Source: Candidatus Moanibacter sp. (lineage in GTDB: Bacteria; Verrucomicrobiota; Verrucomicrobiia; Opitutales; UBA2987). From it: a stretch of DNA of 64,000 bases. The stretch lies in assembly GCA_965215885.1 (NCBI GenBank), contig CBDCEW010000094.1:1-64000 (forward strand). The letters are read 5' to 3'. The position numbers and the translations under genes are program-made. This document shows positions 1 through 64,000 of this stretch, in pieces. The notes under the pieces were generated by a model. It did no database searches and was not told the origin of the DNA. It saw nothing but the letters and a program-made list of their open reading frames with translations. Every line of letters begins with the position of its first letter. The first letter of the stretch is position 1.

Positions 1-168
1 GATAAGTGATGTTTTCGTGGTGTGGTATTTGAGCTCCCAACCTAAGTTGTCAGGGATGTCCCTATTTCCAGTCGTAAGACCGAGAAGACTTTCCAGGTAT
101 AGACCGGGCGCTCCCGTTCCCCGGTAAGAATCGGGCATGATATAAGACCCGTGCTGGATTATATCTAG

Positions 169-2083
169 ACCCCATTCGAAAAGCCTTTCGAGCGGGCGGT
201 TTAAGGTTCTCCGCCACGGGCGGACCAGCCTATGGCTGGCAGGTTTCGGGTTTTAGGCTGCCGGCGCTGCCGATGAGCAGGTATTGAGCGGCCATCGGCG
301 TGGCTTGCTGCACAATACGTATATTTGCCGCTGTCTGGAGGCATACTCATCCCGTGGTGCTTTTTTCTCTGAGCTTCAAAGCGGTCAGATTCAGGCTGCC
401 TGTTCCAGTTCCTCCCCTCGGCGTTTCTTCATCAGTATGATGCGGCAGAAGTTGTAGGCCAGAACCTTCTCGAGCAGTTCATCGCCTACCGCATCGATGC
501 CGCGGCGGCCGAGTTCGCCAAAGGCAAATCCATCTTTAATCGTGAACATCAGCGACTCCACTGCGGAGCGATCGCGGCGTGCCTCGCGATACGCCTCGCT
601 CTCCCAGTCCTCGGGGGTGGTCAACTTCTTGCCCTTCGCCCCACTGATACTGATCTGCTTTACCCCCATGCTCAGCACCTCCTTGCGTCCCTTCGCCGAA
701 GCATATCCGTCATCGGTGCTGACCAGTTCAGCAATGACACCGGTGCGCTTGATCGAATCGCCGATGGCCGGCGCCAGCTCAATGGAGTCTGCCGCGTTGC
801 CTTGCGGTACGATCAGGCTGGTGACAAAACCGTTTTCGCTGCGAACCAGTTGTGGCTTGTACCCGATCACTGGATTGCGGCTGCCCTTCTTGATGTAGGC
901 CGCCGATCCGTCCGAGAGGCTCAGGACCTTCTGTGTGGACGGTAGCTTCTTTTCGTGAAACACCCGATCATGAGCATACTCAACAACCCGCTTGGCGTCG
1001 GCAATATCACCCCTGATCTGGCTCAATGCCCGCTCCAGAAGCTCCCGGCGAGTGGGAGGCAGTGAATCCATCGACAGGCCCTCTTCAAGATGGCTCAGTT
1101 CCCCCGTTAGTGAGTCGGCCGCCTTGCGGCCCCGCTTGAGCAACCGCCGGTAGTGTTTCTTCAGCTTGCCCTTCGACTTCGGTTTGCCCGCGGCCAGACA
1201 AATCTGAAACTCCAGCTTGTCCATTTCCTCCAGCCAACGCCCAACCCATCCCTTGCGAAAATCCTCCAGCCCGAAGACATGCAACTTCTGACCCAAACGA
1301 TTGGCCCGCATCAAAAGACCGCTCAGAATCTTCCCATCGGTGGGCCAGCAGCTGTTTGCTTTCACCGAGGTGCTGTCGATCGTCAGCTTCCCGAAATCGT
1401 CCCATTGCTCCTGGAGGATAAACCCAATCTGTTTATCAAAGATCAACTCGCGGGTCGTATGGCTGACCAGGTTCACGTTCTCCAGAATCGTCGTCACCGC
1501 CGGCATTCTCAGTCCCCCGCTCTGCAAAAATCCGTACAAGCTCATCGACTCGCGCACAAACCGCCGTGCCGGTTTCGTGGTCAACGAACCCAGAAACCCT
1601 CGAATCATCACGAACACGTATACCGCATAAGCCGGCATCCGCGGCCGGCCTGCCCCAAGATTCAATTCAGCAGCCAGAATATTCTCCTCCTCGATGTCCA
1701 GCTCCGGCAGCTCCGCTGTGCGCCCTTCAAAGAACCTGCGATCTTCCAATCGAAGTTTCTTCTTCTCACGCGCATGGGCGTCCAGATCCTTCTCGATCGC
1801 CTCGATGATTTGCGGCGCGAACCCGGCCAATTCTTCAACTTCATCCAGAAAATCACGGAAATCCGTGTCTGGAACCGGCAGAATGAGGTTGCTAAGGGGC
1901 GTCTTATCGCTTTTGTTCTCCTCTGTCGCACATGTTGGCATGTTTAACTCCTTTCTTAATCTTAGGTTGTTAAACACTAGCATGTTGCGACACTTTTTAT
2001 CAAGCCAAAAAATGATTTTTCTCAAGTTTTTCTTGCGCCTTTTGCGCCTCTTTGCGGCCAATCAGTAGCTTTTCGGATAAGGT
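169..2083 (-). mobile_element. Insertion sequence (IS5/IS1182-like DDE) with 16-bp imperfect TIRs and CTAG target duplication
   Basis: TIRs ACCCCATTCGAAAAGC (169-184) and revcomp of 2068-2083 ACCTTATCCGAAAAGC, 13/16 identical; CTAG at 165-168 and 2084-2087; single transposase inside. Confidence 0.8.
391..1941 (-). CDS. DDE transposase (IS5/IS1182-like)
   Basis: Motifs TIDSTSVKAN, STDDGYAS, RSAVESLMFTIK; ATG 1941 preceded by AAGGAG. Confidence 0.85.
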   Translation of the reverse strand: MPTCATEENKSDKTPLSNLILPVPDTDFRDFLDEVEELAGFAPQIIEAIEKDLDAHAREKKKLRLEDRRFFEGRTAELPELDIEEENILAAELNLGAGRPRMPAYAVYVFVMIRGFLGSLTTKPARRFVRESMSLYGFLQSGGLRMPAVTTILENVNLVSHTTRELIFDKQIGFILQEQWDDFGKLTIDSTSVKANSCWPTDGKILSGLLMRANRLGQKLHVFGLEDFRKGWVGRWLEEMDKLEFQICLAAGKPKSKGKLKKHYRRLLKRGRKAADSLTGELSHLEEGLSMDSLPPTRRELLERALSQIRGDIADAKRVVEYAHDRVFHEKKLPSTQKVLSLSDGSAAYIKKGSRNPVIGYKPQLVRSENGFVTSLIVPQGNAADSIELAPAIGDSIKRTGVIAELVSTDDGYASAKGRKEVLSMGVKQISISGAKGKKLTTPEDWESEAYREARRDRSAVESLMFTIKDGFAFGELGRRGIDAVGDELLEKVLAYNFCRIILMKKRRGEELEQAA

Positions 2084-2140
2084 CTAGCTTCATATTAATC
2101 TAGTAATTTGATTTCTGCCGATCAAGATGGCGATCAGCCT

Positions 2141-2255
2141 GGAATAATTGAATAATGGAAATCTGGAATATTGAAAGGATGGATTTTGTAATTCTCGCCC
2201 TTGTTTCTTTGCCATCGAATGCCTTATTCCGATATTCCATGATTCCATGATTCCG
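2141..2255. repeat. Inverted arrays of 8-nt units (GGAATAAT-like / ATTCCATG-like)
   Basis: ggaataat tgaataat ggaaatct ggaatatt (2141-2172) vs ttattccg atattcca tgattcca tgattccg (2224-2255). Confidence 0.6.
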
Positions 2256-2281
2256 AATAAATCTGAGCGGACTTCATAATC

Positions 2282-3904
2282 ATGACTGAACCCATTCTCC
2301 TCACCGACGAGCAGGTACGCTCGTATATCGTTGACGGTTTCATCCTCCTGAAGCCATCCGTGCCGGATGAGATCCACGCGACGATAAACAAAAAGCTCAC
2401 GGCATATCTGGAGTCGTCGCCGAACCCGGGCAACAACGTTCTGCCGGTTGTGCCGGAGATGCGCCACATCCTCAACAGCCCGGAAGTGCGCGGCGCACTG
2501 ATCAGCGTCGTCGGAGAGGGTTACGTTGAACATCCCCACCGTTACTGCCACAGCATGCCGCCGGCAGAGAAACGCGCGGGAAAGGCGGAGATAAGGGAAT
2601 TGCTGGCTCGGAAATGCCACCAGGACGGTTACACCCCCCTCGCCCAGCAGCAGCGGCACTATTCCCGCCTCGCCCGGATCATCTACTACCCGCAAAATAC
2701 ACCGCTTTCCATTGGCCCCACCCACGTCATCCCTGGAACCCAATACAACGGCATTCTTTCCGATGAAGACCGCGCCCGCGCTATCCCCGTGGATGGTCCG
2801 GCGGGAACGGTCGCATTGACCCATTTCGACATCGGCCACGCAGCCGGGGTCAACCTTCTCAAACGGCGCCGCCACATGATCAAATTCATGTTCATGCGCA
2901 CAGCGGAGCCGACAGGGCCTTCCTGGAACTGCCGGAGCGAACGATGGCGACGTCCTCGCAGATCGCAATCCCCGCACAACTTGAACGTCACCTGGTCCGT
3001 GATGTGGGATTGGATGTGCGGCAAGAAGGATCGTTACGCAAGTCTCGGTGACACGTTTCACTCGGCGAACAAAACACGGATTTCCCGGCTTCTCGCCAAT
3101 CTTGATGCAAAGCGGGATCTCAGAAATCGGCTCGCCGCGGCAAACGAACTCGCAAAGATGCGATCAAGATCGGTGGAGGCGATTCCCGCGCTCAGCGATA
3201 TGCTGGACGATGACCACCAGGCGGCCCGTATAGCCGCAGCCTACGCCTTGGGCGCAATCGGCAAAAAAGCGGTCGGCCCTCTCGCCGCCCACCTGCGCCA
3301 ATCCGGGATTAACGAGGCAGAGGATCCGGCTTCGACTGCCTGGAACGAGGGCAAAATCGCGATGGAGCCGACGGCGCACGCCCTCGCCGCGATCGGCAAA
3401 CCGGCAATTCCGGCGCTGCGCGACCTTCTCGCCAACGGAAGCGAATGGACCCGCATCAATGCCGCATTTTCTCTCGGCGAAATGGACTCCGTTGCGGCGG
3501 TGGCTGTCCCGGGCCTGGTGGCCTGCTTGGGTGATCGGTCCCACAGGTTAGTCCGAACTGTGTTGGAATCCTTGGGCATCATCCGCAAGAATGTGGCAGC
3601 AACCGATGTCAGTCCCTTGTTGAGCAACGGACACGAATCGTGGAACAGATTGCTGCAGCGCGACTGGTCGGCACGGGACCAGGTGCGCACCAACGCCGCC
3701 ATGTCGTGTGTGCGACTGGGGAAAGCCGCCTTACCCGCCGAAGTCGCGCTGGTGGAAGCGCTCGACGACCCGTGCGGGTATGTCGGCGCCTATGCGATGT
3801 ACGCGCTCCAGAATGTGGGCACGCCATCTGCGGCCGCCGCGGTTCAGGATTACCTGCTGTCGCAGCGGTGGGATCCGTCGCTGCGGGAAGGCCGTTGGTT
3901 TTAG
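2282..3904 (+). CDS. PhyH-like Fe(II)/2OG dioxygenase fused to HEAT/PBS-lyase repeats
   Basis: N-term GFILLK, CHQDG (HxD), GPTHVIPGT, distal His; C-term repeats such as AAYALGAIGKKAVGPL, AAHALAAIGKPAIPAL. Confidence 0.8.
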   Translation: MTEPILLTDEQVRSYIVDGFILLKPSVPDEIHATINKKLTAYLESSPNPGNNVLPVVPEMRHILNSPEVRGALISVVGEGYVEHPHRYCHSMPPAEKRAGKAEIRELLARKCHQDGYTPLAQQQRHYSRLARIIYYPQNTPLSIGPTHVIPGTQYNGILSDEDRARAIPVDGPAGTVALTHFDIGHAAGVNLLKRRRHMIKFMFMRTAEPTGPSWNCRSERWRRPRRSQSPHNLNVTWSVMWDWMCGKKDRYASLGDTFHSANKTRISRLLANLDAKRDLRNRLAAANELAKMRSRSVEAIPALSDMLDDDHQAARIAAAYALGAIGKKAVGPLAAHLRQSGINEAEDPASTAWNEGKIAMEPTAHALAAIGKPAIPALRDLLANGSEWTRINAAFSLGEMDSVAAVAVPGLVACLGDRSHRLVRTVLESLGIIRKNVAATDVSPLLSNGHESWNRLLQRDWSARDQVRTNAAMSCVRLGKAALPAEVALVEALDDPCGYVGAYAMYALQNVGTPSAAAAVQDYLLSQRWDPSLREGRWF

Positions 3905-4217
3905 CCGGGTTGGCCGCGTCTGCATTCGTACTGGAGATTCGATCGGGATGTTGTCAGCGGCCACCTTTGTCGCGTCAGTATGATGAGCTTTAGCCACGAA
4001 GATGAAAGGTCTTCTATCACGGGTATCGGCAATGTTTACCAAACCAACGTCGCGATAAGGAATCGACAAGGCTCGCGACAAATAGGTTTCTTCATCCGCG
4101 ACCATCCGCATTACAATCCGACAGAATCTTCTTTTTTGGTTGCGGCTCGGCTACTCCAAGTAATCCGTGGTTAACAATTCGCGGTACTTGCGCCTTACTT
4201 TTGCCGCGACGTTTCAC

Positions 4218-5425
4218 TCAGTTTACGCAGATCCGTTCCGCGATCGTGTCCTTCAGCTCCTGCTGGTAGGAATGGGTATCCTCCACCAATCCCAGCCACA
4301 GGGTTTCCCCCACCAAACCGCACAGGTCAACAGCGGTGGACACCCCGGAAGTGATAAGTCCCAAGCCCATGGCATCGCCCTGCGGCAGCTTCGGCGCCAT
4401 GTCAAACCCGACCCATGACTGCTGGCAGGAATCCGGAAGGAAACTGAGCCCGCCGTCCGGTTTGGTGTAGGTGTCAAGGACTCTCGTAATCCGATAGGCG
4501 GCCATCTTCTCAACCTCCTCACGCCGGTAATCGTCGGCTTCGGGGAGGGCGTGATGGATGACATACCAGTTGTCGAATTCATCACAGCCGCTGCATCGTT
4601 CTTCGAAGGCCGGGTCGTAGAAGCGCTCGAACACGCGGTCGATCATCTTCTCGGCGTGGCGCAGCGGCAGGTCCAGCTGGGCCCGCATGAAGTGGAAGAG
4701 CTTAAAGGTCCCGTTTATCCGGTTCTGCAGCGCCAGCGACGGATCCCCCCACAGACCCGACTCCGGGTCGTGGATGCTGTAAACGTGGTTCAGTGCTTCG
4801 ATAACCGGGTCGAGAGAAAGGTGCCCATCGAGGTGCCAATCCAGCAGGTATTTCATCATTTTCGCGGTCCAACTGCCCGAACCCCAGGCGTTTTCCGACC
4901 AGGGACGCTCGCGGATCCACTGCAGCGCTTTTTCCGGCCCGTCCTTCAATTGGGGCCAGCCGGGCGGCGGCGGGCTGGGAGAGTCCTCCGGTTCCCCGTA
5001 AAGCGCAAGGATGGTCTGGGCGTAGCGGTTGTTGCACTCCAGCATGCCGGAATCCGGCCAGGGCTTGTCAGTCGGCCAGCCCGGGGATCGTCGATCCACC
5101 AGCGCGGATCGCGATACTCCCCGTTTCCCACCGCCATGGACCGGATCCACGCAATCCCCTCCCGCTTATCCGCCTCGGAGACAATCCTGTCGAACAAACC
5201 CATCTTCCGAATACCCGAGAGCGCATACGCGGTGCCGGCGACATTCGCCTCACGCGTCGTCTCAATCGCCCACTGGATCCGACCCGGTCGCGCATCGCGC
5301 ACATCATTCATCCAGCGAATGATCCCCTCCCCGCTACTGAGGAGTTTCTCCACCGCTTCACCCTGCAAGGCTTCAAGTGAAGCTTCGTGGATGGGGTGGT
5401 TGGGTGTGGTTTTAAGAGTATCCAT
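4218..5425 (-). pseudogene. Frameshifted paralog of 37600-38799 (uncharacterised QDPETGxW-repeat protein); pseudogene or assembly indel
   Basis: N-half (MDTLK...EYRDP) and C-half (ALVDRRSPGW...) are in different frames but together colinear with 37600-38799; one base missing near 5105-5107. Confidence 0.75.
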
Positions 5426-5499
5426 TTGGCAACATTTCTTTATTGGGAATCTACGCCGCATCTCGCAACCACAAAAAGTCGTTCCTACACCCCACATCT

Positions 5500-5523
5500 G
5501 TAGGAGGGGCTTTACGCCCCGAT
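5500..5523 (+). repeat. GTAG-type REP-like palindrome
   Basis: GTAGGAGGGGCTTTACGCCCCGAT, similar to 18497-18520 and 50862-50884. Confidence 0.55.
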
Positions 5524-5840
5524 GGCGGCTTTAGCAGGATATAATACGACGGCCGGCATGCGGATTGAAGGGACGAATCCCGGCGCGCCGGGATCCGTCG
5601 GCAATGTCCTTTGATGCCTTTCTAATCCATGCAACGGCTGCATCAAGATCTCGAACCTAAGGACTCGACATAAACCTCGTCGAGAGAAAGCGCGAACCAC
5701 GATGCCGCGCCGCGGGACTCGCGACAAAGAACGCCTCAATCGTGGATACTCTCACCGCATCCCCCGTCACCGTGTCTCCGCATCTCTCCGCCCTCCCCGA
5801 TCTCCCTTTGACCCTTCACGCCTCTTTTTCACATCCGCTC

Positions 5841-7502
5841 CTACCGCGTTACGGAATAAATCGCTGCGGCGTCGTAGGTTCTGCCGAGGCCGTCGAACCG
5901 CCCATGAATGTATCCCCGGCTGGCCAGGTAAGGCGGCATTTCATCCAACCGGTTCCGCAGGGCCGCTTCGACGGCCAGGATCGCGAGCGGGTCCACTTCG
6001 TTGAAATTGGCATGAACATGGTTTGCCGAAGGCAGGAAAAATCCGTTGTGAAATCGCTGTTCGACAATGTTGTCAGCTATACGGCGGGCCAGTTCAAGAT
6101 ACGCGGGATCAGGATCCGCTCGATAGATTTCCAGGACGGCGAAAATCGCCTCAGGATCCGAGCCGGTCGCGTCGCGATTCACCGCTGGCTTTTTCCCCGG
6201 CTCCTCGCTCAGGTCCCCAAGGCCGTTGCCCCGGGCTATTGACCGCAGGATTTCCCACAGTTCAGGATCACGGGTAAGACGGAAGGCGCGCGCATAGGAA
6301 GCCAGGAAGGGCGGCCCCGCGTCTGAAGGATGCAGCGTCGTTCCCGCTGATCCGTAGTACCCCAATCGGGGAAAGACGAACCCGGTCAAGTCCGTGCCGT
6401 CGGCCCACATGGGGCGAAACTGATTCGTTTCCGGCAGGTACCCGTATTTCACGTAGGCCTTCATTCCGTCGATCGTCCACCGCAGGAATTTCCCGCCGTC
6501 GTCGCCCAGGGTTTCGGCCAGGTGCAGCTGCACAAGTGCGTTGATACCGTAAATGCTCCGGCCGTGGCTGGAAAAGAGTGCATACCCCTCCCGTGCCACC
6601 TCCCCGAATTCCGGGTGGAACTGATTTTCCGCCCGGTCGCCGTAACTTGATATTGTGTGACGCTTACCCTCGATCATGATCTCCGGAGGTTGGTTTTCTC
6701 GGAGAGGTTTGCTGTACTGGTAAACACCCAGACCGGTCTCGGGATGGCGCGCGCCTACATACTGTCTCGCCAGGCGTTTCGCCCAGGCAAGGGCGCCTTC
6801 CTCTCCGGACAGTTTGTAGAGCATGGCGCCGGCGTAGATCAGGTCGGTGCCGCAGTTGATGAAGGTCAGGCCGTGGCCGTCAAAAAAGGGTTCGGGGTCG
6901 TCAAAGGTGCTGTCCCAAAGCTCGCCCGAGGGGCGGCCGTAAGCGCCGTGCCGGTTCATGTCGAGATTCCCCCAGTCGAGAACGTGCGCGTTCCAGAACG
7001 CGCGGACGAATTTCGCGGTCGCTTCCGGGTTCACCCGCCACATCAGTTCGTAATAGGGGATACTCAACTTGAATTCGTGGCAGTCGGCGTCGAACCGGCC
7101 CACCGGTTTGACGGTGGTAAGATCGACAAATTGGTGTCCGCCCCACCGCAGCAGCCCGCAATCGCTGGCCAGATGATCGAAATGGTACCGGACAGCCGCT
7201 TCCGCGGCGTCCCGGTATTTGCCATCCCCCGTTATCTGTGAAAGCGCGTCAAAAGTGCGAAACAGGTTCTGCTGACTGGCCAGGTTCGAGAGTGTGAAGC
7301 GCTCCTCCTCGAACACCCATTGCACCGGCTCCTCCGTGTCCACATTGATGCCGTCGGCAAAGAGCGGCGTATCCTGCCCGCTGAAGCGGTCGCAGCCTGC
7401 CTTCAGCACATTGTCTGCAAACATTCTCACCACCTGAAGACGTGCGTCGTCCGCGGGATCGCGGGAGGGTGGATCGGGGGTGTTGAATTGAGAAAGGATC
7501 AT
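5841..7502 (-). CDS. Polysaccharide lyase family 2 (pectate/oligogalacturonate lyase-like), no obvious signal peptide
   Basis: PL2-type motifs SNLASQQNLFR, GLLRWGGH, HEFK, FWNAHV, DMNRHG, TGLGVYQYS, GDRAENQF. Confidence 0.8.
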   Translation of the reverse strand: MILSQFNTPDPPSRDPADDARLQVVRMFADNVLKAGCDRFSGQDTPLFADGINVDTEEPVQWVFEEERFTLSNLASQQNLFRTFDALSQITGDGKYRDAAEAAVRYHFDHLASDCGLLRWGGHQFVDLTTVKPVGRFDADCHEFKLSIPYYELMWRVNPEATAKFVRAFWNAHVLDWGNLDMNRHGAYGRPSGELWDSTFDDPEPFFDGHGLTFINCGTDLIYAGAMLYKLSGEEGALAWAKRLARQYVGARHPETGLGVYQYSKPLRENQPPEIMIEGKRHTISSYGDRAENQFHPEFGEVAREGYALFSSHGRSIYGINALVQLHLAETLGDDGGKFLRWTIDGMKAYVKYGYLPETNQFRPMWADGTDLTGFVFPRLGYYGSAGTTLHPSDAGPPFLASYARAFRLTRDPELWEILRSIARGNGLGDLSEEPGKKPAVNRDATGSDPEAIFAVLEIYRADPDPAYLELARRIADNIVEQRFHNGFFLPSANHVHANFNEVDPLAILAVEAALRNRLDEMPPYLASRGYIHGRFDGLGRTYDAAAIYSVTR

Positions 7503-7557
7503 GGCAAACCTTGTCGCCAACCTTGACGCGAACCTCGTCGAGAGAAAACCCTAATCT

Positions 7558-9931
7558 CAGACCTCACTATATTGCCCCTCTAAAGGCACTATGCAATCGC
7601 AAGTTTAAATCCCGATTTTTTGCCCAGTCGGAAGATGATTCTTCGGCCTGAACCGTCGGGCATCAGTAAGGGCTTCTCATTGAGAGTTTGCAGATACTCA
7701 AGCACCACCGCCTGCACCCGAGGGGGATAAGTTGCGGTGGGGAATAAATGCGCTTCGACCGCACAGCCCCTCTCTATAAGAACGCCGTCACTGTGAGTCA
7801 AATTGCGAAACAGATCGTGGTCGTCACGATAGTTGTTGTAGCGAGCTTTAAAGGGTTCGAGCTGCTTGTAGAAGCTGTTACGGGCGAAGATTTTCAAGGC
7901 ATCCATGAGGGACTTGTTAGCGGTGTCCAGGCGGACATAGTTTTCATCAATGAGGCGCTGCAGCCTCGAGCATTCGGTGTCGATTTGCTCCAGTTCGAGT
8001 TGGAGGGCTTTGAGGGCCTGATCGAGTCGACGGATCTTTTCGCCCCTTGAGGCGCTTTTGCCCGGGTGGGCATGCTCGGCCAGGAGCAGTCTTTTCAATT
8101 CTTCGGTGCATTGCTGTTTTTGCTTCAGGAGGGCTTTGGCGGCACCGCTTTTCTCCTGCTTGTCCTCAAGGTGTTGGGCTAATCGCTTGTAGTGGACGGT
8201 GCGATAAGAGGTGATCTGATTAATCCCAAAGTGCTTATCGAGGTATTTGAAGTCATTCTCCTGAATCCAGCGACTGAACATCCCTTTGATTACCTCTTCA
8301 TTTCGGGCCTGCTGATCGGTCGCCAGGATGCTCACGGTAATGGTTCGATTTTTTGGATTGGTCGCCTCCACGATCCACTGCACCAGTTGAGGATTTTTCT
8401 TCCAGGGGCCCCGCTGATAGCGAAGATGATACTCCTGGAGATCTTCGGCATGGTTGCGCGCGCGCTGCAGGCGCAACTGCCCGTCGATCCGTTGGAGGGG
8501 CTGGGCGCTGGCCTTGTAACCTTTTTCCCAGGTAATGATTTCGAGTTGAGGATGCTCCACGATGGCTTCGTAAAACCACTCCGCGGCGATCGCCCGGTCC
8601 ACGTAAATGCTCACCTTCTTATCAGCCGGCAACTGCACCAGCTCGAGCATCGCTTCGCAGTTGGGGATAAACCGTTCCCTTATATCCTCATAGTTGTCGG
8701 TACTCGCAAAATAGACCGGATAGCCCTTGAGGGTATGAATAAAATCGCTGTGGAGCGCTTTGTCGGCCAGACGGATACCCGGACACCATCCCGCCAGCAC
8801 CTTGCTCATTCCGGTGTAATGTTTGGTGTGCGGATCATAATAAAAGCTCTCTTCATCCGAAGCATTCAGGCCCCTCGCGTTCACTCTGAGGATCTCTCTT
8901 AAAAGCCCTTCATCGGCCAGGGCGCTAAGGCTTTGGCGTTGCAGATAGGGGGTATACAGGACTCGCCCGATGAGTTTTTGCAGGTCTTCGAGATCGAGCA
9001 GTTTGCTCTGCTCGATATTGACCGCGGCCAACAACCCGCAAGCCACCCATTGTTTCAAAAGCCAGCCCTCTTCGCGATCAATCTGAGCGACTTCTCTGAG
9101 CGCGGCACTGAACAGAAGTACTCCCAGGTGCCGATACCATTGCACCGCTTCGGAGCTCTCCCTCGAAAAATCGGGAGACCCCTTGCGATTGTCCCCTTCG
9201 CTTTCGGGGCTATTTTCTGCTTCTTGCTCCTGTTCGTCCCTCCCCGAGTCCTCCGGGCAATCCCAGGGAGTCTCCCGATTTTGCGCCCTCTCGGCTTCGG
9301 CCTCCTTTGCCCGGGCCTCTTTAAGCTCCTTAAAGACAGGGCGCAAAGTTTCCCCACTGAGGTTAACTCCGAACACCTCCTCGATCTCCCCCCGTATCTT
9401 CTTGCTGTAGCCATACCGACTCTCCCCATAGATCTGCCCGAAGCGCACCCGCACAAAACTCCGGATTTCCCTCGTCAATTTGCGATGAGCGCTGCGTCCC
9501 GCCAGCACTCGCGCTAAGGTCTCGGCATCTCCGCTTTGAAGCGCCTCCCCCCACCGCTTCATCGTTTTGGGGTCAACCTCAAATTGCTTCTCTAAGCGCC
9601 CTTTCTTCAACCCCGCATTGTAGAGGCGCCCCACCAATAGCTTGAATTCAACTTGCTCCCGATCGTCCTCTACGACTTCAAAAAGCTCATGCCCGTAATA
9701 GACGTGCAGTTTGCCTTCGCTCAGATCCCGATAGACCGTGATCGAGGGATTACCCTTGTCCACTCCAAGGATGCACTGTAAGAAGGTCTCTTCTTTGACG
9801 GTAGGTTTCTCCATTTTTCTTCGAATTTGATGGTTCGAAGATGAAGCCTACCGTTTTCTTTAGCTCTTAAAAGCCGGGAATTGTATCTGCGATTGCCCCC
9901 TGCCCGCCAACCCGCATGATAGCGAGTTCTG
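7558..9931 (-). mobile_element. Unclassified IS with 13-bp imperfect TIRs and 5-bp TSD AATCT
   Basis: CAGACCTCACTAT (7558-7570) vs revcomp of 9919-9931 CAGAACTCGCTAT; AATCT at 7553-7557 and 9932-9936. Confidence 0.8.
7589..9814 (-). CDS. Large (741 aa) putative DDE transposase with N-terminal HTH region
   Basis: Candidate triad YYDPH / YVDRA / RWIQENDFKYL; HTH-like FEVDPKTMKRW; enclosed by TIRs and TSD. Confidence 0.75.
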   Translation of the reverse strand: MEKPTVKEETFLQCILGVDKGNPSITVYRDLSEGKLHVYYGHELFEVVEDDREQVEFKLLVGRLYNAGLKKGRLEKQFEVDPKTMKRWGEALQSGDAETLARVLAGRSAHRKLTREIRSFVRVRFGQIYGESRYGYSKKIRGEIEEVFGVNLSGETLRPVFKELKEARAKEAEAERAQNRETPWDCPEDSGRDEQEQEAENSPESEGDNRKGSPDFSRESSEAVQWYRHLGVLLFSAALREVAQIDREEGWLLKQWVACGLLAAVNIEQSKLLDLEDLQKLIGRVLYTPYLQRQSLSALADEGLLREILRVNARGLNASDEESFYYDPHTKHYTGMSKVLAGWCPGIRLADKALHSDFIHTLKGYPVYFASTDNYEDIRERFIPNCEAMLELVQLPADKKVSIYVDRAIAAEWFYEAIVEHPQLEIITWEKGYKASAQPLQRIDGQLRLQRARNHAEDLQEYHLRYQRGPWKKNPQLVQWIVEATNPKNRTITVSILATDQQARNEEVIKGMFSRWIQENDFKYLDKHFGINQITSYRTVHYKRLAQHLEDKQEKSGAAKALLKQKQQCTEELKRLLLAEHAHPGKSASRGEKIRRLDQALKALQLELEQIDTECSRLQRLIDENYVRLDTANKSLMDALKIFARNSFYKQLEPFKARYNNYRDDHDLFRNLTHSDGVLIERGCAVEAHLFPTATYPPRVQAVVLEYLQTLNEKPLLMPDGSGRRIIFRLGKKSGFKLAIA

Positions 9932-9933
9932 AA

Positions 9934-9968
9934 TCTCGACAAAGCTTACGACGAAGCTCGCGACAAGG
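9934..9968. repeat. Arm of a 12-nt-periodic palindromic repeat (AAGCTTCGTCGT-like); partner arm 7509-7543
   Basis: Revcomp CCTTGTCGCGAGCTTCGTCGTAAGCTTTGTCGAGA aligns with 7509-7543; related arrays near 5665-5730, 31140-31310, 38822-38866. Confidence 0.65.
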
Positions 9969-10269
9969 ATCTCCACATTCGTTGCCGTTCTTGCATTCGC
10001 AGCTCTGTCGATTCCCTTTGCCGTATCTCTCCCGTCTAGCCCCACTATCCGCGTGAATCCGTATTACTATCCGTCAGAACGTGGTTTTCTTGACACGTTT
10101 TGGTGTACAAAAGTCTGGTACTCAAAGGGTTGATGTCGAAGCTCCGGCGGTGGAAATTCGAACCCCGAAGGTCTTTACTTCGATGTTGGACGTTCAGTGT
10201 TCGATGGTGCCTTCTCCAATCCCTTAAGTATCCCTCTTCTTTAAATCCGCGGTTTTCACGAATCCGTGG

Positions 10270-11790
10270 TCAATTCGTTTTCATCCGCGTCCATTTGCGT
10301 GCATCTGCGGTTCTCTTCTTCTTTTTTGGTTGCGGCGCACTGCGCCCGGACTTCCGAAATTCATCTAACTGTGTCTCTAATTCGTCGACAATATCAGGGT
10401 GCTCGAAATACAAATTCGTGGTTTCACCCGGATCGGTCTCCAGATTATAAAGTTGCCCCGGTGCATTCTGGGCCATTTCAGGAAGCGCATAGGGTTTGAG
10501 TGTACCCTTATCGTAGTCGTTTCCTCCCGACCCCTGGTGGTCGAGAAACTTCCACTTGCCGCGCCGTATCGCGAGATCGAGCCGGACCGTCTGATGCAAT
10601 GTGTGACGGCGAACCGGCTCCCCTTCCATTGTCTTACCGAAGATGGCGGGCGAAATATCAAAACTGTCTTCGGCTGCATCATTTGGCAATTGCACGCCTG
10701 TGATTCCCGCACAAGTCGCCATGATATCACAGAGACATACCGTCTGATCGCTTGTGCTCCCCGCTTCGATCTGCCCAGGCCACCGCACAACAAAAGGCAC
10801 ACGGTGCCCGCCCTCCCACTGGTCCCGTTTCATCCCACGCCATGGTCTCGCCCCATCGTGACGGTAATCTTTACGCATATTCACAACACTGGTCACCTCG
10901 GGACCGTTATCGCTGGTCACCATCACAATGGTATTCTCAGCCATTCCCAGGCGATCGAGAGTATTGAGAAGTTCGCCCACAACGTGATCGAATTCGAAAA
11001 TAAAATCGCCGTGCGGCCCAGCGTTGGTTTTGCCCAGAAAGTCTTTACCTGGAAAAGAAGGCAAGTGAACACCTTGTGCAGAGTGGAAAAGGAAGAAGGG
11101 CTTTCCGGGAGATTCCTCCGCGTGGTTTTCAAGGAATCTCACGCTCTTATCCAAAAATATCATATCGATCTCTTCGAAATCAAAGTCGGGAGCGACCCAG
11201 CCGATGCGATTGTCTTTGGAATAGGGATGGTCAGGAAGAGGCGCGGTGTCGTGCAGCTTGGTGGGCGGCACGGGAATCTGATCGCCGTCGATGAAAGCAT
11301 AAAGAAAGTCGGTCGTGGGACAACAAGCAGTGCCGTAAAAGTGATCGAAACCACGATGAATCGGTGCGTCGGAAATGGCGCGCGTGTAGTCGATTCGCTC
11401 AATCGGATCAAAACCCTTCTCATTGATCGGCTGGCCATCCTTATCCAGAAAGGTTAGACCGACATGCCACTTGCCGAATAACGTCGTGGTGTAGCCCTGC
11501 TGACGAAGCATTCCCGGCAATGTGAGCCGTGATTCCTCAATCAGGCAAGGTCCACCCGCTCCCGTGAACACTCCGGGAAAGCCCGTGCGAAATTCCATTC
11601 TTCCGGTCAAGATGCTGTAGCGACTGGGCGTGCAGACCGTGGATGGACTGTGCGCGTCCGAGAAAAGCATACCCTCGGTCGCGAGCCGATCGATATTCGG
11701 TGTAGGGACCTGCGACTCTGGATTGTAACAGGCGATGTCACCATAGCCGAGGTCGTCAGCGAGAATGAAAAGAATGTTAGGCAGGTTCAT
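10270..11790 (-). CDS. Arylsulfatase (S1 sulfatase)
   Basis: PNILFILADDLG, CTPSR, GKWH, TSDNG, EGGHRVP, LYNLETDPGE. Confidence 0.95.
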   Translation of the reverse strand: MNLPNILFILADDLGYGDIACYNPESQVPTPNIDRLATEGMLFSDAHSPSTVCTPSRYSILTGRMEFRTGFPGVFTGAGGPCLIEESRLTLPGMLRQQGYTTTLFGKWHVGLTFLDKDGQPINEKGFDPIERIDYTRAISDAPIHRGFDHFYGTACCPTTDFLYAFIDGDQIPVPPTKLHDTAPLPDHPYSKDNRIGWVAPDFDFEEIDMIFLDKSVRFLENHAEESPGKPFFLFHSAQGVHLPSFPGKDFLGKTNAGPHGDFIFEFDHVVGELLNTLDRLGMAENTIVMVTSDNGPEVTSVVNMRKDYRHDGARPWRGMKRDQWEGGHRVPFVVRWPGQIEAGSTSDQTVCLCDIMATCAGITGVQLPNDAAEDSFDISPAIFGKTMEGEPVRRHTLHQTVRLDLAIRRGKWKFLDHQGSGGNDYDKGTLKPYALPEMAQNAPGQLYNLETDPGETTNLYFEHPDIVDELETQLDEFRKSGRSAPQPKKKKRTADARKWTRMKTN

Positions 11791-11832
11791 TTGTTTGCAT
11801 CGCTCACACCATCGCGCGCCTCTGCGATTCGG

Positions 11833-12924
11833 TCATAAGGAAGGCGCAACCCGTGCGCCGGCCTCGTCGGCATTTTGCAGAAGATCGACAGGCAAGTAGG
11901 CGTTGGCGGTATCCGGCAGTTCCGGTATGAAACAGTAGGAGGGGTCCCGCTTTTGATGCCTCAAAGTGGTAAAGATTTCACGCCAGGTGGCAAGGAGCCC
12001 ATGGGAAGCGATCGGGAGGTCGCCCTCGATGGCCTTCCGCAGCTTTGGAAGGTTGTAGAAGGGAATCGCTGCGTACATGTGGTGCTCTACATGGTAGTTC
12101 ATATTCCAGTAGAAAAAGCGCACGATCGGGCCGCCGAGATAGGTCCTCGTGCTCTGCCGCCAATCCGCCACATCCGATCGCATTCCCGCGTGCTGCGGCA
12201 TGTGGGTCAAAATTACAAACCACCTGGCGGTAAACGGAGCAAAGGTGACGAGGAACAGTAGAATCCAGTTGCCCGAGAGGACATAGAGAAGGGCGAGCGC
12301 CGTATGGCCCGCCAGCATGACTCTTGCCCAGTTGACGAGCTTTCTTACCTCCGCCGGATCCGTCTCGGGGAAAATCCGTTTATCCCATTTCCCATGGAGT
12401 ATGGTATCGCGGTCACGCCCGAAGGCCTGTCTGGCCAACGTGGAAAAGACGCGTTTGATGGCCTCGATATTGATGGTGAAGCCCTGCACCCATCGGGGCC
12501 AGCTCAGGTCCTGAGGAAGGATGACCTCCAGGTCGAGGTCGTCGTGAAGGGTGTATTTGTGGTGACCCGCGTGACTGTGCCTGAAATGGATGAAGTTGAA
12601 CCAAGTCAGGAAACCGTTGAGACGGATGAAGAACTCGTTTAAGGCCTTCGTCTTGAACACCGTCCGGTGGGATAACTCATGCCCTCCTGTGCCGCTACCG
12701 AAGAACCCGTAAAAAGAGCAGTGGAAATAGACCGCCGCCGCAACCCAGGGCCATGATAGATGATGAAACGCCCAAAGGGCGAAGGCTCCGGTCGCAGCCG
12801 AGAAACCAAGCTGCCCTACGGTGTGCATAAGGGGCAGCAAATCCTTCTTCTTGGAGAGTTCGGCAAGAAGCCGGTTATCGATCGGGGAACGGTGCCAATC
12901 CAGGCGTTTTAGCGCGTTTGCCAT
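11833..12924 (-). CDS. Membrane fatty acid desaturase family protein
   Basis: His boxes HELSH, HSHAGHH, HVEHH; hydrophobic segments. Confidence 0.9.
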   Translation of the reverse strand: MANALKRLDWHRSPIDNRLLAELSKKKDLLPLMHTVGQLGFSAATGAFALWAFHHLSWPWVAAAVYFHCSFYGFFGSGTGGHELSHRTVFKTKALNEFFIRLNGFLTWFNFIHFRHSHAGHHKYTLHDDLDLEVILPQDLSWPRWVQGFTINIEAIKRVFSTLARQAFGRDRDTILHGKWDKRIFPETDPAEVRKLVNWARVMLAGHTALALLYVLSGNWILLFLVTFAPFTARWFVILTHMPQHAGMRSDVADWRQSTRTYLGGPIVRFFYWNMNYHVEHHMYAAIPFYNLPKLRKAIEGDLPIASHGLLATWREIFTTLRHQKRDPSYCFIPELPDTANAYLPVDLLQNADEAGARVAPSL

Positions 12925-13198
12925 ATGCGATTAAATGGACTGCATGCCTGCTTTCTATGGTCGATCGTGCGGATACCTCAAGCCAATTTGTGGATCCTGG
13001 TCTGTCGCGCCCCCGGCGCGCTGTCCTTTGCGGGTTCGACAGGCTCACCGCAGGCCGGATCAAACAGGAGTGAAACTACTACGGCATCCAAGATCGAACT
13101 CTCGTTGCACTTTAGACGCAAGACATTGAGCTACAGGCACTAAACCAATTGACAGAACGTCTAACGTGGCGAGTCCAGATTCGGGTTTCTCGCATTCG

Positions 13199-13295
13199 GA
13201 AATCCCCCGGCCTCGCGCCGGGGATTCTTAGGTTCCCGGCTACAATGCCTGGGCCCTCCCTTGGGAGATCCTCCGGGCTTGACCCGGAGAGCCTC
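13199..13295. repeat. Pair of GC-rich hairpins resembling IS200/IS605-type end or REP structures
   Basis: AATCCCCCGGCCTCGCGCCGGGGATT and CTCCGGGCTTGACCCGGAG. Confidence 0.45.
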
Positions 13296-13398
13296 AGGTT
13301 TCCCGCTCGTTCGCTTCCCGAAAAGGATACGTTGCGAACGGCGCGCAAACCTGTAAGTACATTGAAATTTCACACGGGCATAAATCTGGAAGGAGTGA

Positions 13399-14856
13399 AT
13401 GACAATGGGAATTAACAATCTCCTGTTCATCTATACCGACGAACAGGCGCCTGACACGCTGGCGGCCTACGGCAACCGGCTCATTCAAATGCCGAATCTT
13501 AATCGTCTTGCCGAAAAGGGAACGGTATTCGAAAAGGCCTACGTCAGTCAACCGGTCTGCACCCCGAGCCGTTCCACCCTGCTTACCGGACTCTGGCCGC
13601 ACCAGAGCGGGGTGACGGAAAACAACATTCCCCTTGACCCGGAGATCCCCTGCTTGCCCGAGATGCTCGACACGGACCGCCACGCGACGGCGCACTACGG
13701 CAAGTGGCACCTCGGCGATGAGATATTCGCACAGCACGGGTTTGAGGAATGGCGGGGAATCGACGATGGCTACGCGAAGCGCTACCGCGATCCTGAAAGA
13801 CAGAACGAGGTTTCGGAATACCATCGCTGGCTGGTCGGCCGCGGCCGGACGCCGTCAAACGGTAAACGGTTCGGGCGAGACCAGGCCGCGCGCTTTCCCG
13901 AATACCTCGGCAAGCCCGCCTATCTCGCCAACGAAGCCTGTGACTTTCTGCGCCGCAACCGCGACAACCCGTTTATTCTCTACGTGAATTTTCTGGAGCC
14001 GCATATGCCCTATTTTGGCCCTCGAGACGGTCAGCACGATCCCGAGCAGATCCCGTTGCCGGCAAACTTTCATAACCCGCCGGGTGCAGACCAACCGCTG
14101 AAGCTCCGCGTTTTTTGCGAGGCCTATCGCGATAAAGGCCACAGCGGGTACCCTCTAAAAACGGAAAGCGACTGGCGGGAGATGATCGCCCGCTATTGGG
14201 GTCTGTGCAGCCTCGTCGATACTCATGTCGGCCGAATTTTGTCCACGCTGGAGGAACTGGGATTGGACGAGAATACGATCGTGGTCTTCACCTCAGACCA
14301 TGGCGACATGATGGGCAGCCATCAGTTACTGGCCAAATGCGTCATGTACGAAGAGGCCGTGAGGGTGCCGTGGATCGTCCGCCTGCCCGGACAGAACGAG
14401 GGGCGCCGGGTGCGTGGTCCGGTCAGTCAGATCGATATGGTTCCAACGCTCCTTGACTTGCTTGGGGCCGATGTGCCGGAGCGCCTGCCGGGCCGGAGCC
14501 GGGCTGCATGGTTGCGCGATGATGGACCGACGGAGCTGGATGAGGATGTGTTCATTGAATGGAATGGACCGAATACGGGTATCGTGGGAGAGGCGCCGGA
14601 GCGATTCGTCGTGCCCGAATCCCTCCTGGAGGAAGTGACCCCGGAAGAATTGAGGAATTCCGTAACCGATCCGATCCGCACCCTCGTCACGCCGGATGGA
14701 TGGAAATTCAATCGGAGCAGCCGTGGCGATCACGAACTCTTCAACTTGACCGACGATCCGGGCGAAACGCGAAACCTCGCCTCCGATCCCGCGCACGGTG
14801 AACGCATGCGCGAGCTGAGCGCTCGTATTGATGTTTGGGAAGCTGGTGTGAGGTAA
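13399..14856 (+). CDS. Sulfatase (S1, choline-sulfatase-like)
   Basis: NLLFIYTDEQ, CTPSR, GKWH, TSDHG; RBS AAGGAG. Confidence 0.95.
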   Translation: MTMGINNLLFIYTDEQAPDTLAAYGNRLIQMPNLNRLAEKGTVFEKAYVSQPVCTPSRSTLLTGLWPHQSGVTENNIPLDPEIPCLPEMLDTDRHATAHYGKWHLGDEIFAQHGFEEWRGIDDGYAKRYRDPERQNEVSEYHRWLVGRGRTPSNGKRFGRDQAARFPEYLGKPAYLANEACDFLRRNRDNPFILYVNFLEPHMPYFGPRDGQHDPEQIPLPANFHNPPGADQPLKLRVFCEAYRDKGHSGYPLKTESDWREMIARYWGLCSLVDTHVGRILSTLEELGLDENTIVVFTSDHGDMMGSHQLLAKCVMYEEAVRVPWIVRLPGQNEGRRVRGPVSQIDMVPTLLDLLGADVPERLPGRSRAAWLRDDGPTELDEDVFIEWNGPNTGIVGEAPERFVVPESLLEEVTPEELRNSVTDPIRTLVTPDGWKFNRSSRGDHELFNLTDDPGETRNLASDPAHGERMRELSARIDVWEAGVR

Positions 14857-15244
14857 TGGAGCTCCTAGCCCGCAAATTTCACAAGCCATCTGCTCCAACT
14901 GCGGATGTCACAGCGCCTCAAGGACTTCCCTCGTCCGCCGACTTCCACGTATTCCAACACGCCGTCACCCGCCGGACTTTGGTAAGCCCTTGATCCGCGG
15001 CAACCTCCGCAGTCTCGCTACGAAGTGTGTGAAATATGCGGGCTAGCGCAGCCGAGCCGCCCTGCGACTGGCTCAGGGCCCTGAGGCTCTCGAACGGGCA
15101 ACCAAAAAAGAAGAAGAGAACCGGTCTGCCGTACGGCAGACCACTGGAGTTTGGCCTTTTACTAGATATATTGCTCCCTTATTCCCCTTTTTTCTTCAAA
15201 AGCAAGTATTTAGCTTGACTGTGATCTAGTTATGTAACTAGATC

Positions 15245-15460
15245 ATGGCCCAAGGGATTCCCAACTAAAGTTCAACTCATCAGGCGCAAGCGTAGCGAAC
15301 AGTGGTATATCAATCTGCCTTCGGCGGTAGCTCAGGCGATGGAGTTTGGCAAAGGAGAGATGGTGGAGTGGATTATTGCCGACAAAGGCCATATGATCCT
15401 GGCCCGATCCAATGCCCCTCCCAATCCGGTGGGTGTAAAAAAACGGCTCCTCACTTCTAG
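15245..15460 (+). pseudogene. Small orfA of the IS, AbrB/SpoVT-like; start disrupted by an apparent indel
   Basis: GFPTKVQLIRRKRSEQWYINLPSAVAQAMEFGKGEMVEW; the nearby ATG is out of frame by one base at the GGG run. Confidence 0.5.
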
Positions 15461-16868
15461 AAGCCTTGGAAGGTATCATTGGATCGTGTGCCAAAGCCTG
15501 CTCCACAACAAGCTGCTTCAATCGCTTCAGAGAGCACACCTTGTGCACCCTTCTGTGCCTGGGCAGGCGTACTGTCACTGGAATCATCACGACGGGCGGA
15601 CGCCAATACGAGGATTGGAGCGCACACTACAGGATGTATTCGAAGAGCAGAGTCGACCCTGATGAGTGCTTCGCGGTTATCCGTGAGAAGATCGAGCGAT
15701 GCTTCCGCCCGATAGGCCCATGGTCGTAGCACTTGACGACACCCTACGGCAAAAAAGTGGAACTCGTATCCACGGAGTGGGCTGGCGCAGAGATCCCCTC
15801 GGTCCCAAATTCCAAGTTAACCTCGTGCTCGCCCAGCGATTCATCCAACTTTCCGCCGCCCTTGCCGCAGAGGACGGTTCGGCCCGCATGATTCCTATTG
15901 ATCTGACCCATGCGCCCTCCGCGCGCAAGCCGGGGGCAAAAGCCACACAGGAGCAGGTCCAATGCTATAAAGAGAGCAAAAAGCAGCTCAAACTCAATCG
16001 ACAGGCAATAGAGCGCGTTGCACTGCTCAGAGACTCTATGGAGGTCGAACGCGAACTGATCGTCGTGGCCGACGGCAGCTATACCAATGGAGACTTCCTC
16101 AAGGCTCTGCCCGAACGCACCACCATGACCGGGCGCATCCGCAAGGACGCTACGCTTTGCAAAATGCCCGGGCAGGCGCCCAAAACCGGACGCCGACCAA
16201 GCTACGGGCCAGAGATTCCCACGCCCGAACAGATTCGCAAGGACCAGGAAGTGCCGTGGGAATATGTGGAGGCCTTCGCGGCCGGTAAGCGCCACCGCTT
16301 TAAGGTCAAGAGGGTGAAGGATCTTTTGTGGCGCAAGAGCGGAGCAAAACGCCCTTTGCAGCTTTTGATCATTGCTCCGCTCCGATACCGGCTTCAGAAG
16401 AAGGCAAAGTTGCTCTACAGAAAGCCCGCTTACCTGATTTGCACCGATCCCCAATTAGCGCTTGAAGAGTTTCTCCAATACTATCTTTGGCGCTGGCAGA
16501 TAGAGCCCAACTTCCGCGATGAGAAGACCCTCTTAGGCATGGGCGAGGCCCAGGTCAGGACCGAAGCGTCCAACAGAAACCTTCCCGCCCTCAACGTGGC
16601 AGCCTACTCGATGTTGTGGCTGGCCTCCTACCAATCCGATCCCAAGCGCCATCAACAAGGCATCTTCGAGCCGGCCAAGTGGCGCACCGATAAACGTTCC
16701 ATGCAGGGCCCAACCACATCAGACTTACTGCAGCAACTCAGATACGAGACTTGGGCGGGCAGTCTGCGACCATCGAGTTTCTCCCACTTCGTTGATCCTA
16801 AAAGTGGTACCCACAAGTCGGAGAAACTCAGCCCCCATCTTGCCAGCTCCCTCTTTCAAGCCGCTTAA
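15439..16868 (+). pseudogene. DDE transposase split by a frameshift near 15698
   Basis: N-part LLCLGRRTVTG...DWSAHYR (15466 frame); C-part VVALDDT, VVADGSY, WRWQIEPNFRDEK (15699-16868). Confidence 0.75.
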
Positions 16869-17175
16869 GAATTAACTCGTAGTTTCTACGTGACTCGAAA
16901 CGGGCCAAACTCCAGCGGTCTGCCGTACGGCAGACCACGCAGATGGACGCGAATGCAGGAGGAAACTCCTACTTCCCTTGGGTAACCTCGTCGCGAATCC
17001 CGCCGAGCGGGATCCCAAACCTTGCCTGCCTCGGCAAAGCGCAGCGACGACGGGTCGACTGCAGTTTATTGAATACCAAACTCTTCTACGCAAAAACTTG
17101 CTAGAAAAACAAGGTTCTGCCGGATTGTAATACAAATTCAATTACTATCAAATCGGCAATTGAGTAGTAGCCCCT

Positions 17176-17290
17176 TGTCACCGCGAGCCGACCGAAGGGA
17201 GGCGCTGCGATCCAGGTAAAGGCAACGGCACACTTTCCAAATTCTCGGTCTGCCGTACGGCAGACCCGTGCGGCAGACCTCGCAATGACA
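17176..17290. repeat. TGTCAYCGCGAG...CTCGCAATGACA palindromic repeat
   Basis: Homologous copy 44869-44979; right half at about 42136-42169. Confidence 0.7.
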
Positions 17291-17382
17291 GTTTGTTAGT
17301 ATTCGGTGTCCGGCGCCGTAGACGCGCCCAATGAGCGCTGACCCTTACCGGATCTTGCAGCAGTGAAAAACTGACTCAACCT

Positions 17383-17462
17383 ACCCCTGTCCCCTCCCAG
17401 GAGGGGATCTTTTCGCTCAGGAGTTCGTTCACGAAGTTCCCCTCCTGGGAGGGGACAGGGGT
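17383..17462. repeat. Perfect 25-bp inverted repeat (REP-like)
   Basis: ACCCCTGTCCCCTCCCAGGAGGGGA (17383-17407) and its revcomp (17438-17462). Confidence 0.8.
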
Positions 17463-17592
17463 GGGTTTGTTCCAAGACGGCTTCTACGTCCATTAAACGT
17501 TAGCCCATCGCCGCAAACCCGCTCTGTCATACGGCCGATACGTGTCACATCTAAGCTTCGAGGAAAGTCCGATGGACGGTTTGCTGAGCGGA

Positions 17593-18333
17593 CTAACGCA
17601 GATGACTATTCGCCGCGTGCGGCGCGCCCAATCCATTCGTCATCCGCATAAGCTGCTTTTGACGGTCGGTCAGTTCATCGAACCACTCTTCCGGAAAACC
17701 GTCGTGCGGATCCAACTGGAAGATACACATTTCCTTGCGGTAGTGGCCGAATAAAGCGTGGCGACTTTTTTTGCCGGTATTCTTCCCGCCACCGTGCCAG
17801 GTCTGGCCGTTGAATACCAGAACGCTGCCGATCGGCGCGACTGCCTCCACCATATATTTCAGTTCCAGCCCCTCCGGCGGCAGCGCCCAGCCTGACTTAT
17901 GGCTCCCGGGAACGCAACGCGTGGCACCGATCTCGGAGGTAAACTCGTCCAGCATCCAGACGGTATTCATCATAACCGGGGAATCCCTGTTCAGCATCAC
18001 CTTGGGAATGTCGCCGTGCAATTCCTGGTAACCGTCGCCGGGCCGCACGATTCGGGAGTTTAAACTGCCCAGGATCATTGATTCACCCAGAAAGTGCTCC
18101 AGGATTGGGAGCGTGCGCGGGTGATCGATGGTCTTGTGGAAGACCCGATCGAGCACCGGAAGGTTGGAGACGTGACGGGCTGATCCGCGATGCGTATGTG
18201 CTTCGCCGACCTCCCGCTCGCAGCGGATCAGGGCTTCCCGCATTGCGTCCGCTTCGACTTCGGTCAGGACACGTTCCAGAATTGTGAAACCGTAGACATC
18301 GATTTCCAGGATTGCTTTTTCTTTTTCTGTCAT
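17593..18333 (-). CDS. PhyH-family dioxygenase
   Basis: GFTILERVL, LHGD, WMLDEFT, ATRCVPGSH, WHGG. Confidence 0.9.
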   Translation of the reverse strand: MTEKEKAILEIDVYGFTILERVLTEVEADAMREALIRCEREVGEAHTHRGSARHVSNLPVLDRVFHKTIDHPRTLPILEHFLGESMILGSLNSRIVRPGDGYQELHGDIPKVMLNRDSPVMMNTVWMLDEFTSEIGATRCVPGSHKSGWALPPEGLELKYMVEAVAPIGSVLVFNGQTWHGGGKNTGKKSRHALFGHYRKEMCIFQLDPHDGFPEEWFDELTDRQKQLMRMTNGLGAPHAANSHLR

Positions 18334-18420
18334 GGGAAGCCGCTTCAAAGACGCGAAGAAAATGTAAGATAGATTCGCATGGTTTCGCAAGTGGCTGTTT
18401 CATGATTTGCAGTTTTTTCG

Positions 18421-18520
18421 ATCGCGGGATAAACCCACTCCTACAACCCCTCGCGGGTGGCCGGGCTGGTTTGGAACACTTGGTGACCACCAGGCTGTAG
18501 GAGCGGCTTTATGCCGCGAT
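18421..18520. repeat. Oppositely oriented pair of GTAG-type REPs
   Basis: ATCGCGGGATAAACCCACTCCTAC (18421-18444) and GTAGGAGCGGCTTTATGCCGCGAT (18497-18520). Confidence 0.65.
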
Positions 18521-18537
18521 GTAGACTATTCAGGGGG

Positions 18538-19410
18538 CTAAAGATCTCCTGAGAATCTCTCGAATTCCGCTTCGATGTACGCGTCCCCAGGATCCGTATC
18601 AGTGAGAAGGATACCATAGCGAAGACGCAGAGTATCGTTCTCAGGCACCTCGAGATCCTCTTCCATCAGGAATGCCGCGCCTAGGAGATTTTTTCGGGTG
18701 AACCATTGCGCGGGGTGGCGGGGGTTCGAGGGGTGGTCGAGCATCGCCACGGCTCCGCCGTTGTCACCGTTGGCGATGCACCAGCGGCCGCGGGATTTCA
18801 TGGTTTTCTCGTGATGCTCAATACCTTCGCTGGTGCGATGATGGGCCTCGGAGAATTCCGGCCCCATTCTCAATTCAAGTCCGCTGTAGCGAGCGGCTCG
18901 GGATGCGCCGAGTATTAAGTCTGTTGCTTCGGGCGTGATATCTGATCGCAAGGTCCAGATCGATCCGGGTCTGTCGGTAAGCTTCTTGAATCGCATCGTT
19001 CTGACTTCGGTGGCCATGACTTTGTCGTCGCCGTCGCGCCAGGTCAGTCGTTCAACAACTTCGATTCCGTCATCTGCACTCGATATCCTCTCGAATTTCT
19101 CATGCGCCTGTCTGCCGTGAGTTCCCGGATAGTATTCATATTTGTCGACATCAGGATAATACCAGGGTCCGCCCCAGAGATTAGCGTCCTTGACGTGGAC
19201 CCAGCCGTAATAAAGACCGGTATGCCAGGCGTGATCCGCCGGACGGTACTCTGTGACCAGACCCCCCGACGGTGTGTAAATAGGCGCAAAACAGGGTTTG
19301 GGTGACTCAGTGCGCGGCAATTCCTCTCGTGCCCGATATAGAGTCACCAATTGATTCCCATCGTGGATTTCGAAACCGAGACAATTCTCCTGCAGTTCCA
19401 GCGTAGTCAT
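18538..19410 (-). CDS. DUF6807 / PmoA-like family protein (often near sugar catabolism genes)
   Basis: KPCFAPIYTPSG, PADHAWHTGL, YSGLELRM, LDHPSNPRHP. Confidence 0.7.
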   Translation of the reverse strand: MTTLELQENCLGFEIHDGNQLVTLYRAREELPRTESPKPCFAPIYTPSGGLVTEYRPADHAWHTGLYYGWVHVKDANLWGGPWYYPDVDKYEYYPGTHGRQAHEKFERISSADDGIEVVERLTWRDGDDKVMATEVRTMRFKKLTDRPGSIWTLRSDITPEATDLILGASRAARYSGLELRMGPEFSEAHHRTSEGIEHHEKTMKSRGRWCIANGDNGGAVAMLDHPSNPRHPAQWFTRKNLLGAAFLMEEDLEVPENDTLRLRYGILLTDTDPGDAYIEAEFERFSGDL

Positions 19411-19503
19411 ATTCTTAAGTTTTCCTCACATCACACTACTGATTGATGCATAGTCAGGTTAGAATGACCGACAGTTTGGATATATGGCAGCCATTGTCAA
19501 AAT

Positions 19504-19604
19504 CTAGGAATCTGTCGGTCCAAGCATTCGGAATTCGCGGATATAATTCGCTATCCGTGAGTGATTTTGCATTTCGGGAGATTCGACCACCGACATATTC
19601 CTAG
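19504..19604. mobile_element. CTAG-flanked MITE-like element, module A
   Basis: CTAG-GAATCTGTCGGT ... ACCGACATATTC-CTAG. Confidence 0.65.
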
Positions 19605-20082
19605 TCGCTCTGCCGAGCGGCAGAGCGGGGATTCAATCGAATCGAGCGAAAGCTCCTCCCAGTTCATCTTTATGCCACTTTCACTACCCAATTTGTTAAA
19701 CAGACGCTTGAAGCTCCGATGAGGGCTTGTTCGTTCGCGGTCCCGTTTGGCGGGACGCTCCTACATCTCTCGATGGAGTTCCGCCTGTAACGGTATGTCC
19801 GAGACGGAAGGCTCCATGGCTGACCTGTCTACCCGTCCATAACTTGATGGTACACTGCACTACGCTCCACTATCTCCATTCTAGAGTTTTATATGGGAAT
19901 CGTAGGGGGTCGGGAATCGTAGGGGGCAGACTGCGAGGTCTTTGATTTTCGTCACCGCTCATGGAGCTTTGCATTCTGCCATTGCGGAATCGATCCGCGT
20001 GCCAGTCATCTCACGATGCAGGAGAAGTGAAGCTGGACCTGTCACGGCGAAGGAAAAGCGAGACCGGTTCGGCATCGTCCCT

Positions 20083-20178
20083 CTAGCCCGCTTTTCTCAC
20101 AAATATACGAGAACGCGATCACGACGGAACGATATCTCTCGACTCGCAGTTACTGAACGGCCAGGAAAAGCGGGCTAG
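20083..20178. mobile_element. CTAG-flanked MITE-like element (different TIR)
   Basis: CTAG-CCCGCTTTTC ... GAAAAGCGGG-CTAG. Confidence 0.55.
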
Positions 20179-20452
20179 GCGGGATCGGACAACGGAGTCG
20201 GGTCGGTGCTTTCGATAGGTGGTTTGGGCGCTATCGCAGATCTGCCGTTGGAAGGCACGGAAGAGTTCCAAAAGACGCATCTTAGGACAACAATCCGCCT
20301 GGCGGGTAAATGGCTTATTGAGCACGTCGCTTTTATCCAGTGGCCTCAAGGCCCTTTCCCAATCAAAGAAATCGCAGTCTGACCCTATACGCCCCCTATT
20401 GATCGTCGCGCTCAAGGAGTATGCATCATTACTTCCGACGAAATATCGAGTA

Positions 20453-21850
20453 CTAAGGGCGTGTCTTCTCATGTATGATCTGGGTGGCGAGAATCCTTTC
20501 CAAAAGCTGCAGGCGGATCCTCGTTTCCACTTCGGCGAGGTCTGGGTGAGCGGCCAGGTTGTGGAGTTCCTGGGGGTCCTCTTCACGATTGAATAGAAGA
20601 TAGAGCTCGCCCTCCTTGTTGAGCGCCGCTTTCCAATGGTGGTCCAGATACATGACCTCCCTCTGGATTTCCGAGATGACGAAAGGGCGATGGGTTTTCG
20701 TCGGGTCGTCGAGAGACTGTACCAGAGACTGGGCGGACTGGGGATAATCCACTCTACCGCCGGCCAGCTCGAGGAGGGTGGGGCCGACGTCGAACCACTC
20801 TACCAGGGCTTGGCTGCGACGGCCGCTGTGGTTCGCCGTTTCGGGGGTACGGATGATCAGAGGTACGTGCACGGCAGCGTCGTAAAATGTGGACTTGTAG
20901 ATGAGGCCGTGGTCGCCGTTATGCTCCCCATGGTCGGACGTGAAGGCGATAATGGTGTTATCCCATTCGCCGCGCTCTCTGACGACTTCGAGAATTTGGC
21001 CAATCTGTTCGTCGATCAGAGTGATATTTCCCGCATAGTTGGCGCGCATGGCTGCAATTTCCCCTTGGGTCAGATCTTTGGGGCGCTCGGCCAGGCGTTG
21101 GTCCAGGAGGCCTTTGGGCCGATTGGTATTACATTCGACGGGTTCAGCCGGAATGGGCTCCGGCATCAAAGCGGCACCGTAGCTGCTGGCGTAAGGCTCG
21201 GGCGTATCCCAAGGCTCATGCGGTCCTCCGAAAGAGATGCAGCACATCCAAGGCTCCACACGGTCGTATTCCTGTAGATAGGTCTTGGCCCTTTGACCGA
21301 CGTAGACGTCGTAGTATTCATTCAGAGGGAGAGGTGTGGGACGGACGACATGAGGTTTCGTGGCGAAGCGGTCTTTAACGTCCGCGCGATAGGCATCCCA
21401 CAGGCCTAGCTTGTCCCAGCGGGCGGTTAAGTGGGAGAGACCGTTGGCGCATGCCCGAGGGCCGTTGGTCTCATCCACGTCGTTCCAACCGTATTCGCAC
21501 AGAAGGTCTTCCCAATCGCGCAGGTCCCGCGAATCATCATGGAGATGAGTCTTTCCAAAGAGGCTGGTGTGGTAGCCCCGATCCCGGATGGATTTCATCC
21601 ATGTGGGAATGTCTGAGGCCAGGGTGTGTTTGCCGTTGTTCCAGACCGTAGTGGTGTGAGGGTACCTTCCCGTTGCCAGACTGAGGCGAGCCGGTACACA
21701 GACCGGCGATGTGGTTACACAGTTCTCGAATAGAACGCCTTCTTCGGCGATCCGGTCCAGATTCGGAGTCTCGACCCAACCTCCGGTGCAGCCCAGTGCA
21801 TCCGATCGCTGCTGGTCGGTCATGATGAAGAGAATGTTGGGTTGATTCAT
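20453..21850 (-). CDS. Sulfatase (S1)
   Basis: PNILFIMTDQQR, CVPAR, GKTH, TSDHG. Confidence 0.95.
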   Translation of the reverse strand: MNQPNILFIMTDQQRSDALGCTGGWVETPNLDRIAEEGVLFENCVTTSPVCVPARLSLATGRYPHTTTVWNNGKHTLASDIPTWMKSIRDRGYHTSLFGKTHLHDDSRDLRDWEDLLCEYGWNDVDETNGPRACANGLSHLTARWDKLGLWDAYRADVKDRFATKPHVVRPTPLPLNEYYDVYVGQRAKTYLQEYDRVEPWMCCISFGGPHEPWDTPEPYASSYGAALMPEPIPAEPVECNTNRPKGLLDQRLAERPKDLTQGEIAAMRANYAGNITLIDEQIGQILEVVRERGEWDNTIIAFTSDHGEHNGDHGLIYKSTFYDAAVHVPLIIRTPETANHSGRRSQALVEWFDVGPTLLELAGGRVDYPQSAQSLVQSLDDPTKTHRPFVISEIQREVMYLDHHWKAALNKEGELYLLFNREEDPQELHNLAAHPDLAEVETRIRLQLLERILATQIIHEKTRP

Positions 21851-21986
21851 TTAAATGACGGTCGAACCGAGCGGCAGGATGATGTTACAGATTGGACCGG
21901 GATGACAAGGGAGGAGTTTCTCATGGCGTGGGAGGGTCCTGTCGCCGCATGGGCCGCGCTGTGTGACCGGAAGTGCATCGTTACGT

Positions 21987-22090
21987 TCCTAGCGCAGCGA
22001 AGCCGCAACCAAAAAAGAATAAGAGAACCGCAGATGAACGCAGATGGACGCGAATGCAGAAGGAAACTCCTACTTCCCTTGGGTAACCTC
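21987..22090 (+). repeat. Dispersed repeat A, partial copy
   Basis: Near-identical to 38908-39010. Confidence 0.8.
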
Positions 22091-22498
22091 TTCTTCGCGT
22101 TTCAGGCTCTGCCCTACAACAGAGAGGTCCCGCTCAGCTGGATCGACTCCTGCCTCGGCGTATGGAATAGGCAATTTCCTGCTTTCCTTATACAAATGTC
22201 AATCTGTGGTCTAAGGAAATTTTCCTGGTGAGACATTCTATTCTGAGAGACAGAACGATATTTCCCGAACAACAACGAGTTGTATTTGCGGCTAGAAATT
22301 TCCTTCTTAAGCAAACAAGCCCTGTCGAGTTAGTAGTAGAGGGGACTTCAGCGGGATCGATGTCGGAAGGGCCTCGAGCTGAGCTCCGTCGCAGGACTAT
22401 TTCCTTTCACTTCCCGCTTCCGGCTCACGTGTGGTGGTTCATTGTTCCAACGGCCAGATTTATATCTTCGAATTTGCCGAACTGGGTACTAGGAATCT

Positions 22499-22504
22499 TA
22501 TAGT
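22499..22504 (+). promoter_or_regulatory. -10 box (TATAGT) of the IS110 circle-junction promoter
   Basis: 17 nt from TTGACG (24178-24183) once the ends are joined. Confidence 0.8.
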
Positions 22505-22509
22505 AGCTC

Positions 22510-22801
22510 CAGGTTATTCATCCAAGGGGCCGAGTGGAGCCGCAGGAAAAACTCGGCGAGGCCCCTTTGTGAATAACTTGGCCGATCAGTGGTTGGCGAT
22601 GGGTCAAAGAGTTTGTTTGGCTAAGGGTGAAAATATTCAAAGGCAGCCGTCCACTACGAACTTAGGAATCAGTCCGAAGAGGACTTCCGACAGAATTTCG
22701 AGTGGACGGCCTGCCTGGATGACCGAAAACGAACACTCAGTTTACATCCTCATAACAGGATCCAACTATAAGGACTTCGCCTGGACATCCAGTGCCTTTG
22801 A
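22510..22801 (+). ncRNA. IS110 bridge RNA (5' hairpin domain, target-binding loop, donor-binding loop); ends approximate
   Basis: Guides TAGGAATC and TCCGACAGA match the target; CTCAGTTTAC and ACTATAAG match the donor junction; each pair lies in an internal loop closed by stems. Confidence 0.85.
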
Positions 22802-22835
22802 AAAAAGCAAAAAGACAAACTAAAGGAACAAAGGG

Positions 22836-24146
22836 ATGCAGAAAAGGGAAAAAACAAATCGATATAGTGTGGTGATAGGAATTGATTGGGCGGATCAGAA
22901 AAACGATCTGTGGATCATAGAGAGCGAAACGGGAAAAGGGACCCATCGACAGGTGGCGCAGGATGCGGTCAGCTTGCACGAATTTGCCGTAGAGATGAGA
23001 GAAAAGTATGCCAGCGTGGGCAAGCGCATGGCCATGGTGGTGGACCAGAAGCGAGGAGGGTTGATCAACTTTCTGATGGGCTTGGAGTTTGTCGATATCT
23101 ATCCAGTGCATGCGGCCAGGGCGAAGGATTATCGCCGGGCGCTGTATCCATCAGGGGCCAAGAGCGACCCGGTCGATGCGCAAATACACGCGGAGTTTTT
23201 CCTCAAACATCCCGAGCTTTTTACCAAATGTTTCATACCTGACACGGCCCAAACACGGGAGCTGAACCTGTTGTGCGAGGACCGCCGTGGATTCGTCGAT
23301 CAGGCTACCAGCCTCGAACAGCAGTTGGGCAGTTGTCTGAAGCAATATAACCCTTTGGTCTTGAAATTGTTCGATGATCTAGGCAGTGGCCTGTGCCTGC
23401 ACTTTATATTGCGTTGGCCGACCCTCAAGAAGCTGCACAGAGCATCGGAGGGTGTCTTGCGAAAGTTCTTCTATAAGCACAACTGTCGCAGTGACGCCAA
23501 AATCCAGGAGCGTCTCGAATTGATCGGTAACGCACGAGCCTTGACCGAAGATGCAGCCATCATTGAAGCATCCAGCAGAAAAGCACAGACGTTGGCCGGA
23601 CAGCTTTTGACCCTGTGCCCGCAGATCAAAGCGTATGAGAAGCGTATCAGGGAGCTATTCAGAAGCCATCCCGATGCAGCCGTGTTCAGTGGCATTCCCG
23701 GAGCCGGCGAGGTCATGAGTCCCCGGTTGCTGTGCGCGTTCGGGACCGATCGTTCGCACTTCGAAACGGCCCAGAACATGACCCAGTGGAATGGATCCGC
23801 TCCGGTCACGATCAACAGCGGGCAGGACAAAAGAACCGGACAACCGAAACGAATGGTCAACTGGCGGTGGGCGGCTCCTACCTTCGTGCGGCAAAGTTTC
23901 GTTGAATTTGCCGAACATTCGATCCGAAACTGTGCCTGGGCAAAGGCCTTTTACCAGATCAAAAAAGAACAGGGCAAACCCCGCCAAACCATTCTTCGTG
24001 CCCTCGCTCTCAAGTGGACCCGCATTCTGTTTCGCTGTTGGCAAAATAGCGAACGCTACGATGAGCAAAAGTATCTCCAATCGCTCCAACGCACCGGTTC
24101 ACCGGTGTGGAAAAGACTTCAGCAAGCAAATGCCAACGCCTTGTAA
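22836..24146 (+). CDS. IS110-family recombinase (RuvC-like DEDD domain + Tnp20 domain)
   Basis: IGIDWADQK, KSDPVDA, GIPGAG, APVTINSG, ILRALALKW. Confidence 0.95.
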   Translation: MQKREKTNRYSVVIGIDWADQKNDLWIIESETGKGTHRQVAQDAVSLHEFAVEMREKYASVGKRMAMVVDQKRGGLINFLMGLEFVDIYPVHAARAKDYRRALYPSGAKSDPVDAQIHAEFFLKHPELFTKCFIPDTAQTRELNLLCEDRRGFVDQATSLEQQLGSCLKQYNPLVLKLFDDLGSGLCLHFILRWPTLKKLHRASEGVLRKFFYKHNCRSDAKIQERLELIGNARALTEDAAIIEASSRKAQTLAGQLLTLCPQIKAYEKRIRELFRSHPDAAVFSGIPGAGEVMSPRLLCAFGTDRSHFETAQNMTQWNGSAPVTINSGQDKRTGQPKRMVNWRWAAPTFVRQSFVEFAEHSIRNCAWAKAFYQIKKEQGKPRQTILRALALKWTRILFRCWQNSERYDEQKYLQSLQRTGSPVWKRLQQANANAL

Positions 24147-24177
24147 ACACAACATGAGAAAAAACTCAAAAAATCCC

Positions 24178-24183
24178 TTGACG
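24178..24183 (+). promoter_or_regulatory. Outward-facing -35 box (TTGACG) in the IS110 right end
   Basis: Pairs with TATAGT at 17-nt spacing in the circular form. Confidence 0.8.
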
Positions 24184-24200
24184 GACTACCTCAGTTTTCT

Positions 24201-24534
24201 GTCGGACTTAGCAATCCTGACATTTCCGAAGTGCAAATTTCAAGGTGAGGACTCGACATTCCGATCCAGATGAGACCGACAGATTCCTTGGAAGAAAATG
24301 AACCTGAGATTTGAGAAATATTTTCATATCAATTCCTTTCTCGAATACAGATCTCATGATTAAAGATTGTCGCTTTCGGGTTGATCGTGTCAATATGGTC
24401 CATAGCGAAACCGATGAGCAAGATTTTGTACGCTTTCCCACAAATCTCAGATTCATTTTCTCAATTCTAGCAGCTTGTCGGAATGAACCCGAGTAATCTC
24501 TTCGAAAGGGGCATAAAGTCCGACAAGCTGCTAG
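24201..24534. repeat. Three consecutive inverted-repeat modules A-B-C (MITE cluster); A interrupted by IS110
   Basis: A right arm 24276-24288; B 24293-24313/24441-24461; C CTAG-CAGCTTGTCGGA 24467-24482 / TCCGACAAGCTG-CTAG 24519-24534. Confidence 0.75.
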
Positions 24535-24577
24535 CATGGGCTACCGGCGGTGAACCGAACGCCGCTGAACTCTAATC

Positions 24578-27500
24578 GTGCGCACACGAAAATCTCTCCT
24601 CGAGACCGCGAAGCTACTGTCCACTGCGATCGGGCTTCTGCTCTGTTGCTGTCTCGGCGGTCTGCTTTTTCGCGGCGACCTGGAGGCGCCCATTCCGGTC
24701 TACACGACCGAGGAACTTGACGCTTACGCCGCGGCGCGCGACACGTCTTTCGATCCAGACAGACCGCTGACCGTCCACCGGGAAGTCGACTACAGCGAAG
24801 GGGCAGACGCGGCGTGGTGGCCCAAGGGACAATCGCCGGTGCTCGATAAACCGGTGGGGGAGGGGAAACTCCCGCCGGTCTACGAGCGTACCGGTCCCGA
24901 ACCAGCCGTCCTCGAAGGAGTCGATGGCACCGGCACCTATGGCGGCACCTGGTACCGCGTCGCCAACGCGACCGGCGACGCGGGGGTGATCAGCTGGCGC
25001 ATGGCGGGCGCGACGCTGGTACGCTGGTCGCCCTTCGGCTATCCGGTATTGCCGCACGCCGCCAAAGCCGTTGAGCAGAGCGCCGACGGCCGGGAATTCA
25101 CTTTTCATCTGCGCCGGGGCATGCGCTGGTCGGACGGGCATCCGGTTACAGCGCGAGACCTCGAATACTATTTTAACAGCCAGTACGTCTGGTGGGACAA
25201 GCTGCCCAACTGGATGTATGTGGGGATCGAACGGCAAGCGGGAACTCTGGAGATTATCGATGACTTCACCGTCAAGTTTTCCTTCCCCCAACCGCACGGC
25301 GTCTTTCTGGAGAGAATGTGCAATGTGTCGCAGTTCTTCCTGCCGCGGCACTACCTCGCGGAATATCATCCCAAGACCGGAAACCCAGCGAAGATTGAGC
25401 CGGAGATGGAGAAGCGCGGCCACACCGAGGCGATTGGCGTCTACAATGAACTTATGGGCTGGAACAATCCGGAATGCCCAAGGATCTGGCCGTGGATATA
25501 CCGCACCCACACCGCGACAGCGCCTTTCACCTTCGTGCGGAACCCCTATTTCTGGGCCGTCGACCCGGAGGGAAACCAGTTGCCCTACATCGACCAGGTG
25601 CAAATCGACGTCAAAAGCAACGAGATGATCGCATTCGCCGCGGCGACGGGGGAGATCACCTTCCAGCGCCGCCACATCCGCCCCGAGGACTACACCCTGC
25701 TGATGTCGAGCCGGGAGGGCCACGGCTACGACATCTACCACTGGTATCCGACGTTTACCAGCAACTACACGGTCTTTCCGAACATGAACCGCCGGATCGA
25801 GCCCGGGGATCCGGTGACGCGCAACAAGCACGCGGTGCTCAACGACCTGCGCTTCCGCAAGGCCTTGAGCCTCGCCATCGATCGGGAAACCATCATCGAG
25901 ACCGAATATTACGGGCTTACCGAACCGGCCCAGATCGATCCGGGCCCGCCTTCGCCCTTCCGCTACCCGAAGCTCCGCAAAGCGTTTATCGACTACGACC
26001 CGGACCGCGCCATTGCCCTGCTGGACGAAATGGGGCTGAGCAACCGCGACCGCGAAGGCTACCGCAACTTTGCCGATGGCACGCGCATGCAGTTTTACAT
26101 CCATACGAGCGAATGGACGGGTCCCGGTCCGGCGCAATTTCTGATCGACGACTGGAAGGCGGTGGGCATCCGCGTGGTGTTGCGCGACCGCACGCGGAGG
26201 TTGTTCGGCACCGAGCAGGGAACCCTCGTCCACGATCTGTCTGTATGGTCGTCTATGAGCGAGTATGTCCCTCTTCTCAGTCCCCGAAATTTTGTCCCCT
26301 ATGGCAGATCCAGCTTCTACGCTCCAGGATACGGCACCTGGTACGCCTTGGGCGGATTGGCAGACCCGGATTCGCAGAGAATCAAGGATAGCCCCTTGGC
26401 CATGGAGCCGCCGGTTGGCTCAGTGTTCCGCCAATCCCAGGTACTCTATTCCCAGGCCCTGGCAACTGCCGATCGCGAAGAGCAAATAGCAATCATGCAC
26501 CAGGTCTTCGATATCGCCGCCGAGAACCTCTGGACCATCAGCATCTGCACCAGCCCGCCGCAACCGATCGTGGTGTCCAAACGGCTGCGCAACGTTCCCC
26601 GCACCGCAATCGCCGGCACGATCTTCTTCACGCCGGCCAACGCCGGTATTGAAACCTTCTACTTCATCGACGACGACAACGATAACCAGACGCAGGCCGA
26701 GATTACGCGATCGATGACAGAGGTCCGCTCCCGTTTCGACGACGCGGGCTCGATCTTCGGGGCCATCCTGGGCGCAATTGTTAAGTGGCTCATCATCGGG
26801 AGTGTGGCTGCATTCCTGTTCCTTATGGCGGTGCGCCATCCCTTTGTTGCGCGGCGCCTCGTGATCATGGTGCCGACCCTGTTCATCATCTCGGTTGTGT
26901 CCTTCATCATCATCCAACTGCCGCCAGGTGATTTCCTCACCACCCGGATCACCCAGTTGCGCATGGCGGGAGACGAGGCCGCCGTTGAACAGGCCCAGCA
27001 AATGGCGGCGCTGTTTCACGTCGAAGAGAACAGTTTCCAGCGCTACTTGAGGTGGATGGGGCTCCACTGGTTCGCAAGCTTTAACTCCACCGACGCCGGC
27101 TTGCTGCAGGGCAGCCTCGGACTGTCCATGGAGGACGGCAAGCCGGTGAACGAAAAAGTCGGCGACCGCGTGCTCCTCACCGCCCTGATCAGCCTGCTGG
27201 GCATTCTCGTCACCTGGAGCCTGGCGTTGCCCATCGGCATATACTCCGCCGTGCGGCAGTACTCGATTCCCGACTACCTCTTTACCCTGCTCGGTTTCAT
27301 CGGCATGAGTGTGCCTCCGTTTCTCTTCGCCCTGGTGTTGATGTACCTGGTAGACGCGTGGTTCGGGGTTTCCGCCTCGGGCCTCTTCGCCCCCGAGTAC
27401 GCGGGCAAGCCCTGGAGCTGGGCGAAATTCGTCGATCTGATGCAACATATCTGGCTGCCGGTCATCGTCATCGGGATCGGCGGCACGGCGGGGATGATCC

Positions 27501-27865
27501 GCGTGATGCGCGGCAACCTCCTCGATGAACTCGGCAAGCCCTACGTGACTACAGCCCGCGCCAAGGGCGTGCGCTCGCCGAAACTGCTCCTCAAGTACCC
27601 CGTGCGCGTCGCCCTCAACCCTTTCATCTCGACCATCGGGGGCATCTTCCCGGCGCTGGTGTCGGGCAGCGCCATCGTCGCCATCGTGCTCAGCCTGCCC
27701 ACCGTGGGCCCGCAGTTGCTGACCTCCCTGATGACCGAGGACATGTATTTCGCCGGGTCCATGCTCATGGTCCTCAGCCTCCTCGGCATCTTCGGCACCC
27801 TCGTCTCCGACCTGCTCCTCCTCTGGCTGGATCCGCGGATACGGATGGAAGGGAGCGCCCGCTAA
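24578..27865 (+). CDS. Peptide/nickel-type ABC transporter: family-5 solute-binding domain fused to OppB-like permease
   Basis: GKLPPVYER, LRRGMRWSDGHPVTA, NPYFWAVDPEGNQLPYID; C-term IIQLPPGD, RVMRGNLLDE...TARAKG, LDPRIR. Confidence 0.92.
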   Translation: MRTRKSLLETAKLLSTAIGLLLCCCLGGLLFRGDLEAPIPVYTTEELDAYAAARDTSFDPDRPLTVHREVDYSEGADAAWWPKGQSPVLDKPVGEGKLPPVYERTGPEPAVLEGVDGTGTYGGTWYRVANATGDAGVISWRMAGATLVRWSPFGYPVLPHAAKAVEQSADGREFTFHLRRGMRWSDGHPVTARDLEYYFNSQYVWWDKLPNWMYVGIERQAGTLEIIDDFTVKFSFPQPHGVFLERMCNVSQFFLPRHYLAEYHPKTGNPAKIEPEMEKRGHTEAIGVYNELMGWNNPECPRIWPWIYRTHTATAPFTFVRNPYFWAVDPEGNQLPYIDQVQIDVKSNEMIAFAAATGEITFQRRHIRPEDYTLLMSSREGHGYDIYHWYPTFTSNYTVFPNMNRRIEPGDPVTRNKHAVLNDLRFRKALSLAIDRETIIETEYYGLTEPAQIDPGPPSPFRYPKLRKAFIDYDPDRAIALLDEMGLSNRDREGYRNFADGTRMQFYIHTSEWTGPGPAQFLIDDWKAVGIRVVLRDRTRRLFGTEQGTLVHDLSVWSSMSEYVPLLSPRNFVPYGRSSFYAPGYGTWYALGGLADPDSQRIKDSPLAMEPPVGSVFRQSQVLYSQALATADREEQIAIMHQVFDIAAENLWTISICTSPPQPIVVSKRLRNVPRTAIAGTIFFTPANAGIETFYFIDDDNDNQTQAEITRSMTEVRSRFDDAGSIFGAILGAIVKWLIIGSVAAFLFLMAVRHPFVARRLVIMVPTLFIISVVSFIIIQLPPGDFLTTRITQLRMAGDEAAVEQAQQMAALFHVEENSFQRYLRWMGLHWFASFNSTDAGLLQGSLGLSMEDGKPVNEKVGDRVLLTALISLLGILVTWSLALPIGIYSAVRQYSIPDYLFTLLGFIGMSVPPFLFALVLMYLVDAWFGVSASGLFAPEYAGKPWSWAKFVDLMQHIWLPVIVIGIGGTAGMIRVMRGNLLDELGKPYVTTARAKGVRSPKLLLKYPVRVALNPFISTIGGIFPALVSGSAIVAIVLSLPTVGPQLLTSLMTEDMYFAGSMLMVLSLLGIFGTLVSDLLLLWLDPRIRMEGSAR

Positions 27866-27871
27866 CGGGCG

Positions 27872-27905
27872 CGAGTTTCGAGTTGCGAGTTTCGAGTGAC
27901 GAGTT
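27872..27905 (+). repeat. Heptamer array (CGAGTTK); inverted partner at 28364-28397
   Basis: CGAGTTT CGAGTTG CGAGTTT CGAGTGA CGAGTT vs ACACTCG CAACCCG AAACTCG CCACTCG CAACTC. Confidence 0.7.
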
Positions 27906-27949
27906 AACAAAACCAAAAAAGACGATTCAAAATCGAGAGAAAGGGCAGA

Positions 27950-28324
27950 ATGGCACAGAAAGATTTGGACAATTTTCGAGGCTACCAAAGGGCATTGGAG
28001 CTGTTTGACCTGGTGGCTGAAGACATGAGCAGCTTGCAGGAAAACCCTATGTGTTGGCGGCTCATTTCCCAGCAAGTCGCGAGCGCCGATTCCATTCCCG
28101 CGAATATCGAAGAGGGATATGGACGTGAATCTCAAAAGGAATACCGGCACTTCCTCATTATTTCTCGCGGTTCCGCTCGTGAAACCCGAGGTCGATATCT
28201 GCGTATGAAACACTGGCTAGCATCAGACCTGACCGCCGACAGGGTGAATCGGTGTGACGAGATTATCGGAATCCTGACGAAAGTGATCAACCAGATGGGC
28301 CGCCGGATACATAGCGGCGGCTGA
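27950..28324 (+). CDS. Four-helix-bundle protein (23S rRNA intervening-sequence protein family)
   Basis: SIPANIEEGYGR, YRHFLIISRGSARET; 124 aa. Confidence 0.9.
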   Translation: MAQKDLDNFRGYQRALELFDLVAEDMSSLQENPMCWRLISQQVASADSIPANIEEGYGRESQKEYRHFLIISRGSARETRGRYLRMKHWLASDLTADRVNRCDEIIGILTKVINQMGRRIHSGG

Positions 28325-28355
28325 ACTGAAACACGCTTACCTTCTGCATCGCCCC

Positions 28356-29513
28356 ATGATGGCACACTCGCAACCCGAAACTCGCCACTCGCAACTCAGC
28401 GAAAGCGACCCGGAGTCGCTATCGCAGTGGCAATTGATTCGGGCGCGGTTTGCGCGGCACCGCATGGCGATGATCGCGATGCGGGTGCTCATCATCCTGG
28501 TGGTAGTGGCGCTGGGGTGTGAGTTTTTCGCGCCGGTCCCGTCGACCTGGCGTAACCCACCCTACACCTATTGCCCGCCGCAGTTGCCGTCGTTCTCGCT
28601 GGGGGACGGGCTGAACACCCGGGCGCTGATCCGCCATACCGATCCAGAGACCTTTCAGCGCACCTACCATTACGTTTCGGGTACCGTTATCCCGCTCGGG
28701 TTTTTTGTGGCGGGAGAGCCTTACCGCCTTTTCGGATTAATTCCCTGCGAGACTCACTTCTTTGGGGTGAACCGGGAGGCATGGCGGGAGGCGCATCCGG
28801 ATCAGCCGGACCCGCCCTGGTATTTCCTAGGAGCGGACCGCTATGGCCACGACCTGTTCTCGCGGATGATTTACGGGGCGCGCATCAGCCTCTTTATCGG
28901 CGTCGTCGCCATCGGCATCACGTTTATTCTCGGCGTGACCATCGGCGGAATCTCGGGGTATCTCGGCGGCCGCACCGATATCGTGATCCAACGCGGCATT
29001 GAGATCATTAATGGCTTCCCGCAATTGCCTCTGTGGCTTGCGCTGGCCGCCGCCATGCCGGGCGAATGGTCGCCGCTGGGAATCTACTTCGCAATCACCA
29101 TCGTACTCAGCTTGTTAGGCTGGACGGGCCTCGCTCGGCAGGTCAGGGGTAAAATTCTGGCGCTTCGCGAGGAGGATTATGTAACCGCCGCTTACCTCGT
29201 CGGAGCCGGCCACGGGCGCATCCTCTTTCGTCACCTCATTCCGGGATTTACGAGCCACATTATCGTCAGCCTTACTCTGGCGGTACCCGGCATGATTCTC
29301 GGGGAAACCGCCCTCAGTTTTCTCGGCCTCGGGTTGCGCCCTCCGATCGTGAGCTGGGGCGTGCTTATCCAGGACTGCATGAGCCTGCAGATCGTGAGCG
29401 CCTACCCGTGGCTGCTGATGCCGGTTGTGCCGATCGTGGTCACGGTGCTCGCTTACAATTTCATGGGCGACGGCCTGCGGGATGCCGCCGATCCCTACTC
29501 GGCCGCGCAATGA
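28356..29513 (+). CDS. ABC transporter permease (OppC/DppC-like)
   Basis: SQWQLIRARFARH, LGADRYGHDLFSR, LREEDYV, GDGLRDAADP. Confidence 0.92.
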   Translation: MMAHSQPETRHSQLSESDPESLSQWQLIRARFARHRMAMIAMRVLIILVVVALGCEFFAPVPSTWRNPPYTYCPPQLPSFSLGDGLNTRALIRHTDPETFQRTYHYVSGTVIPLGFFVAGEPYRLFGLIPCETHFFGVNREAWREAHPDQPDPPWYFLGADRYGHDLFSRMIYGARISLFIGVVAIGITFILGVTIGGISGYLGGRTDIVIQRGIEIINGFPQLPLWLALAAAMPGEWSPLGIYFAITIVLSLLGWTGLARQVRGKILALREEDYVTAAYLVGAGHGRILFRHLIPGFTSHIIVSLTLAVPGMILGETALSFLGLGLRPPIVSWGVLIQDCMSLQIVSAYPWLLMPVVPIVVTVLAYNFMGDGLRDAADPYSAAQ

Positions 29514-29652
29514 GCGACGAAGTCGACCTGCGACAAGCACGATTTCCCGGTCGAGCACATTTTTAAAGGCACAGAAGCCCAAGGACATGAGTTGCTTCCG
29601 TTTCTCTATCGCGGCAACAGCCCCTAATCCGCCGACCGGAATTTGAAATTTC

Positions 29653-30996
29653 TCAGTCGTCAAAAAATCGGGGCAGCCATTCCCGGTTTGCTTGCAGCAG
29701 ATCGTCAGCAAGTCGCGGCAGTTGCGAAAAGTCCGCCAGTCCACACGCGGGATCAAGGCTGAGCGCCTGAACCAGTTTGTCGCGGTTGCCTTCCAGGGCT
29801 GCCTGAAGCGTCAAATCCGCTACGTCGGCTTGCAAACGATTCCATGAGCCGACAACACCCGGCAATTCACCCGCCGGCAACGGCTCGATCCGGTCGCTGT
29901 GCACGATACCGAGCGTCTCGACGGGAAACCCTTCCGGCATGTTGGAAACCTGTCCAGTGTTCGGGACGATCACCACCGTTTTAACCGGCTCCTCGACGGC
30001 TATGCCGCGCATGATCATGGTCATTTCTTCGCCCGAGGCGGTCCAATCGACCTCGTCCTCCTCCGCCGCAATGCGGCGGATCTGCTCGAGCTGGTCGACT
30101 TTTCCGAGCCGGCGTGCGTGGACAAAGGTTTTCTGCGTCCAGCGCATGCCAAAGCCGTTGATCTGATTGCACAGCCCGGGCCAAAACTCGACGGTGTGGC
30201 GGTCGTTATTGATGGGGATGTATCCGATCTGGTCGCAGATGATGCGGGCGGCGGCGTGGGGAGGTTTTAGATCGGATAGGGTCTCCCTCGACCACTTGCG
30301 AATGCGGGGCAACATGTCCTCGCCGGTTTGGTTTGCGCGCACGAGGAAGATGAAGTGGTTGATGCCCGCGAAAGCGTAGTCCAAACGCTGTTCTCCGAGC
30401 CACGAGTAGAGATACTCGCGAATGTTCATGCCCTCCGGTAGCGGGAGATCGAGGGCGGGTCCGAGGATCCCGGGTAGGGCGTGAACACCGTGGCACAGGC
30501 CCAACACGTGTGTTTTCGTCGCGGCGGCGTTTAGCGCCGCAGTTACGACGGTCATGGGATTGGTCTCATTAAGCATCCAGGCGCCGGGACAGAGCTCCTC
30601 CATCTCGCTGACGATTTCGTAGGCAATCGGTGCGGTGCGGAGCGCAGCGGAGATGCCGGAGGGCCCGCAGGTCATGCTGACGGGCAGGCGGATACCGTAC
30701 TTAACCGGTATCTCAAGGTCGTTCTGAAACGCGTCCATTTGTCCGGGGCTAAACGTGCACATCACGAAGTCGGCACCCGTAAGTGCCTCAGCCCGCTCCT
30801 CGCAGATAAGGATGTTGTAGTCCTTGTTTCGAAGCCGGTTAAAGGTTCGCAGCATGTCCGCCACCGCCTCGGTGTGCTCCGTATTCGGGTCTACCAGCCG
30901 GATTTCGCCGCCCTCGATTTCATCAATCAGGTAGACGTCGCGCATCAGTTTGCGCATCCAGTTGACGCTACCGCCGCCAATTACTGCCAGTTTCAT
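29653..30996 (-). CDS. Glycoside hydrolase family 4 (NAD-dependent, alpha-galactosidase-like)
   Basis: KLAVIGGGS, ALTGADFV, NETNPM, GLCHG, AGINH. Confidence 0.9.
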   Translation of the reverse strand: MKLAVIGGGSVNWMRKLMRDVYLIDEIEGGEIRLVDPNTEHTEAVADMLRTFNRLRNKDYNILICEERAEALTGADFVMCTFSPGQMDAFQNDLEIPVKYGIRLPVSMTCGPSGISAALRTAPIAYEIVSEMEELCPGAWMLNETNPMTVVTAALNAAATKTHVLGLCHGVHALPGILGPALDLPLPEGMNIREYLYSWLGEQRLDYAFAGINHFIFLVRANQTGEDMLPRIRKWSRETLSDLKPPHAAARIICDQIGYIPINNDRHTVEFWPGLCNQINGFGMRWTQKTFVHARRLGKVDQLEQIRRIAAEEDEVDWTASGEEMTMIMRGIAVEEPVKTVVIVPNTGQVSNMPEGFPVETLGIVHSDRIEPLPAGELPGVVGSWNRLQADVADLTLQAALEGNRDKLVQALSLDPACGLADFSQLPRLADDLLQANREWLPRFFDD

Positions 30997-31345
30997 ATAG
31001 GATGATTATTGTTTAGAACTTGTTTGATAAGGGTGGATGACCTCTGTTGTGAGCGCAGGGACCAATCCGCAATCGCCCGCCCGCGCTCCAACCCACCTGT
31101 ATATTGAAGTATCTCGTGAATGATCTTTACCTCTCAAACTTGATCGTGAGCTTCGTCGTAAGCTTTGTCAAGAGAGTGACCGAATTCCGCGACAAAGGTT
31201 CCCTTACGGGGTGAAAAGCCCCTCGAAACTTAATCGTAATTCTTGACGTAAACTGCGCCGAAAAATCAGCCAAAAACGTCGACGAAGTTGACGACAAAGC
31301 TTACGACAAAGAATCGGTTGAGTCACCGCGTCTCCCTCTCTTCCC

Positions 31346-31430
31346 TTTGGTTGCCCGATCGAGAACCTCAGGGCCCTGAGCTTGCTCGCCTCGGCGAAGC
31401 ATTGCGAAGACGGGTCGCAGGGCGGCTGCG
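31346..31430. repeat. TTTGGTTG repeat carrying the 39-nt module with a nested 30-nt insert
   Basis: Revcomp-homologous to 15056-15106 plus insert 31385-31414. Confidence 0.65.
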
Positions 31431-31467
31431 TTGCTCCAGGCAATCCGTGGTCAGAAATTAGTGCAGA

Positions 31468-34242
31468 TCAATCCGCGGAAACCTCCCCGAGTCTTAAATA
31501 ATTCAACTTCAACTTCCCGTACAATCTCCAGTTACCCGGCCGGTAGCCGAGGCAGAGCCGGGTGACCGCTCCACCGAGTGGCCGGTTGAGGTAAATCGTG
31601 TCCATCAGGTGTCCGTCGAGAGTGATCGTGAGTTCCCCCGGCGAGCGCCAGCGCAGCAGGACGTGGTGCCACTCGTCAAAACCCCAATCGAGGATCTTCT
31701 CTTCGGCCGGACGTCCCGCTCTTCCGACTTCCGTGTCCTTGATCCACGTATCGGCTACGTTGATTACCCGGGCGTTCTCGTCAAACGTCCGCACCACCAG
31801 ATTACGGCTGTAAAGGGTGAGGACACACAGCCCGCTCTGGTTATAGAGATCGCCGGAAATGTGGAAATAGGTCTTGAAATTGATGGTCGGGACGCGCGCA
31901 TGGGGCAGGTTGTTTTCCGCCGGAAAAACATGGAGCGATACCTCGCCGCAGTCACCGTTGACCGGCTCCCGGAATCGTCCGTCGATAAATGAGGTCACCG
32001 AACTGATGAGCGCATCCCCGTCGTATTCCGGTTTACCTTTCATCAATTGGACCTCTCCCGACTCCACCAGCTCGTGGATGGTTCCCTCCCAATTAAAACT
32101 TCGAGCACTCGACCGCGAACAACCGTCGATGTAGCACTGATCGTCCTTCCGCCGCCATTCGTCGAGGTAAGCGACGAACCCACCTAAAGAGCGGGATAGT
32201 TGGGCGAAATTCTTTCCGCCCGCGCCTTCACCGATCTCCAGCGTGGGTATACAGCCGTAAAAACCGGTTGTGGCGACGTCGCGGTATTTCCGGTCACCCG
32301 TCTGCTCATAGATGAAGGCGAAACCGCGAATGAACAGGCAGGCGAGGAACTGGTTGTACTGGTCGATATTCTTGCTGTAGACATTCCATTCGTAAATAAA
32401 GGCGCCGCGGTTGAAATCCCACATCCTGTCGATGATGAAATCGCAGGCCTTCTGAGCGGGTTCGATGACCCGCTCGTCGCCCGTGTTGAAGTGGTAGCGC
32501 TCCAACGATTCCAGAATAATGCCGAGCATGAAGGGTTTGCAGCCATCCATGAGGGCGGAGCGGTAGAACTCGGAAGGCTCCCCTTTGAAATAATTCTCGT
32601 CCTCATAAAACGAGCGTGGGGCGTTGAAGAAATCGATCATGAAATCGACGAGGAATTTCGCCCCTTCGAGAATCGACTCATCCCGCAGCGCTTCGTAACC
32701 GGCCACCAGCACCATCAGCGGCCATCCGGTGTAACGCTCGGCAAAGCAGAAGCCATGGATCAGCTGTTCCCGGCTCACACACATTTCGGCGATGATGCGC
32801 CGGCAGAGCCGCTCCCCCCCCTCCTTCGCCCAGATGTCCCCGAAAAAGAAATAGTTCAGCCAGCACCCGTCGTTCCACACATGGCCCATCTCCGATTCAA
32901 ACTTGCAATGGTGGTGCTGTGTCCCGTGGCACTTCATGTCCCCGGTGACCGAGCTGATGTCCATGTCCGTCATGTGGGCCGAGTGCCAGTAGGCCTTGTC
33001 GAGAAAACGCGGATCCCCGTACATGGCGTATCCGCGGTAGTAGCCGAAACCAGTGTCGTATTCGTTGTCCCAGTAAAACACCGGCTTCCCCTCCCGCCGG
33101 TATTCCGGCAGCGGGGCGGGAAAATCGCCGTAATGCTCCAAGCCGAAAAAGTGCGGGTGCTGCTTTTCCTCCTCGTCGATGTCGGCCGGGTGCGTCCCCT
33201 CGCCATATAGATCGTTTTTGGAAAGGTAGAGGATTTTCTTTTTGATGTCCTCATATTCCTTGAAGTGGCCCTCCGGCAGATAGATTTTTTCGCAGGCGAG
33301 GGAATCCATCAACTGGGTCTGGTCGATCACGAATTGCACGGTTTCTCCCAGCCCGGCGAGGCCGGCGGCGCTGCAGGCGACATGCAAGCTGTGTCGGTAG
33401 GACATTCCGCCGCTGACTGGTAGCGGCTTTGCGTCTCGCGGGAAAAACTCGACCACCGCTTCGTTGCCATCCTGCTCAACTGCGGCGGGAAAGCGCTGCC
33501 AGAATTTTTCGATGGCGAGTCCGGCGTCTTCGCCCGCGAAAACGCCGTCTGGATGCTCCGATTTTTCCGCTCCGTTTTCAACGCATTTCCCGGTTTCGAA
33601 GACCGCCGTCCGCCCCTTGCCGACGTTTCCGGAAAAACACAGGCTCGCCGAAGCGCTCTTCAGGTGGAAATATCCGTCCTCGAGAACCGTCATCCGACGC
33701 TGCACCAGCATCCGTTCGTTTTGTGGATCCAGACGGATGAAGAAGTCCCGGTGAAAACCCTTTTCCTTTTCCCTGATCCGGAGCAACGGCGCAATCGGGC
33801 TGGCCTCGACCAGGCTGATCTCCGCTTCCCCTGGATTGAACGGCGCCGACGCGAGATCGGATTCAATCGCGTCGGCGCTGTAGGAAACGCTGCCGTTTGG
33901 AGTCTCGAAGGTGAAGCCTTCCGCCGTCACAGCAAACCGGCAACCGTCGAGGGAAACTGAGTGATCCAATATTTCGACCGACTCTTGTTCTCGCGCCTGT
34001 CCCTTCAGGATCAAAAGGGATAACGTGCTCTCCCCCGCGGGCAGGCGTGTATGCATGAAAATCCAGCGGATGCTTCCGTCTTTCCACACGTTTCGCACTG
34101 TGTACCAGAGGGATATTTTCCTTTCGCCGATCTTGAGTTCGAGTCCGTCGCCCTCATGAAACGTGGCCTCCACAAAGGGAACGCCAATGAGCAGAAGATG
34201 GTTTTCGGAGGGGCTGATTACGTCGATTTGGATTTTCTTCAT
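31468..34242 (-). CDS. 924-aa protein, possibly exo-rhamnogalacturonan lyase (PcRGLX)-like with a LamG-like C-terminus
   Basis: N-term GVPF...WKDGSIRW, FWQRFP, WDNEYD, helical-barrel-like core; C-term WHHVLLRW...ITLDG. Confidence 0.5.
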   Translation of the reverse strand: MKKIQIDVISPSENHLLLIGVPFVEATFHEGDGLELKIGERKISLWYTVRNVWKDGSIRWIFMHTRLPAGESTLSLLILKGQAREQESVEILDHSVSLDGCRFAVTAEGFTFETPNGSVSYSADAIESDLASAPFNPGEAEISLVEASPIAPLLRIREKEKGFHRDFFIRLDPQNERMLVQRRMTVLEDGYFHLKSASASLCFSGNVGKGRTAVFETGKCVENGAEKSEHPDGVFAGEDAGLAIEKFWQRFPAAVEQDGNEAVVEFFPRDAKPLPVSGGMSYRHSLHVACSAAGLAGLGETVQFVIDQTQLMDSLACEKIYLPEGHFKEYEDIKKKILYLSKNDLYGEGTHPADIDEEEKQHPHFFGLEHYGDFPAPLPEYRREGKPVFYWDNEYDTGFGYYRGYAMYGDPRFLDKAYWHSAHMTDMDISSVTGDMKCHGTQHHHCKFESEMGHVWNDGCWLNYFFFGDIWAKEGGERLCRRIIAEMCVSREQLIHGFCFAERYTGWPLMVLVAGYEALRDESILEGAKFLVDFMIDFFNAPRSFYEDENYFKGEPSEFYRSALMDGCKPFMLGIILESLERYHFNTGDERVIEPAQKACDFIIDRMWDFNRGAFIYEWNVYSKNIDQYNQFLACLFIRGFAFIYEQTGDRKYRDVATTGFYGCIPTLEIGEGAGGKNFAQLSRSLGGFVAYLDEWRRKDDQCYIDGCSRSSARSFNWEGTIHELVESGEVQLMKGKPEYDGDALISSVTSFIDGRFREPVNGDCGEVSLHVFPAENNLPHARVPTINFKTYFHISGDLYNQSGLCVLTLYSRNLVVRTFDENARVINVADTWIKDTEVGRAGRPAEEKILDWGFDEWHHVLLRWRSPGELTITLDGHLMDTIYLNRPLGGAVTRLCLGYRPGNWRLYGKLKLNYLRLGEVSAD

Positions 34243-34315
34243 GGTGAGCTTTTGATGAGAAGAATGGAAGGGGAATCACCGGGGAACTGCAAACCATCGT
34301 TGGAATCTGCAGATT

Positions 34316-34575
34316 GATCCACCACTGATAAGGATGTAGAGATGGTCCTCCGGACACGGTTCTCTTGAAGGTGATAGAGCAGAAGATCGTGCGGCGGAGC
34401 GCCCGATCCACCGCTGAAAGGTTGTAAGAGGTAGAGCGGACCCTCCGGACACGGTTGTTTGAAGGAGGCAGGGCAGAAGATCGTGCGGCGGAGCGCCCGA
34501 TCCACCACTGAAAGGTTGCAAGAGGTGGACCGGGTCCTCCGGACACGGTTGTATTATGAGTCGGAAGGGCAGAAT
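34316..34575. repeat. BIME-like tandem of alternating REP-like palindromes, about 2.7 units of 89-94 nt
   Basis: GATCCACCRCTGA at 34316, 34405, 34499; CCTCCGGACACGGTT x3; AGAAGATCGTGCGGCGGAGCGCCC x2. Confidence 0.8.
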
Positions 34576-34608
34576 CGCCGGAAAACACCAAGATATCCCT
34601 GATTCTGT

Positions 34609-35382
34609 TTAAAACTCGTCGATAAGGCGTTTCAACACCCGCGCGTCCTCCAGAAACTGCTCGGGACTTTCGTCGCGGACGAACTCGAGGAGCACAAACC
34701 GATCGCCCTCGAGATCGGCGACCGCGTCAAGGTAAGCACGCCAGGCGCCGATGCCCGCGCTCAAGGGACATCGGACAAGATTGCCCTCCAACATATCCCA
34801 GTAAAACGCATGCAGATGGGAAAGGTGGCGACGCACCCGTTTGAGCCCGTCGAGCCGTTCTTCAGTCGACTGGTCGTGCGGGGCCTGCCAGTAAAGCTTC
34901 ACATTCGGATGATCCACTTCGTCCATCAGTGTGAGCGCCGATTCCACCGTATCGGTCAACGTGTTTCCGTGAAACTCGAGCGCGACGAGAACATCGCTCC
35001 GGTTCGCGGTCTCCCCGATCTCTCGCAAGTTCGCGGACACTGCCGCACGGTAAGCCGCATCCGCCGCAGCGGAACCGCGCCGCCCCGGCCATACGCGAAT
35101 GACGGGTGCTCCCAGGGCGAGGGCGGATTCGAGCACGGGTTCGAATGTCAAACCGTCCGCTTCGTTGTCCACTGCCCGGTAGTAGGAGCCGTAAGCGCAA
35201 ACCCGCAATCCGGCGTCCTCGGTGCGCTTCCGAACCTCAACGGCCGTGCTGAGATCTCCGTGCGGCACGTGAATGTCTCCACCCCATTCGATGCCGGTCA
35301 ACCCTGCCTGTCGAACGAGGTCAATAATCTGCTCGGGGGACAGCTTGCGAAAAGTGACGGATACAAGGCCGGGTTGGAGCAT
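34609..35382 (-). CDS. Sugar phosphate isomerase/epimerase (xylose-isomerase-like TIM barrel)
   Basis: GLVSVTFR, IEWGGDIHVP, LEFHGNTLTD, LLEFV. Confidence 0.88.
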   Translation of the reverse strand: MLQPGLVSVTFRKLSPEQIIDLVRQAGLTGIEWGGDIHVPHGDLSTAVEVRKRTEDAGLRVCAYGSYYRAVDNEADGLTFEPVLESALALGAPVIRVWPGRRGSAAADAAYRAAVSANLREIGETANRSDVLVALEFHGNTLTDTVESALTLMDEVDHPNVKLYWQAPHDQSTEERLDGLKRVRRHLSHLHAFYWDMLEGNLVRCPLSAGIGAWRAYLDAVADLEGDRFVLLEFVRDESPEQFLEDARVLKRLIDEF

Positions 35383-35633
35383 GTTAGAAGCGCCTCCCTG
35401 TAATACCAATGCTCACGGACAGTAACGGATGCCGACGTTACCGTGGCCCCGCTTGTTCAATTCTCTCGCAAAGCCGCAAAGACCGCCAAGAAAGTCTGCT
35501 TTAAGCGACTTCTTTACCCTTTCGACAGATCCATTCTTCATCATCGATTCCCTCGCATTCCAAAGAGAATCATAAGCTCAGATTGTGTGAGCAGTTTATT
35601 GAATTCTTTGCGTTCTTTTCGCCTTTGCGAGAG

Positions 35634-36566
35634 TCAATTCTTCGCCTTCGAACTAATCGGTCGCGCCGCGTAGCAGGTGGCGGGCGTTCCATCCTTTTCC
35701 ACAAAAATGCTTTTGTACGCCTCCGGCTTGATGCGCGGGTTGTCGGCGGCGCGGTAGTGAAACTGCAGGGCGCGCCGGCGCTGCGACGACTCGTTGATCG
35801 GCGTCTGGTGCGGCAGGTTACTGTGGAAAACGAGGATGCCCCCGGCTTTAATTTCGATTGGCACCGCTTCCGATAGGTCGAAGCGCTCCCCCTCGATCTC
35901 GCAATCGAACGTATGGTGATGCCGCAAGGGACCCATTTTATGCCCGCAGGGCAAGATATGCATGCACCCGTTTTCCGCCGTGGCATCATCGAGGGCGATC
36001 CAGATGCCGAAAACCCGGTCGAGGTTTTCGGTCGCGAAATAGGCGTTGTCCTGGTGCCAGGGTTTTTCCACTCCGCCATGGGGCGGCTTGATCAGGGCCA
36101 TCGTCTGGTAGATGACGGATCCCGGACCGAGGATGGCGTCGCGAATGCCTTTAATTTTCGGGTGTGGGCCCGTCAGCGCGCGAAAGATCGGCTCCTCCCT
36201 GGCGTAACCGGCCAGCTTGCGCAGGTGGAATTCAAGCCCGTTCACGCGCGCCGGGTCCGGCTCGTAACCGGGCTCCGTCATAAACGAAAAACTGCTCGAT
36301 TTGCTTCGAAAGGTCGTGCCGCTGTAATTCGATTTTTGGGAGGTATCCGCGCTCATCTCGCAGAGCTCGTCGTTAAATGCGTAGCGCCGGACCAGCTCGC
36401 TGATCCCATCCCGCGCCTCCCGGACCTCTTCCGGGGTCAGCGCCTTCTCGTAGGCGAGATAGCCTTGCTCCCGGTAGGTTGCCAGTTGATCATTGCTGAG
36501 TTGGTCGGGACAGTCCGGAAACTGCTGAACTTCGATGTCGGGAAAAGTCTTTGAGTGAAGAGTCAT
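35634..36566 (-). CDS. PhyH-family dioxygenase
   Basis: KPWHQD, WIALDDATAENGC, LPHQT, RRALQFHY. Confidence 0.92.
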   Translation of the reverse strand: MTLHSKTFPDIEVQQFPDCPDQLSNDQLATYREQGYLAYEKALTPEEVREARDGISELVRRYAFNDELCEMSADTSQKSNYSGTTFRSKSSSFSFMTEPGYEPDPARVNGLEFHLRKLAGYAREEPIFRALTGPHPKIKGIRDAILGPGSVIYQTMALIKPPHGGVEKPWHQDNAYFATENLDRVFGIWIALDDATAENGCMHILPCGHKMGPLRHHHTFDCEIEGERFDLSEAVPIEIKAGGILVFHSNLPHQTPINESSQRRRALQFHYRAADNPRIKPEAYKSIFVEKDGTPATCYAARPISSKAKN

Positions 36567-36568
36567 TT

Positions 36569-37199
36569 CTATTCTCCCCATAATGTGTCGGAAGCCAGCA
36601 TATTTGAGAAATCAGTGAAGGCAAGAATCTCTATACTATCTTCGGTCTTTAGCCGAGGTCCTCTGGGATACACGAGGATTCGCCGCCGCAGTCCCTTCAG
36701 TGCACTGATCGCCCGCAGGCCTTTGCACCATGTTTCTGAGAATGTATTGCCGGATTTTACTTCGATCGCAATGAATTGTTCTCCCCGGTTGAGAAGGAAG
36801 TCGACTTCAATACCGCTTTTCGCCGCGGTTTTCCAATAGTAGAAATCTTCGAAGAGCCTGCGGTAGTCTCGGTAAGCCCGGAGCACCTGAGCTACGAGCC
36901 CTTCGAAGAGGAAACCCCGTTCCTCCGGAACAACAGGACCGGAACTCCCTTTGAGGGCTCTTACGAGTCCGGCATCGCACCAATACCACTTAGGCAATTT
37001 GCGTTCACGCACTAAGTTCCTTCGCGATCAACCCAGGATTCGTCAGCAGTCGATGGTAGGTCTCTTCGGACAAGAGATCAATGACGTAGGCATCGGGATA
37101 AACATGACGCAGCCAACCGCTTTTTCCGTTCCCACGAGGACCCATTAGAAAGAAGCTCATTGAAGGTGCTTTGAGAATTCGGAGTATACGTGGTTGCAT
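36569..37199 (-). pseudogene. AAA ATPase / DUF4143-type gene with a large internal deletion
   Basis: N-fragment with Walker A GPRGNGKS abuts out of frame on C-fragment KWYWCDAG...EVDFLL...AIEVKS. Confidence 0.75.
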
Positions 37200-37284
37200 A
37201 GGTCGTCGTCATTTAGCGTTGAAAATTGACGACAGAATATGCTGATCTCAGCCAATATCAATAGAGGCGAACAGCCTTTGATGC

Positions 37285-37410
37285 GCACTGATGAACCACC
37301 GCGATATCATTCTCGACCGCGGCGAAGGGGATACCGACGAGATGATCGAATACGTGTGCCGCTGGCTGGACTACGGGCATGATCCAAAGACCGGCCGCTG
37401 GCTGGCCTGA
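37285..37410 (+). pseudogene. 126-nt remnant homologous to 41404-41529
   Basis: 108/126 nt identical by manual alignment; ends in TGA. Confidence 0.75.
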
Positions 37411-37599
37411 GGTGATCACGCTGGGGGGAACGAATCCGAAAGAGTCGGTGCGTCGGGGGTGCGACTGACCAGAAGGTATGTTTGCTGGGTGATCGGGTGG
37501 CTGAACCCAAACCTGAAGTCGAGAAGGAATTTCGCCATTGAACAATTCACCCAGCGCCTCACTATTCCAACGTTCCATCATTCCAATGAGCCAACCCTC

Positions 37600-38799
37600 A
37601 TGACCGAACAATCCGTCAAAGAACCCGCAGAAACCGTTGTCGACCGTGTCCAGGCGCAGGACCTGGAATCGCTCAAGGAAAACACCGTCAACCGGTTGAT
37701 CACCGCCAACGAGGGGATTGTCCGGTGGTGCGACCGGGTGCGGGACCCGGAAGCGCCGTTCCGGTTCCGCTGGGCGGTCGAATCCCTGCGCGACGCCGAT
37801 GTCGCCAGCTCGAATTACATCCTCGGTGCGCTGGACGGCGCCGGCCTTCTTGACAACGTGCTCACGGGGGACCAAAAGCGCGCCGGAGAGGCATGGATCG
37901 AGTCCCTCGAGGTCGCTGAAAACAGCTTTGAAGACCCCGCCCTCCTCGCCTACAAGCCGCCGATCTGGGATGACGAAGCGGAGTCATGGCCCCCCACCGG
38001 TGCGCACAAGGAGGCGTTAAACCAGTACTCGCGCGGCTGTTTGCGCTACTACACGCCCGATCCCGTCGACCAGCTGGCGGGTCCCCCGCCCCCGGATTGG
38101 CCGCAAATGGACGAAGCGGACCGGGTGCTGGACTGGATCAAGACGATCGAGCCTAATTGGAGCTGGATCGGGCGGATGATTCGCCGCCTGATGGACTGGC
38201 ACATCGCGGGGGATATCCCCGTCGATCCGCTCATCGACTGTGTCAAGTACGCCTACGAGCGGCAGGATCCCGAAACCGGGTTCTGGGCTAACGGCATCCA
38301 GACCAGCTTCAAGATCCTCATCACCGTCTTCGAGCCGATGAATCTTCCGGTCAACCACACCGACAAGCTGATCGACTCGGTCATGGCCAGGATGTACCAG
38401 CCGGACTACGACGACAACCTGTTCCCCTGTGAGGAGTTTGACGCCTTTTACGACATCGCAGTGGCCTGGGACCATGCCAAGGGACACCGGGAGGCGGAGG
38501 TGCTCAAATGGGCCGCTCACCGCGTAGCCTACATCCTCGAAACTCACGCCCAACCCGATGAGGGCATCGCCAGCTACCCCGAACGCTGCATCCCCACCTG
38601 GTTGAAATTCGACATGGCGCCGACCCTGCCCCAGGGCGACGCCTTCGGATTCGCCATCTACGGCGCCGGATTCAACATCTGCATCGACATGCTCGGGATC
38701 GCCGACCGCACCGGATGGAAACCCAAATGGCGCTACGGCCATACCCTCGACGACGGGCCGTATTTGGAGCTGGGGGAGAAGGTTAAGGGGTTGTTGTAG
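37600..38799 (+). CDS. Uncharacterised protein with QDPETGxW motif (possible alpha/alpha barrel)
   Basis: Long ORF; paralog of 4218-5425 (shared FDMAPxLPQGDA, C(D/E)EFD). Confidence 0.75.
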   Translation: MTEQSVKEPAETVVDRVQAQDLESLKENTVNRLITANEGIVRWCDRVRDPEAPFRFRWAVESLRDADVASSNYILGALDGAGLLDNVLTGDQKRAGEAWIESLEVAENSFEDPALLAYKPPIWDDEAESWPPTGAHKEALNQYSRGCLRYYTPDPVDQLAGPPPPDWPQMDEADRVLDWIKTIEPNWSWIGRMIRRLMDWHIAGDIPVDPLIDCVKYAYERQDPETGFWANGIQTSFKILITVFEPMNLPVNHTDKLIDSVMARMYQPDYDDNLFPCEEFDAFYDIAVAWDHAKGHREAEVLKWAAHRVAYILETHAQPDEGIASYPERCIPTWLKFDMAPTLPQGDAFGFAIYGAGFNICIDMLGIADRTGWKPKWRYGHTLDDGPYLELGEKVKGLL

Positions 38800-38907
38800 A
38801 GGGGGCCGGGATATCGTCTTCTTCGGCGTAAGCTTCGTCGTAATCTTTGTCGCGAGCTTTGTCGAGCTGGCTCGAATATCAGATTTTCGCTCAGGGAGGT
38901 GCTGAGG

Positions 38908-39098
38908 TCCTAGCGCAGCGAAGCCGCAACCAAAAAAGAAGAAGAGAACCGCAGATGCACGCAGATGGACGCGAATGCAGAAGGAAACTCCTACTTCCCT
39001 TGGAAACCTCGTCCCAAACCTTGTCGACTGCAATACATTGAATATCAGTCTCTTCTACGCCAAACTTTGCTAGAAAAACAAAGATTATACGGATTGTA
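38908..39098 (+). repeat. Dispersed repeat A, uninterrupted copy
   Basis: Aligns with 21987-22090, 15043-17129 and revcomp 10282-10336. Confidence 0.8.
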
Positions 39099-39148
39099 GC
39101 ACGGAGGTCTCTTTCTCAGTTTCTCTAGGAGATCTCTTCTCTGCCGTT

Positions 39149-40654
39149 TCACGGCGCAGGCCAGATGCTCCGCATCTGCCACACAGTCAGGGAAACCAAC
39201 CTGGCCTCGCCGCCCCTCGCAAACACCGAAACGCCGGAGCTGTCATCCCGGCTCGGGTATGCCCGGAGGGTGAGGCACTGCCGACCGTTGGCGAAGACCT
39301 CGACGACACTATGGTCGACGAATACCCGCAACTGCAACGGCTCACCGTCCTCAAGGTGGAGCAGCCCGATTTCCGGTGAGCGGGACTGCACCGCCGGGTC
39401 GAGCGAGGCGTGGGATACATCCAGCATCAATGTGCGTGTGCCCGAACCGCGTCTCTCGCGCATGAAGAGCGTTATATCCGTCCGCTCCTCGCCGTCAGGC
39501 GAGCGCAGGACCCGCAAACCAACTTCGCGTGCGTCCATGGGGTCGATTTCGGCGACGAGTTCCAATGACTTTCCGTCTACGCCCGGCGCGATGTACTCAC
39601 TGTTGCCTGGCACCTCGACGTCTTTGATATGCACCGGATCGCAACGCAGATTTTCAAGTTCCGCGACCGGCTCGATCCTCAGCGGGTGCGCCGCCCGCGC
39701 TTTCTCCGACACTTCTGTATTGAGCGACAAGTGCCGCGGCAGAGACATCAGTTGCTCCCACCCCTCCTGCGTGCGGTTCTCCTTCACGTTCCAGATGGCG
39801 ATACAGCGACCGTTGGGGTCAACGAATCCCGAAGGCGCGTGGACACTCCCGCGCCCGAGTGGCCCGTAATTCAACCGACCGCGAGACTCTATCCGGTAGC
39901 GGCCCTTCTCGGAATCAAACGTGCCGACGTAATACAATGCATTCTGACGTTTATGGCTGAAGAAGAGCAGCAGATGCTTTCCATCCCCGATCGGCAGGAA
40001 ATTGTTGCACGAACAGTCTCCTCCCGCTTCTTCAAAGTGGACATCCTCGAAAAGGATGCCCATGGAATCCCAGGCCGCGAGGTCTCTTGATCGATACAAC
40101 TCCAACGTTCCCCTTCCATTGGGAAACTCGACGGTCGACCGGAACTCGGAAGTTCTTACCGTCATGTAAAAACTCCCATCCTGACTCCAGATAAAATTGT
40201 CGTTACCCGGCTGAAGGACCGGATTATCAGGATGCTCAACCCAGTCCAGCAGGTCCGGGTCCGATGCGGTGGCCAGGCTGACGGCGCCGTGTTCGTGGGT
40301 GGCATACCCCATGACCGCGCGGTTGCCGCCCGCCCACACCTGCCCGGTGCCCCCGTGGATCGTAGGACTCGCGATCGGCTGATCGCACCAGTGCACAAGA
40401 TCGTCGCTGACTGCGTGCCCCCGCGCCCACTTCATCGTCGGTGTGATGAAGAGGTAGAACAGGTGGAAATTCCCCTTCCAGAAGCACAATCCCGCCGGGT
40501 CGTGGAGCCCGGCGCCGGGAGGGGAGAAATGGTAGCGCGGACGGTAAGGGTCGTCCGCCAGGGACTCCCGGGAGCGCCGGAAAAGGTCCACCTGGTCCTC
40601 GCGGGAAAGAGAGGAAAAATCGGTTGTGGCCCAGTCGATGTTTTCTCGTTTCAT
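39149..40654 (-). CDS. Glycoside hydrolase family 32-like protein with atypical catalytic motifs
   Basis: DPYRPRYHFSPP, HDPAG, GHAVSDDLVHW, MSLPR, VFVDHSVVEVFANG. Confidence 0.88.
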   Translation of the reverse strand: MKRENIDWATTDFSSLSREDQVDLFRRSRESLADDPYRPRYHFSPPGAGLHDPAGLCFWKGNFHLFYLFITPTMKWARGHAVSDDLVHWCDQPIASPTIHGGTGQVWAGGNRAVMGYATHEHGAVSLATASDPDLLDWVEHPDNPVLQPGNDNFIWSQDGSFYMTVRTSEFRSTVEFPNGRGTLELYRSRDLAAWDSMGILFEDVHFEEAGGDCSCNNFLPIGDGKHLLLFFSHKRQNALYYVGTFDSEKGRYRIESRGRLNYGPLGRGSVHAPSGFVDPNGRCIAIWNVKENRTQEGWEQLMSLPRHLSLNTEVSEKARAAHPLRIEPVAELENLRCDPVHIKDVEVPGNSEYIAPGVDGKSLELVAEIDPMDAREVGLRVLRSPDGEERTDITLFMRERRGSGTRTLMLDVSHASLDPAVQSRSPEIGLLHLEDGEPLQLRVFVDHSVVEVFANGRQCLTLRAYPSRDDSSGVSVFARGGEARLVSLTVWQMRSIWPAP

Positions 40655-40740
40655 CTTGTGCACCCTACCTGGTATCCATAGAAGAGAGAGTGAATTCCAA
40701 TCGCTGACAACGAACACGACAAGGATCAAAATAGCCACCA

Positions 40741-42030
40741 ATGAAATTGAAAACCAAGGTTGCCCCCTTATCCCACATGGAAATCCCCCATGCCCAGTGG
40801 CCGGGGGAAAAGATCTACTTCTACTGCCCGGACTGTGACGAAGTATTCGGGCTGCGCAAATTCGCTGACAACCGCTGCGGCACTTGTGGACGCGAAGGGC
40901 TGAAGGATATTTTCCGAGAGCTCTCTGAGCGCTTGGCGAAGTCGTGGTTGTTTTACGAGCGGACGCGCTACGAGGAGAACAAGTGGCTGTTTCGCTACAA
41001 ACCCGGCAGTGAAGTATCCTTTTTCGCCACCATGCTCGCGCTGGCGTTGTACGGGGCTCTCCGGTCGCTGGGGTTTGCGTGTCCCTGGGAAGGAACCGAC
41101 GACGAGATCATAGACGAGTGGGTCGACGCATTGCTCGCCTACCGCGACCCGGAGACCGGTCTGATCGATTGCTCGGAGATCGGCGGATACCTCTGGTACT
41201 CGCAAGGCCCGGACACCACCATCGAGCAGTATGTCAGCTTCGGCCTGTCGCGGACCATCGAAATGGGCCTCTTTGAGCCGGGCCGGTACACGGTAGCGCC
41301 GGGCAAAATGAAGAAGGAGGATGCGCTGGAAAGCGTCGATAAATTCCACGAGCTGGTCAAGATTCTACCCAACTCCTACGGCGGCGGATCCTGGATCTGG
41401 TGGGCCCTGATGAACCACCGCGATATCATTCGCGACCGCGGCGAAGGGGAGTCCGACGAGATGATCGAGTACGTCCACCGCTGGCTCGACGAGGGGCAGG
41501 ATCCCGAGACGGGACGCTGGCTGGCGTGCGCGGACAAGGAGTTTAATCCTGAGATAATCGCCAACGGGATGTTCAAGGTGATCTGTTCCTACACGGCGTT
41601 CGGCTGGGAGATTCACTACAAGGAGCAGATGATCGATTTCCTCCTCGACGTGCGGGCGGACCCGAAAAAGGGATTCGACGGCGACGGCACCTGCTCGATA
41701 TTCGATCCCATGATGGTGGCCTGGACCCTGCGCCAGCAGGGGTGCGATCACCGTCAGGAGGAAGTCAAGGAGGCGGTGGCGAAGTCGTTCATCGCTATCA
41801 ACGACCGCTGGGACGACGATGCCGGCTGGTACAAGCTAGGCACCTGGCAGGAAAAGCACAACATCGGAGTGCCCTTTTACATGGTGGCCGTAATCTTGGA
41901 ACTGCCGATCATGATCGAGTCCGGTTCCTATAACTGGCGCCGGAACCCCCTCATCACCCGCAATGAGGACGGGTCGGTGACGGTGAATGACGTGAGTTAC
42001 GAGGCGGAAGGAGTTGGGGGTGTGGGTTGA
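40741..42030 (+). CDS. Uncharacterised QDPETGxW-family protein with N-terminal CxxC-CxxC zinc ribbon
   Basis: CPDC...CGTC; YRDPETGL, QDPETGRW, NGMFK, MIDFLL, CSIFD. Confidence 0.75.
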   Translation: MKLKTKVAPLSHMEIPHAQWPGEKIYFYCPDCDEVFGLRKFADNRCGTCGREGLKDIFRELSERLAKSWLFYERTRYEENKWLFRYKPGSEVSFFATMLALALYGALRSLGFACPWEGTDDEIIDEWVDALLAYRDPETGLIDCSEIGGYLWYSQGPDTTIEQYVSFGLSRTIEMGLFEPGRYTVAPGKMKKEDALESVDKFHELVKILPNSYGGGSWIWWALMNHRDIIRDRGEGESDEMIEYVHRWLDEGQDPETGRWLACADKEFNPEIIANGMFKVICSYTAFGWEIHYKEQMIDFLLDVRADPKKGFDGDGTCSIFDPMMVAWTLRQQGCDHRQEEVKEAVAKSFIAINDRWDDDAGWYKLGTWQEKHNIGVPFYMVAVILELPIMIESGSYNWRRNPLITRNEDGSVTVNDVSYEAEGVGGVG

Positions 42031-42186
42031 CAGCGGCGGATTACGAGAAGGGCGAGTGTCCCAACGGATTCGAGAAGACAACGGATGGAGTTTGAAATAT
42101 TGGTCTGGGTTGAAAGTTGGCCAATCAGTGGAATACTGGATTGCTTCGTCATTCTTCCTCGCAATGACAAGCATGGCGTGATCAAG

Positions 42187-42600
42187 TCACGCCTCGAACC
42201 AATTCTCGAGACTGAGTTTCGGAACATTCTCAAAATGTCGCACATTTCGTGTGATTAGAAGCAAATCTCTCGATAGCGCGTGGGCCGCCAGTAGCAAATC
42301 ATTCTCCGAAATACCAACACCGTTTTGCCGCAGTTCAGCGGAAAGGTCGCTGGCTCGCAGAGCGTCACGGGGTTCGAAAGAGAGCACTTCGCCGAGGACT
42401 AAACAGCGGGTCTCAATAGTTCGCCACAGTTGCTCAAAGTCAGGGCGCAAGGCGGCACCATAACGCAACTCGCGATACGTTATAACGCTCAGATAGCATT
42501 GTCCGAGAGTAACCTCCTTGAGTCTTCTCTGCACCTCCGGATGAGGGCTTCTTTTGAGTGGCTCGCTTACAATGTTTGTGTCGAGGAGGTACACGAACAA
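42187..42600 (-). CDS. vapC: VapC PIN-domain toxin
   Basis: YLLDTNIVSE, ELRYG, NDLLLAAHA, LITRNVRHF. Confidence 0.92.
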   Translation of the reverse strand: MFVYLLDTNIVSEPLKRSPHPEVQRRLKEVTLGQCYLSVITYRELRYGAALRPDFEQLWRTIETRCLVLGEVLSFEPRDALRASDLSAELRQNGVGISENDLLLAAHALSRDLLLITRNVRHFENVPKLSLENWFEA

Positions 42601-42603
42601 GGA

Positions 42604-42873
42604 TCAGCGCAGTGCCAAATTGGATGGCTCGGTCATGGCCGGATTCCGAGAGGCAACCCGAAGCTCGTCCATTGTTTGGAAAAATGGGTCATCATCGTCC
42701 AACAAGACAAGCTTGTCCGTTGTCTCTCCCTTCGTCCCTATCGCACCAACGGGCACCAGTTTGGCCAGAGGCTTCCCCCTCCGCGTAATCAACACTTCCG
42801 CCTTGCCATAGGCGACTTCTCCGAGGAGATCAGATAAGCGATTACGGGCATCGGACGCTGTCACGATCTTCAT
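42604..42873 (-). CDS. Phd/YefM-family antitoxin
   Basis: VTASDARNRLSDLL, VLITRRGKPLAKLVP; directly upstream of vapC. Confidence 0.9.
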   Translation of the reverse strand: MKIVTASDARNRLSDLLGEVAYGKAEVLITRRGKPLAKLVPVGAIGTKGETTDKLVLLDDDDPFFQTMDELRVASRNPAMTEPSNLALR

Positions 42874-42905
42874 AATTTAGCAATTTGTACAATTTACACA
42901 CTTTG

Positions 42906-43889
42906 TCAAATTAGATTTATGCGCTGCCCACACTTTCCACTTTCGTAAGCGGCGCGGATAATGGCGATGTCTTGAGCAAAATCCTCGGCCGTGGGACCGT
43001 GTGTCTGCTCGCCCCGGATACCTCGCAGCCAATCTTCATAAACGGGCTTGTAGACGTGCTCGATGGGGGAATGGGATTCGTCTGATTGGTGGCCTTCACG
43101 CCAGGTAATCTCGAGAGAGTCACCGGAAAAGCCGATAAATGCCTCTTCAAAGACCATATAGTGATCGCCTCTCCAGCGCTGAGGCGGCGCGAAATGACCG
43201 ATCTGTTCGAATTGCATAACGCCGCCTTCCCGGTAGCCCAGTCGGGCAGAGACAAACGCCTCAACCGGTTGTTTGGGGAGCGTGACGACCTGTGCATCGA
43301 CCCATTCGGGGGTGAGGTTGGGGAGGCAAGTGCGGACAATTCCGAGGCGGTGCGGACCCAGATTCATAAACATCCCGCCGCCACTCAACGCGGGATCTAG
43401 AAACCAGCGGGGGCGGTGAGGTGTGAAGTATGGGCGCATCTGCTGGATACGACCGGTAAGAAACCGTCCCAGGCGATCCGATGCGAATAGTTCGCCGACT
43501 CGAAGGGGCCCTGGAGCAAAGACGGCGGTCTCGGCTACTTTCAGGCAGCGACCCGCCTTTTGAGCGGCGGCAATCATTACTCTACACTCATCGAAAGTGA
43601 CAGCCATCGGCTTCTCGACTAGGACATGGCAGCCGCTTTCCAGCGCACTCACGGCGATCTCGGCGTGGAGGGCATGTGGAACGCAGATCGACACCGCATC
43701 GAAATCGTCCTGCAACATGGACCGCCACTCGGTATATGCTTCTGCGTTGGCTTCCTTTGCCATAGCCTGCGATCGCTCCGGGTCAACGTCGCAGATTCCC
43801 TCAATCCTGAATGCGGCGACGCCGGCCATGCCTTTGAGGTGGTGTTTGGCTATGGCGCCGGCCCCGATAATTGCGGTGCGCAGATTCAT
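42906..43889 (-). CDS. Gfo/Idh/MocA oxidoreductase
   Basis: IIGAGAIA, HVLVEKPM, SGGGMFMNLGPH. Confidence 0.92.
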   Translation of the reverse strand: MNLRTAIIGAGAIAKHHLKGMAGVAAFRIEGICDVDPERSQAMAKEANAEAYTEWRSMLQDDFDAVSICVPHALHAEIAVSALESGCHVLVEKPMAVTFDECRVMIAAAQKAGRCLKVAETAVFAPGPLRVGELFASDRLGRFLTGRIQQMRPYFTPHRPRWFLDPALSGGGMFMNLGPHRLGIVRTCLPNLTPEWVDAQVVTLPKQPVEAFVSARLGYREGGVMQFEQIGHFAPPQRWRGDHYMVFEEAFIGFSGDSLEITWREGHQSDESHSPIEHVYKPVYEDWLRGIRGEQTHGPTAEDFAQDIAIIRAAYESGKCGQRINLI

Positions 43890-44647
43890 TTTTCGGTAAT
43901 CAGTGACCGAAAGTAATCCGCGTTTTCGCGGGCTACATTCTCTCGCTCTTCAACGGGCCATCCGTTCTCGATCACGGTAATCCATCCATTGTATCCGCAC
44001 TCTTTGAAACGTGCCACGATAGCGGGCCAATCCTGTGAACCTGCTGTACCTGGTAGAACGCGTTGGGGCGTTCCGTTCGCGTCGATTTTACGGGATTGCG
44101 CAAGCACGTTGGCGGTGATGGGAGCAAATTCGGGGATGCAGTCGAGATAGTCCTCGCCCTTCTGCATCAGGTGCAAAGAATCGTAAAGCAAGCGGAAGTT
44201 GGAATGGTTCACGGAGGCGAAAAAGGCCCACGTGCCCGCGACAGTTTCCAACGGTGAATTGATATGGTTGTTACTAGCCACGGTTACGCCTGCGGTCTTC
44301 GCCTGTTCCGCCGCTGCGCGCGCCCATTCCGTTTCACCGGAGGTCTTAAGAAGGGTGCACTCGAGATCGACACACAGCTCCAGGTAACGATCGAAGAATT
44401 CATCCCGTGCCGGGCCTTCCGCGGGCATCCCTCGCGTCGTGAGGCAGAGGACGCTCAAACCATGGTCTCGGACAATGCGGAGCAGTTGCATGCGTTCCCG
44501 CCTGGGCGTGCGTGGAGATACCTGGGTGCGGCGCAATTCCACGCCTTCATATCCCCAGTTGCCGGCATTGGCGCAAAACGCGGCGAACGAAAGCGACTGT
44601 GAATCGTACCGGTCTTCAAAAAGGAAGCCGCTAAGCGCGAGTTTCAT
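43886..44647 (-). CDS. Sugar phosphate isomerase/epimerase
   Basis: GYEGVELR, NNH, LLYDSLH, GYNGWITVIE; RBS AGGAGG; 4-nt overlap with the next gene. Confidence 0.8.
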   Translation of the reverse strand: MKLALSGFLFEDRYDSQSLSFAAFCANAGNWGYEGVELRRTQVSPRTPRRERMQLLRIVRDHGLSVLCLTTRGMPAEGPARDEFFDRYLELCVDLECTLLKTSGETEWARAAAEQAKTAGVTVASNNHINSPLETVAGTWAFFASVNHSNFRLLYDSLHLMQKGEDYLDCIPEFAPITANVLAQSRKIDANGTPQRVLPGTAGSQDWPAIVARFKECGYNGWITVIENGWPVEERENVARENADYFRSLITEK

Positions 44648-44868
44648 ACGCTCCTCCTTGCGGCGATTAAACACCCGGCATTCCGCAATTTCGGTAGGAA
44701 AAGATACCCGTCGCGCGCCATTCTTTAATTTTTTCCTTTCCCCGTCCCGAAGTCGCTGACTTTCTCAAGCATCATCGTGCGCAGCCTACCCTGAGCAAGG
44801 CCGAAGGGGAGCGCCCGATTCATGCATAGGAAGGTATTTATTAATCCAGCAATTGAATAGTAGCACTT

Positions 44869-44979
44869 TGTCATCGCGAGCCGCCCGAAGGAAGGCGTGG
44901 CGATCCAGGTATAGGAAACACTCCACCTGTCTTTTTCTGGATTGCCACGGCCTGCCGTAAGGCAGACCTCGCAATGACA
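44869..44979. repeat. TGTCATCGCGAG...CTCGCAATGACA palindromic repeat
   Basis: Homologous to 17176-17290. Confidence 0.7.
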
Positions 44980-45210
44980 TTGAGGTGGCAGAGCAAGGTG
45001 TAGGTTGAGTCCATCTGCATTCCTGTTTCACAGCAATCTAAACAAGAGCTTTCTCCGTCAACTTACGACCACCACAGAAGGTGCGGGCGAGTTTACAAGA
45101 ATTGTCACTATGTGTTGGCTGGAGTAAGGGTAGTGGAACGGCACCTCCGGTGGCGTCTGTTTTCAAACAGGTAATGACCAAATGCAATTACAAGCCCAAT
45201 AGGTAGAGAT

Positions 45211-46263
45211 TCAGATATTCCGCTGCTTCTTGCAGGGAGAAATCATTGCTGCCGCCATGACCCAGAACGGCTTGCTTCCGACATTGTAGTCCTTAATTGG
45301 CTCGAGGTGACCCGTGTCTTGGGCGACTTTGTAGGCGGTCAAACGACCGGCTGATTCACCGGCACAGTAACAGTAACGTCCGGTAGGATCGATGTTGAAG
45401 GAGCGCGGGTCGGAGGGCACGGGGAAATGCCCGAAGGGACTCAACCTACCATCGTGGGCGATATTGAATCCGATGATGCTGTCGTGCCCGCGATTGGATG
45501 CGTAGGCCCATTTTCCGTTGGGATGGATTTCGATATGCGCAGTGGCACCGCCTTTTGTGTAGTCGGGCGGAAGCGTCGAAATATTCTGAAAGATCTCCAG
45601 CGTGCCGCGATTCGAGTCGAAGCGAAGGGCGGTCACGGTATTCCCCTGCTCGTTGACGATGTAAGCGACATCCCCCTTGGGGCGAAAACAGATGTGGCGA
45701 GGTCCCGTTTCGCTGTCGGGCGGCGCCAGTTCCGGTGGGTTGTTGGGTGACAGATGTCCAGTCCTGGTATCAAAAAGAAACTGGCAGGTTTTGTTGGTAG
45801 GGCACACATGCGGGACAAACACGAAGCGATCGGAGGCATCGGTAAGGATCGCGTGTGCTTTTATCCCGGTATCGATCCGTTGCAGGAGATTCTGAATGCT
45901 GCCATCGTCGCCGAGCCGATGCACGGTCAGACCGCCGCCTCCGTAATATGCCGTAAGGAGAAAGCGGCCGGTCTGGTCTGTGATGAGGTGGGCCGGGATT
46001 TCGATACCTGTGTCGACCCGGTTGATCAGGCTGAGGGCGCCCGATTCAGTGTCGAGCCGATAGCTGGCCAGTGTTGTCGACTCCACGTGCGCGGCCAGCA
46101 TGAACCGGCCGGTGGGGTGCAGAAAGAGTGCTCCGGTGGGGCCGTGGGCGTCACTCATAGACCGCAGTTCCAGCGCGCCCGTCTCTGTGTCCAATGCGTA
46201 GGCTTTGATTGTCTGGTCGCCGGTCAGGGAGACGAAGAGGAAATGGCGCGAAGAATCATTCAT
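45211..46263 (-). CDS. pgl: Lactonase, 6-phosphogluconolactonase (YbhE-type beta-propeller)
   Basis: GPRH, YIVNE, YASNRGHDS, PRSFNIDPTG, PFWV. Confidence 0.85.
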   Translation of the reverse strand: MNDSSRHFLFVSLTGDQTIKAYALDTETGALELRSMSDAHGPTGALFLHPTGRFMLAAHVESTTLASYRLDTESGALSLINRVDTGIEIPAHLITDQTGRFLLTAYYGGGGLTVHRLGDDGSIQNLLQRIDTGIKAHAILTDASDRFVFVPHVCPTNKTCQFLFDTRTGHLSPNNPPELAPPDSETGPRHICFRPKGDVAYIVNEQGNTVTALRFDSNRGTLEIFQNISTLPPDYTKGGATAHIEIHPNGKWAYASNRGHDSIIGFNIAHDGRLSPFGHFPVPSDPRSFNIDPTGRYCYCAGESAGRLTAYKVAQDTGHLEPIKDYNVGSKPFWVMAAAMISPCKKQRNI

Positions 46264-46459
46264 TCATTGGACTCTTCGATATGCACACTTCTTCTGTATC
46301 ACGCAATCCTATCTTTCGCGAAGGCTTCAATTCGCTCGGGCCTTCTGTCTCCACTGCGCCGTGAAAAGTGTCATCCACACTTCTGAAAAGTGTGAAAACG
46401 TCGGGTAAGTCATTTTCTGCTGGTTCCCCAACTTCCCAGGAGTAAGATAAGCATCATTC

Positions 46460-47212
46460 GTGAAACTAACAGATCGTGTTTATCTCGCAGGTAGCGGAGC
46501 TCAAGGCTTTGGTCTGAGCGACGACTATGACTGCCACGTCTATCTGATAGATGGCGGCGAAGAATTGGCTCTCGTGGATGCCGGAGGGGGTAGGGATGTC
46601 GATCGGATCCTCGAGAACATCAGGGCCGATGGGTTTGAGCCCTCAAAGGTTAGGCATATGTTCTTGACTCACGCGCATGGCGATCATGCGGGCGGAGCAG
46701 CGGGTTTGCGCGCCGCTTTGAGTGTGCCCCGCGTCTACATACACCGAGATTCCGCTCCCTATTTGCGCGAAGGTGATGAAAAGGCGATTTGCCTGGACGA
46801 AGCAAAGCGGGTCGGCCTTTATCCCCCTGACTACTGTTTTCAACCCTGTCCTGTAGACGTTGAGCTGCGCGAAGGGGATATGGTTGAGGTCGGCGACTTG
46901 TCGCTCGAAGTGATCGAAACGCCGGGACACTGCGGCGGACACGTGTCCTTTCTCATGCAGCACGGAGGTAAGATGGCTTTTTTCGGGGGAGACCTGGTAT
47001 TTTTCGGCGGCAAAATATTGCTCCAGAACATCTGGGACTGCGACCTCCAGGCACAGATCGCGAGTCTTAAGAAAGTTCGCGATCGGGAAATTGATATGTT
47101 CTTTCCCGGTCACCTCACTTTTTCGCTTCGCGATGGCCAGCGGCATATTGATGCCGCCTTGAAAGTCGTCGATGGTTTGCTGGTCCCGCCCAATTTGACG
47201 TATGGCTGGTAA
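46460..47212 (+). CDS. Metallo-beta-lactamase-fold hydrolase
   Basis: THAHGDHAGG, TPGH, GGDL, PGH. Confidence 0.92.
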   Translation: MKLTDRVYLAGSGAQGFGLSDDYDCHVYLIDGGEELALVDAGGGRDVDRILENIRADGFEPSKVRHMFLTHAHGDHAGGAAGLRAALSVPRVYIHRDSAPYLREGDEKAICLDEAKRVGLYPPDYCFQPCPVDVELREGDMVEVGDLSLEVIETPGHCGGHVSFLMQHGGKMAFFGGDLVFFGGKILLQNIWDCDLQAQIASLKKVRDREIDMFFPGHLTFSLRDGQRHIDAALKVVDGLLVPPNLTYGW

Positions 47213-47285
47213 GTCCGCAGAGAGGCTAACACAGCTAACCGTGACAGATCGCAGGAATACTCGGAAACGCAAATACCCGAAGTGG

Positions 47286-47744
47286 ATGGGTAAGATGCGG
47301 GGTTTGACCAGGAAAGAGATCAAGGAATTTCTCGCCGGCCCGGTTGTGGCCAGAGTGGCCACGGTGAAACCTGAAGGAAGTCCCTACGTCACGCCGGTTT
47401 GGCAGCATTACAATGGTAAAGCCATCTACTTTATACCGCGAAAGCGATCGGTGTTTGTGAAGTATATTGAGGCCAATCCGCACATCTGCATCTCCTGCGC
47501 CCTGGATGGAGCACCCAGCACCCGCGTGATATTCGAAGGCAAGGCGGAGATCCTTGAAGGGCCGACGCTTATGAGAGGACGGACGCTGCGGATGGCCCGG
47601 AGGATGGCAACACGCTACCTTGGAAAGCGCGGCCCGGAGTATCTCGAGCCAACGCGCGACCGACAGCGCTACCTTGTGCGTCTGATTCCGGACAAGGTAA
47701 CCTCGTGGGAAGGCGTTGAGTGGGCGGCTAAATACTTAGAGTGA
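47286..47744 (+). CDS. Pyridoxamine 5'-phosphate oxidase-like (split-barrel flavin/F420) protein
   Basis: ARVATVKPEGSPYVTPVW, NPHICI, LIPDKVTSW; start uncertain. Confidence 0.8.
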   Translation: MGKMRGLTRKEIKEFLAGPVVARVATVKPEGSPYVTPVWQHYNGKAIYFIPRKRSVFVKYIEANPHICISCALDGAPSTRVIFEGKAEILEGPTLMRGRTLRMARRMATRYLGKRGPEYLEPTRDRQRYLVRLIPDKVTSWEGVEWAAKYLE

Positions 47745-47762
47745 CGAACCCGAAAATCCGGG

Positions 47763-48064
47763 CTAGGAATCTGTCGGACTTTGTGATTCGATCGCTTTAC
47801 AAACACCAAATTCCGTCCGACAGATTCCTATAAAGAAAATGAAACTGAATTTTGGGACCAAATGACTCACTTAATCCTCTTCAAATGATTAACCGGCAAG
47901 GAAAGCGAATGCTTTTCCATGTCGCTGTGAAAGTTTGGCCCTGATTTTCGCATCTCGAGCACACTTCCACCAAAATTCAGTTTCATTTTCTTGTTTCTAG
48001 CAGCCTGTCGGAATGAATTCGAATGATCATTTTGAAAGAATTACAAAGTCCGACAGGCTGCTAG
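47763..48064. repeat. Second A-B-C inverted-repeat cluster with empty IS110 target sites
   Basis: A 47763-47830; B perfect 23-bp IR 47833-47855/47970-47992; C 47997-48064. Confidence 0.8.
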
Positions 48065-49032
48065 CAGATCATTCCCCGTTTGGCGCGAATGCCGTGACCC
48101 GGAGGGTCCTCGCCGATCCACCGTTCGTCTGCCGGCTCATCGGCTCGCTGGTAGCGGGAATCGGACGAGATGCGGATGGCGTCAGTGTGATTGTCCAGAC
48201 TGGCATGCATCGTGTACATGCTCAGGACGAGAAGATCACCCATGCGATATTCAGCCGACAGCCAGCGCCCTCCCAGTTCGGAACGAGCATCGATGGCGTC
48301 GCCTGGATAGTTTCCGGTTGAATTCCATCGGATCAGTTCCCTTTCTTCCGGCTTCAGATTGCGATTCTCGGCGCGCGCGCGTGCCACGATTTCGGCCGCC
48401 TCTCCTTCATTCTCGCAGTAGAGATCCACGTCGGTCTGGCCATAGGTTTCCTTGAGCTGCTTTTGCATATGCGAATTTTCCAAGACGACGAGGCCGCCCA
48501 TTCCATAGGGCATATCTCCTAATGGGGTCCACGATGTATAGAGACTCGTTGTCCCGCGACCCATAAAAACGATGTCGTAGTGGGGTGGGGTCGCGTTGGA
48601 AGTCCCCGGTGTCTTCACTCGAAACCATGTAAAGTCGAAGGGACGAACTTCATCGCCCAGGAAAAATTCGTAGAAGCTCATCATCGGACCCGTGTAGAGC
48701 AGTTTGTGCAACTCTGGGTTGTCCTTTGCGAGGCTCGCATCGAAAGACAATTCCTGCGCATCTGCTCGAACCCTTCCGTCCATCAGGGGGGCCGTCTCGT
48801 CAAGGGCGCCCCGCTTCGCCAGCTTTTGCAGCACGGTTCGACGGGCGGCGTCGACATCGTCCAAGTCTAATAAACCGGGAAGGAAGAGATAACCGTCTCG
48901 GGACATCCGGCGATGCAGCTCCTCGCGGTCGTCGAGGGTATCCGAAGCGGAATTGAGTTCCCCGAAACAGTCTGCCGACAGATCGACCGGTTTCCCACAG
49001 TGGGTCATCGGCAATTTGGCGATTGTTTCCAT
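48061..49032 (-). CDS. PhyH-family dioxygenase
   Basis: DGYLFLPGLL, PHYD, WTPLGD, MHAS, RISSDSRYQ. Confidence 0.9.
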   Translation of the reverse strand: METIAKLPMTHCGKPVDLSADCFGELNSASDTLDDREELHRRMSRDGYLFLPGLLDLDDVDAARRTVLQKLAKRGALDETAPLMDGRVRADAQELSFDASLAKDNPELHKLLYTGPMMSFYEFFLGDEVRPFDFTWFRVKTPGTSNATPPHYDIVFMGRGTTSLYTSWTPLGDMPYGMGGLVVLENSHMQKQLKETYGQTDVDLYCENEGEAAEIVARARAENRNLKPEERELIRWNSTGNYPGDAIDARSELGGRWLSAEYRMGDLLVLSMYTMHASLDNHTDAIRISSDSRYQRADEPADERWIGEDPPGHGIRAKRGMIC

Positions 49033-49361
49033 ACGTTTAGTAGTCTTTATCGACGATGCTTCACTGAATAGGACTCGATCTCATTGAAACTACGAACAGC
49101 GCGAATGAAAGTGAAGAGGAATGATCGTTTCAAGCATGAAGGTGTCTGAAGAACGGAAAGTACACTCAGTGGGATCGATGTCGAAGGAGGGTAAATTCTC
49201 CACGGATTCGAGAAAAACGCGGATTTGAGAGATTACTGCCCATCCGTGGTACTGCGGAGCCATCCGTGGGTAACTCTCCCTCTTCGTTCTCTCTGTTTCC
49301 TTCTGTTAAATCTTCATAAGCAATGAACTACCACTTGTTGTTAATCCGCGGGGAACACCAC

Positions 49362-50558
49362 CTACATCCAGGGCGAGAGATCGAAGCGCTGACCGGTTTC
49401 GGCGGCTACGTAGGCGCCGTAGCAGACCGCCACGATGTCGCGTGCCAATCCGATGGAGCTCTTGGGGGGCCGATCGTGAGCAATCGCCTCGCAGAAATCC
49501 TGAAGTTCGTGAGGGAAGCCGTTCATCCAGTCTTCATCCGGATTCGTAAGCTGCCAGCCGGCTCGAGTTTCAACCTTTTCGCGGATGTAGGCATCACCCA
49601 GGACTTTATCGTCCGGTACGTAGGTCATCATGCCCGAATTGGGATTCAGGTTGCACTGCACGACTGCTTTACTCGAGTAAACGGTGAGAACGTTCTGGAT
49701 TCCGCCCAGGACCATATCGGCGGCGGTGATCTGGGCTACGGCGCCGTCTTCGAAAGTGAGAATCATCGAACCCCAGTCTTCACAATCCTTCCATCCCGTC
49801 TTTATCCATTTTTCTTTTTCTTGGCAGAAGCTCTCCATCTCGGTGAGGTTGGCCACTTCCGCGACGACACTTTTGGGTTTGATAGGTTTGCCGAATTTCC
49901 GCTGCCCTTCGCTGTATTTAAGGTAGAGGATAGCTCCGAGCGGGTGACAGCCCTTGTTGAAAAGACTACCGCCGCCGGCAAAGCGCCAGATCCTGGCGTA
50001 TTCGGAGTGTGTGCCGCTATGGGATTCTTCGCCCACAAAGCGCAGTATGGTATTATCGCTCTGCGAGAGGATGTAGTCAGCCTTTTGGACGTTGGGAGCG
50101 TAGACCCAGTTCTCTCCGTAGCAAAGGGTGACACCGTTAGTTTCCACCGCGGCCATCATTTCATCAGCAGACACAAGCGCGGTCTCAAACATCTCTTTGC
50201 GGGGCGTCTCTTTTCCAACAAGCGTATCCCCGTCACCACCGAAATAGCCGGTAAGAGGCTTCTCGCAAATAACGTTCTTACCGGCGGTGGCGGCTTGCAC
50301 CGTGAGCGGATGATGGAGGTAATTCGGAATACACAAATCCACCAGGTTGATCTCCGGATCGGCAAGTAAATCCTCTACCGAAGGATAAACCTTTTCCAGC
50401 TCGTGCTCCCGGGCGAATTTTGAAGCGTTCTCGGACTCCTTCGAAGTCACGCCTTTGATGCGAACGTCGATTCCGTGCACGCGTCTGTAATTTTCCAGAT
50501 GGAAGGACGCCGCGAAGCGCGCCCCCACCATACCGATTACGACGGGTTTTGGTTTCAT
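49362..50558 (-). CDS. Gfo/Idh/MocA oxidoreductase
   Basis: GMVGARFAA, NVICEKPL, GGGSLFNKGCH. Confidence 0.92.
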   Translation of the reverse strand: MKPKPVVIGMVGARFAASFHLENYRRVHGIDVRIKGVTSKESENASKFAREHELEKVYPSVEDLLADPEINLVDLCIPNYLHHPLTVQAATAGKNVICEKPLTGYFGGDGDTLVGKETPRKEMFETALVSADEMMAAVETNGVTLCYGENWVYAPNVQKADYILSQSDNTILRFVGEESHSGTHSEYARIWRFAGGGSLFNKGCHPLGAILYLKYSEGQRKFGKPIKPKSVVAEVANLTEMESFCQEKEKWIKTGWKDCEDWGSMILTFEDGAVAQITAADMVLGGIQNVLTVYSSKAVVQCNLNPNSGMMTYVPDDKVLGDAYIREKVETRAGWQLTNPDEDWMNGFPHELQDFCEAIAHDRPPKSSIGLARDIVAVCYGAYVAAETGQRFDLSPWM

Positions 50559-50945
50559 CGGTTAATACTAGATTCGCGAAGGAGATAGGGTCAACCGCGT
50601 TCGGCAGAGTTTGCTACGAACCCGCTCAGCCGGAGACGATTTTGAAGGGACCGTTGGAAAATAATGCGCAGACAGTTAGCTCACTGATGCAGTAGCAATC
50701 CGGTGTCCAGACTCGTCGGAATACTGAATTGCTTCGCCATGCTTCCTCGCAAAGACAAGCCTCGATGCGAGTTGGTTCGACCGGGGTCCGGCTAATCGGG
50801 ACGCTCCTACATCCCTCGCGGGTAGTCGGGCAGGGTCGAAACACCTCATCACCGTCAGGCTGTAGGAGCGGCTTTATGCCGCGAGGCGAGCTGTTTCATC
50901 GCAGTCCCGCTGAGCAGTACGCTTCTACAATCTCTGGCGGGTGGG

Positions 50946-52208
50946 TCACCGGGAACCAGCTGTAGGACCGAGTCTCAATTGCTCTTTGCCGCCGAACACT
51001 TTGGCCAGGGCTTGTATGATCGACCGGAGCATCTCCTCGTCGGCGAGGAGCGTATTCTGAGTCAACCACAGGGCTTGCTCCGAACAGGCACTCTCCACAT
51101 TGCGAAGGTGAAAGCGACGGAAGTCGGGTAATTCCTGATCAAAAAATGCGGTTGGACCACCCTTTGCTCCAAAGTTTCGATCCGTGAAAAGGGGTTGCTT
51201 GTAGACGGGAAGAGAATAACCGGGACTCACGGGAATGCCTTCGGCCAGAATCGCCTCAACGATCTGCTCTTTCCCGATTTCGCCCCAGCACGCTGTGTCG
51301 ATCCTGAAGACAAAGAGATGCCAGGATGATCGCGATTCCACGTCCATCGGTGTGAGGGTTTTGAAGCCCTCTATCCCCTCGATTCCGTCCCTCAGGAAAC
51401 TCGCCGATTCCTCCCTCTGCCTCTGCAGAGACGGATAGCGATTCAGCTGCGCTTTCAAAACGGCTCCTTGAAATTCCGTTAGACGATAGTTCCCGCCGTA
51501 GCTGTGGTGATCATACCAGGGACCCTCATCTGCCCGTCCACAATTCGCTATAGAGCGGCTCGCAGCCGCGAAATCTGGATTATTCGTGATAATCATTCCG
51601 CCTTCCCCGGCCGTGATGTTCTTGGAAGATTGAAAACTGAAACATCCTGCATCACCGAGCGTTCCGACATGCCTGCCTTTGTATACACTGCCCCAGGCCT
51701 GGCAGGCGTCTTCAATAATCCGCAGATTGTGCTCTCTTGCGAGATGCCTCAACGCATCCATCTCCGCCGGCCTTCCCCCAAAATGGACGGGGAGAATTGC
51801 TTTGCTTCGAGGCGTAAGCGCTTTCAGGACGCTTCTCGGATCAATGTTGAAAGTCTCCGGCTCGATATCCACAAAGACCGGCTTTGCATAAGCGTCCAGG
51901 ATCGCCGTCGCGGATGCCACAAACGTGTAACTCGGCAGAATAACCTCATCGCCGGGCCCTATGCCTGCAGCTCTCATGGCGATGGCAAGCGCAGTCGTCC
52001 CACTCGTCGTGGCTATGCCGTATTTCGCGTTGTGGAAGTCCGCGAAGCGCTGCTCGAATTCACTGACTTCCTCTCCATTAGTCGATCCCCACTTTCCGCT
52101 TTCGAGCACGCGTATAAGTCCCTCTTTCTCCTCGTCGCCAAACACCGGCCACGCAGGAAAGGGGTTCCGGTTTGTCGGGGATCCTCCCGTTAGCGCCAAC
52201 CGCTCCAT
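50946..52208 (-). CDS. DegT/DnrJ/EryC1/StrS PLP aminotransferase
   Basis: SGTTAL, IIEDACQAWG, FSFQSSKNITAGEGG, NYRLTEFQGA. Confidence 0.95.
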   Translation of the reverse strand: MERLALTGGSPTNRNPFPAWPVFGDEEKEGLIRVLESGKWGSTNGEEVSEFEQRFADFHNAKYGIATTSGTTALAIAMRAAGIGPGDEVILPSYTFVASATAILDAYAKPVFVDIEPETFNIDPRSVLKALTPRSKAILPVHFGGRPAEMDALRHLAREHNLRIIEDACQAWGSVYKGRHVGTLGDAGCFSFQSSKNITAGEGGMIITNNPDFAAASRSIANCGRADEGPWYDHHSYGGNYRLTEFQGAVLKAQLNRYPSLQRQREESASFLRDGIEGIEGFKTLTPMDVESRSSWHLFVFRIDTACWGEIGKEQIVEAILAEGIPVSPGYSLPVYKQPLFTDRNFGAKGGPTAFFDQELPDFRRFHLRNVESACSEQALWLTQNTLLADEEMLRSIIQALAKVFGGKEQLRLGPTAGSR

Positions 52209-52672
52209 CGTTTTTAACTTGGCAATCTCCCGTACCGGCAAGCCGGGACGGGGTCGCTGATTTTCTCAAGCATCATCGTGCGCGGAGCACCCGATCCAAC
52301 TGTTGGAAAGATGCCCGTGGTGGAACCCGTCTTGGTTGCGCAAGCGCAACGCCGAGGCAGGCGGCCCCCTTGCCACGCCGTAGCTCTAACCAGCGGGATT
52401 CAGGACGGTGCGTAGGCGCGGGTCCGGGGACGTTTGTTTCATTCAGAATCTCACACAATTTCCGGGGCTTTGCAAATCCAAGGTTAAAGAAAATATGGGT
52501 TCCGCCTTGCTCGACGTCAAGATAACGGGCCTGTCGCATGCAACCGCCGCCGCCCACGCATTGCGGGGCTGTGGCGTGTCAAGAGCGAGCTTCCCATCCC
52601 GGTGGGCCAGGACCTTGACTGCTGTGGGCAGGCGTCTCTCGGTCGAGCTCGAATGTGGATGCGCGTTTGATA

Positions 52673-52713
52673 TGGCCTATGTTCGTATTTCGGCGAAATA
52701 CGAACATAGGCCA
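52673..52713. terminator. Perfect 19-bp hairpin downstream of the FtsX-like gene (terminator or processing site)
   Basis: TGGCCTATGTTCGTATTTC-GGC-GAAATACGAACATAGGCCA; no clear U-tract. Confidence 0.4.
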
Positions 52714-52743
52714 GTGTTTGGGCATCCATGGAAACGACGAGTA

Positions 52744-55700
52744 CTATTTGGGTTCTCGTGAGGAAGTGTGTGAGATTTCTTGGAGCCTGACGGACTCGGC
52801 CGAAAGGCTTCTGCCCGTTAGCCGATCTCTCGCTTCGGTGAAGAGTTCCTGGCGGTTGTCGGGGCTGAGAGCGCGCCAGTGGAGGAAATGCTGCCGGATC
52901 TGCGAGACGAAGTCTTTGTTAAGCCGGAGCCAGGAATCGCGAGTGCCGGAAAGGCGTTGGATTTCAATGCGGACTTTGTATTCCCGCGCTTCTTCATCGG
53001 GCGGCATCGCGATGGCCAGTTTCTGGGAGACGCCGAGGTCGAAGGGTTTGAGCCCGATTGTGGCCGTGATGGAAGGCACGTAGGAAGAACCACCTTGTGG
53101 ATTCGGTTCAGGATCGAGAGAGAGCTCCGGTTTCTCGGAGAAAAAGCGCCCCGCGCCTCCCTCGCCGTGGTCGAGAAGCTTTCGATCAAAGAATGCAAGG
53201 ATGCCTATGTGCCCGCGAAAGTTGAAGGTAAAGGGGAGATGGAAGCGCAGGTAGTCACCCTCCGGCTCCGGCAGGCCCCAGCCCGCATCCTCGGTAGGCG
53301 CGGCGATCTCCATGGCCGATCGGGCGGGGAAGTAAGTCGAAACCAGGACGGTGCCGAAGAGTGCGAGGGAAGCGTAAACAGTGGTGAGTGAGGTGAAGGT
53401 CATGTTGAGGCCGCCGGTCAGGTCGAGAGCGGTGAGAATACGGCCTGTGCCCTGACTCAGAGTGTATCCCAGAATCGATCCCACGACGGCATAGACGAAA
53501 GCTTCGGTAAGAAACATGAAAAAGACGTAGCGGGGAGCGATACCGAGCGAGTTGTAGACGTAAATCTCGTCGCGCCGTTCGTAAACGGATCCGCGCATCG
53601 TGTTGAGGACGGTGAAAGCGGCGATTAGCAAAGGTATGGCAAGTTCGAGAAGATCACCCAGGTCGGCCTCTCGCGTGCGCCGCGCCCAATAAGCTACACC
53701 ATCGAGGCCGTATGAAAGCGGTTTGGCGGTCTGTTCGAGGTAACTCTCGACCACCTGTCTCACTTCCTTGTGCCCGGCTTCGGGTATACCGATGGCCACG
53801 GAGATGAACCGCCCCCCTCCCTGATTGGTCATGAATCGGTGGTCGCTGTAGGGCGCAAGAATGACATTTTTGGGCGGGATCTTGGGATCGTCTTCGTTGG
53901 CCACGACACCGGTTCCCCATCCTTTGGTGGTCAACACATCGATAGCGGTAACGTCGAAGGGCAGGAGTCGGTAGCCGTCCAGATCGGTCATGGCATCGTA
54001 AGCTTCCGAGTCGAAGATACCTCGCACGAGGCATTCCTCGCCGTTAATCCAAACCGTCACGGCCTCCCTGTTGACCTCGTTGACCGAGATATTCAACCGC
54101 TCGGCCATGGTGTCGGGAATGAAAACTGGGATGAGGCTGTCGGATTCGATCTCGTCGTTCTCAGTGAACCAGGTCTCTTCGGTGAGGAAACGGATCTTGT
54201 GCCGCATCGGCTCATTGTGTTTCAAACGGATGACGGATTCGAATTCCACCTTACGCAGTCCCCCCTCTCCTTTGTAACTGATTGTAAGATCGGGATTCTT
54301 ACGTCTGCGGTCCCGGAAGTCTTCGTAGCCAATCATCATGTAGCGCGGGCAAATGTCGTATCGATCACCGTATTTTTCGTGAATTGCCTGGATTTCGCCG
54401 GCATGGAATGGCGCCATCTGCTCGTGCTTGAGGAGCAGGCCCTGGTAAGGCGCCTTTCCCACCGCGAAATTCTCCTCCACGAGGTCATCCTGAACGGAGG
54501 TGAAGCAGATAATAACGAAGGTGATCAGCGTAAGGGTGGCGCAGGTGAGACCGGTGCGGACTTTGCGGCGGTGCATATTGTTAAGGCCGAGCATGAAGGC
54601 TGAAATCATGACACCCAGCTTGTTGACCTCGGCCGCACTCACCCTTCCTCGTTTCTTCATCAGCTCGCGGAAGTTCTCCTGAAACTTTCCCGAGAAGAGA
54701 ATGGTAATCGTGATGGAGATGAGAATAATGATGAAACCCAGCAGAATCATGAGGGAAGACCGCACCATCGTGAAGGCCGGGTGGAGGAAGCGCAGGAGAG
54801 CGAACACAACGATGAAAATAACGGTCTGGGCGATGATCTGCTTGCGAACGTCGGAAAAACAGAAGAGGAGTTTTTCGAAGAAAAAGATGAAGGGGACGAG
54901 AAGAGCCAGGTACCAGAGTATACCCGCTACGGCTTCGAAAATGGACTCCCGCAGCTCGGGATGATTGAGGGTGGCGTAGGTCACCGCCTGGCGCGCTTCC
55001 TGGATCGACGCCTTCTTACTCAGGGAAGGGTCCCGGCTCTGCTCGAGGTGGGTGAGAACCTTATCGTGGTAGTCGTTTGTTCGCTCATCGGCCATGCCGT
55101 AGGCGTTCTGTAGATCGAGCCGGCGGCCATTGACATAGGCCATGGAGTGGGCCACTTCGGAAGGGAGATCGCGCAGATAAGGATGATCGCTGACGAGGTA
55201 GCCGCCGCCGTCAATTTCCCGTTTCAGGCTTTCCTTGGAAGATTCATCGACGTTTGTCATGAAGGCGCGGGTGACCTTGGCGCGTTCGTGCTCTTGAGCC
55301 CCTGACTGCAACTCCACATAACAGCGTTGGTCCGGTTCCAGAAAGGTGGCCACAAGCCCCGTGCTCTCAAAGAGACAGAATCGATCCGGAGGTACCAGCC
55401 CCTGGCTCCGGATCATCTTGACCCCCGTATACTCTTTGAGGGTCTGCGGATTGGTCAGGTCCAGAAGGGTCATGGGGGAGGCCGGGAAAAGGACGAGGGT
55501 CAGATCCTGCGCCCGCCACCACGGAACCTTGATCGACTTGAAGACCCGTTGGTTCGCATCCCCTTCGTCTTTTATATGGGATATGAAACCATCTGCTCCG
55601 ATCTTTGCGGCGAGCGGAGCGATTGTGCCCCCATCTCTCCCCACATTCCAGAATACGGGAAAATCGTTGTAGTTTTTCGATGCCTCGTAACGTCCATAGA

Positions 55701-58005
55701 CGTCGGACATGAGGATGGGATGGCGGTAGTAGCCGGGATAGGCCCACATGTTGCTGTCGGGACGGGAGCGGCAAGCGACAAGGGCATCTTTCACGGTATA
55801 ATTCGGCACGATGGATTGGCCGATCTGAGCGGCGAGAACGCGGCCGCCAAAATCCCTCCCCTGGTGGCCGTGCCAGATCTGTGTCGGTTCGAGGCTGCCG
55901 TTCCCGTGGGCCAGGGAAAGAAAGGACTCTCCGATCACCTTGAAGGTATTGGATAGCGTGCCCAATTCATGCATAAAAGGGAGGTCGACGGGAGAGGCGT
56001 AGTAAGAGTAGCTTTTCTTTCTTTCGAAGTTGTAAATGAAAATGGTGGGGTAGCCGATGTTTCCCCAGATTCGCGGCGCTTGGCGAGAGACGTTGAGGCC
56101 GATATGCCGGCCAACGGTTCGATCCTGCCACTCACCCGGGGGCGGCACTTCCAGAGCTTCCCCAATGTCCAACCGGCGCTTGGCCCGATTCATGAGACGG
56201 ATGATCGTTTTGACCGACGAATGCGAGTAGGCGGCGCCGGATCCGCTGCTCACGATCTCTGTCTCACCATTGCTGTCGGGCGGAGCGGGTGCCAGACGCA
56301 TCGAAAAGAGCCCGATTCTTTGGTATTGGCTGAAAAGGTTGAGGAGGACCACCTCCTGCTCCATCTCACGGCGATGTCGATCGTGATGGAGCACAAGTTC
56401 CTTCATACGCTCCCGGAACCGATTCCTCAGGTCATATCGCGCCACCGTCTCCGGCTTCGTCTTGAGCAAGTTAGTCATCCGGTAGCCTGTGGCGGCAAGC
56501 GCTTCGTCATATATCTGCTTTGCATGGAGATAGCCGCGTAAGGCCTCACTGCCGGCGACCTCTAGACCGCGCTCCCGTTCGATCGCGACTTTTGCTTCCG
56601 TGAGCGGCCCGCTCAGCTCGAAGGCCCGCGTCTTCACTACGTAACTAAACTGCTCTTCAGCGAGGTCGCGGATATCTCCATCCAGGCCCTTGAGGACCTT
56701 CCTGGTCGAAACCGAATCCGCCGCGAAGCCCTCTTCCTCGAACAATTCCAGAATCCTGCCAACGCGGTAACGCTGGCGTTCGTTCTCCTCCCAGCGCTCT
56801 TCCAGGTAGACCTGCCGGCGGTCGCCCGCATCCATCGTCGTGCCCACGATGCGATCGCGGTCCGGATCGAATTTACCCAATTGCAGCGTTCGTTCCGGCT
56901 GAAAGTCCTGATTCTTCTTCCCGATGACACGCAGGAGGTTGTTGTGCCCCCCTTCGGCCAGGGCGCTGGAACCCAGGCTCGCGAAAATGATGTCCCGCCG
57001 CCGTGTCTCTTCGTAAGGCAAGAGGCCCTCGAGGAGGCGGAGTTGGACTACCGGAGCGAGCGCCGAAAGGACACCCGGTGCCCGGTCGGGAAGAATGGAT
57101 GGGGTGTCGTATGGGACCGTGAAGAGGATTGCTTCTTTGGACGGCTCGGGAGCCTTGAGGACTCCGAACAGACTGACGTTGTTGACTCTCCGGAAGTCGA
57201 CCCGAACGCGAAGACGGATGGTTTCACCGATGTAGCGGAAAATACCCTCCGTAGCCGCCAATCGTACGTAGTTGATGGGAACGCTGGAGACCATGGCCCA
57301 GGTCCCACGACTCGGGGAAAACTTCACCCAGGGGGCTTCGTTAAGACCTTCTGAATGGGAGACGAGGAGGGCTTCCATTCCCAGGTTGGCATAGCGGGTC
57401 CAGTCGAAAAGGTATTCCCTGGGCACTCTTTCTTCGAGGCTGTCAATGAGCCCGATGCATCCGTCGAAGCTTCGCCGGGTATTGAGCGTCTCCTCGTCCA
57501 GGAGAACGAGTTCTCCCGTGATTCCGCCGGGTGGCGTCACTACCGGCTGCAGGAAATTCGGCATGAAAGGGTAAATCGAGACGTCCTCGATCGGTTCCAG
57601 CCCTGGCGCCTGAGCGGTGCTGTCGTTACGCACCCGATAGATCTCCCGGTAGGCCGTCTGTGGAGCGACGGTTTGAAACTCCTGGGTATAGATCTCGAGA
57701 CCGGCTCGCTCGAATGCGGCACGGATGTAATCGGCGGTCCGATAATATCCGGGCTGGCCGGCGAAACGCGAACCGAGATCGAGAAATGCTCGGTGTTCCC
57801 TGTCTACTCGATCTACCTGGATCGCCTTCTGCATTGGTGCGGTAGGATACTCCTCGTAGGCAACGAAGCGTTCAAAGAGCTGTTCCGGTGCGGCGAAGCG
57901 AGAATAGACCAGGATCAGAATCAGAAAGAGAACAAGACATAGCGCTGCTGCCCCTATCCGACTCGGAAGGGATCTACCGCGAAGCCTTGACCCTCCATCA
58001 GACAT
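52744..58005 (-). CDS. Giant (about 1750 aa) membrane protein: M28-peptidase-like N-region plus FtsX-like permease
   Basis: N-term TM then LGSRFAGQPG...ADYI; C-term NTMRGSVYERRDEI...GIAP, FLTEA; ATG 58005 overlaps the upstream TGA. Confidence 0.75.
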   Translation of the reverse strand: MSDGGSRLRGRSLPSRIGAAALCLVLFLILILVYSRFAAPEQLFERFVAYEEYPTAPMQKAIQVDRVDREHRAFLDLGSRFAGQPGYYRTADYIRAAFERAGLEIYTQEFQTVAPQTAYREIYRVRNDSTAQAPGLEPIEDVSIYPFMPNFLQPVVTPPGGITGELVLLDEETLNTRRSFDGCIGLIDSLEERVPREYLFDWTRYANLGMEALLVSHSEGLNEAPWVKFSPSRGTWAMVSSVPINYVRLAATEGIFRYIGETIRLRVRVDFRRVNNVSLFGVLKAPEPSKEAILFTVPYDTPSILPDRAPGVLSALAPVVQLRLLEGLLPYEETRRRDIIFASLGSSALAEGGHNNLLRVIGKKNQDFQPERTLQLGKFDPDRDRIVGTTMDAGDRRQVYLEERWEENERQRYRVGRILELFEEEGFAADSVSTRKVLKGLDGDIRDLAEEQFSYVVKTRAFELSGPLTEAKVAIERERGLEVAGSEALRGYLHAKQIYDEALAATGYRMTNLLKTKPETVARYDLRNRFRERMKELVLHHDRHRREMEQEVVLLNLFSQYQRIGLFSMRLAPAPPDSNGETEIVSSGSGAAYSHSSVKTIIRLMNRAKRRLDIGEALEVPPPGEWQDRTVGRHIGLNVSRQAPRIWGNIGYPTIFIYNFERKKSYSYYASPVDLPFMHELGTLSNTFKVIGESFLSLAHGNGSLEPTQIWHGHQGRDFGGRVLAAQIGQSIVPNYTVKDALVACRSRPDSNMWAYPGYYRHPILMSDVYGRYEASKNYNDFPVFWNVGRDGGTIAPLAAKIGADGFISHIKDEGDANQRVFKSIKVPWWRAQDLTLVLFPASPMTLLDLTNPQTLKEYTGVKMIRSQGLVPPDRFCLFESTGLVATFLEPDQRCYVELQSGAQEHERAKVTRAFMTNVDESSKESLKREIDGGGYLVSDHPYLRDLPSEVAHSMAYVNGRRLDLQNAYGMADERTNDYHDKVLTHLEQSRDPSLSKKASIQEARQAVTYATLNHPELRESIFEAVAGILWYLALLVPFIFFFEKLLFCFSDVRKQIIAQTVIFIVVFALLRFLHPAFTMVRSSLMILLGFIIILISITITILFSGKFQENFRELMKKRGRVSAAEVNKLGVMISAFMLGLNNMHRRKVRTGLTCATLTLITFVIICFTSVQDDLVEENFAVGKAPYQGLLLKHEQMAPFHAGEIQAIHEKYGDRYDICPRYMMIGYEDFRDRRRKNPDLTISYKGEGGLRKVEFESVIRLKHNEPMRHKIRFLTEETWFTENDEIESDSLIPVFIPDTMAERLNISVNEVNREAVTVWINGEECLVRGIFDSEAYDAMTDLDGYRLLPFDVTAIDVLTTKGWGTGVVANEDDPKIPPKNVILAPYSDHRFMTNQGGGRFISVAIGIPEAGHKEVRQVVESYLEQTAKPLSYGLDGVAYWARRTREADLGDLLELAIPLLIAAFTVLNTMRGSVYERRDEIYVYNSLGIAPRYVFFMFLTEAFVYAVVGSILGYTLSQGTGRILTALDLTGGLNMTFTSLTTVYASLALFGTVLVSTYFPARSAMEIAAPTEDAGWGLPEPEGDYLRFHLPFTFNFRGHIGILAFFDRKLLDHGEGGAGRFFSEKPELSLDPEPNPQGGSSYVPSITATIGLKPFDLGVSQKLAIAMPPDEEAREYKVRIEIQRLSGTRDSWLRLNKDFVSQIRQHFLHWRALSPDNRQELFTEARDRLTGRSLSAESVRLQEISHTSSREPK

Positions 58006-60560
58006 CACAAAAGCCCGTGTTGAAACATGCTGCTGTCGGTAAAGTAGAAGAGAAGGAAATCGATGGCAAAGAAGAGTCCCTGGGCGGTTACGGCAGCGAG
58101 GAAGATTCCCGCGGCAAAGGGGAGCAGCTTTTCTCGAACGGTGGCCGCGCCTCCGAGTTTGAGCACGGTAAACCGTACCACCCAGGCCACCAGCAGGCTG
58201 CCCCATAGGCGGTAGAGTGCCCCCATCGACCCGATGATTATGCCGACCGGATGAAACCAGAAACCGGTAAAGGTCTGGCGCAATGCAGTAACCACAAAGG
58301 TGAGCGTGCCGGAATAGAGAATGGCCCAGGTTCGGGGGTCGACATTCCGGCGCTCCTCCTCTTCCACGGGTGTTACTGAATCCATCGTTGCCTCGGTGTG
58401 ATAGAGACCGTAATAGCGACCCCAACCGATGATGCCCCGATAATCCCCTGAATTGGGGAAACTGTTCATGCCTTTAGCGTAGGCGCCGGAAAGAAAGATC
58501 CAGCCGCCGATGAGAAAGCCGCCCGTTATCGCCACTCCATTGACGAGAAATATGACCCTGCGCTTGAGCCGGAAGTGCCGGCCGAGTTCCAGAAACTCCA
58601 ATTGCAGACCTGGAATCAGAAAAAAGGCGTGGTAGCCTATGATGGCCGAGACGAAGACCGCGAACATCGTACCCTGAGTGCCGAAGACGGACATGCCCCC
58701 TGCGAACCCGACAATGAGAATCAGATGGGGGAAATAAGTGTAGGAAGGCACGCCGCACTCAGCCCGCAGTTTCATAGCCACAAAACCAATGCTCAGAAGG
58801 GTTGCGAATATGATGAGCATGGCGCCGAGGGGCATACCCACCACTTGCGCCCAGACCGCGACGCCGGCTATTGAAGTGATGAGCAGAAGAACCGCTCCTC
58901 TGCTCGAGAGGACTTCATCCCCCCGATCCTGACCGCGGATGGCGGCACGAAGAAGGCGATAAAAGTACTTCCGGGAAAAGAACAGGAGAAGGGCTGCGTA
59001 GACGAGGTATGCAGCCATTCGCTGATGAGTGATCTCTGGATAACCGCGCTGGTAGGTCAGCCCGTAAAATTCCCCGACGAGATATTGAGTTCTGAAGAGG
59101 AGAAAACCGATGAGCAAACTCATGAGCACATTGAGCTCGAGAAACATTGCCAGGCCGAGGAAAAGAGCGAGGACTTGGAAATGGATTCCTCTCAACATAC
59201 GCTCGAGGTAGGGGTTGCTGATGTAGGCATTCAGGCGCAGGTTAATGTTGAGATCGGGTATGCCGGCGTGAAAATCATGTAAGCCGCGAAGGAGACACCA
59301 GATAAAGGCGACGGTAAAACCTGCCCACATAAAACGGCTCCGCCATCCTTCCGGAAGGAATCGGTCTGGACCCTCACCCCTGGACTTGCTCCCCAGAAAA
59401 AAGAGAACAACCTGGGCCAGGGGTAGGGGAAGACGCTGGTTGTCAATCCATTCCCGGCGCATGATGACGGCGATGGAAAAAGTTCCCAGGAGGATGAGGA
59501 CGAGGTAGGCGCCCCATGTTGACAGCGGCCGGAGCCAATCCCTCCACGGAATATAGCCGGCAAGCAGATACCGCATCCCGGCAATGCTAAGGAGGCGGTC
59601 CGGCTCAACCAGGAGCCCTGCCCGCTCCTGCTCAGGCAATTGCGCGAAGTCCTTTTCACGGATTACCATGCGCCCCCTGAAAGCGCTCTCGATGGCTTCG
59701 ACATTCATGAATTGCAAATCGCGAAAGACGACGCGACCGGCGCCCTCGAGGCCTAGCTCCAGAGTGACGGAGTCCTTCACAGTATTCGGAAAGACGACAC
59801 CATAGGTCCCGACCCGCAGGAAACCTTCCCTCTGCGCGAAATTCGGTTCCGCCTCCTTCGTCGAGGTGAACGCATCCTGCAGGAAAATCTCTTCGGCATC
59901 GTGGTAGATTCGGCAGTAATAGGTGGAGTCGAGACCGAGGTCCTCGGCTTTAGCGAGCACGCTGAGGAGGTAGGGTTGGCCAGGGATGACGGCGCCCTCC
60001 AGGCCCGGTACGGCGGGAAGGCGCACGCGTAGACTCGAAGCGGCCGTTTCGTTCTCGTGCTCGATTACGGGCGCCTGCACCGTGCCACCTTTGAAGAGGG
60101 AGAGGGTTTCCCATCGGACACTGCCATGCGTATCGACTCCGGGTCCGGCCGGCTGGGCGAGGATACCATCGGTCAGGTTCGGTCCGTGGGGCCAGAGACT
60201 TGGATTCACCGCATCGAGGAGATCGAATTCCTCGCCGCGGGGAAACGTAGCCACCGCCGGAACCAGGTAGCGCCAGAACCCCACCGTCATGATGGGCGCT
60301 GCCAGAAGCCCGGCGAAGAGGATACAGAGTAATTCCGCCCGCGTCAGTAGCTCGTATCGCGCGAGGGCCCTTAAGATAGCCGAAAGAAAAAGAAGCGCCA
60401 GAAAGACCCAAAACACGGGGATCGCCAGGGCATTGGCCCCGAGTTCCTTACCGCCTTGAGAAACCGTTCCCATGAGCACCCCGCCCAACTGGATAAAGGC
60501 GCCCGTCAGCAGAATAGCAAAGAGCGAAAAAGCCGTGATACGGAATGCGGATACGTTCAT
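58005..60560 (-). CDS. Polytopic membrane protein (DUF6785/DUF6784-like from memory) with a large soluble insertion
   Basis: IPWRDWLRPL, MRREWIDNQRLPLPL, LRAECG, FWFHPVG; many TM segments. Confidence 0.7.
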   Translation of the reverse strand: MNVSAFRITAFSLFAILLTGAFIQLGGVLMGTVSQGGKELGANALAIPVFWVFLALLFLSAILRALARYELLTRAELLCILFAGLLAAPIMTVGFWRYLVPAVATFPRGEEFDLLDAVNPSLWPHGPNLTDGILAQPAGPGVDTHGSVRWETLSLFKGGTVQAPVIEHENETAASSLRVRLPAVPGLEGAVIPGQPYLLSVLAKAEDLGLDSTYYCRIYHDAEEIFLQDAFTSTKEAEPNFAQREGFLRVGTYGVVFPNTVKDSVTLELGLEGAGRVVFRDLQFMNVEAIESAFRGRMVIREKDFAQLPEQERAGLLVEPDRLLSIAGMRYLLAGYIPWRDWLRPLSTWGAYLVLILLGTFSIAVIMRREWIDNQRLPLPLAQVVLFFLGSKSRGEGPDRFLPEGWRSRFMWAGFTVAFIWCLLRGLHDFHAGIPDLNINLRLNAYISNPYLERMLRGIHFQVLALFLGLAMFLELNVLMSLLIGFLLFRTQYLVGEFYGLTYQRGYPEITHQRMAAYLVYAALLLFFSRKYFYRLLRAAIRGQDRGDEVLSSRGAVLLLITSIAGVAVWAQVVGMPLGAMLIIFATLLSIGFVAMKLRAECGVPSYTYFPHLILIVGFAGGMSVFGTQGTMFAVFVSAIIGYHAFFLIPGLQLEFLELGRHFRLKRRVIFLVNGVAITGGFLIGGWIFLSGAYAKGMNSFPNSGDYRGIIGWGRYYGLYHTEATMDSVTPVEEEERRNVDPRTWAILYSGTLTFVVTALRQTFTGFWFHPVGIIIGSMGALYRLWGSLLVAWVVRFTVLKLGGAATVREKLLPFAAGIFLAAVTAQGLFFAIDFLLFYFTDSSMFQHGLL

Positions 60561-61133
60561 TTCGATTCGCCAGGAATCTGTCGGACTAAATACCTCTCAC
60601 TCAGATGAAGGGTCAAACTAAACAGTCTGCTTTCTGCTTAATTCTGGTTGCCAACATGGGCAAAAAAACAGGAGGGGACAATGCGTCACTTTCACACGCC
60701 TCGTTCCGGGCTCCCTGATCTGGCGACCGCGGGAGGACTAGGATTCGCAAAGAGTTAACCCGCTGATGCAGTAGCCATACCACTGTTCCTTGCGGTGATC
60801 GAGCGATCAAGGAGGAAAGCTAAACCCAGGCTCTATTCGATCAGGGTAGCGAGGTTCACTGACAAGCACGGTGGTATGGGGCGAAGCCCACCGTGGGAAA
60901 AATCTTAAAACAGAGTCCTGAAGCGTTAACTTCGCTTCCAACTTCGCCCTCCGACTACGATTGGCATGCAGTGCAGGCTCTTCGACTCGGCTCAGTGCAG
61001 GCAGTGCGACTGTTTTCCAAGCGCGCTCCCCGCCTGCTGATCCCGCTCAGCAGAAGAAGGTAGGCAGGACGTAGTGCGGAAGAGAAATCCTTGCTCCGGT
61101 AGGCGATGAAATTGCTATTGTTTTACCCCGGCC

Positions 61134-61325
61134 TTGACCGAGGAGCGCATTGTTCGAATATTTCCCATGGATGACCGCGATGTCGAATTCCTCCTCAAGC
61201 AACATCCTTTTACAGAGCAGGAGCTAAATGAGCTGTTTGAAGAGGCCGTCGTGCCGGACATCAATGAAATTAAGGAAGCCTTTCGAAGAAACCAGGAGTT
61301 CGTCCTTGGTATCTTTCGGACTTGA
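61134..61325 (+). pseudogene. Possible C-terminal fragment of a DUF6036-type nucleotidyltransferase-like gene
   Basis: DRDVEFLL...EAVVPDINEIKEAF; no N-terminal part visible. Confidence 0.3.
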
Positions 61326-61781
61326 GTCACCATGAGCACCTTGGCGGAAAAGCTTGGTTCCACACGTCACTTGTCGGCTCTGCGCCACAGGCTCTTACGG
61401 TTGGGTTTGAATGACGAGAACACATGGATGCAAGTGGCTGACCCTGGAAGTCCTTTCCCGAAGGGGTCTTGCCTCATTGGAGCCGTTTCGTCATTCAGAG
61501 CGGTAAGATGAGACCGGGGAGGTGTGCTGAACAGGTCCGATGGCTTCGCCCGATAGATCAATGAATGTGGATTCCCCTAATTCATGACCTCGAAATTCTC
61601 ACCACGCCGTGGGAAACGTCCGAATCGCGCAGCGATCCGGCTACCCTTATCAACGAGCTAATTTTTCTTCGTAGCCGGACCGCTCTTGAACCTCGTAGTA
61701 TTGCTCATCGAGATCGAAGTGCATTCCGGATCAGCTCTTTTGGCAAAGACCGGCAAGAACTTGGGGTTTCTCATATATTAC

Positions 61782-62693
61782 TCATTGCAGGTCAGCGTAG
61801 GGTTCCCCACCAGTGAGATTGCCGCTGGCATAGACGTCGCGGAATAATGTCTGCCGTTTGGGCGGCATGGCGGCGATTTGGTCGGGATGTGGGCGCGACC
61901 GCGACCAACGGGTGTTGACGTTGTTGTAGGCGTTAAAAATGGCCACGCGGTCGATATCGGGGTTCATCCAGGTTTGTCCGCTGTGAGTAGTGGATTCCGT
62001 AAAGATAATGACCGAGCCGGCGGGGCACGAATAGGTCTCCCAGAGCGGCGATTCCGGATGATAAGCGGATTCCGGACCGGTGTATGCGGACTTGTGGCTG
62101 CCGGTGATGAAGAGTGTGCCTCCATCTCCCTTTTCAACAGGATTCAACTCCCAGACGACACGGGTGAGGCCGGCGTTGGCCTTGCCGGGGATGCAGTTGT
62201 AGGTATGAGAATCGCCCGGCATGCGAAACATGCCGTTTCCGTTGTGTGCATGAAAGAGATTCGGTTCCTCATCCGTAGACGTACGCAGGGCGAGGAAGCT
62301 CATCTCCATCCGAAATCCGTAGCACTCTTCGTTCGCGACATACGGACTTGCGAGAAATTCCCGTGCGAAACCGACCACCACCGGATGATCGGTCAGCCTT
62401 TCAAGGGGACCGCCGTAGGTTCTCCGGTGGGGTTCCGGAATCGATTCGGGGTCGCGCTTAAGGCGATAACAGAAATCGCGCATCTCCTCGATGTCGGCAT
62501 CACTGAGCACGCTCGGAATCAATAGCCATCCCCAGGTATCAAACACATATTTCTGCTCCTGCGTAAGGGGTACGACCGGCTCGCCGTCGGCGTTCGTGTA
62601 CGGCGGCAAGTCGGACATCGGCCGGAGCGGTTGGCCCAGGTTCTTGTTGAAGAGTAGCGGTTCTGCGGTTGGAATGGTCGTGGCTTCTTTCAT
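61782..62693 (-). CDS. PhyH-family protein with HxG in place of HxD
   Basis: KYVFDTWGWLLIPSVL, AHNG, GGTLFITGSHKS, FTESTTHS. Confidence 0.85.
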   Translation of the reverse strand: MKEATTIPTAEPLLFNKNLGQPLRPMSDLPPYTNADGEPVVPLTQEQKYVFDTWGWLLIPSVLSDADIEEMRDFCYRLKRDPESIPEPHRRTYGGPLERLTDHPVVVGFAREFLASPYVANEECYGFRMEMSFLALRTSTDEEPNLFHAHNGNGMFRMPGDSHTYNCIPGKANAGLTRVVWELNPVEKGDGGTLFITGSHKSAYTGPESAYHPESPLWETYSCPAGSVIIFTESTTHSGQTWMNPDIDRVAIFNAYNNVNTRWSRSRPHPDQIAAMPPKRQTLFRDVYASGNLTGGEPYADLQ

Positions 62694-63399
62694 GACATTA
62701 TACTAACAAGTGGCTTGGAAGCAGTGTCAAGCGGGTTAGGCCTTAGTACTCGAGTACTTCGATTCCCAACTCCAACTGAACAATCGGTTGTCTGCTTTGG
62801 CAAGGATGGATGAGAAGCCGAAAGCGTAGCCGCGGCCGCGGCTACAGAGGTCTTTCATTCTGATATCCACCAAAGCGGGACGAAGAGGGACGAGTCGCGA
62901 CGGAGGAAGGGTGTATTTCCACGGAGCCGAATGTACACGACACTACGACTATTTACCTATAATCTAAACTTATACAATTTAAACAGCAATAGTAGGGTAG
63001 AGGGTAGTGATTTTATCGGTATAGATAGTCTGTCCCTACGGATTCCCTGTCCTTAAGGGTCTACAGCAGATCTGTGGGTGGGTAATTACAAGAGGAAATA
63101 CGGTGACGCACAAGGAGAAGTCAGGGTGCTGCCCTGAATCCCGCTCCTCCACAGCCGGAGGGGCTGGTCGGTGTTTTCTTTGCATATGGGATTGAAAGGT
63201 TGAAGCACCGGGCCGTTCCGAGGATGAAAGTAGTACCGAAAATACATTAGTGCTCATCAAAACGCTACCGGTGCTATTGGCTAGCTTTGTTTCGAGTATG
63301 GAAATGGTGAAATCGGTAGGCGATTGTGGTGCAGATTGAGCCGCGCAAGAAACGGGGTGTGGCCGGACGGCCAGCGGCTACAACATGAGCGAGGCGTAG

Positions 63400-63890
63400 G
63401 CATTTTGAATTTGTGCCCTTGTGGGGGATGAAGGGTATAAATTCGTTACCGCATGCGGCGGGTCAATTGCCGGCGGTGCGGGGTGAAGGTCGAAGAGGTG
63501 CCCTGGGCCAAGGGCAAGAGTCATCTGAGTTGGCCAATGCCTGGCCCAGTGGGCGAGGCGCTTGAGCTGGGAAGAGACGGCAAGGGTTTTTCGCACGAAC
63601 TGGCGCAACGTCTTCGAGTCGGTCGAGGCGATGGTGCGTTGGGGGCTTTCGGGATTCGATCGGATCCAGTATCCGAGGCTCACCGTGGTCTACCAGCTTG
63701 ACGAGGGGCGGCGGCGGCTAGTATTCAATAAGCGCAACGGCTCTTGCGTTTTTTCTGGGAATTGGGAGCGCAAAAGAGCAGCCAGATCGCTACGGATCTG
63801 TGGAAGCCTTACCTCAAAGTGGAAAAAGGCACCCCAGGCGCTGCACATCCTCGATCGCTTCCACTTGGTAGCCAACCTGAACAAGGCCCT
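63400..63890 (+). pseudogene. Heavily degraded ISL3-family transposase
   Basis: Fragments in three frames: RRVNCRRCGVKVEEVPWA, SWEETARVFRTNW, TDLWKPYLKV, ILDRFHLVANLNKAL. Confidence 0.8.
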
Positions 63891-64000
63891 CAGATACACG
63901 CGGAAGCCAGGCTGCAACGGGGGACTTTTACCTATAATCTAAAGCTTATACAATTCTGAAAAAAACGCGCGCCAGCAAGGTTCGTGCGCTAGTAGGGTAG

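Follow-up and report, generated by a model that had tools for sequence, protein, structure and literature searches.

The 1702-bp unit at positions 22499-24200 (+ strand) of the window, i.e., the whole stretch of 64,000 nucleotides from Candidatus Moanibacter sp. that was analyzed, is very probably an active IS110-group element that is guided by RNA into the arms of a palindromic repeat. Direct support for this reading comes from the anatomy of the element, the complementarity of its guides to both target and donor, a census of sites, the co-variation of guide and target, and the structural covariation of the RNA. In the proposed mechanism, a DEDD/serine recombinase would be directed by a bridge RNA from the left end, by analogy with IS621, and two target guides would jointly specify about 15 nt (TAGGAAT-CT-GTCGGA). 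This sequence forms the terminal arm of mostly intergenic repeats of 37-99 bp, which have hundreds of copies in the genome under study (G000) and in a related genome of a different genus (G006). Insertion would occur almost only into these arms, in either of them and with the left end facing outwards, because the guides specify the terminal arm sequence of the repeat.

In silico excision of 22499-24200 gives CTAGGAATCTGTCGGAC, in which the arm is rebuilt with one CT in common, and thereby restores the target as the initial annotation had proposed. The left flank (...GGGTAC TAGGAATCT) extends up to 22498 and the right flank (GTCGGACTTAGC) starts at 24201; the left half of the occupied target, TAGGAATCT, lies at 22490-22498 (+) and ends in the core CT. 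This CT, present at both 22497-98 and 24199-24200, is the common core and is counted once in the 1702 bp, and a cut placed two bases leftward would be equally valid. No target duplication was found beyond the common core, and the two ends of the element (TATAGTAGCTCC on the left and CCTCAGTTTTCT on the right) are not inverted repeats of each other. The layout is that of the IS110 group, because the left end is long (337 bp) and the right end short (54 bp, 24147-24200, +). The recombinase gene (22836-24146, +) encodes 436 aa and matches both PF01548 (N-terminal DEDD RuvC-like domain, residues 14-173; 1.2e-17, 64.5 bits against a cut-off of 29) and PF02371 (C-terminal Transposase_20 domain with a conserved serine; 2.3e-9, 38 bits against a cut-off of 21.3), which bears out the earlier assignment to IS110. 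The serine of the PF02371 stretch has a catalytic role in IS621. Among solved transposases, only distant matches were obtained (ISCro4, E 9e-5; IS621, E 2e-4), in which SDPVDA is aligned to the D-x-x-D of ISCro4, and GIPGAGEVMS to its IPGIGEKTS (GxG...S). A pattern search of the genome contigs with the recombinase protein produced 61 matches, none of which was confirmed as a related locus.

The genome contains 10 full copies of the element (99.8-100% identity), one piece at a contig end and a 211-bp relic. Contig depth in run X1 is 48.2 for the element and 4.1 for its unique flank, which fits about 11 copies, though such depths are not copy numbers. The first bases of the left end, TATAGT (22499-22504, +), resemble a -10 hexamer as read from the sequence, and in the right end TTGACG (24178-24183, +) is followed by CCTCAGTTTTCT, the left half of the donor (24189-24200, +). 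Joined in a predicted circular intermediate, the two ends would read TTGACG-17 nt-TATAGT and may form a junction promoter; both hexamers and their spacing are the same in the sister element of G006. All 24 listed sequencing runs were analyzed as Logan contigs, and neither the circle junction (24200 to 22499), a form that contigs could not show if rare, nor a contig bridging the empty site (22498/24201) was found among them. A lone joint of 22014 to 24198 (side 21) was rejected as a repeat artefact whose source is an empty repeat on contig C91.

The core of the predicted bridge RNA (22636-22802, +) is built from a closing stem plus two stem-loops that both contain an internal loop. Its fold has a predicted energy of -66 kcal/mol (z = -7.3), and the hand-drawn structure contains 47 pairs (-52.4 kcal/mol). 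A covariance model of this structure, R1, found matches upstream of the recombinase gene at five of the 12 loci searched (E 8e-12 to 7e-7), in relatives sharing 34-44% protein identity, and a sixth relative (32%) gave a weak match (E 0.057). In the R1 alignment, 92.7% of cells are paired vs 28-45% when the partners are slid, and changes on both sides were observed in 37 of the 47 pairs; the alignment was fitted to R1 itself, which favors the structure. No Rfam family matched 22300-24400 at E up to 1. Upstream of the core, the left end contains a long hairpin (GGTTATTCA...TGAATAACT, 22511-22580, +), and a comparable hairpin, GTTATT...AATAAC, precedes the RNA at the related loci L040, L039, L046, and L045. 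With regard to transcription, contigs from RNA libraries over 22552-22785 (X17) and 22491-22791 (X18) are deeper than the 5' part of the gene, which is a weak hint that the bridge RNA is transcribed; both libraries are from one study, DNA carry-over is possible, and contigs cannot give levels or ends.

Within this RNA, whose sequence is identical in all 10 copies, the two loops contain guide-like segments for target and donor. The left target guide (CTTAGGAATC, 22661-22670, +) has 8 nt, TAGGAATC, identical to the target's top strand on the left side of the CT core, and would accordingly pair with the bottom one. The right target guide (TCCGACAGAAT, 22686-22696, +) has 9 nt, TCCGACAGA, that are complementary to the top strand TCTGTCGGA and would pair from the base preceding the core up to the end of GTCGGA. 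The donor loop, carrying CTCAGTTTAC and ACTATAAG, matches the element's own joined ends and would read them likewise (CTCAGTTT..CT / CTTATAGT): the left donor guide (CACTCAGTTTAC, 22734-22745, +) matches CTCAGTTT of the right end, and ACTATAAG in the right donor guide (CCAACTATAAGGAC, 22762-22775, +) is the complement of CTTATAGT, which comprises the core and the start of the left end. CUAUAAG of the right donor guide is kept in relatives whose left ends start with TATAG. In both loops the second core base is left unpaired by the guides, as an A follows the guide where the core has T, and the base before the core is mismatched in both elements' donor guides, as well as in the target guide of G006 (G vs T); close to the core, the register of pairing is therefore an assumption.

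The window was searched for TAGGAATCTGTCGGA with up to two mismatches, resulting in seven matches vs 0.08 expected, and none of 100 shuffles reached seven. Two of them (47764-47778, +, and 47816-47830, -) are exact and unoccupied, and represent the two arms of a 67-bp repeat (47764-47830), each of which has a perfect 15-nt target. Sites with one mismatch are present at 19505-19519 (+) and 60571-60585 (+), and those with two mismatches at 19589-19603 (-) and 24275-24289 (-). The pair at 19505-19603 delimits an unoccupied 99-bp repeat whose arms have one and two mismatches, whereas the site at 60571-60585 (+) is a lone near-match, CAGGAATCTGTCGGA, and the same variant is found at three occupied sites elsewhere in the genome. 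The seventh match (22663-22677, +, two mismatches) is no target, as it represents the bridge-RNA guide loop inside the element. The element itself interrupts a 98-bp palindromic repeat, the remainder of which (24201-24289, +) extends from GTCGGAC, the right half of the target, as far as a second arm at 24275-24289 (AAGGAATCTGTCGGT on the - strand). As the arms are inverted repeats, both of them contain the site. The empty sites and near-matches listed by the initial annotation were all recovered, with coordinates right to within one base.

In the whole genome, nine of the 10 full copies lie at a site of the form (T/C)AGGAATCT followed by GTCGG(A/T), and the tenth is at a donor-like off-target. 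The invariant 13-mer of these sites, AGGAATCTGTCGG, has 256 unoccupied occurrences vs approximately 0.2 expected from base composition, and the exact 15-mer occurs 124 times. The guides in the left-end RNA are matched by the arms in which the copies lie, as had been proposed, and the genome-wide count of motif and occupancy suggested as a check gives nine targeted full copies against 256 empty 13-mers; neither a motif that is rare in the genome nor, apart from the single off-target, other copies lying outside it, the two outcomes named in advance as speaking against the proposal, was observed. Only 56 of the 256 unoccupied 13-mers are located in open frames of at least 200 codons, though such frames cover 77% of the genome, so that the suggestion of many safe landing pads holds.

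The off-target copy (C84:54652-56355) is inserted between CCTCAGTTTACT and TATGG, and its left flank, CTCAGTTTAC, matches the left donor guide at 10 of 10 positions. It is located within a long uninterrupted gene-like stretch, outside any repeat and with neither arm present. A similar 'half-match' off-target class (LD-type) has been described experimentally for IS621 (bioRxiv 10.64898/2026.08.31.748434), in which, as in the C84 copy, the left donor guide is matched across the core and the target guides are not. That study used engineered and cell-free systems, and the C84 insertion would be a fixed natural case that fits a class so far described from engineered systems. The C84 copy sits in a 15-kb inverted duplication, which, together with C25/C59, is one of two structural oddities bounded by the element; both may also be due to homologous recombination, a mixture of strains or an error in the assembly, and need not reflect the RNA-guided rearrangement between landing pads that the initial annotation considered possible.

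We also compared the element with its sister in G006, which is 79% identical in aa and about 80% in nt, with TAGGAGGC as its left target guide. All 23 readable left junctions in G006 are TAGGAG(T/G/C)CT (TAGGAGTCT in 20, TAGGAGGCT in two, and TAGGAGCCT in one), and none is at TAGGAATCT, despite the presence of 222 empty TAGGAATCTGTCGGA and 198 empty TAGGAGTCTGTCGGA sites. For independent insertions with no preference at that base, the chance of this pattern would be (198/420)^23, or about 3e-8. In G000, empty sites with A and G at this position number 124 and 4, respectively, and all nine targeted copies are on the A form. The right target guide is identical in G006, where 21 of the 23 right flanks start with GTCGGAC. 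Guide and target change together between the two elements, because the G006 junctions follow their own guide despite 222 empty alternatives; a single guide-base difference between the sisters goes with perfect discrimination of two one-base repeat variants that are equally palindromic.

This comparison bears on the possibility that site choice is set mainly by the recombinase, which would recognize the repeat by its hairpin or palindromic structure, RNA complementarity being secondary or coincidental. Six of the nine targeted copies are indeed in complete two-armed repeats, and a 2026 preprint on ISPpu10 is reported to present the target stem-loop as an extra determinant of specificity. However, the remaining three are in solo or truncated arms, and a single guide base tracks a single base of the occupied site between G000 and G006 while the palindromic form stays the same. 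Moreover, the differing guides of distant relatives copy their own unrelated flanks: at L040, L039, L042, and L045, the guide position is a copy of the 6-9 nt adjoining the TATAG left end. The C84 copy, in a gene-like stretch with no repeat, matches the donor guide. Recognition of structure in place of sequence is therefore very improbable, although a contribution of the hairpin to target recognition cannot be separated from base pairing given the six copies in two-armed elements.

It is even less credible that the arms are the element's own terminal inverted repeats, with arm-IS-arm as the mobile unit and the short repeats as its deletion derivatives, and we regard this as extremely improbable. 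The element does lie between two inverted arms in six copies, but the left arm is split 9 nt from its end, hence interrupted rather than flanking, and the identical 1702-bp unit is found with different repeat interiors, in either end type and, in three copies, with no second arm. In addition, the donor loop matches the ends of the 1702-bp unit and not the arms, and the C84 copy, having neither arm, contradicts such a unit. The IS110 family is also described as being without terminal inverted repeats (Durrant 2024, PMC11208160).

By its sequence traits, the target repeat looks like a MITE: it has terminal inverted repeats (arms of 14-16 nt), small size (classes of 37, 66-67, 90, and 98-99 bp), no coding capacity and many copies, including 115 two-armed pairs, mostly outside long open frames. 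The repeat ends read C/TA GGAATC...GATTCC TA/G, in which TA may be a duplication or belong to the repeat itself. The proposal that the element is programmed to hit one arm of a multicopy MITE held with respect to a multicopy repeat arm; on the other hand, both arms carry the site, targeted copies occur in either end type and, for three of the nine, in solo or truncated arms, and the identity as a MITE was not established, since the searches of G000 turned up neither an autonomous partner nor an empty paralogous site nor a RAYT link. Among arm pairs separated by 400-4000 bp in this genome, the only length that recurs is that of the IS110 element itself, and these intervals enclose ordinary-looking genes. 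An IS630-like element and a 1894-bp IS were rejected as partners, their ends being unrelated to the arms, and searches for IS630-like, IS4/IS5-like (151 DDE_Tnp_1 matches) and DDE_Tnp_1_2 transposases found nothing bounded by arms.

It is quite possible that the landing pad is instead a palindrome of the REP/REPIN type maintained by the host, or some other structured motif between genes, as for IS621, ISPpu9, and ISPpu10; this bears on what the landing pad is and not on the targeting mechanism. Short palindromes in hundreds of copies, of which the 37-bp class is a plain hairpin, mostly outside long frames, would be in keeping with it, as would the lack of a transposase-bearing element bounded by arms and of a paralogous empty site for all short two-armed pairs tested. 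Furthermore, paralogous loci on C87 (flanks about 87% identical) have a 98-bp and a 37-bp form at the same position, which fits internal remodelling over fresh insertion. Against this, none of 29 Y1-transposase (Y1_Tnp, RAYT/IS200-type) matches is flanked by arms, so that an association with RAYT was rejected (27 have no arm motif with up to two mismatches within 2.5 kb, and the other two have motifs 1.9-2.4 kb away). The family is also patchy, with hundreds of copies in G000 and G006 and zero to three near-matches in each of 29 other relatives, two of which belong to G006's own genus, a distribution that fits a mobile element better than a motif conserved by the host. Moreover, the arms terminate in the TA of a CTAG, which resembles the duplicated target site of DDE transposons that insert at TA, and the size classes have 14-16 bp terminal inverted repeats in common but differ in their interiors.

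IS4321 and IS5075 target the inverted repeats of transposons; they belong to the IS1111 group, with subterminal inverted repeats and the RNA on the other side. Unlike them, the present element has the IS110-group layout, and its target is a very small non-coding repeat instead of a large transposon. It has both protein domains and the CT core in common with IS621 of E. coli, the founding bridge-RNA IS110 element, and also a left-end RNA with target and donor loops in which left guides are in top-strand sense and right guides complementary, and a multicopy extragenic palindrome as natural target (PMC11208160). Pairing of the left target guide (LTG) with the bottom strand and of the right one (RTG) with the top strand, longer RTGs in some orthologues, and REP targeting are described by Durrant 2024 (PMC11208160). 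By contrast, the recombinase is only distantly related to that of IS621 (E 2e-4, C-terminal part) and has 436 aa vs a solved chain of 328 aa, the right target guide is 9 nt vs 4 bp in native IS621 (bioRxiv 10.64898/2026.08.31.748434), and a different repeat family is targeted in a different phylum-level background. Likewise, ISPpu9 and ISPpu10 of Pseudomonas putida are reported as IS110-family elements with all copies in one conserved repeated intergenic/REP sequence, which in ISPpu10 forms a stem-loop. No IS110 element aimed at a MITE is reported in the titles and abstract openings of the publications found, which does not show that none is in print.

A broader and rather doubtful idea is that the palindromic repeat and the IS110 lineage nested in it diversify together: arm sub-families would differ by single bases (TAGGAATCT vs TAGGAGTCT), a guide base would have been retuned in sister lineages of different genera so that each follows a single sub-family, the repeat would serve as an evolving lineage-specific safe harbour, and half-match recombination would drive the C84 and C25/C59 duplications. 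The setting is provided by about 10-23 copies of the element per genome and by hundreds of sites that match in half or in full. The understanding of IS110 target choice is unchanged by the present element, which is a clear natural example of an already known mechanism and a clean addition from nature to what is known of bridge RNAs; its 9-nt right target guide and its distant, longer recombinase may be of interest for the mining of bridge recombinases.

The draft genome of Candidatus Moanibacter sp. (G000; 6.36 Mb, 105 contigs, 53% G+C), whose contig C94 provides the window as positions 1-64000, carries an IS110 element at 22499-24200 that begins with TATAGTAGCTCC and ends with CCTCAGTTTTCT. 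The sequence on its left stops at 22498 with TAGGAATCT, and that on its right reads GTCGGAC from 24201 on; therefore, in-silico deletion of 22499-24200 re-forms CTAGGAATCTGTCGGAC, which bears out the target restoration described in the initial annotation. A single CT is common to the flank (22497-98) and the IS right end (24199-24200), and comparison of the two ends revealed no terminal inverted repeats. The recombinase ORF (22836-24146, 436 aa) contains PF01548 and PF02371, both past the cut-off, and its product gives a distant match to the solved transposases of ISCro4 and IS621. It leaves non-coding ends of 337 bp (left) and 54 bp (right). When joined, these ends are predicted to place TTGACG (24178-24183) 17 nt before TATAGT (22499-22504), and both motifs and their spacing are retained in the sister element of G006, a genome (8.3 Mb, 3 contigs) of the same family but another genus. 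By mechanism and family membership, the IS is a member of the IS110 bridge-recombinase group.

The left end at 22630-22810 has a fold energy of -66 kcal/mol (z = -7.3) and is predicted to form a closing stem and two stem-loops, each with outer and inner stems (the inner one a conserved CGAA/UUCG), an internal loop and a hairpin cap; our hand structure of this RNA has 47 pairs and -52.4 kcal/mol. In the first (target) loop, the 5' side, CTTAGGAATC (22661-22670), shares 8 nt with the left target's top strand, and the 3' side, TCCGACAGAAT (22686-22696), is complementary to TCTGTCGGA over 9 nt. In the second (donor) loop, the 5' side, CACTCAGTTTAC, matches CTCAGTTT in the IS right end, while ACTATAAG within the 3' side, CCAACTATAAGGAC, is complementary to CTTATAGT, made up of the core and the left end. 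This layout, read from sequence, equals that published for IS621, where base-pairing joins the left guides to the bottom strand and the right ones to the top strand, and longer right target guides are described in some orthologues (PMC11208160). Rfam contains no family for this bridge RNA. All 10 full IS copies in G000 have one identical RNA sequence.

A search for the 15-mer target (≤2 mismatches) gave seven matches in the window versus 0.08 expected; every site named in the initial annotation was recovered, and the seventh match (22663-22677) is the IS's own guide loop. BLAST identified 10 full IS copies in G000 (99.8-100% identity) together with two fragments, namely a piece of 491 bp where one contig starts and a relic of 211 bp. 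The relic (C99:54428-54638, 97% nucleotide identity over IS positions 1200-1409) stops ~25 bp away from C99:54388-54402, where an intact arm stands empty. In nine of the 10 full copies, the left flank is T or C plus AGGAATCT and the right flank GTCGG plus A or T, and four of these nine rebuild the exact 15-mer, which occurs 124 times in G000. The initial annotation had called for a genome-wide count of the motif and its occupied fraction: the invariant 13-mer AGGAATCTGTCGG has 256 further unoccupied occurrences, compared to ~0.2 expected from base composition, and occupancy is therefore 9/265 (~3%).

The same annotation regarded the target as one arm of a multicopy MITE. The multicopy repeat with inverted arms is confirmed: the 495 matches (≤2 mismatches) in G000 include 115 plus-then-minus pairs bounding short elements that read C/TAGGAATCTGTCGGAC...GTCCGACAGATTCCTA/G, with size classes of 37 bp (36-37 bp counted together; 21 pairs), 66-67 bp (10), 89-90 bp (11) and 97-99 bp (58). 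Just inside the arm, the 98-bp class has two unlike ends (GTCGGACTTAG versus GTCGGTCTCAT), and IS copies are present in both end types. Of the nine targeted copies, six are within complete elements of 98-100 bp; the other three occupy solo or truncated arms, and one of these three is between tRNA-His and tRNA-Arg. Only 56 of the 256 13-mer sites fall inside open frames of ≥200 codons, which make up 77% of the genome. As to mobility, none of 29 Y1-transposase matches in G000 is flanked by arms (within 2.5 kb, 27 lack any arm motif and the remaining two have motifs at a distance of 1.9-2.4 kb), and arm-bounded intervals of 400-4000 bp show neither a recurring length nor a transposase-like frame. 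An IS630-like element and a 1894-bp IS were rejected as partners, their ends being unrelated to the arms. Comparison of paralogous loci yielded no empty site, and in one pair the place taken by a 98-bp form at one locus holds a 37-bp form at the other. The repeat is patchy among relatives (≤1 mismatch: 289 in G000, 734 in G006 and 0-3 in each of 29 other genomes). The repeat is therefore MITE-like but unproven, and may instead be of REP type. The paralogous loci with the two forms are C87:186-283, C87:40183-40280 and C87:43290-43326, which have ~87% identical flanks and contain the 98-bp or 37-bp form at the same relative position; therefore, size classes may interconvert in place.

The interrupted repeat is directly followed by another, distinct element of ~176 bp (24291-24466) with ~22-nt inverted ends (GAAGAAAATGAACCTGAGATTTG ... 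CAAATCTCAGATTCATTTTCTC). At many loci, the same end sequence adjoins the arm or other hairpins ending in CTAG, and this type of element comes after about half of the 98-bp repeats; it looks like a second MITE-like family nesting beside the first. G000 is crowded with IS elements: at least 151 DDE_Tnp_1 matches of several families, more than 60 near-identical copies of the 1894-bp IS (such as C105:136391-138284), about 20 of a ~1855-bp IS (such as C68:35882-37736), one of which sits at CCTAGG within a repeat-like element, two IS630-like copies, and a set of nine IS200-like Y1 ORFs that are near-identical.

The sister IS in G006 is 79% identical to the G000 IS in protein and ~80% in DNA. All 23 of its RNA copies that were read have TAGGAGGC as left target guide. 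Left junctions were readable in 23 cases, with TAGGAGTCT in 20, TAGGAGGCT in two, TAGGAGCCT in one and TAGGAATCT in none; right flanks start with GTCGGAC in 21/23. Empty sites in G006 comprise 222 TAGGAATCTGTCGGA and 198 TAGGAGTCTGTCGGA, and by our own arithmetic, which assumes independent events, the chance of 0/23 under insertion blind to that base is ~3e-8. In G000, empty sites are A:G = 124:4, and the nine targeted copies without exception occupy A-form sites. Guide and target thus change together between sister elements. The core-adjacent base is mismatched in the G006 target guide (G versus T), and a mismatch at this position also occurs in both elements' donor guides; for IS621, the corresponding donor position is described as unusually tolerant of mismatch (Durrant et al., PMC11208160). 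Two G006 copies (L032/L038 and L033/L037) are each split by a ~2.4-kb insertion after element position 76-165, leaving the left-end piece and the rest 2.4 kb apart.

A covariance model built from the two sister sequences and the hand structure matched upstream of the recombinase gene at five of 12 loci searched (E 8e-12 to 7e-7; 34-44% protein identity), and weakly at a sixth relative (32%). In the resulting alignment, which is fitted to the model and hence biased in favour of the structure, 92.7% of cells pair and both sides changed in 37 of 47 pairs; none of 500 shuffles equalled the observed values, and sliding the partners left 28-45% paired. Guide-loop sequences vary among these relatives. 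At L040, L039, L042 and L045, the left-guide position holds a copy of the 6-9 nt abutting the element's own TATAG left end, and at L046 guide and flank fit only after a one-base shift.

The tenth full copy (C84:54652-56355, minus strand) has CCTCAGTTTACT/TATGGGGAGC as its site, in a long unbroken, gene-like stretch. On the left of this copy, the flank agrees with the left donor guide at 10/10 positions, exceeding the match of the IS's own right end, and the copy corresponds to the LD-type 'half-match' off-target class described for IS621 (2026 preprint, bioRxiv 10.64898/2026.08.31.748434). An inverted duplication of 15 kb, which also contains the contig-start piece, has this copy at its edge. 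The duplication (C84:1-15348 and C84:43679-55142, 99.6-99.8% identity), whose arms are distinguished by two insertions of the 1.9-kb IS and one edge of which falls within the off-target copy, could reflect a true rearrangement, a mixture of strains or an artefact of fold-back assembly. Elsewhere, C25:10926-13166 and C59:14586-16826 share an IS110 copy together with 520 bp of its right flank, at 99.9% identity up to the C59 end; their left flanks diverge from the half-site outwards, that of C59 resembling the tRNA-adjacent flank of the C104 copy. RNA-guided rearrangement between landing pads is speculation.

Sequencing runs were examined as assembled contigs throughout, and depths are contig depths. 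The IS contig has depth 48 versus 4 for unique flank in run X1, one left junction in X1 and X4 is absent from the assembly, RNA-library contigs are deeper over the left end than at the gene start, and no circles or empty alleles were seen in the run contigs; all of these data provide weak evidence. Depth at 21991-22081 (~90 bp) is far above its surroundings in three runs (276 versus 4-12 in X1), which suggests another high-copy short repeat.

IS4321 and IS5075 target the terminal repeats of another element. Multicopy palindromes are already known as targets of ISPpu9 and ISPpu10, and of IS621 (PMC11208160), and the present IS likewise targets one. Bridge-RNA targeting of the repeat arm by this IS110 element is real and well supported, and belongs to a kind of system already known; its added value is modest and lies in the one-base co-variation of guide and target between sister lineages and in a natural donor-like off-target copy.

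Follow-up and report, generated by a model that had tools for sequence, protein, structure and literature searches.

The 64,000-nt stretch of DNA that we analyzed (the window) carries an IS110-group insertion sequence at 22497-24200 on the + strand, running from CT core to CT core (1,702 bp plus one CT). Very probably, this element is intact and likely still active, encodes a bridge RNA in its left end, and works by an IS621-like mechanism. The bridge RNA is genuine and very probably programs the element for its own target; it is a further example of a mechanism first described in 2024, and the mechanism itself is not new. The source genome (6.36 Mb in 105 contigs, completeness of 90.3% and contamination of 5.47%) holds 10 full copies, which share the ends 22497 and 24200, 100% identity, and intact reading frames, in addition to a further copy truncated at a contig end and a fragment of 210 nt. 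All 10 full copies contain the RNA (212.5 bits each against a covariance model). A plasmid collection yielded no named element, only generic "IS110 family transposase" labels at identities of <40%.

We read the ends of the element from its two junctions. The left junction is TAGGAAT-CT-TATAGT (22490-22504), where the left target half TAGGAAT with the core CT (22490-22498) is the outer part of a host repeat's inverted end and matches the left target guide, and where the right donor half TATAGT (22499-22504) is the reverse complement of the right donor guide. The right junction is CTCAGTTTT-CT-GTCGGAC (24190-24207): the left donor half CTCAGTTTT and the core CT form the element's right end (24190-24200), matching the left donor guide at 9/10 positions, and the right target half CT-GTCGGA follows with the remainder of the ~94-bp host repeat (24199-24288), which includes a second, inverted target copy at 24276-24288. 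Both junctions of all 10 copies are CT, and intact sites have a single CT; the product is a simple insertion with CT on each side and nothing else duplicated. The left end is 339 nt long and holds the RNA, while the right end measures only 54 nt (24147-24200).

The structured RNA lies at 22637-22801 on the + strand, as do all features described here. A 181-nt stretch folded to -66 kcal/mol, compared with -37.3 ± 3.9 kcal/mol for shuffled sequences (z = -7.27, 0/200 as good). An outer helix (TCAAAGGCA at 22637-22645 with TGCCTTTGA at 22793-22801) encloses the stretch 22636-22802. The original prediction, which had described the stems and guides of this RNA, gave coordinates and motifs that all proved correct when read directly in the sequence, and its suggestion that the outer helix can close the whole unit is borne out by covariation, since 10/10 pairs of this helix vary on both sides in 34 distinct family sequences. 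Within the helix, the target-binding loop module (22646-22710) consists of stem, guides, hairpin, handshake AA, and stem. Its stem (GCCGTCCACT at 22646-22655 with AGTGGACGGC at 22701-22710) is lengthened by an inner CGAA/TTCG helix, and the left target guide TAGGAATC (22663-22670) is followed by the 5-bp hairpin AGTCC-GAAGA-GGACT (22671-22685) and then by the right target guide (22686-22693). The donor-binding loop module (22715-22792), whose sequence is strongly conserved family-wide, is closed by CTGGATG (22715-22721) and CATCCAG (22786-22792) and contains the left donor guide CTCAGTTTAC (22736-22745), an ATCCT/AGGAT hairpin (22746-22761), and the right donor guide ACTATAAG (22765-22772), the reverse complement of CTTATAGT, with GA following at 22773-22774. 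Upstream of both guide loops, a long 5' hairpin is predicted at 22510-22580; the same stem motifs are kept in the ortholog of a related genome (G006) and in three verrucomicrobial loci (L051, L052, and L072), and by analogy this hairpin probably corresponds to the 5' stem-loop of IS621. We also considered it as a read-through terminator and rejected this, as a scan gave no support and the hairpin sits downstream of the putative junction promoter described below. A search of Rfam 15, which may or may not include a bridge RNA family, gave no match at an E value of up to 1 in 22000-24700.

Next, we looked into how the four guides match the target and donor of the element itself. The left target guide agrees with the left target half at 8/8 positions and covers only the first base (C) of the core, and the left donor guide matches the donor at 9/10 positions; this last match and the reverse-complement right donor guide are both present in the sequence as predicted. 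All four matches have the expected strand sense, with the 5' sides of the loops complementary to the bottom strand and the 3' sides to the top strand of target and donor, core included. When we shuffled the mononucleotides of the 165-nt RNA 20,000 times, the longest exact matches (8, 10, 8, and 8 nt) were reached singly in 259, 19, 231, and 283 shuffles; 11 shuffles reached at least two of them, and no shuffle reached all four. The central claim of the original prediction, an IS621-type bispecific bridge RNA with four guides for its own target and donor, stood. The single mismatch of the left donor guide is the base just before the core and recurs family-wide; the same pre-core base of the left donor guide is the mismatch-tolerant position described for IS621 (PMC11208160).

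The length of the right target guide needed revision. It had been predicted as the 9-nt TCCGACAGA (22686-22694), the reverse complement of T-CT-GTCGGA, and this complementarity is real. In IS621, the core-pairing part of each 3' guide is followed by two bases that act as handshake guides; they pair with positions 6 and 7 of the other DNA after strand exchange, and when they pair with their own DNA, the reaction is blocked (PMC11208158). By analogy, the last A of TCCGACAGA and the next A (22694-22695) are probably such a handshake dinucleotide, which would pair with the donor TT after strand exchange. Because that last A is best read as a handshake base, the guide proper is best read as CT plus 6 nt, for a total of 8 nt. 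The AA is complementary to the donor TT, and the 10-nt run of guide and handshake, TCCGACAGAA, shows perfect complementarity to the recombinant right junction TT-CT-GTCGGA. For the first handshake A, pairing with target position 7 (T) is possible as well, and this ability to pair with its own target is a partial departure from the IS621 rule. The GA after the right donor guide would form only a G-U wobble with target position 7.

We then evaluated the insertion sites of the 10 copies; that other copies should occupy sites matching the guides was a check named in the original prediction. Nine of the 10 lie in AGGAAT-CT-GTCGG with differing outer flanks, as the target loop predicts. At the left junctions of these nine, the outermost base is T in 6 and C in 3, followed by AGGAAT-CT; at the right junctions, CT-GTCGG is followed by A in 7 and by T in 2. 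Because only the two outermost bases vary among the nine sites, 13 target positions (AGGAAT-CT-GTCGG) are constant. The symmetric target of about 15 nt that had been predicted needs refinement: the reconstructed 15-mer occurs intact 124 times genome-wide, and only 13 of its positions are invariant at the occupied sites. The 12-mer GGAATCTGTCGG occurs 276 times genome-wide. The target forms the inverted end of a host repeat of ~94 bp, for which we found 49 perfect pairs of ends, 34 of them 94 bp in length, and the element in the window occupies the left end of one of these repeats, which runs on to 24288. The repeat unit, with its inverted ends AGGAATCTGTCGG (22490-22498 together with 24199-24288), resembles a miniature inverted-repeat or REP-like element.

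The tenth copy (C84:54652-56355; L010 and L131) lies in a donor-like site, CCTCAGTTTA-CT-TATGGGG. The left half of this site matches the left donor guide at 10/10 positions, including the A that mismatches the true donor, and its right half has CTTAT in common with the donor. The flank carries genes for prephenate dehydrogenase, EPSP synthase, and cytidylate kinase; given these housekeeping genes, the site is ordinary chromosome, and it lies upstream of a 510-amino-acid reading frame without a Pfam match. Insertion into donor-like sites has been described as a side reaction of IS621 and IS622 (PMC11208160; 10.1101/2025.05.14.653916; 10.64898/2026.08.31.748434), so the tenth copy fits the mechanism and does not refute it. 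We considered the cut copy at C84:1-491 as a second, independent donor-like insertion and rejected it, as its 5.4-kb flank with housekeeping genes is 99.6% identical to that of the full copy; a duplicate arising from strains or assembly is more likely. This 5.4-kb stretch occurs twice in the contig, inverted (C84:1-5900 and 49270-54651), with each occurrence abutting a copy of the element, and given the contamination of 5.47%, the duplication is probably a strain mixture or an assembly artifact.

A natural comparison was provided by G006, a genome of the same family and another genus, which carries a 79 to 80%-identical ortholog. The recombinase was present in only 2/41 genomes searched (the source genome and 40 relatives), namely, the source genome and G006, where we found 26 matches at about 75 to 80% identity. 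We examined 18 of these 26, for which the left junction was readable in 16. All 18 loci contained the RNA, with one sequence in 16 of them and a one-base difference in 2. The left target guide in G006 is TAGGAGGC, which differs from that of the source element by one base; between the two RNAs there are also two compensatory stem changes and one broken pair. The left junctions in G006 were TAGGAGT-CT in 15/16 loci, TAGGAGG-CT in 1/16, and AGGAAT in 0/16; the right junctions were CT-GTCGGAC in 17 loci and CT-GTTGGAC in 1. Intact sites in G006 (924 in total by the 13-mer pattern) comprise 591 AGGAAT-CTGTCGG, 237 AGGAGT, and 96 other sites, and by our own calculation the chance of finding 0/16 copies at AGGAAT if sites were taken at random is about 1e-7. 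In the source genome, where sites number 256 AGGAAT versus 7 AGGAGT, all nine on-target copies are at AGGAAT. Because the G006 copies avoid the commonest variant, AGGAAT, and use the one that matches their guide, these results indicate that guide position 6 tracks the site used. Guide position 7 of G006, mismatched at 15/16 sites, is tolerated as a mismatch. On contig C1 of G006, AGGAGT- and AGGAAT-type sites also occur about 243 to 244 bp apart on the same strand (for example, 170227/170470 and 375307/375551), which suggests a second, composite repeat in that genome.

We performed a similar analysis across the wider family. A total of 1,548 homologs had E values of <1e-40, with only three clusters at >55% identity. 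A scan of genome contigs with the single protein found no relatives, and an alignment-based scan gave 79 homolog loci from many phyla (34 to 46% protein identity). The covariance model, built from the two RNAs of the source genome and G006, gave full-length + strand matches immediately upstream of the recombinase gene in 47/79 loci and none in the other 32. Among 34 distinct sequences, 92.1% of the cells were paired, and 44/48 pairs changed on both sides. The covariation score was 0.618, compared with 0.171 for shuffles (0/500 reached the observed value) and 0.07 to 0.11 for slid partners, with the alignment being fitted to the model, which favors structure. All seven helices were supported, the outer helix included, and the stems accept G-U pairs. 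Conservation is seen in the donor loop and variability in the target loop, a pattern likewise described for IS621 relatives (PMC11208160).

The original prediction had proposed that guides should covary with insertion sites, and the distant orthologs bear this out, as does the one-base change in G006 with its changed site. We placed the element ends from the donor guides only and then compared the target guides with the flanks. The 44 rows reduced to 34 nonredundant guide pairs, for which the left end could be placed in 18 (16 dropped) and the right end in 12 (22 dropped). In the 18 loci with a left end, the longest run shared between the left guide and its own left flank had a median of 8, compared with a mean of 3.05 against other loci, and the corresponding values for the right guide and its own right junction in 12 loci were 8.5 and 3.67. 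In neither test did any of 10,000 permutations reach the observed sum; with the right guide common to the source genome and G006, these two are not independent in this respect. Read by eye, the right guide pairs with CT plus 5 to 6 flank bases in 10/12 loci, the other two having 3 and 0 contiguous bases. The long right guide of CT plus 5 to 6 nt is therefore a clade-wide trait. Many of the dropped loci form a subgroup with a different donor sequence: L097, L098, L073, L093, L099, L088, L113, L123, and others have a donor loop of the CTATATTGCC type and right ends of the CTCAGGG type, for which the end-finding rule failed, and this subgroup possibly has a core other than CT. Separately, among the insertions whose left flanks were read, two (L005 and L007) lie about 30 nt past a GGTTCGATTCCC-like stretch, which we take to resemble the 3' part of a tRNA gene.

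The guide-flank results also bear on whether the structured left end could be a mere leader of the recombinase mRNA, acting in translational or stability control, with its matches to target and donor being incidental. Transposase mRNA leaders are often structured, and this RNA sits immediately upstream of the gene, with 35 nt between its end and the start codon. However, the four matches occur in the strand sense and order of IS621 and are never reached together by shuffling, and the guides change with the flanks both across the family and between the source genome and G006, for which a leader offers no reason. We consider a leader with incidental matches extremely unlikely and retain the bridge RNA.

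We next assessed how the RNA might be expressed. When the element's ends are joined, TTGACG (24178-24183), a putative -35 box, lies 17 nt from TATAGT (22499-22504), which would be the -10 box; the right end of the G006 ortholog likewise contains TTGAC. We infer a putative junction promoter, TTGACG-17 nt-TATAGT, that would form on the joining of the ends, as described for IS621 (PMC11208160). In the integrated element, a simple sigma-70 scan found 0 promoters, compared with 1.2 expected, and weak RNA expression from genomic loci has been described for IS621 (PMC13626964). Seventeen public runs hold at least half of the sampled words of the stretch; 9 studies contributed the 20 holder runs, which include two RNA libraries from a single study. 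In these two metatranscriptome runs, contigs cover 22491-22791 and 22552-22785 with word depths of 13.7 and 21.5, compared with 2.6 to 5.9 for contigs of neighboring genes, and they stop where the contigs of two DNA runs continue. These contigs give a weak hint that the RNA is expressed, as RNA libraries could contain DNA.

Expression is relevant to a further possibility, namely, that the motifs act as DNA, either as protein-binding sites that mimic target and donor or as structure in a single-stranded DNA circle. [quoted passage not shown] On the other hand, the same architecture in IS621 and ISCro4 has been solved as recombinase-bound RNA, and those PDB entries are the best fold matches of the present protein; moreover, the stems accept G-U pairs, and the RNA-library contigs, weak as this evidence is, cover the region. 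Motifs working as DNA thus have, in our estimation, only a minimal chance of being the explanation, and we continue with an RNA guide.

The sole long reading frame adjoining the RNA is the recombinase gene (22836-24146), which encodes 436 amino acids with PF01548, the RuvC-like DEDD domain (E value = 1.2e-17, 64.5 bits versus a cutoff of 29), and PF02371, the Tnp domain (38 bits versus a cutoff of 21.3). Residues D17, D111, D114, S328, and G329 are invariant in 34 aligned homologs, and S328-G329 align with the ESG of ISCro4. The second tetrad residue, D70 (23043-23045), is Asp here and in the 3 closest homologs and Glu in the other 30 aligned. The acidic tetrad D17/D70/D111/D114 together with S328-G329 are the predicted catalytic residues. 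Sequence similarity to both solved bridge recombinases is remote (E value of about 1e-4). An AlphaFold2 model made from 34 homologs (pLDDT = 88.8, pTM = 0.84) had as its 10 best Foldseek matches IS621 (8WT6 and 8WT9) and ISCro4 (9T56), with the whole protein aligned (E values of 1e-12 to 8e-12, TM of 0.64 to 0.66 by target length, identity of 16 to 17%); Nop5-type proteins ranked after these, with TIGR-Tas proteins among the followers.

The unusual Asp raises the question of whether the bridge RNA is genuine and the element is nevertheless a dead relic in the source genome. In addition to the D where E is usual, no public-run contig joins the right end to the left end; contigs drop rare forms, so this is uninformative either way. 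In contrast, the 10 copies are 100% identical with intact reading frames, the D is common to the G006 ortholog, which has 26 matches in its genome, and one DNA run (X1, at window position 22488) joins the element to a left flank unlike that of any of the 10 copies, suggesting a further insertion site in a related population. A relic is accordingly very unlikely, and the element is best regarded as probably still active.

The proposed mechanism follows that of IS621. The ends would join at the shared CT, which fits the sequence and would create the donor site CAGTTTT-CT-TATAGT along with the TTGACG-17 nt-TATAGT promoter. Transcription into the left end would then yield an RNA comprising a 5' hairpin plus a three-way junction that bears two internal loops, a predicted structure backed by covariation. 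The donor loop would pair with both donor strands, CTCAGTTTAC with the bottom strand, leaving the pre-core base unpaired. The target loop would pair with the inverted ends of the ~94-bp repeat, where TAGGAATC would bind the bottom strand and the top strand of CT-GTCGGA would be bound by TCCGACAG; the target-loop match and its specificity are established by the natural insertions. By analogy with IS621, the recombinase would cut after CT and exchange strands, and the AA after the right target guide would then pair with the donor TT as the handshake. The end product, an insertion with CT on both sides, is what the 10 copies show.

Compared with IS621 of Escherichia coli, the element is alike in having its RNA in the left end upstream of the gene, with a 5' stem-loop, a variable target loop, and a conserved donor loop (PMC11208160 and PMC11208158). 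It also shares the CT core, the pre-core mismatch in the left donor guide, the probable handshake dinucleotide after the right target guide, the targeting of a repeated host sequence, and the protein fold, and it has a putative promoter across joined ends. In contrast, identity by structural alignment is only 16 to 17%, D replaces E in the tetrad, and the left end described for IS621 is 191 bp versus 339 bp here. The IS621 recombinase has ~326 amino acids versus 436 here, the surplus being mostly a helical insertion in the coiled-coil region (138-277 here versus 123-188; PMC11208158). Unlike in IS621, a conserved 10-bp outer helix here encloses both loops, which are separated by a 4-nt linker. 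Furthermore, the right target guide is 8 nt here versus 4 nt in wild-type IS621, and the IS621 right guide has already been engineered to 7 nt (PMC11208160).

IS622/ISCro4 of Citrobacter rodentium (10.1101/2025.05.14.653916; PDB 9T56) has the same fold, and its reported donor-donor recombination into donor-like genomic sites recalls the tenth copy; ISCro4 is given as 88% identical to IS621 (10.1101/2025.05.14.653916), and the present protein is far from both. By description, ISPpu9 and ISPpu10 of Pseudomonas putida and other REP-inserting IS110 elements likewise hit one conserved, many-copy intergenic repeat (ISPpu10 is mentioned in PMC11208160), whereas here the repeated unit spans ~94 bp and has inverted ends, each containing a target. 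The IS1111 group (IS4321 and IS5075; seekRNA) also combines a DEDD recombinase with an RNA guide, and for IS4321 and IS5075 the targets are inverted ends of other transposons (PMC11208160). In that group, the RNA is described as lying downstream of the gene, within a long right end, and the subterminal inverted repeats as long (PMC11208160); the present element, with its RNA in the 339-nt left end and a right end of 54 nt, has a different layout. Bridge RNAs are predicted in 85.7% of catalogued IS110-group elements (PMC11208160), and in terms of genome biology this is an ordinary case of an IS110 element colonizing a host repeat.

We also evaluated whether the element represents a structurally distinct bridge clade, with an RNA of ~290 nt, a three-way junction closed by the outer helix with a 4-nt linker, a right guide of CT plus 5 to 6 nt, and a recombinase longer by ~110 amino acids with an enlarged coiled-coil. 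This proposal is tentative and, on balance, doubtful. If it were true, the closed junction would force either a two-RNA synapse or another synapse geometry; in the IS621 synapse, the two loops lie about 80 Å apart and are thought to come from two RNA molecules (PMC11208158). Moreover, the longer natural guide could then raise intrinsic specificity, with 13 to 15 bp read and a natural single-base discrimination at position 6. Bridge recombinases are under development as programmable tools for DNA insertion, excision, and inversion. According to 10.1101/2025.05.14.653916, structures have been solved for the IS621/ISCro4 lineage only, and in one screen 18/72 orthologs gave a detectable product in human cells. 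The present element is a distant ortholog whose native substrates are well defined by nine on-target insertions, and four features of it are worth keeping: natural retargeting by one guide base between two orthologs, a natural insertion at a donor-like site, an outer helix that encloses the loops with a 4-nt linker, and the clade-wide long right guide.

Other repeats were seen in the window. Another repeat family occurs at 21987-22093, 38908-39014, and 16937-16992 (96 nt at 98% and 56 nt at 84 to 96%), with the first of these lying a few hundred bases upstream of the element, and two tandem 94-nt units that are 89% alike lie at 34365-34552.
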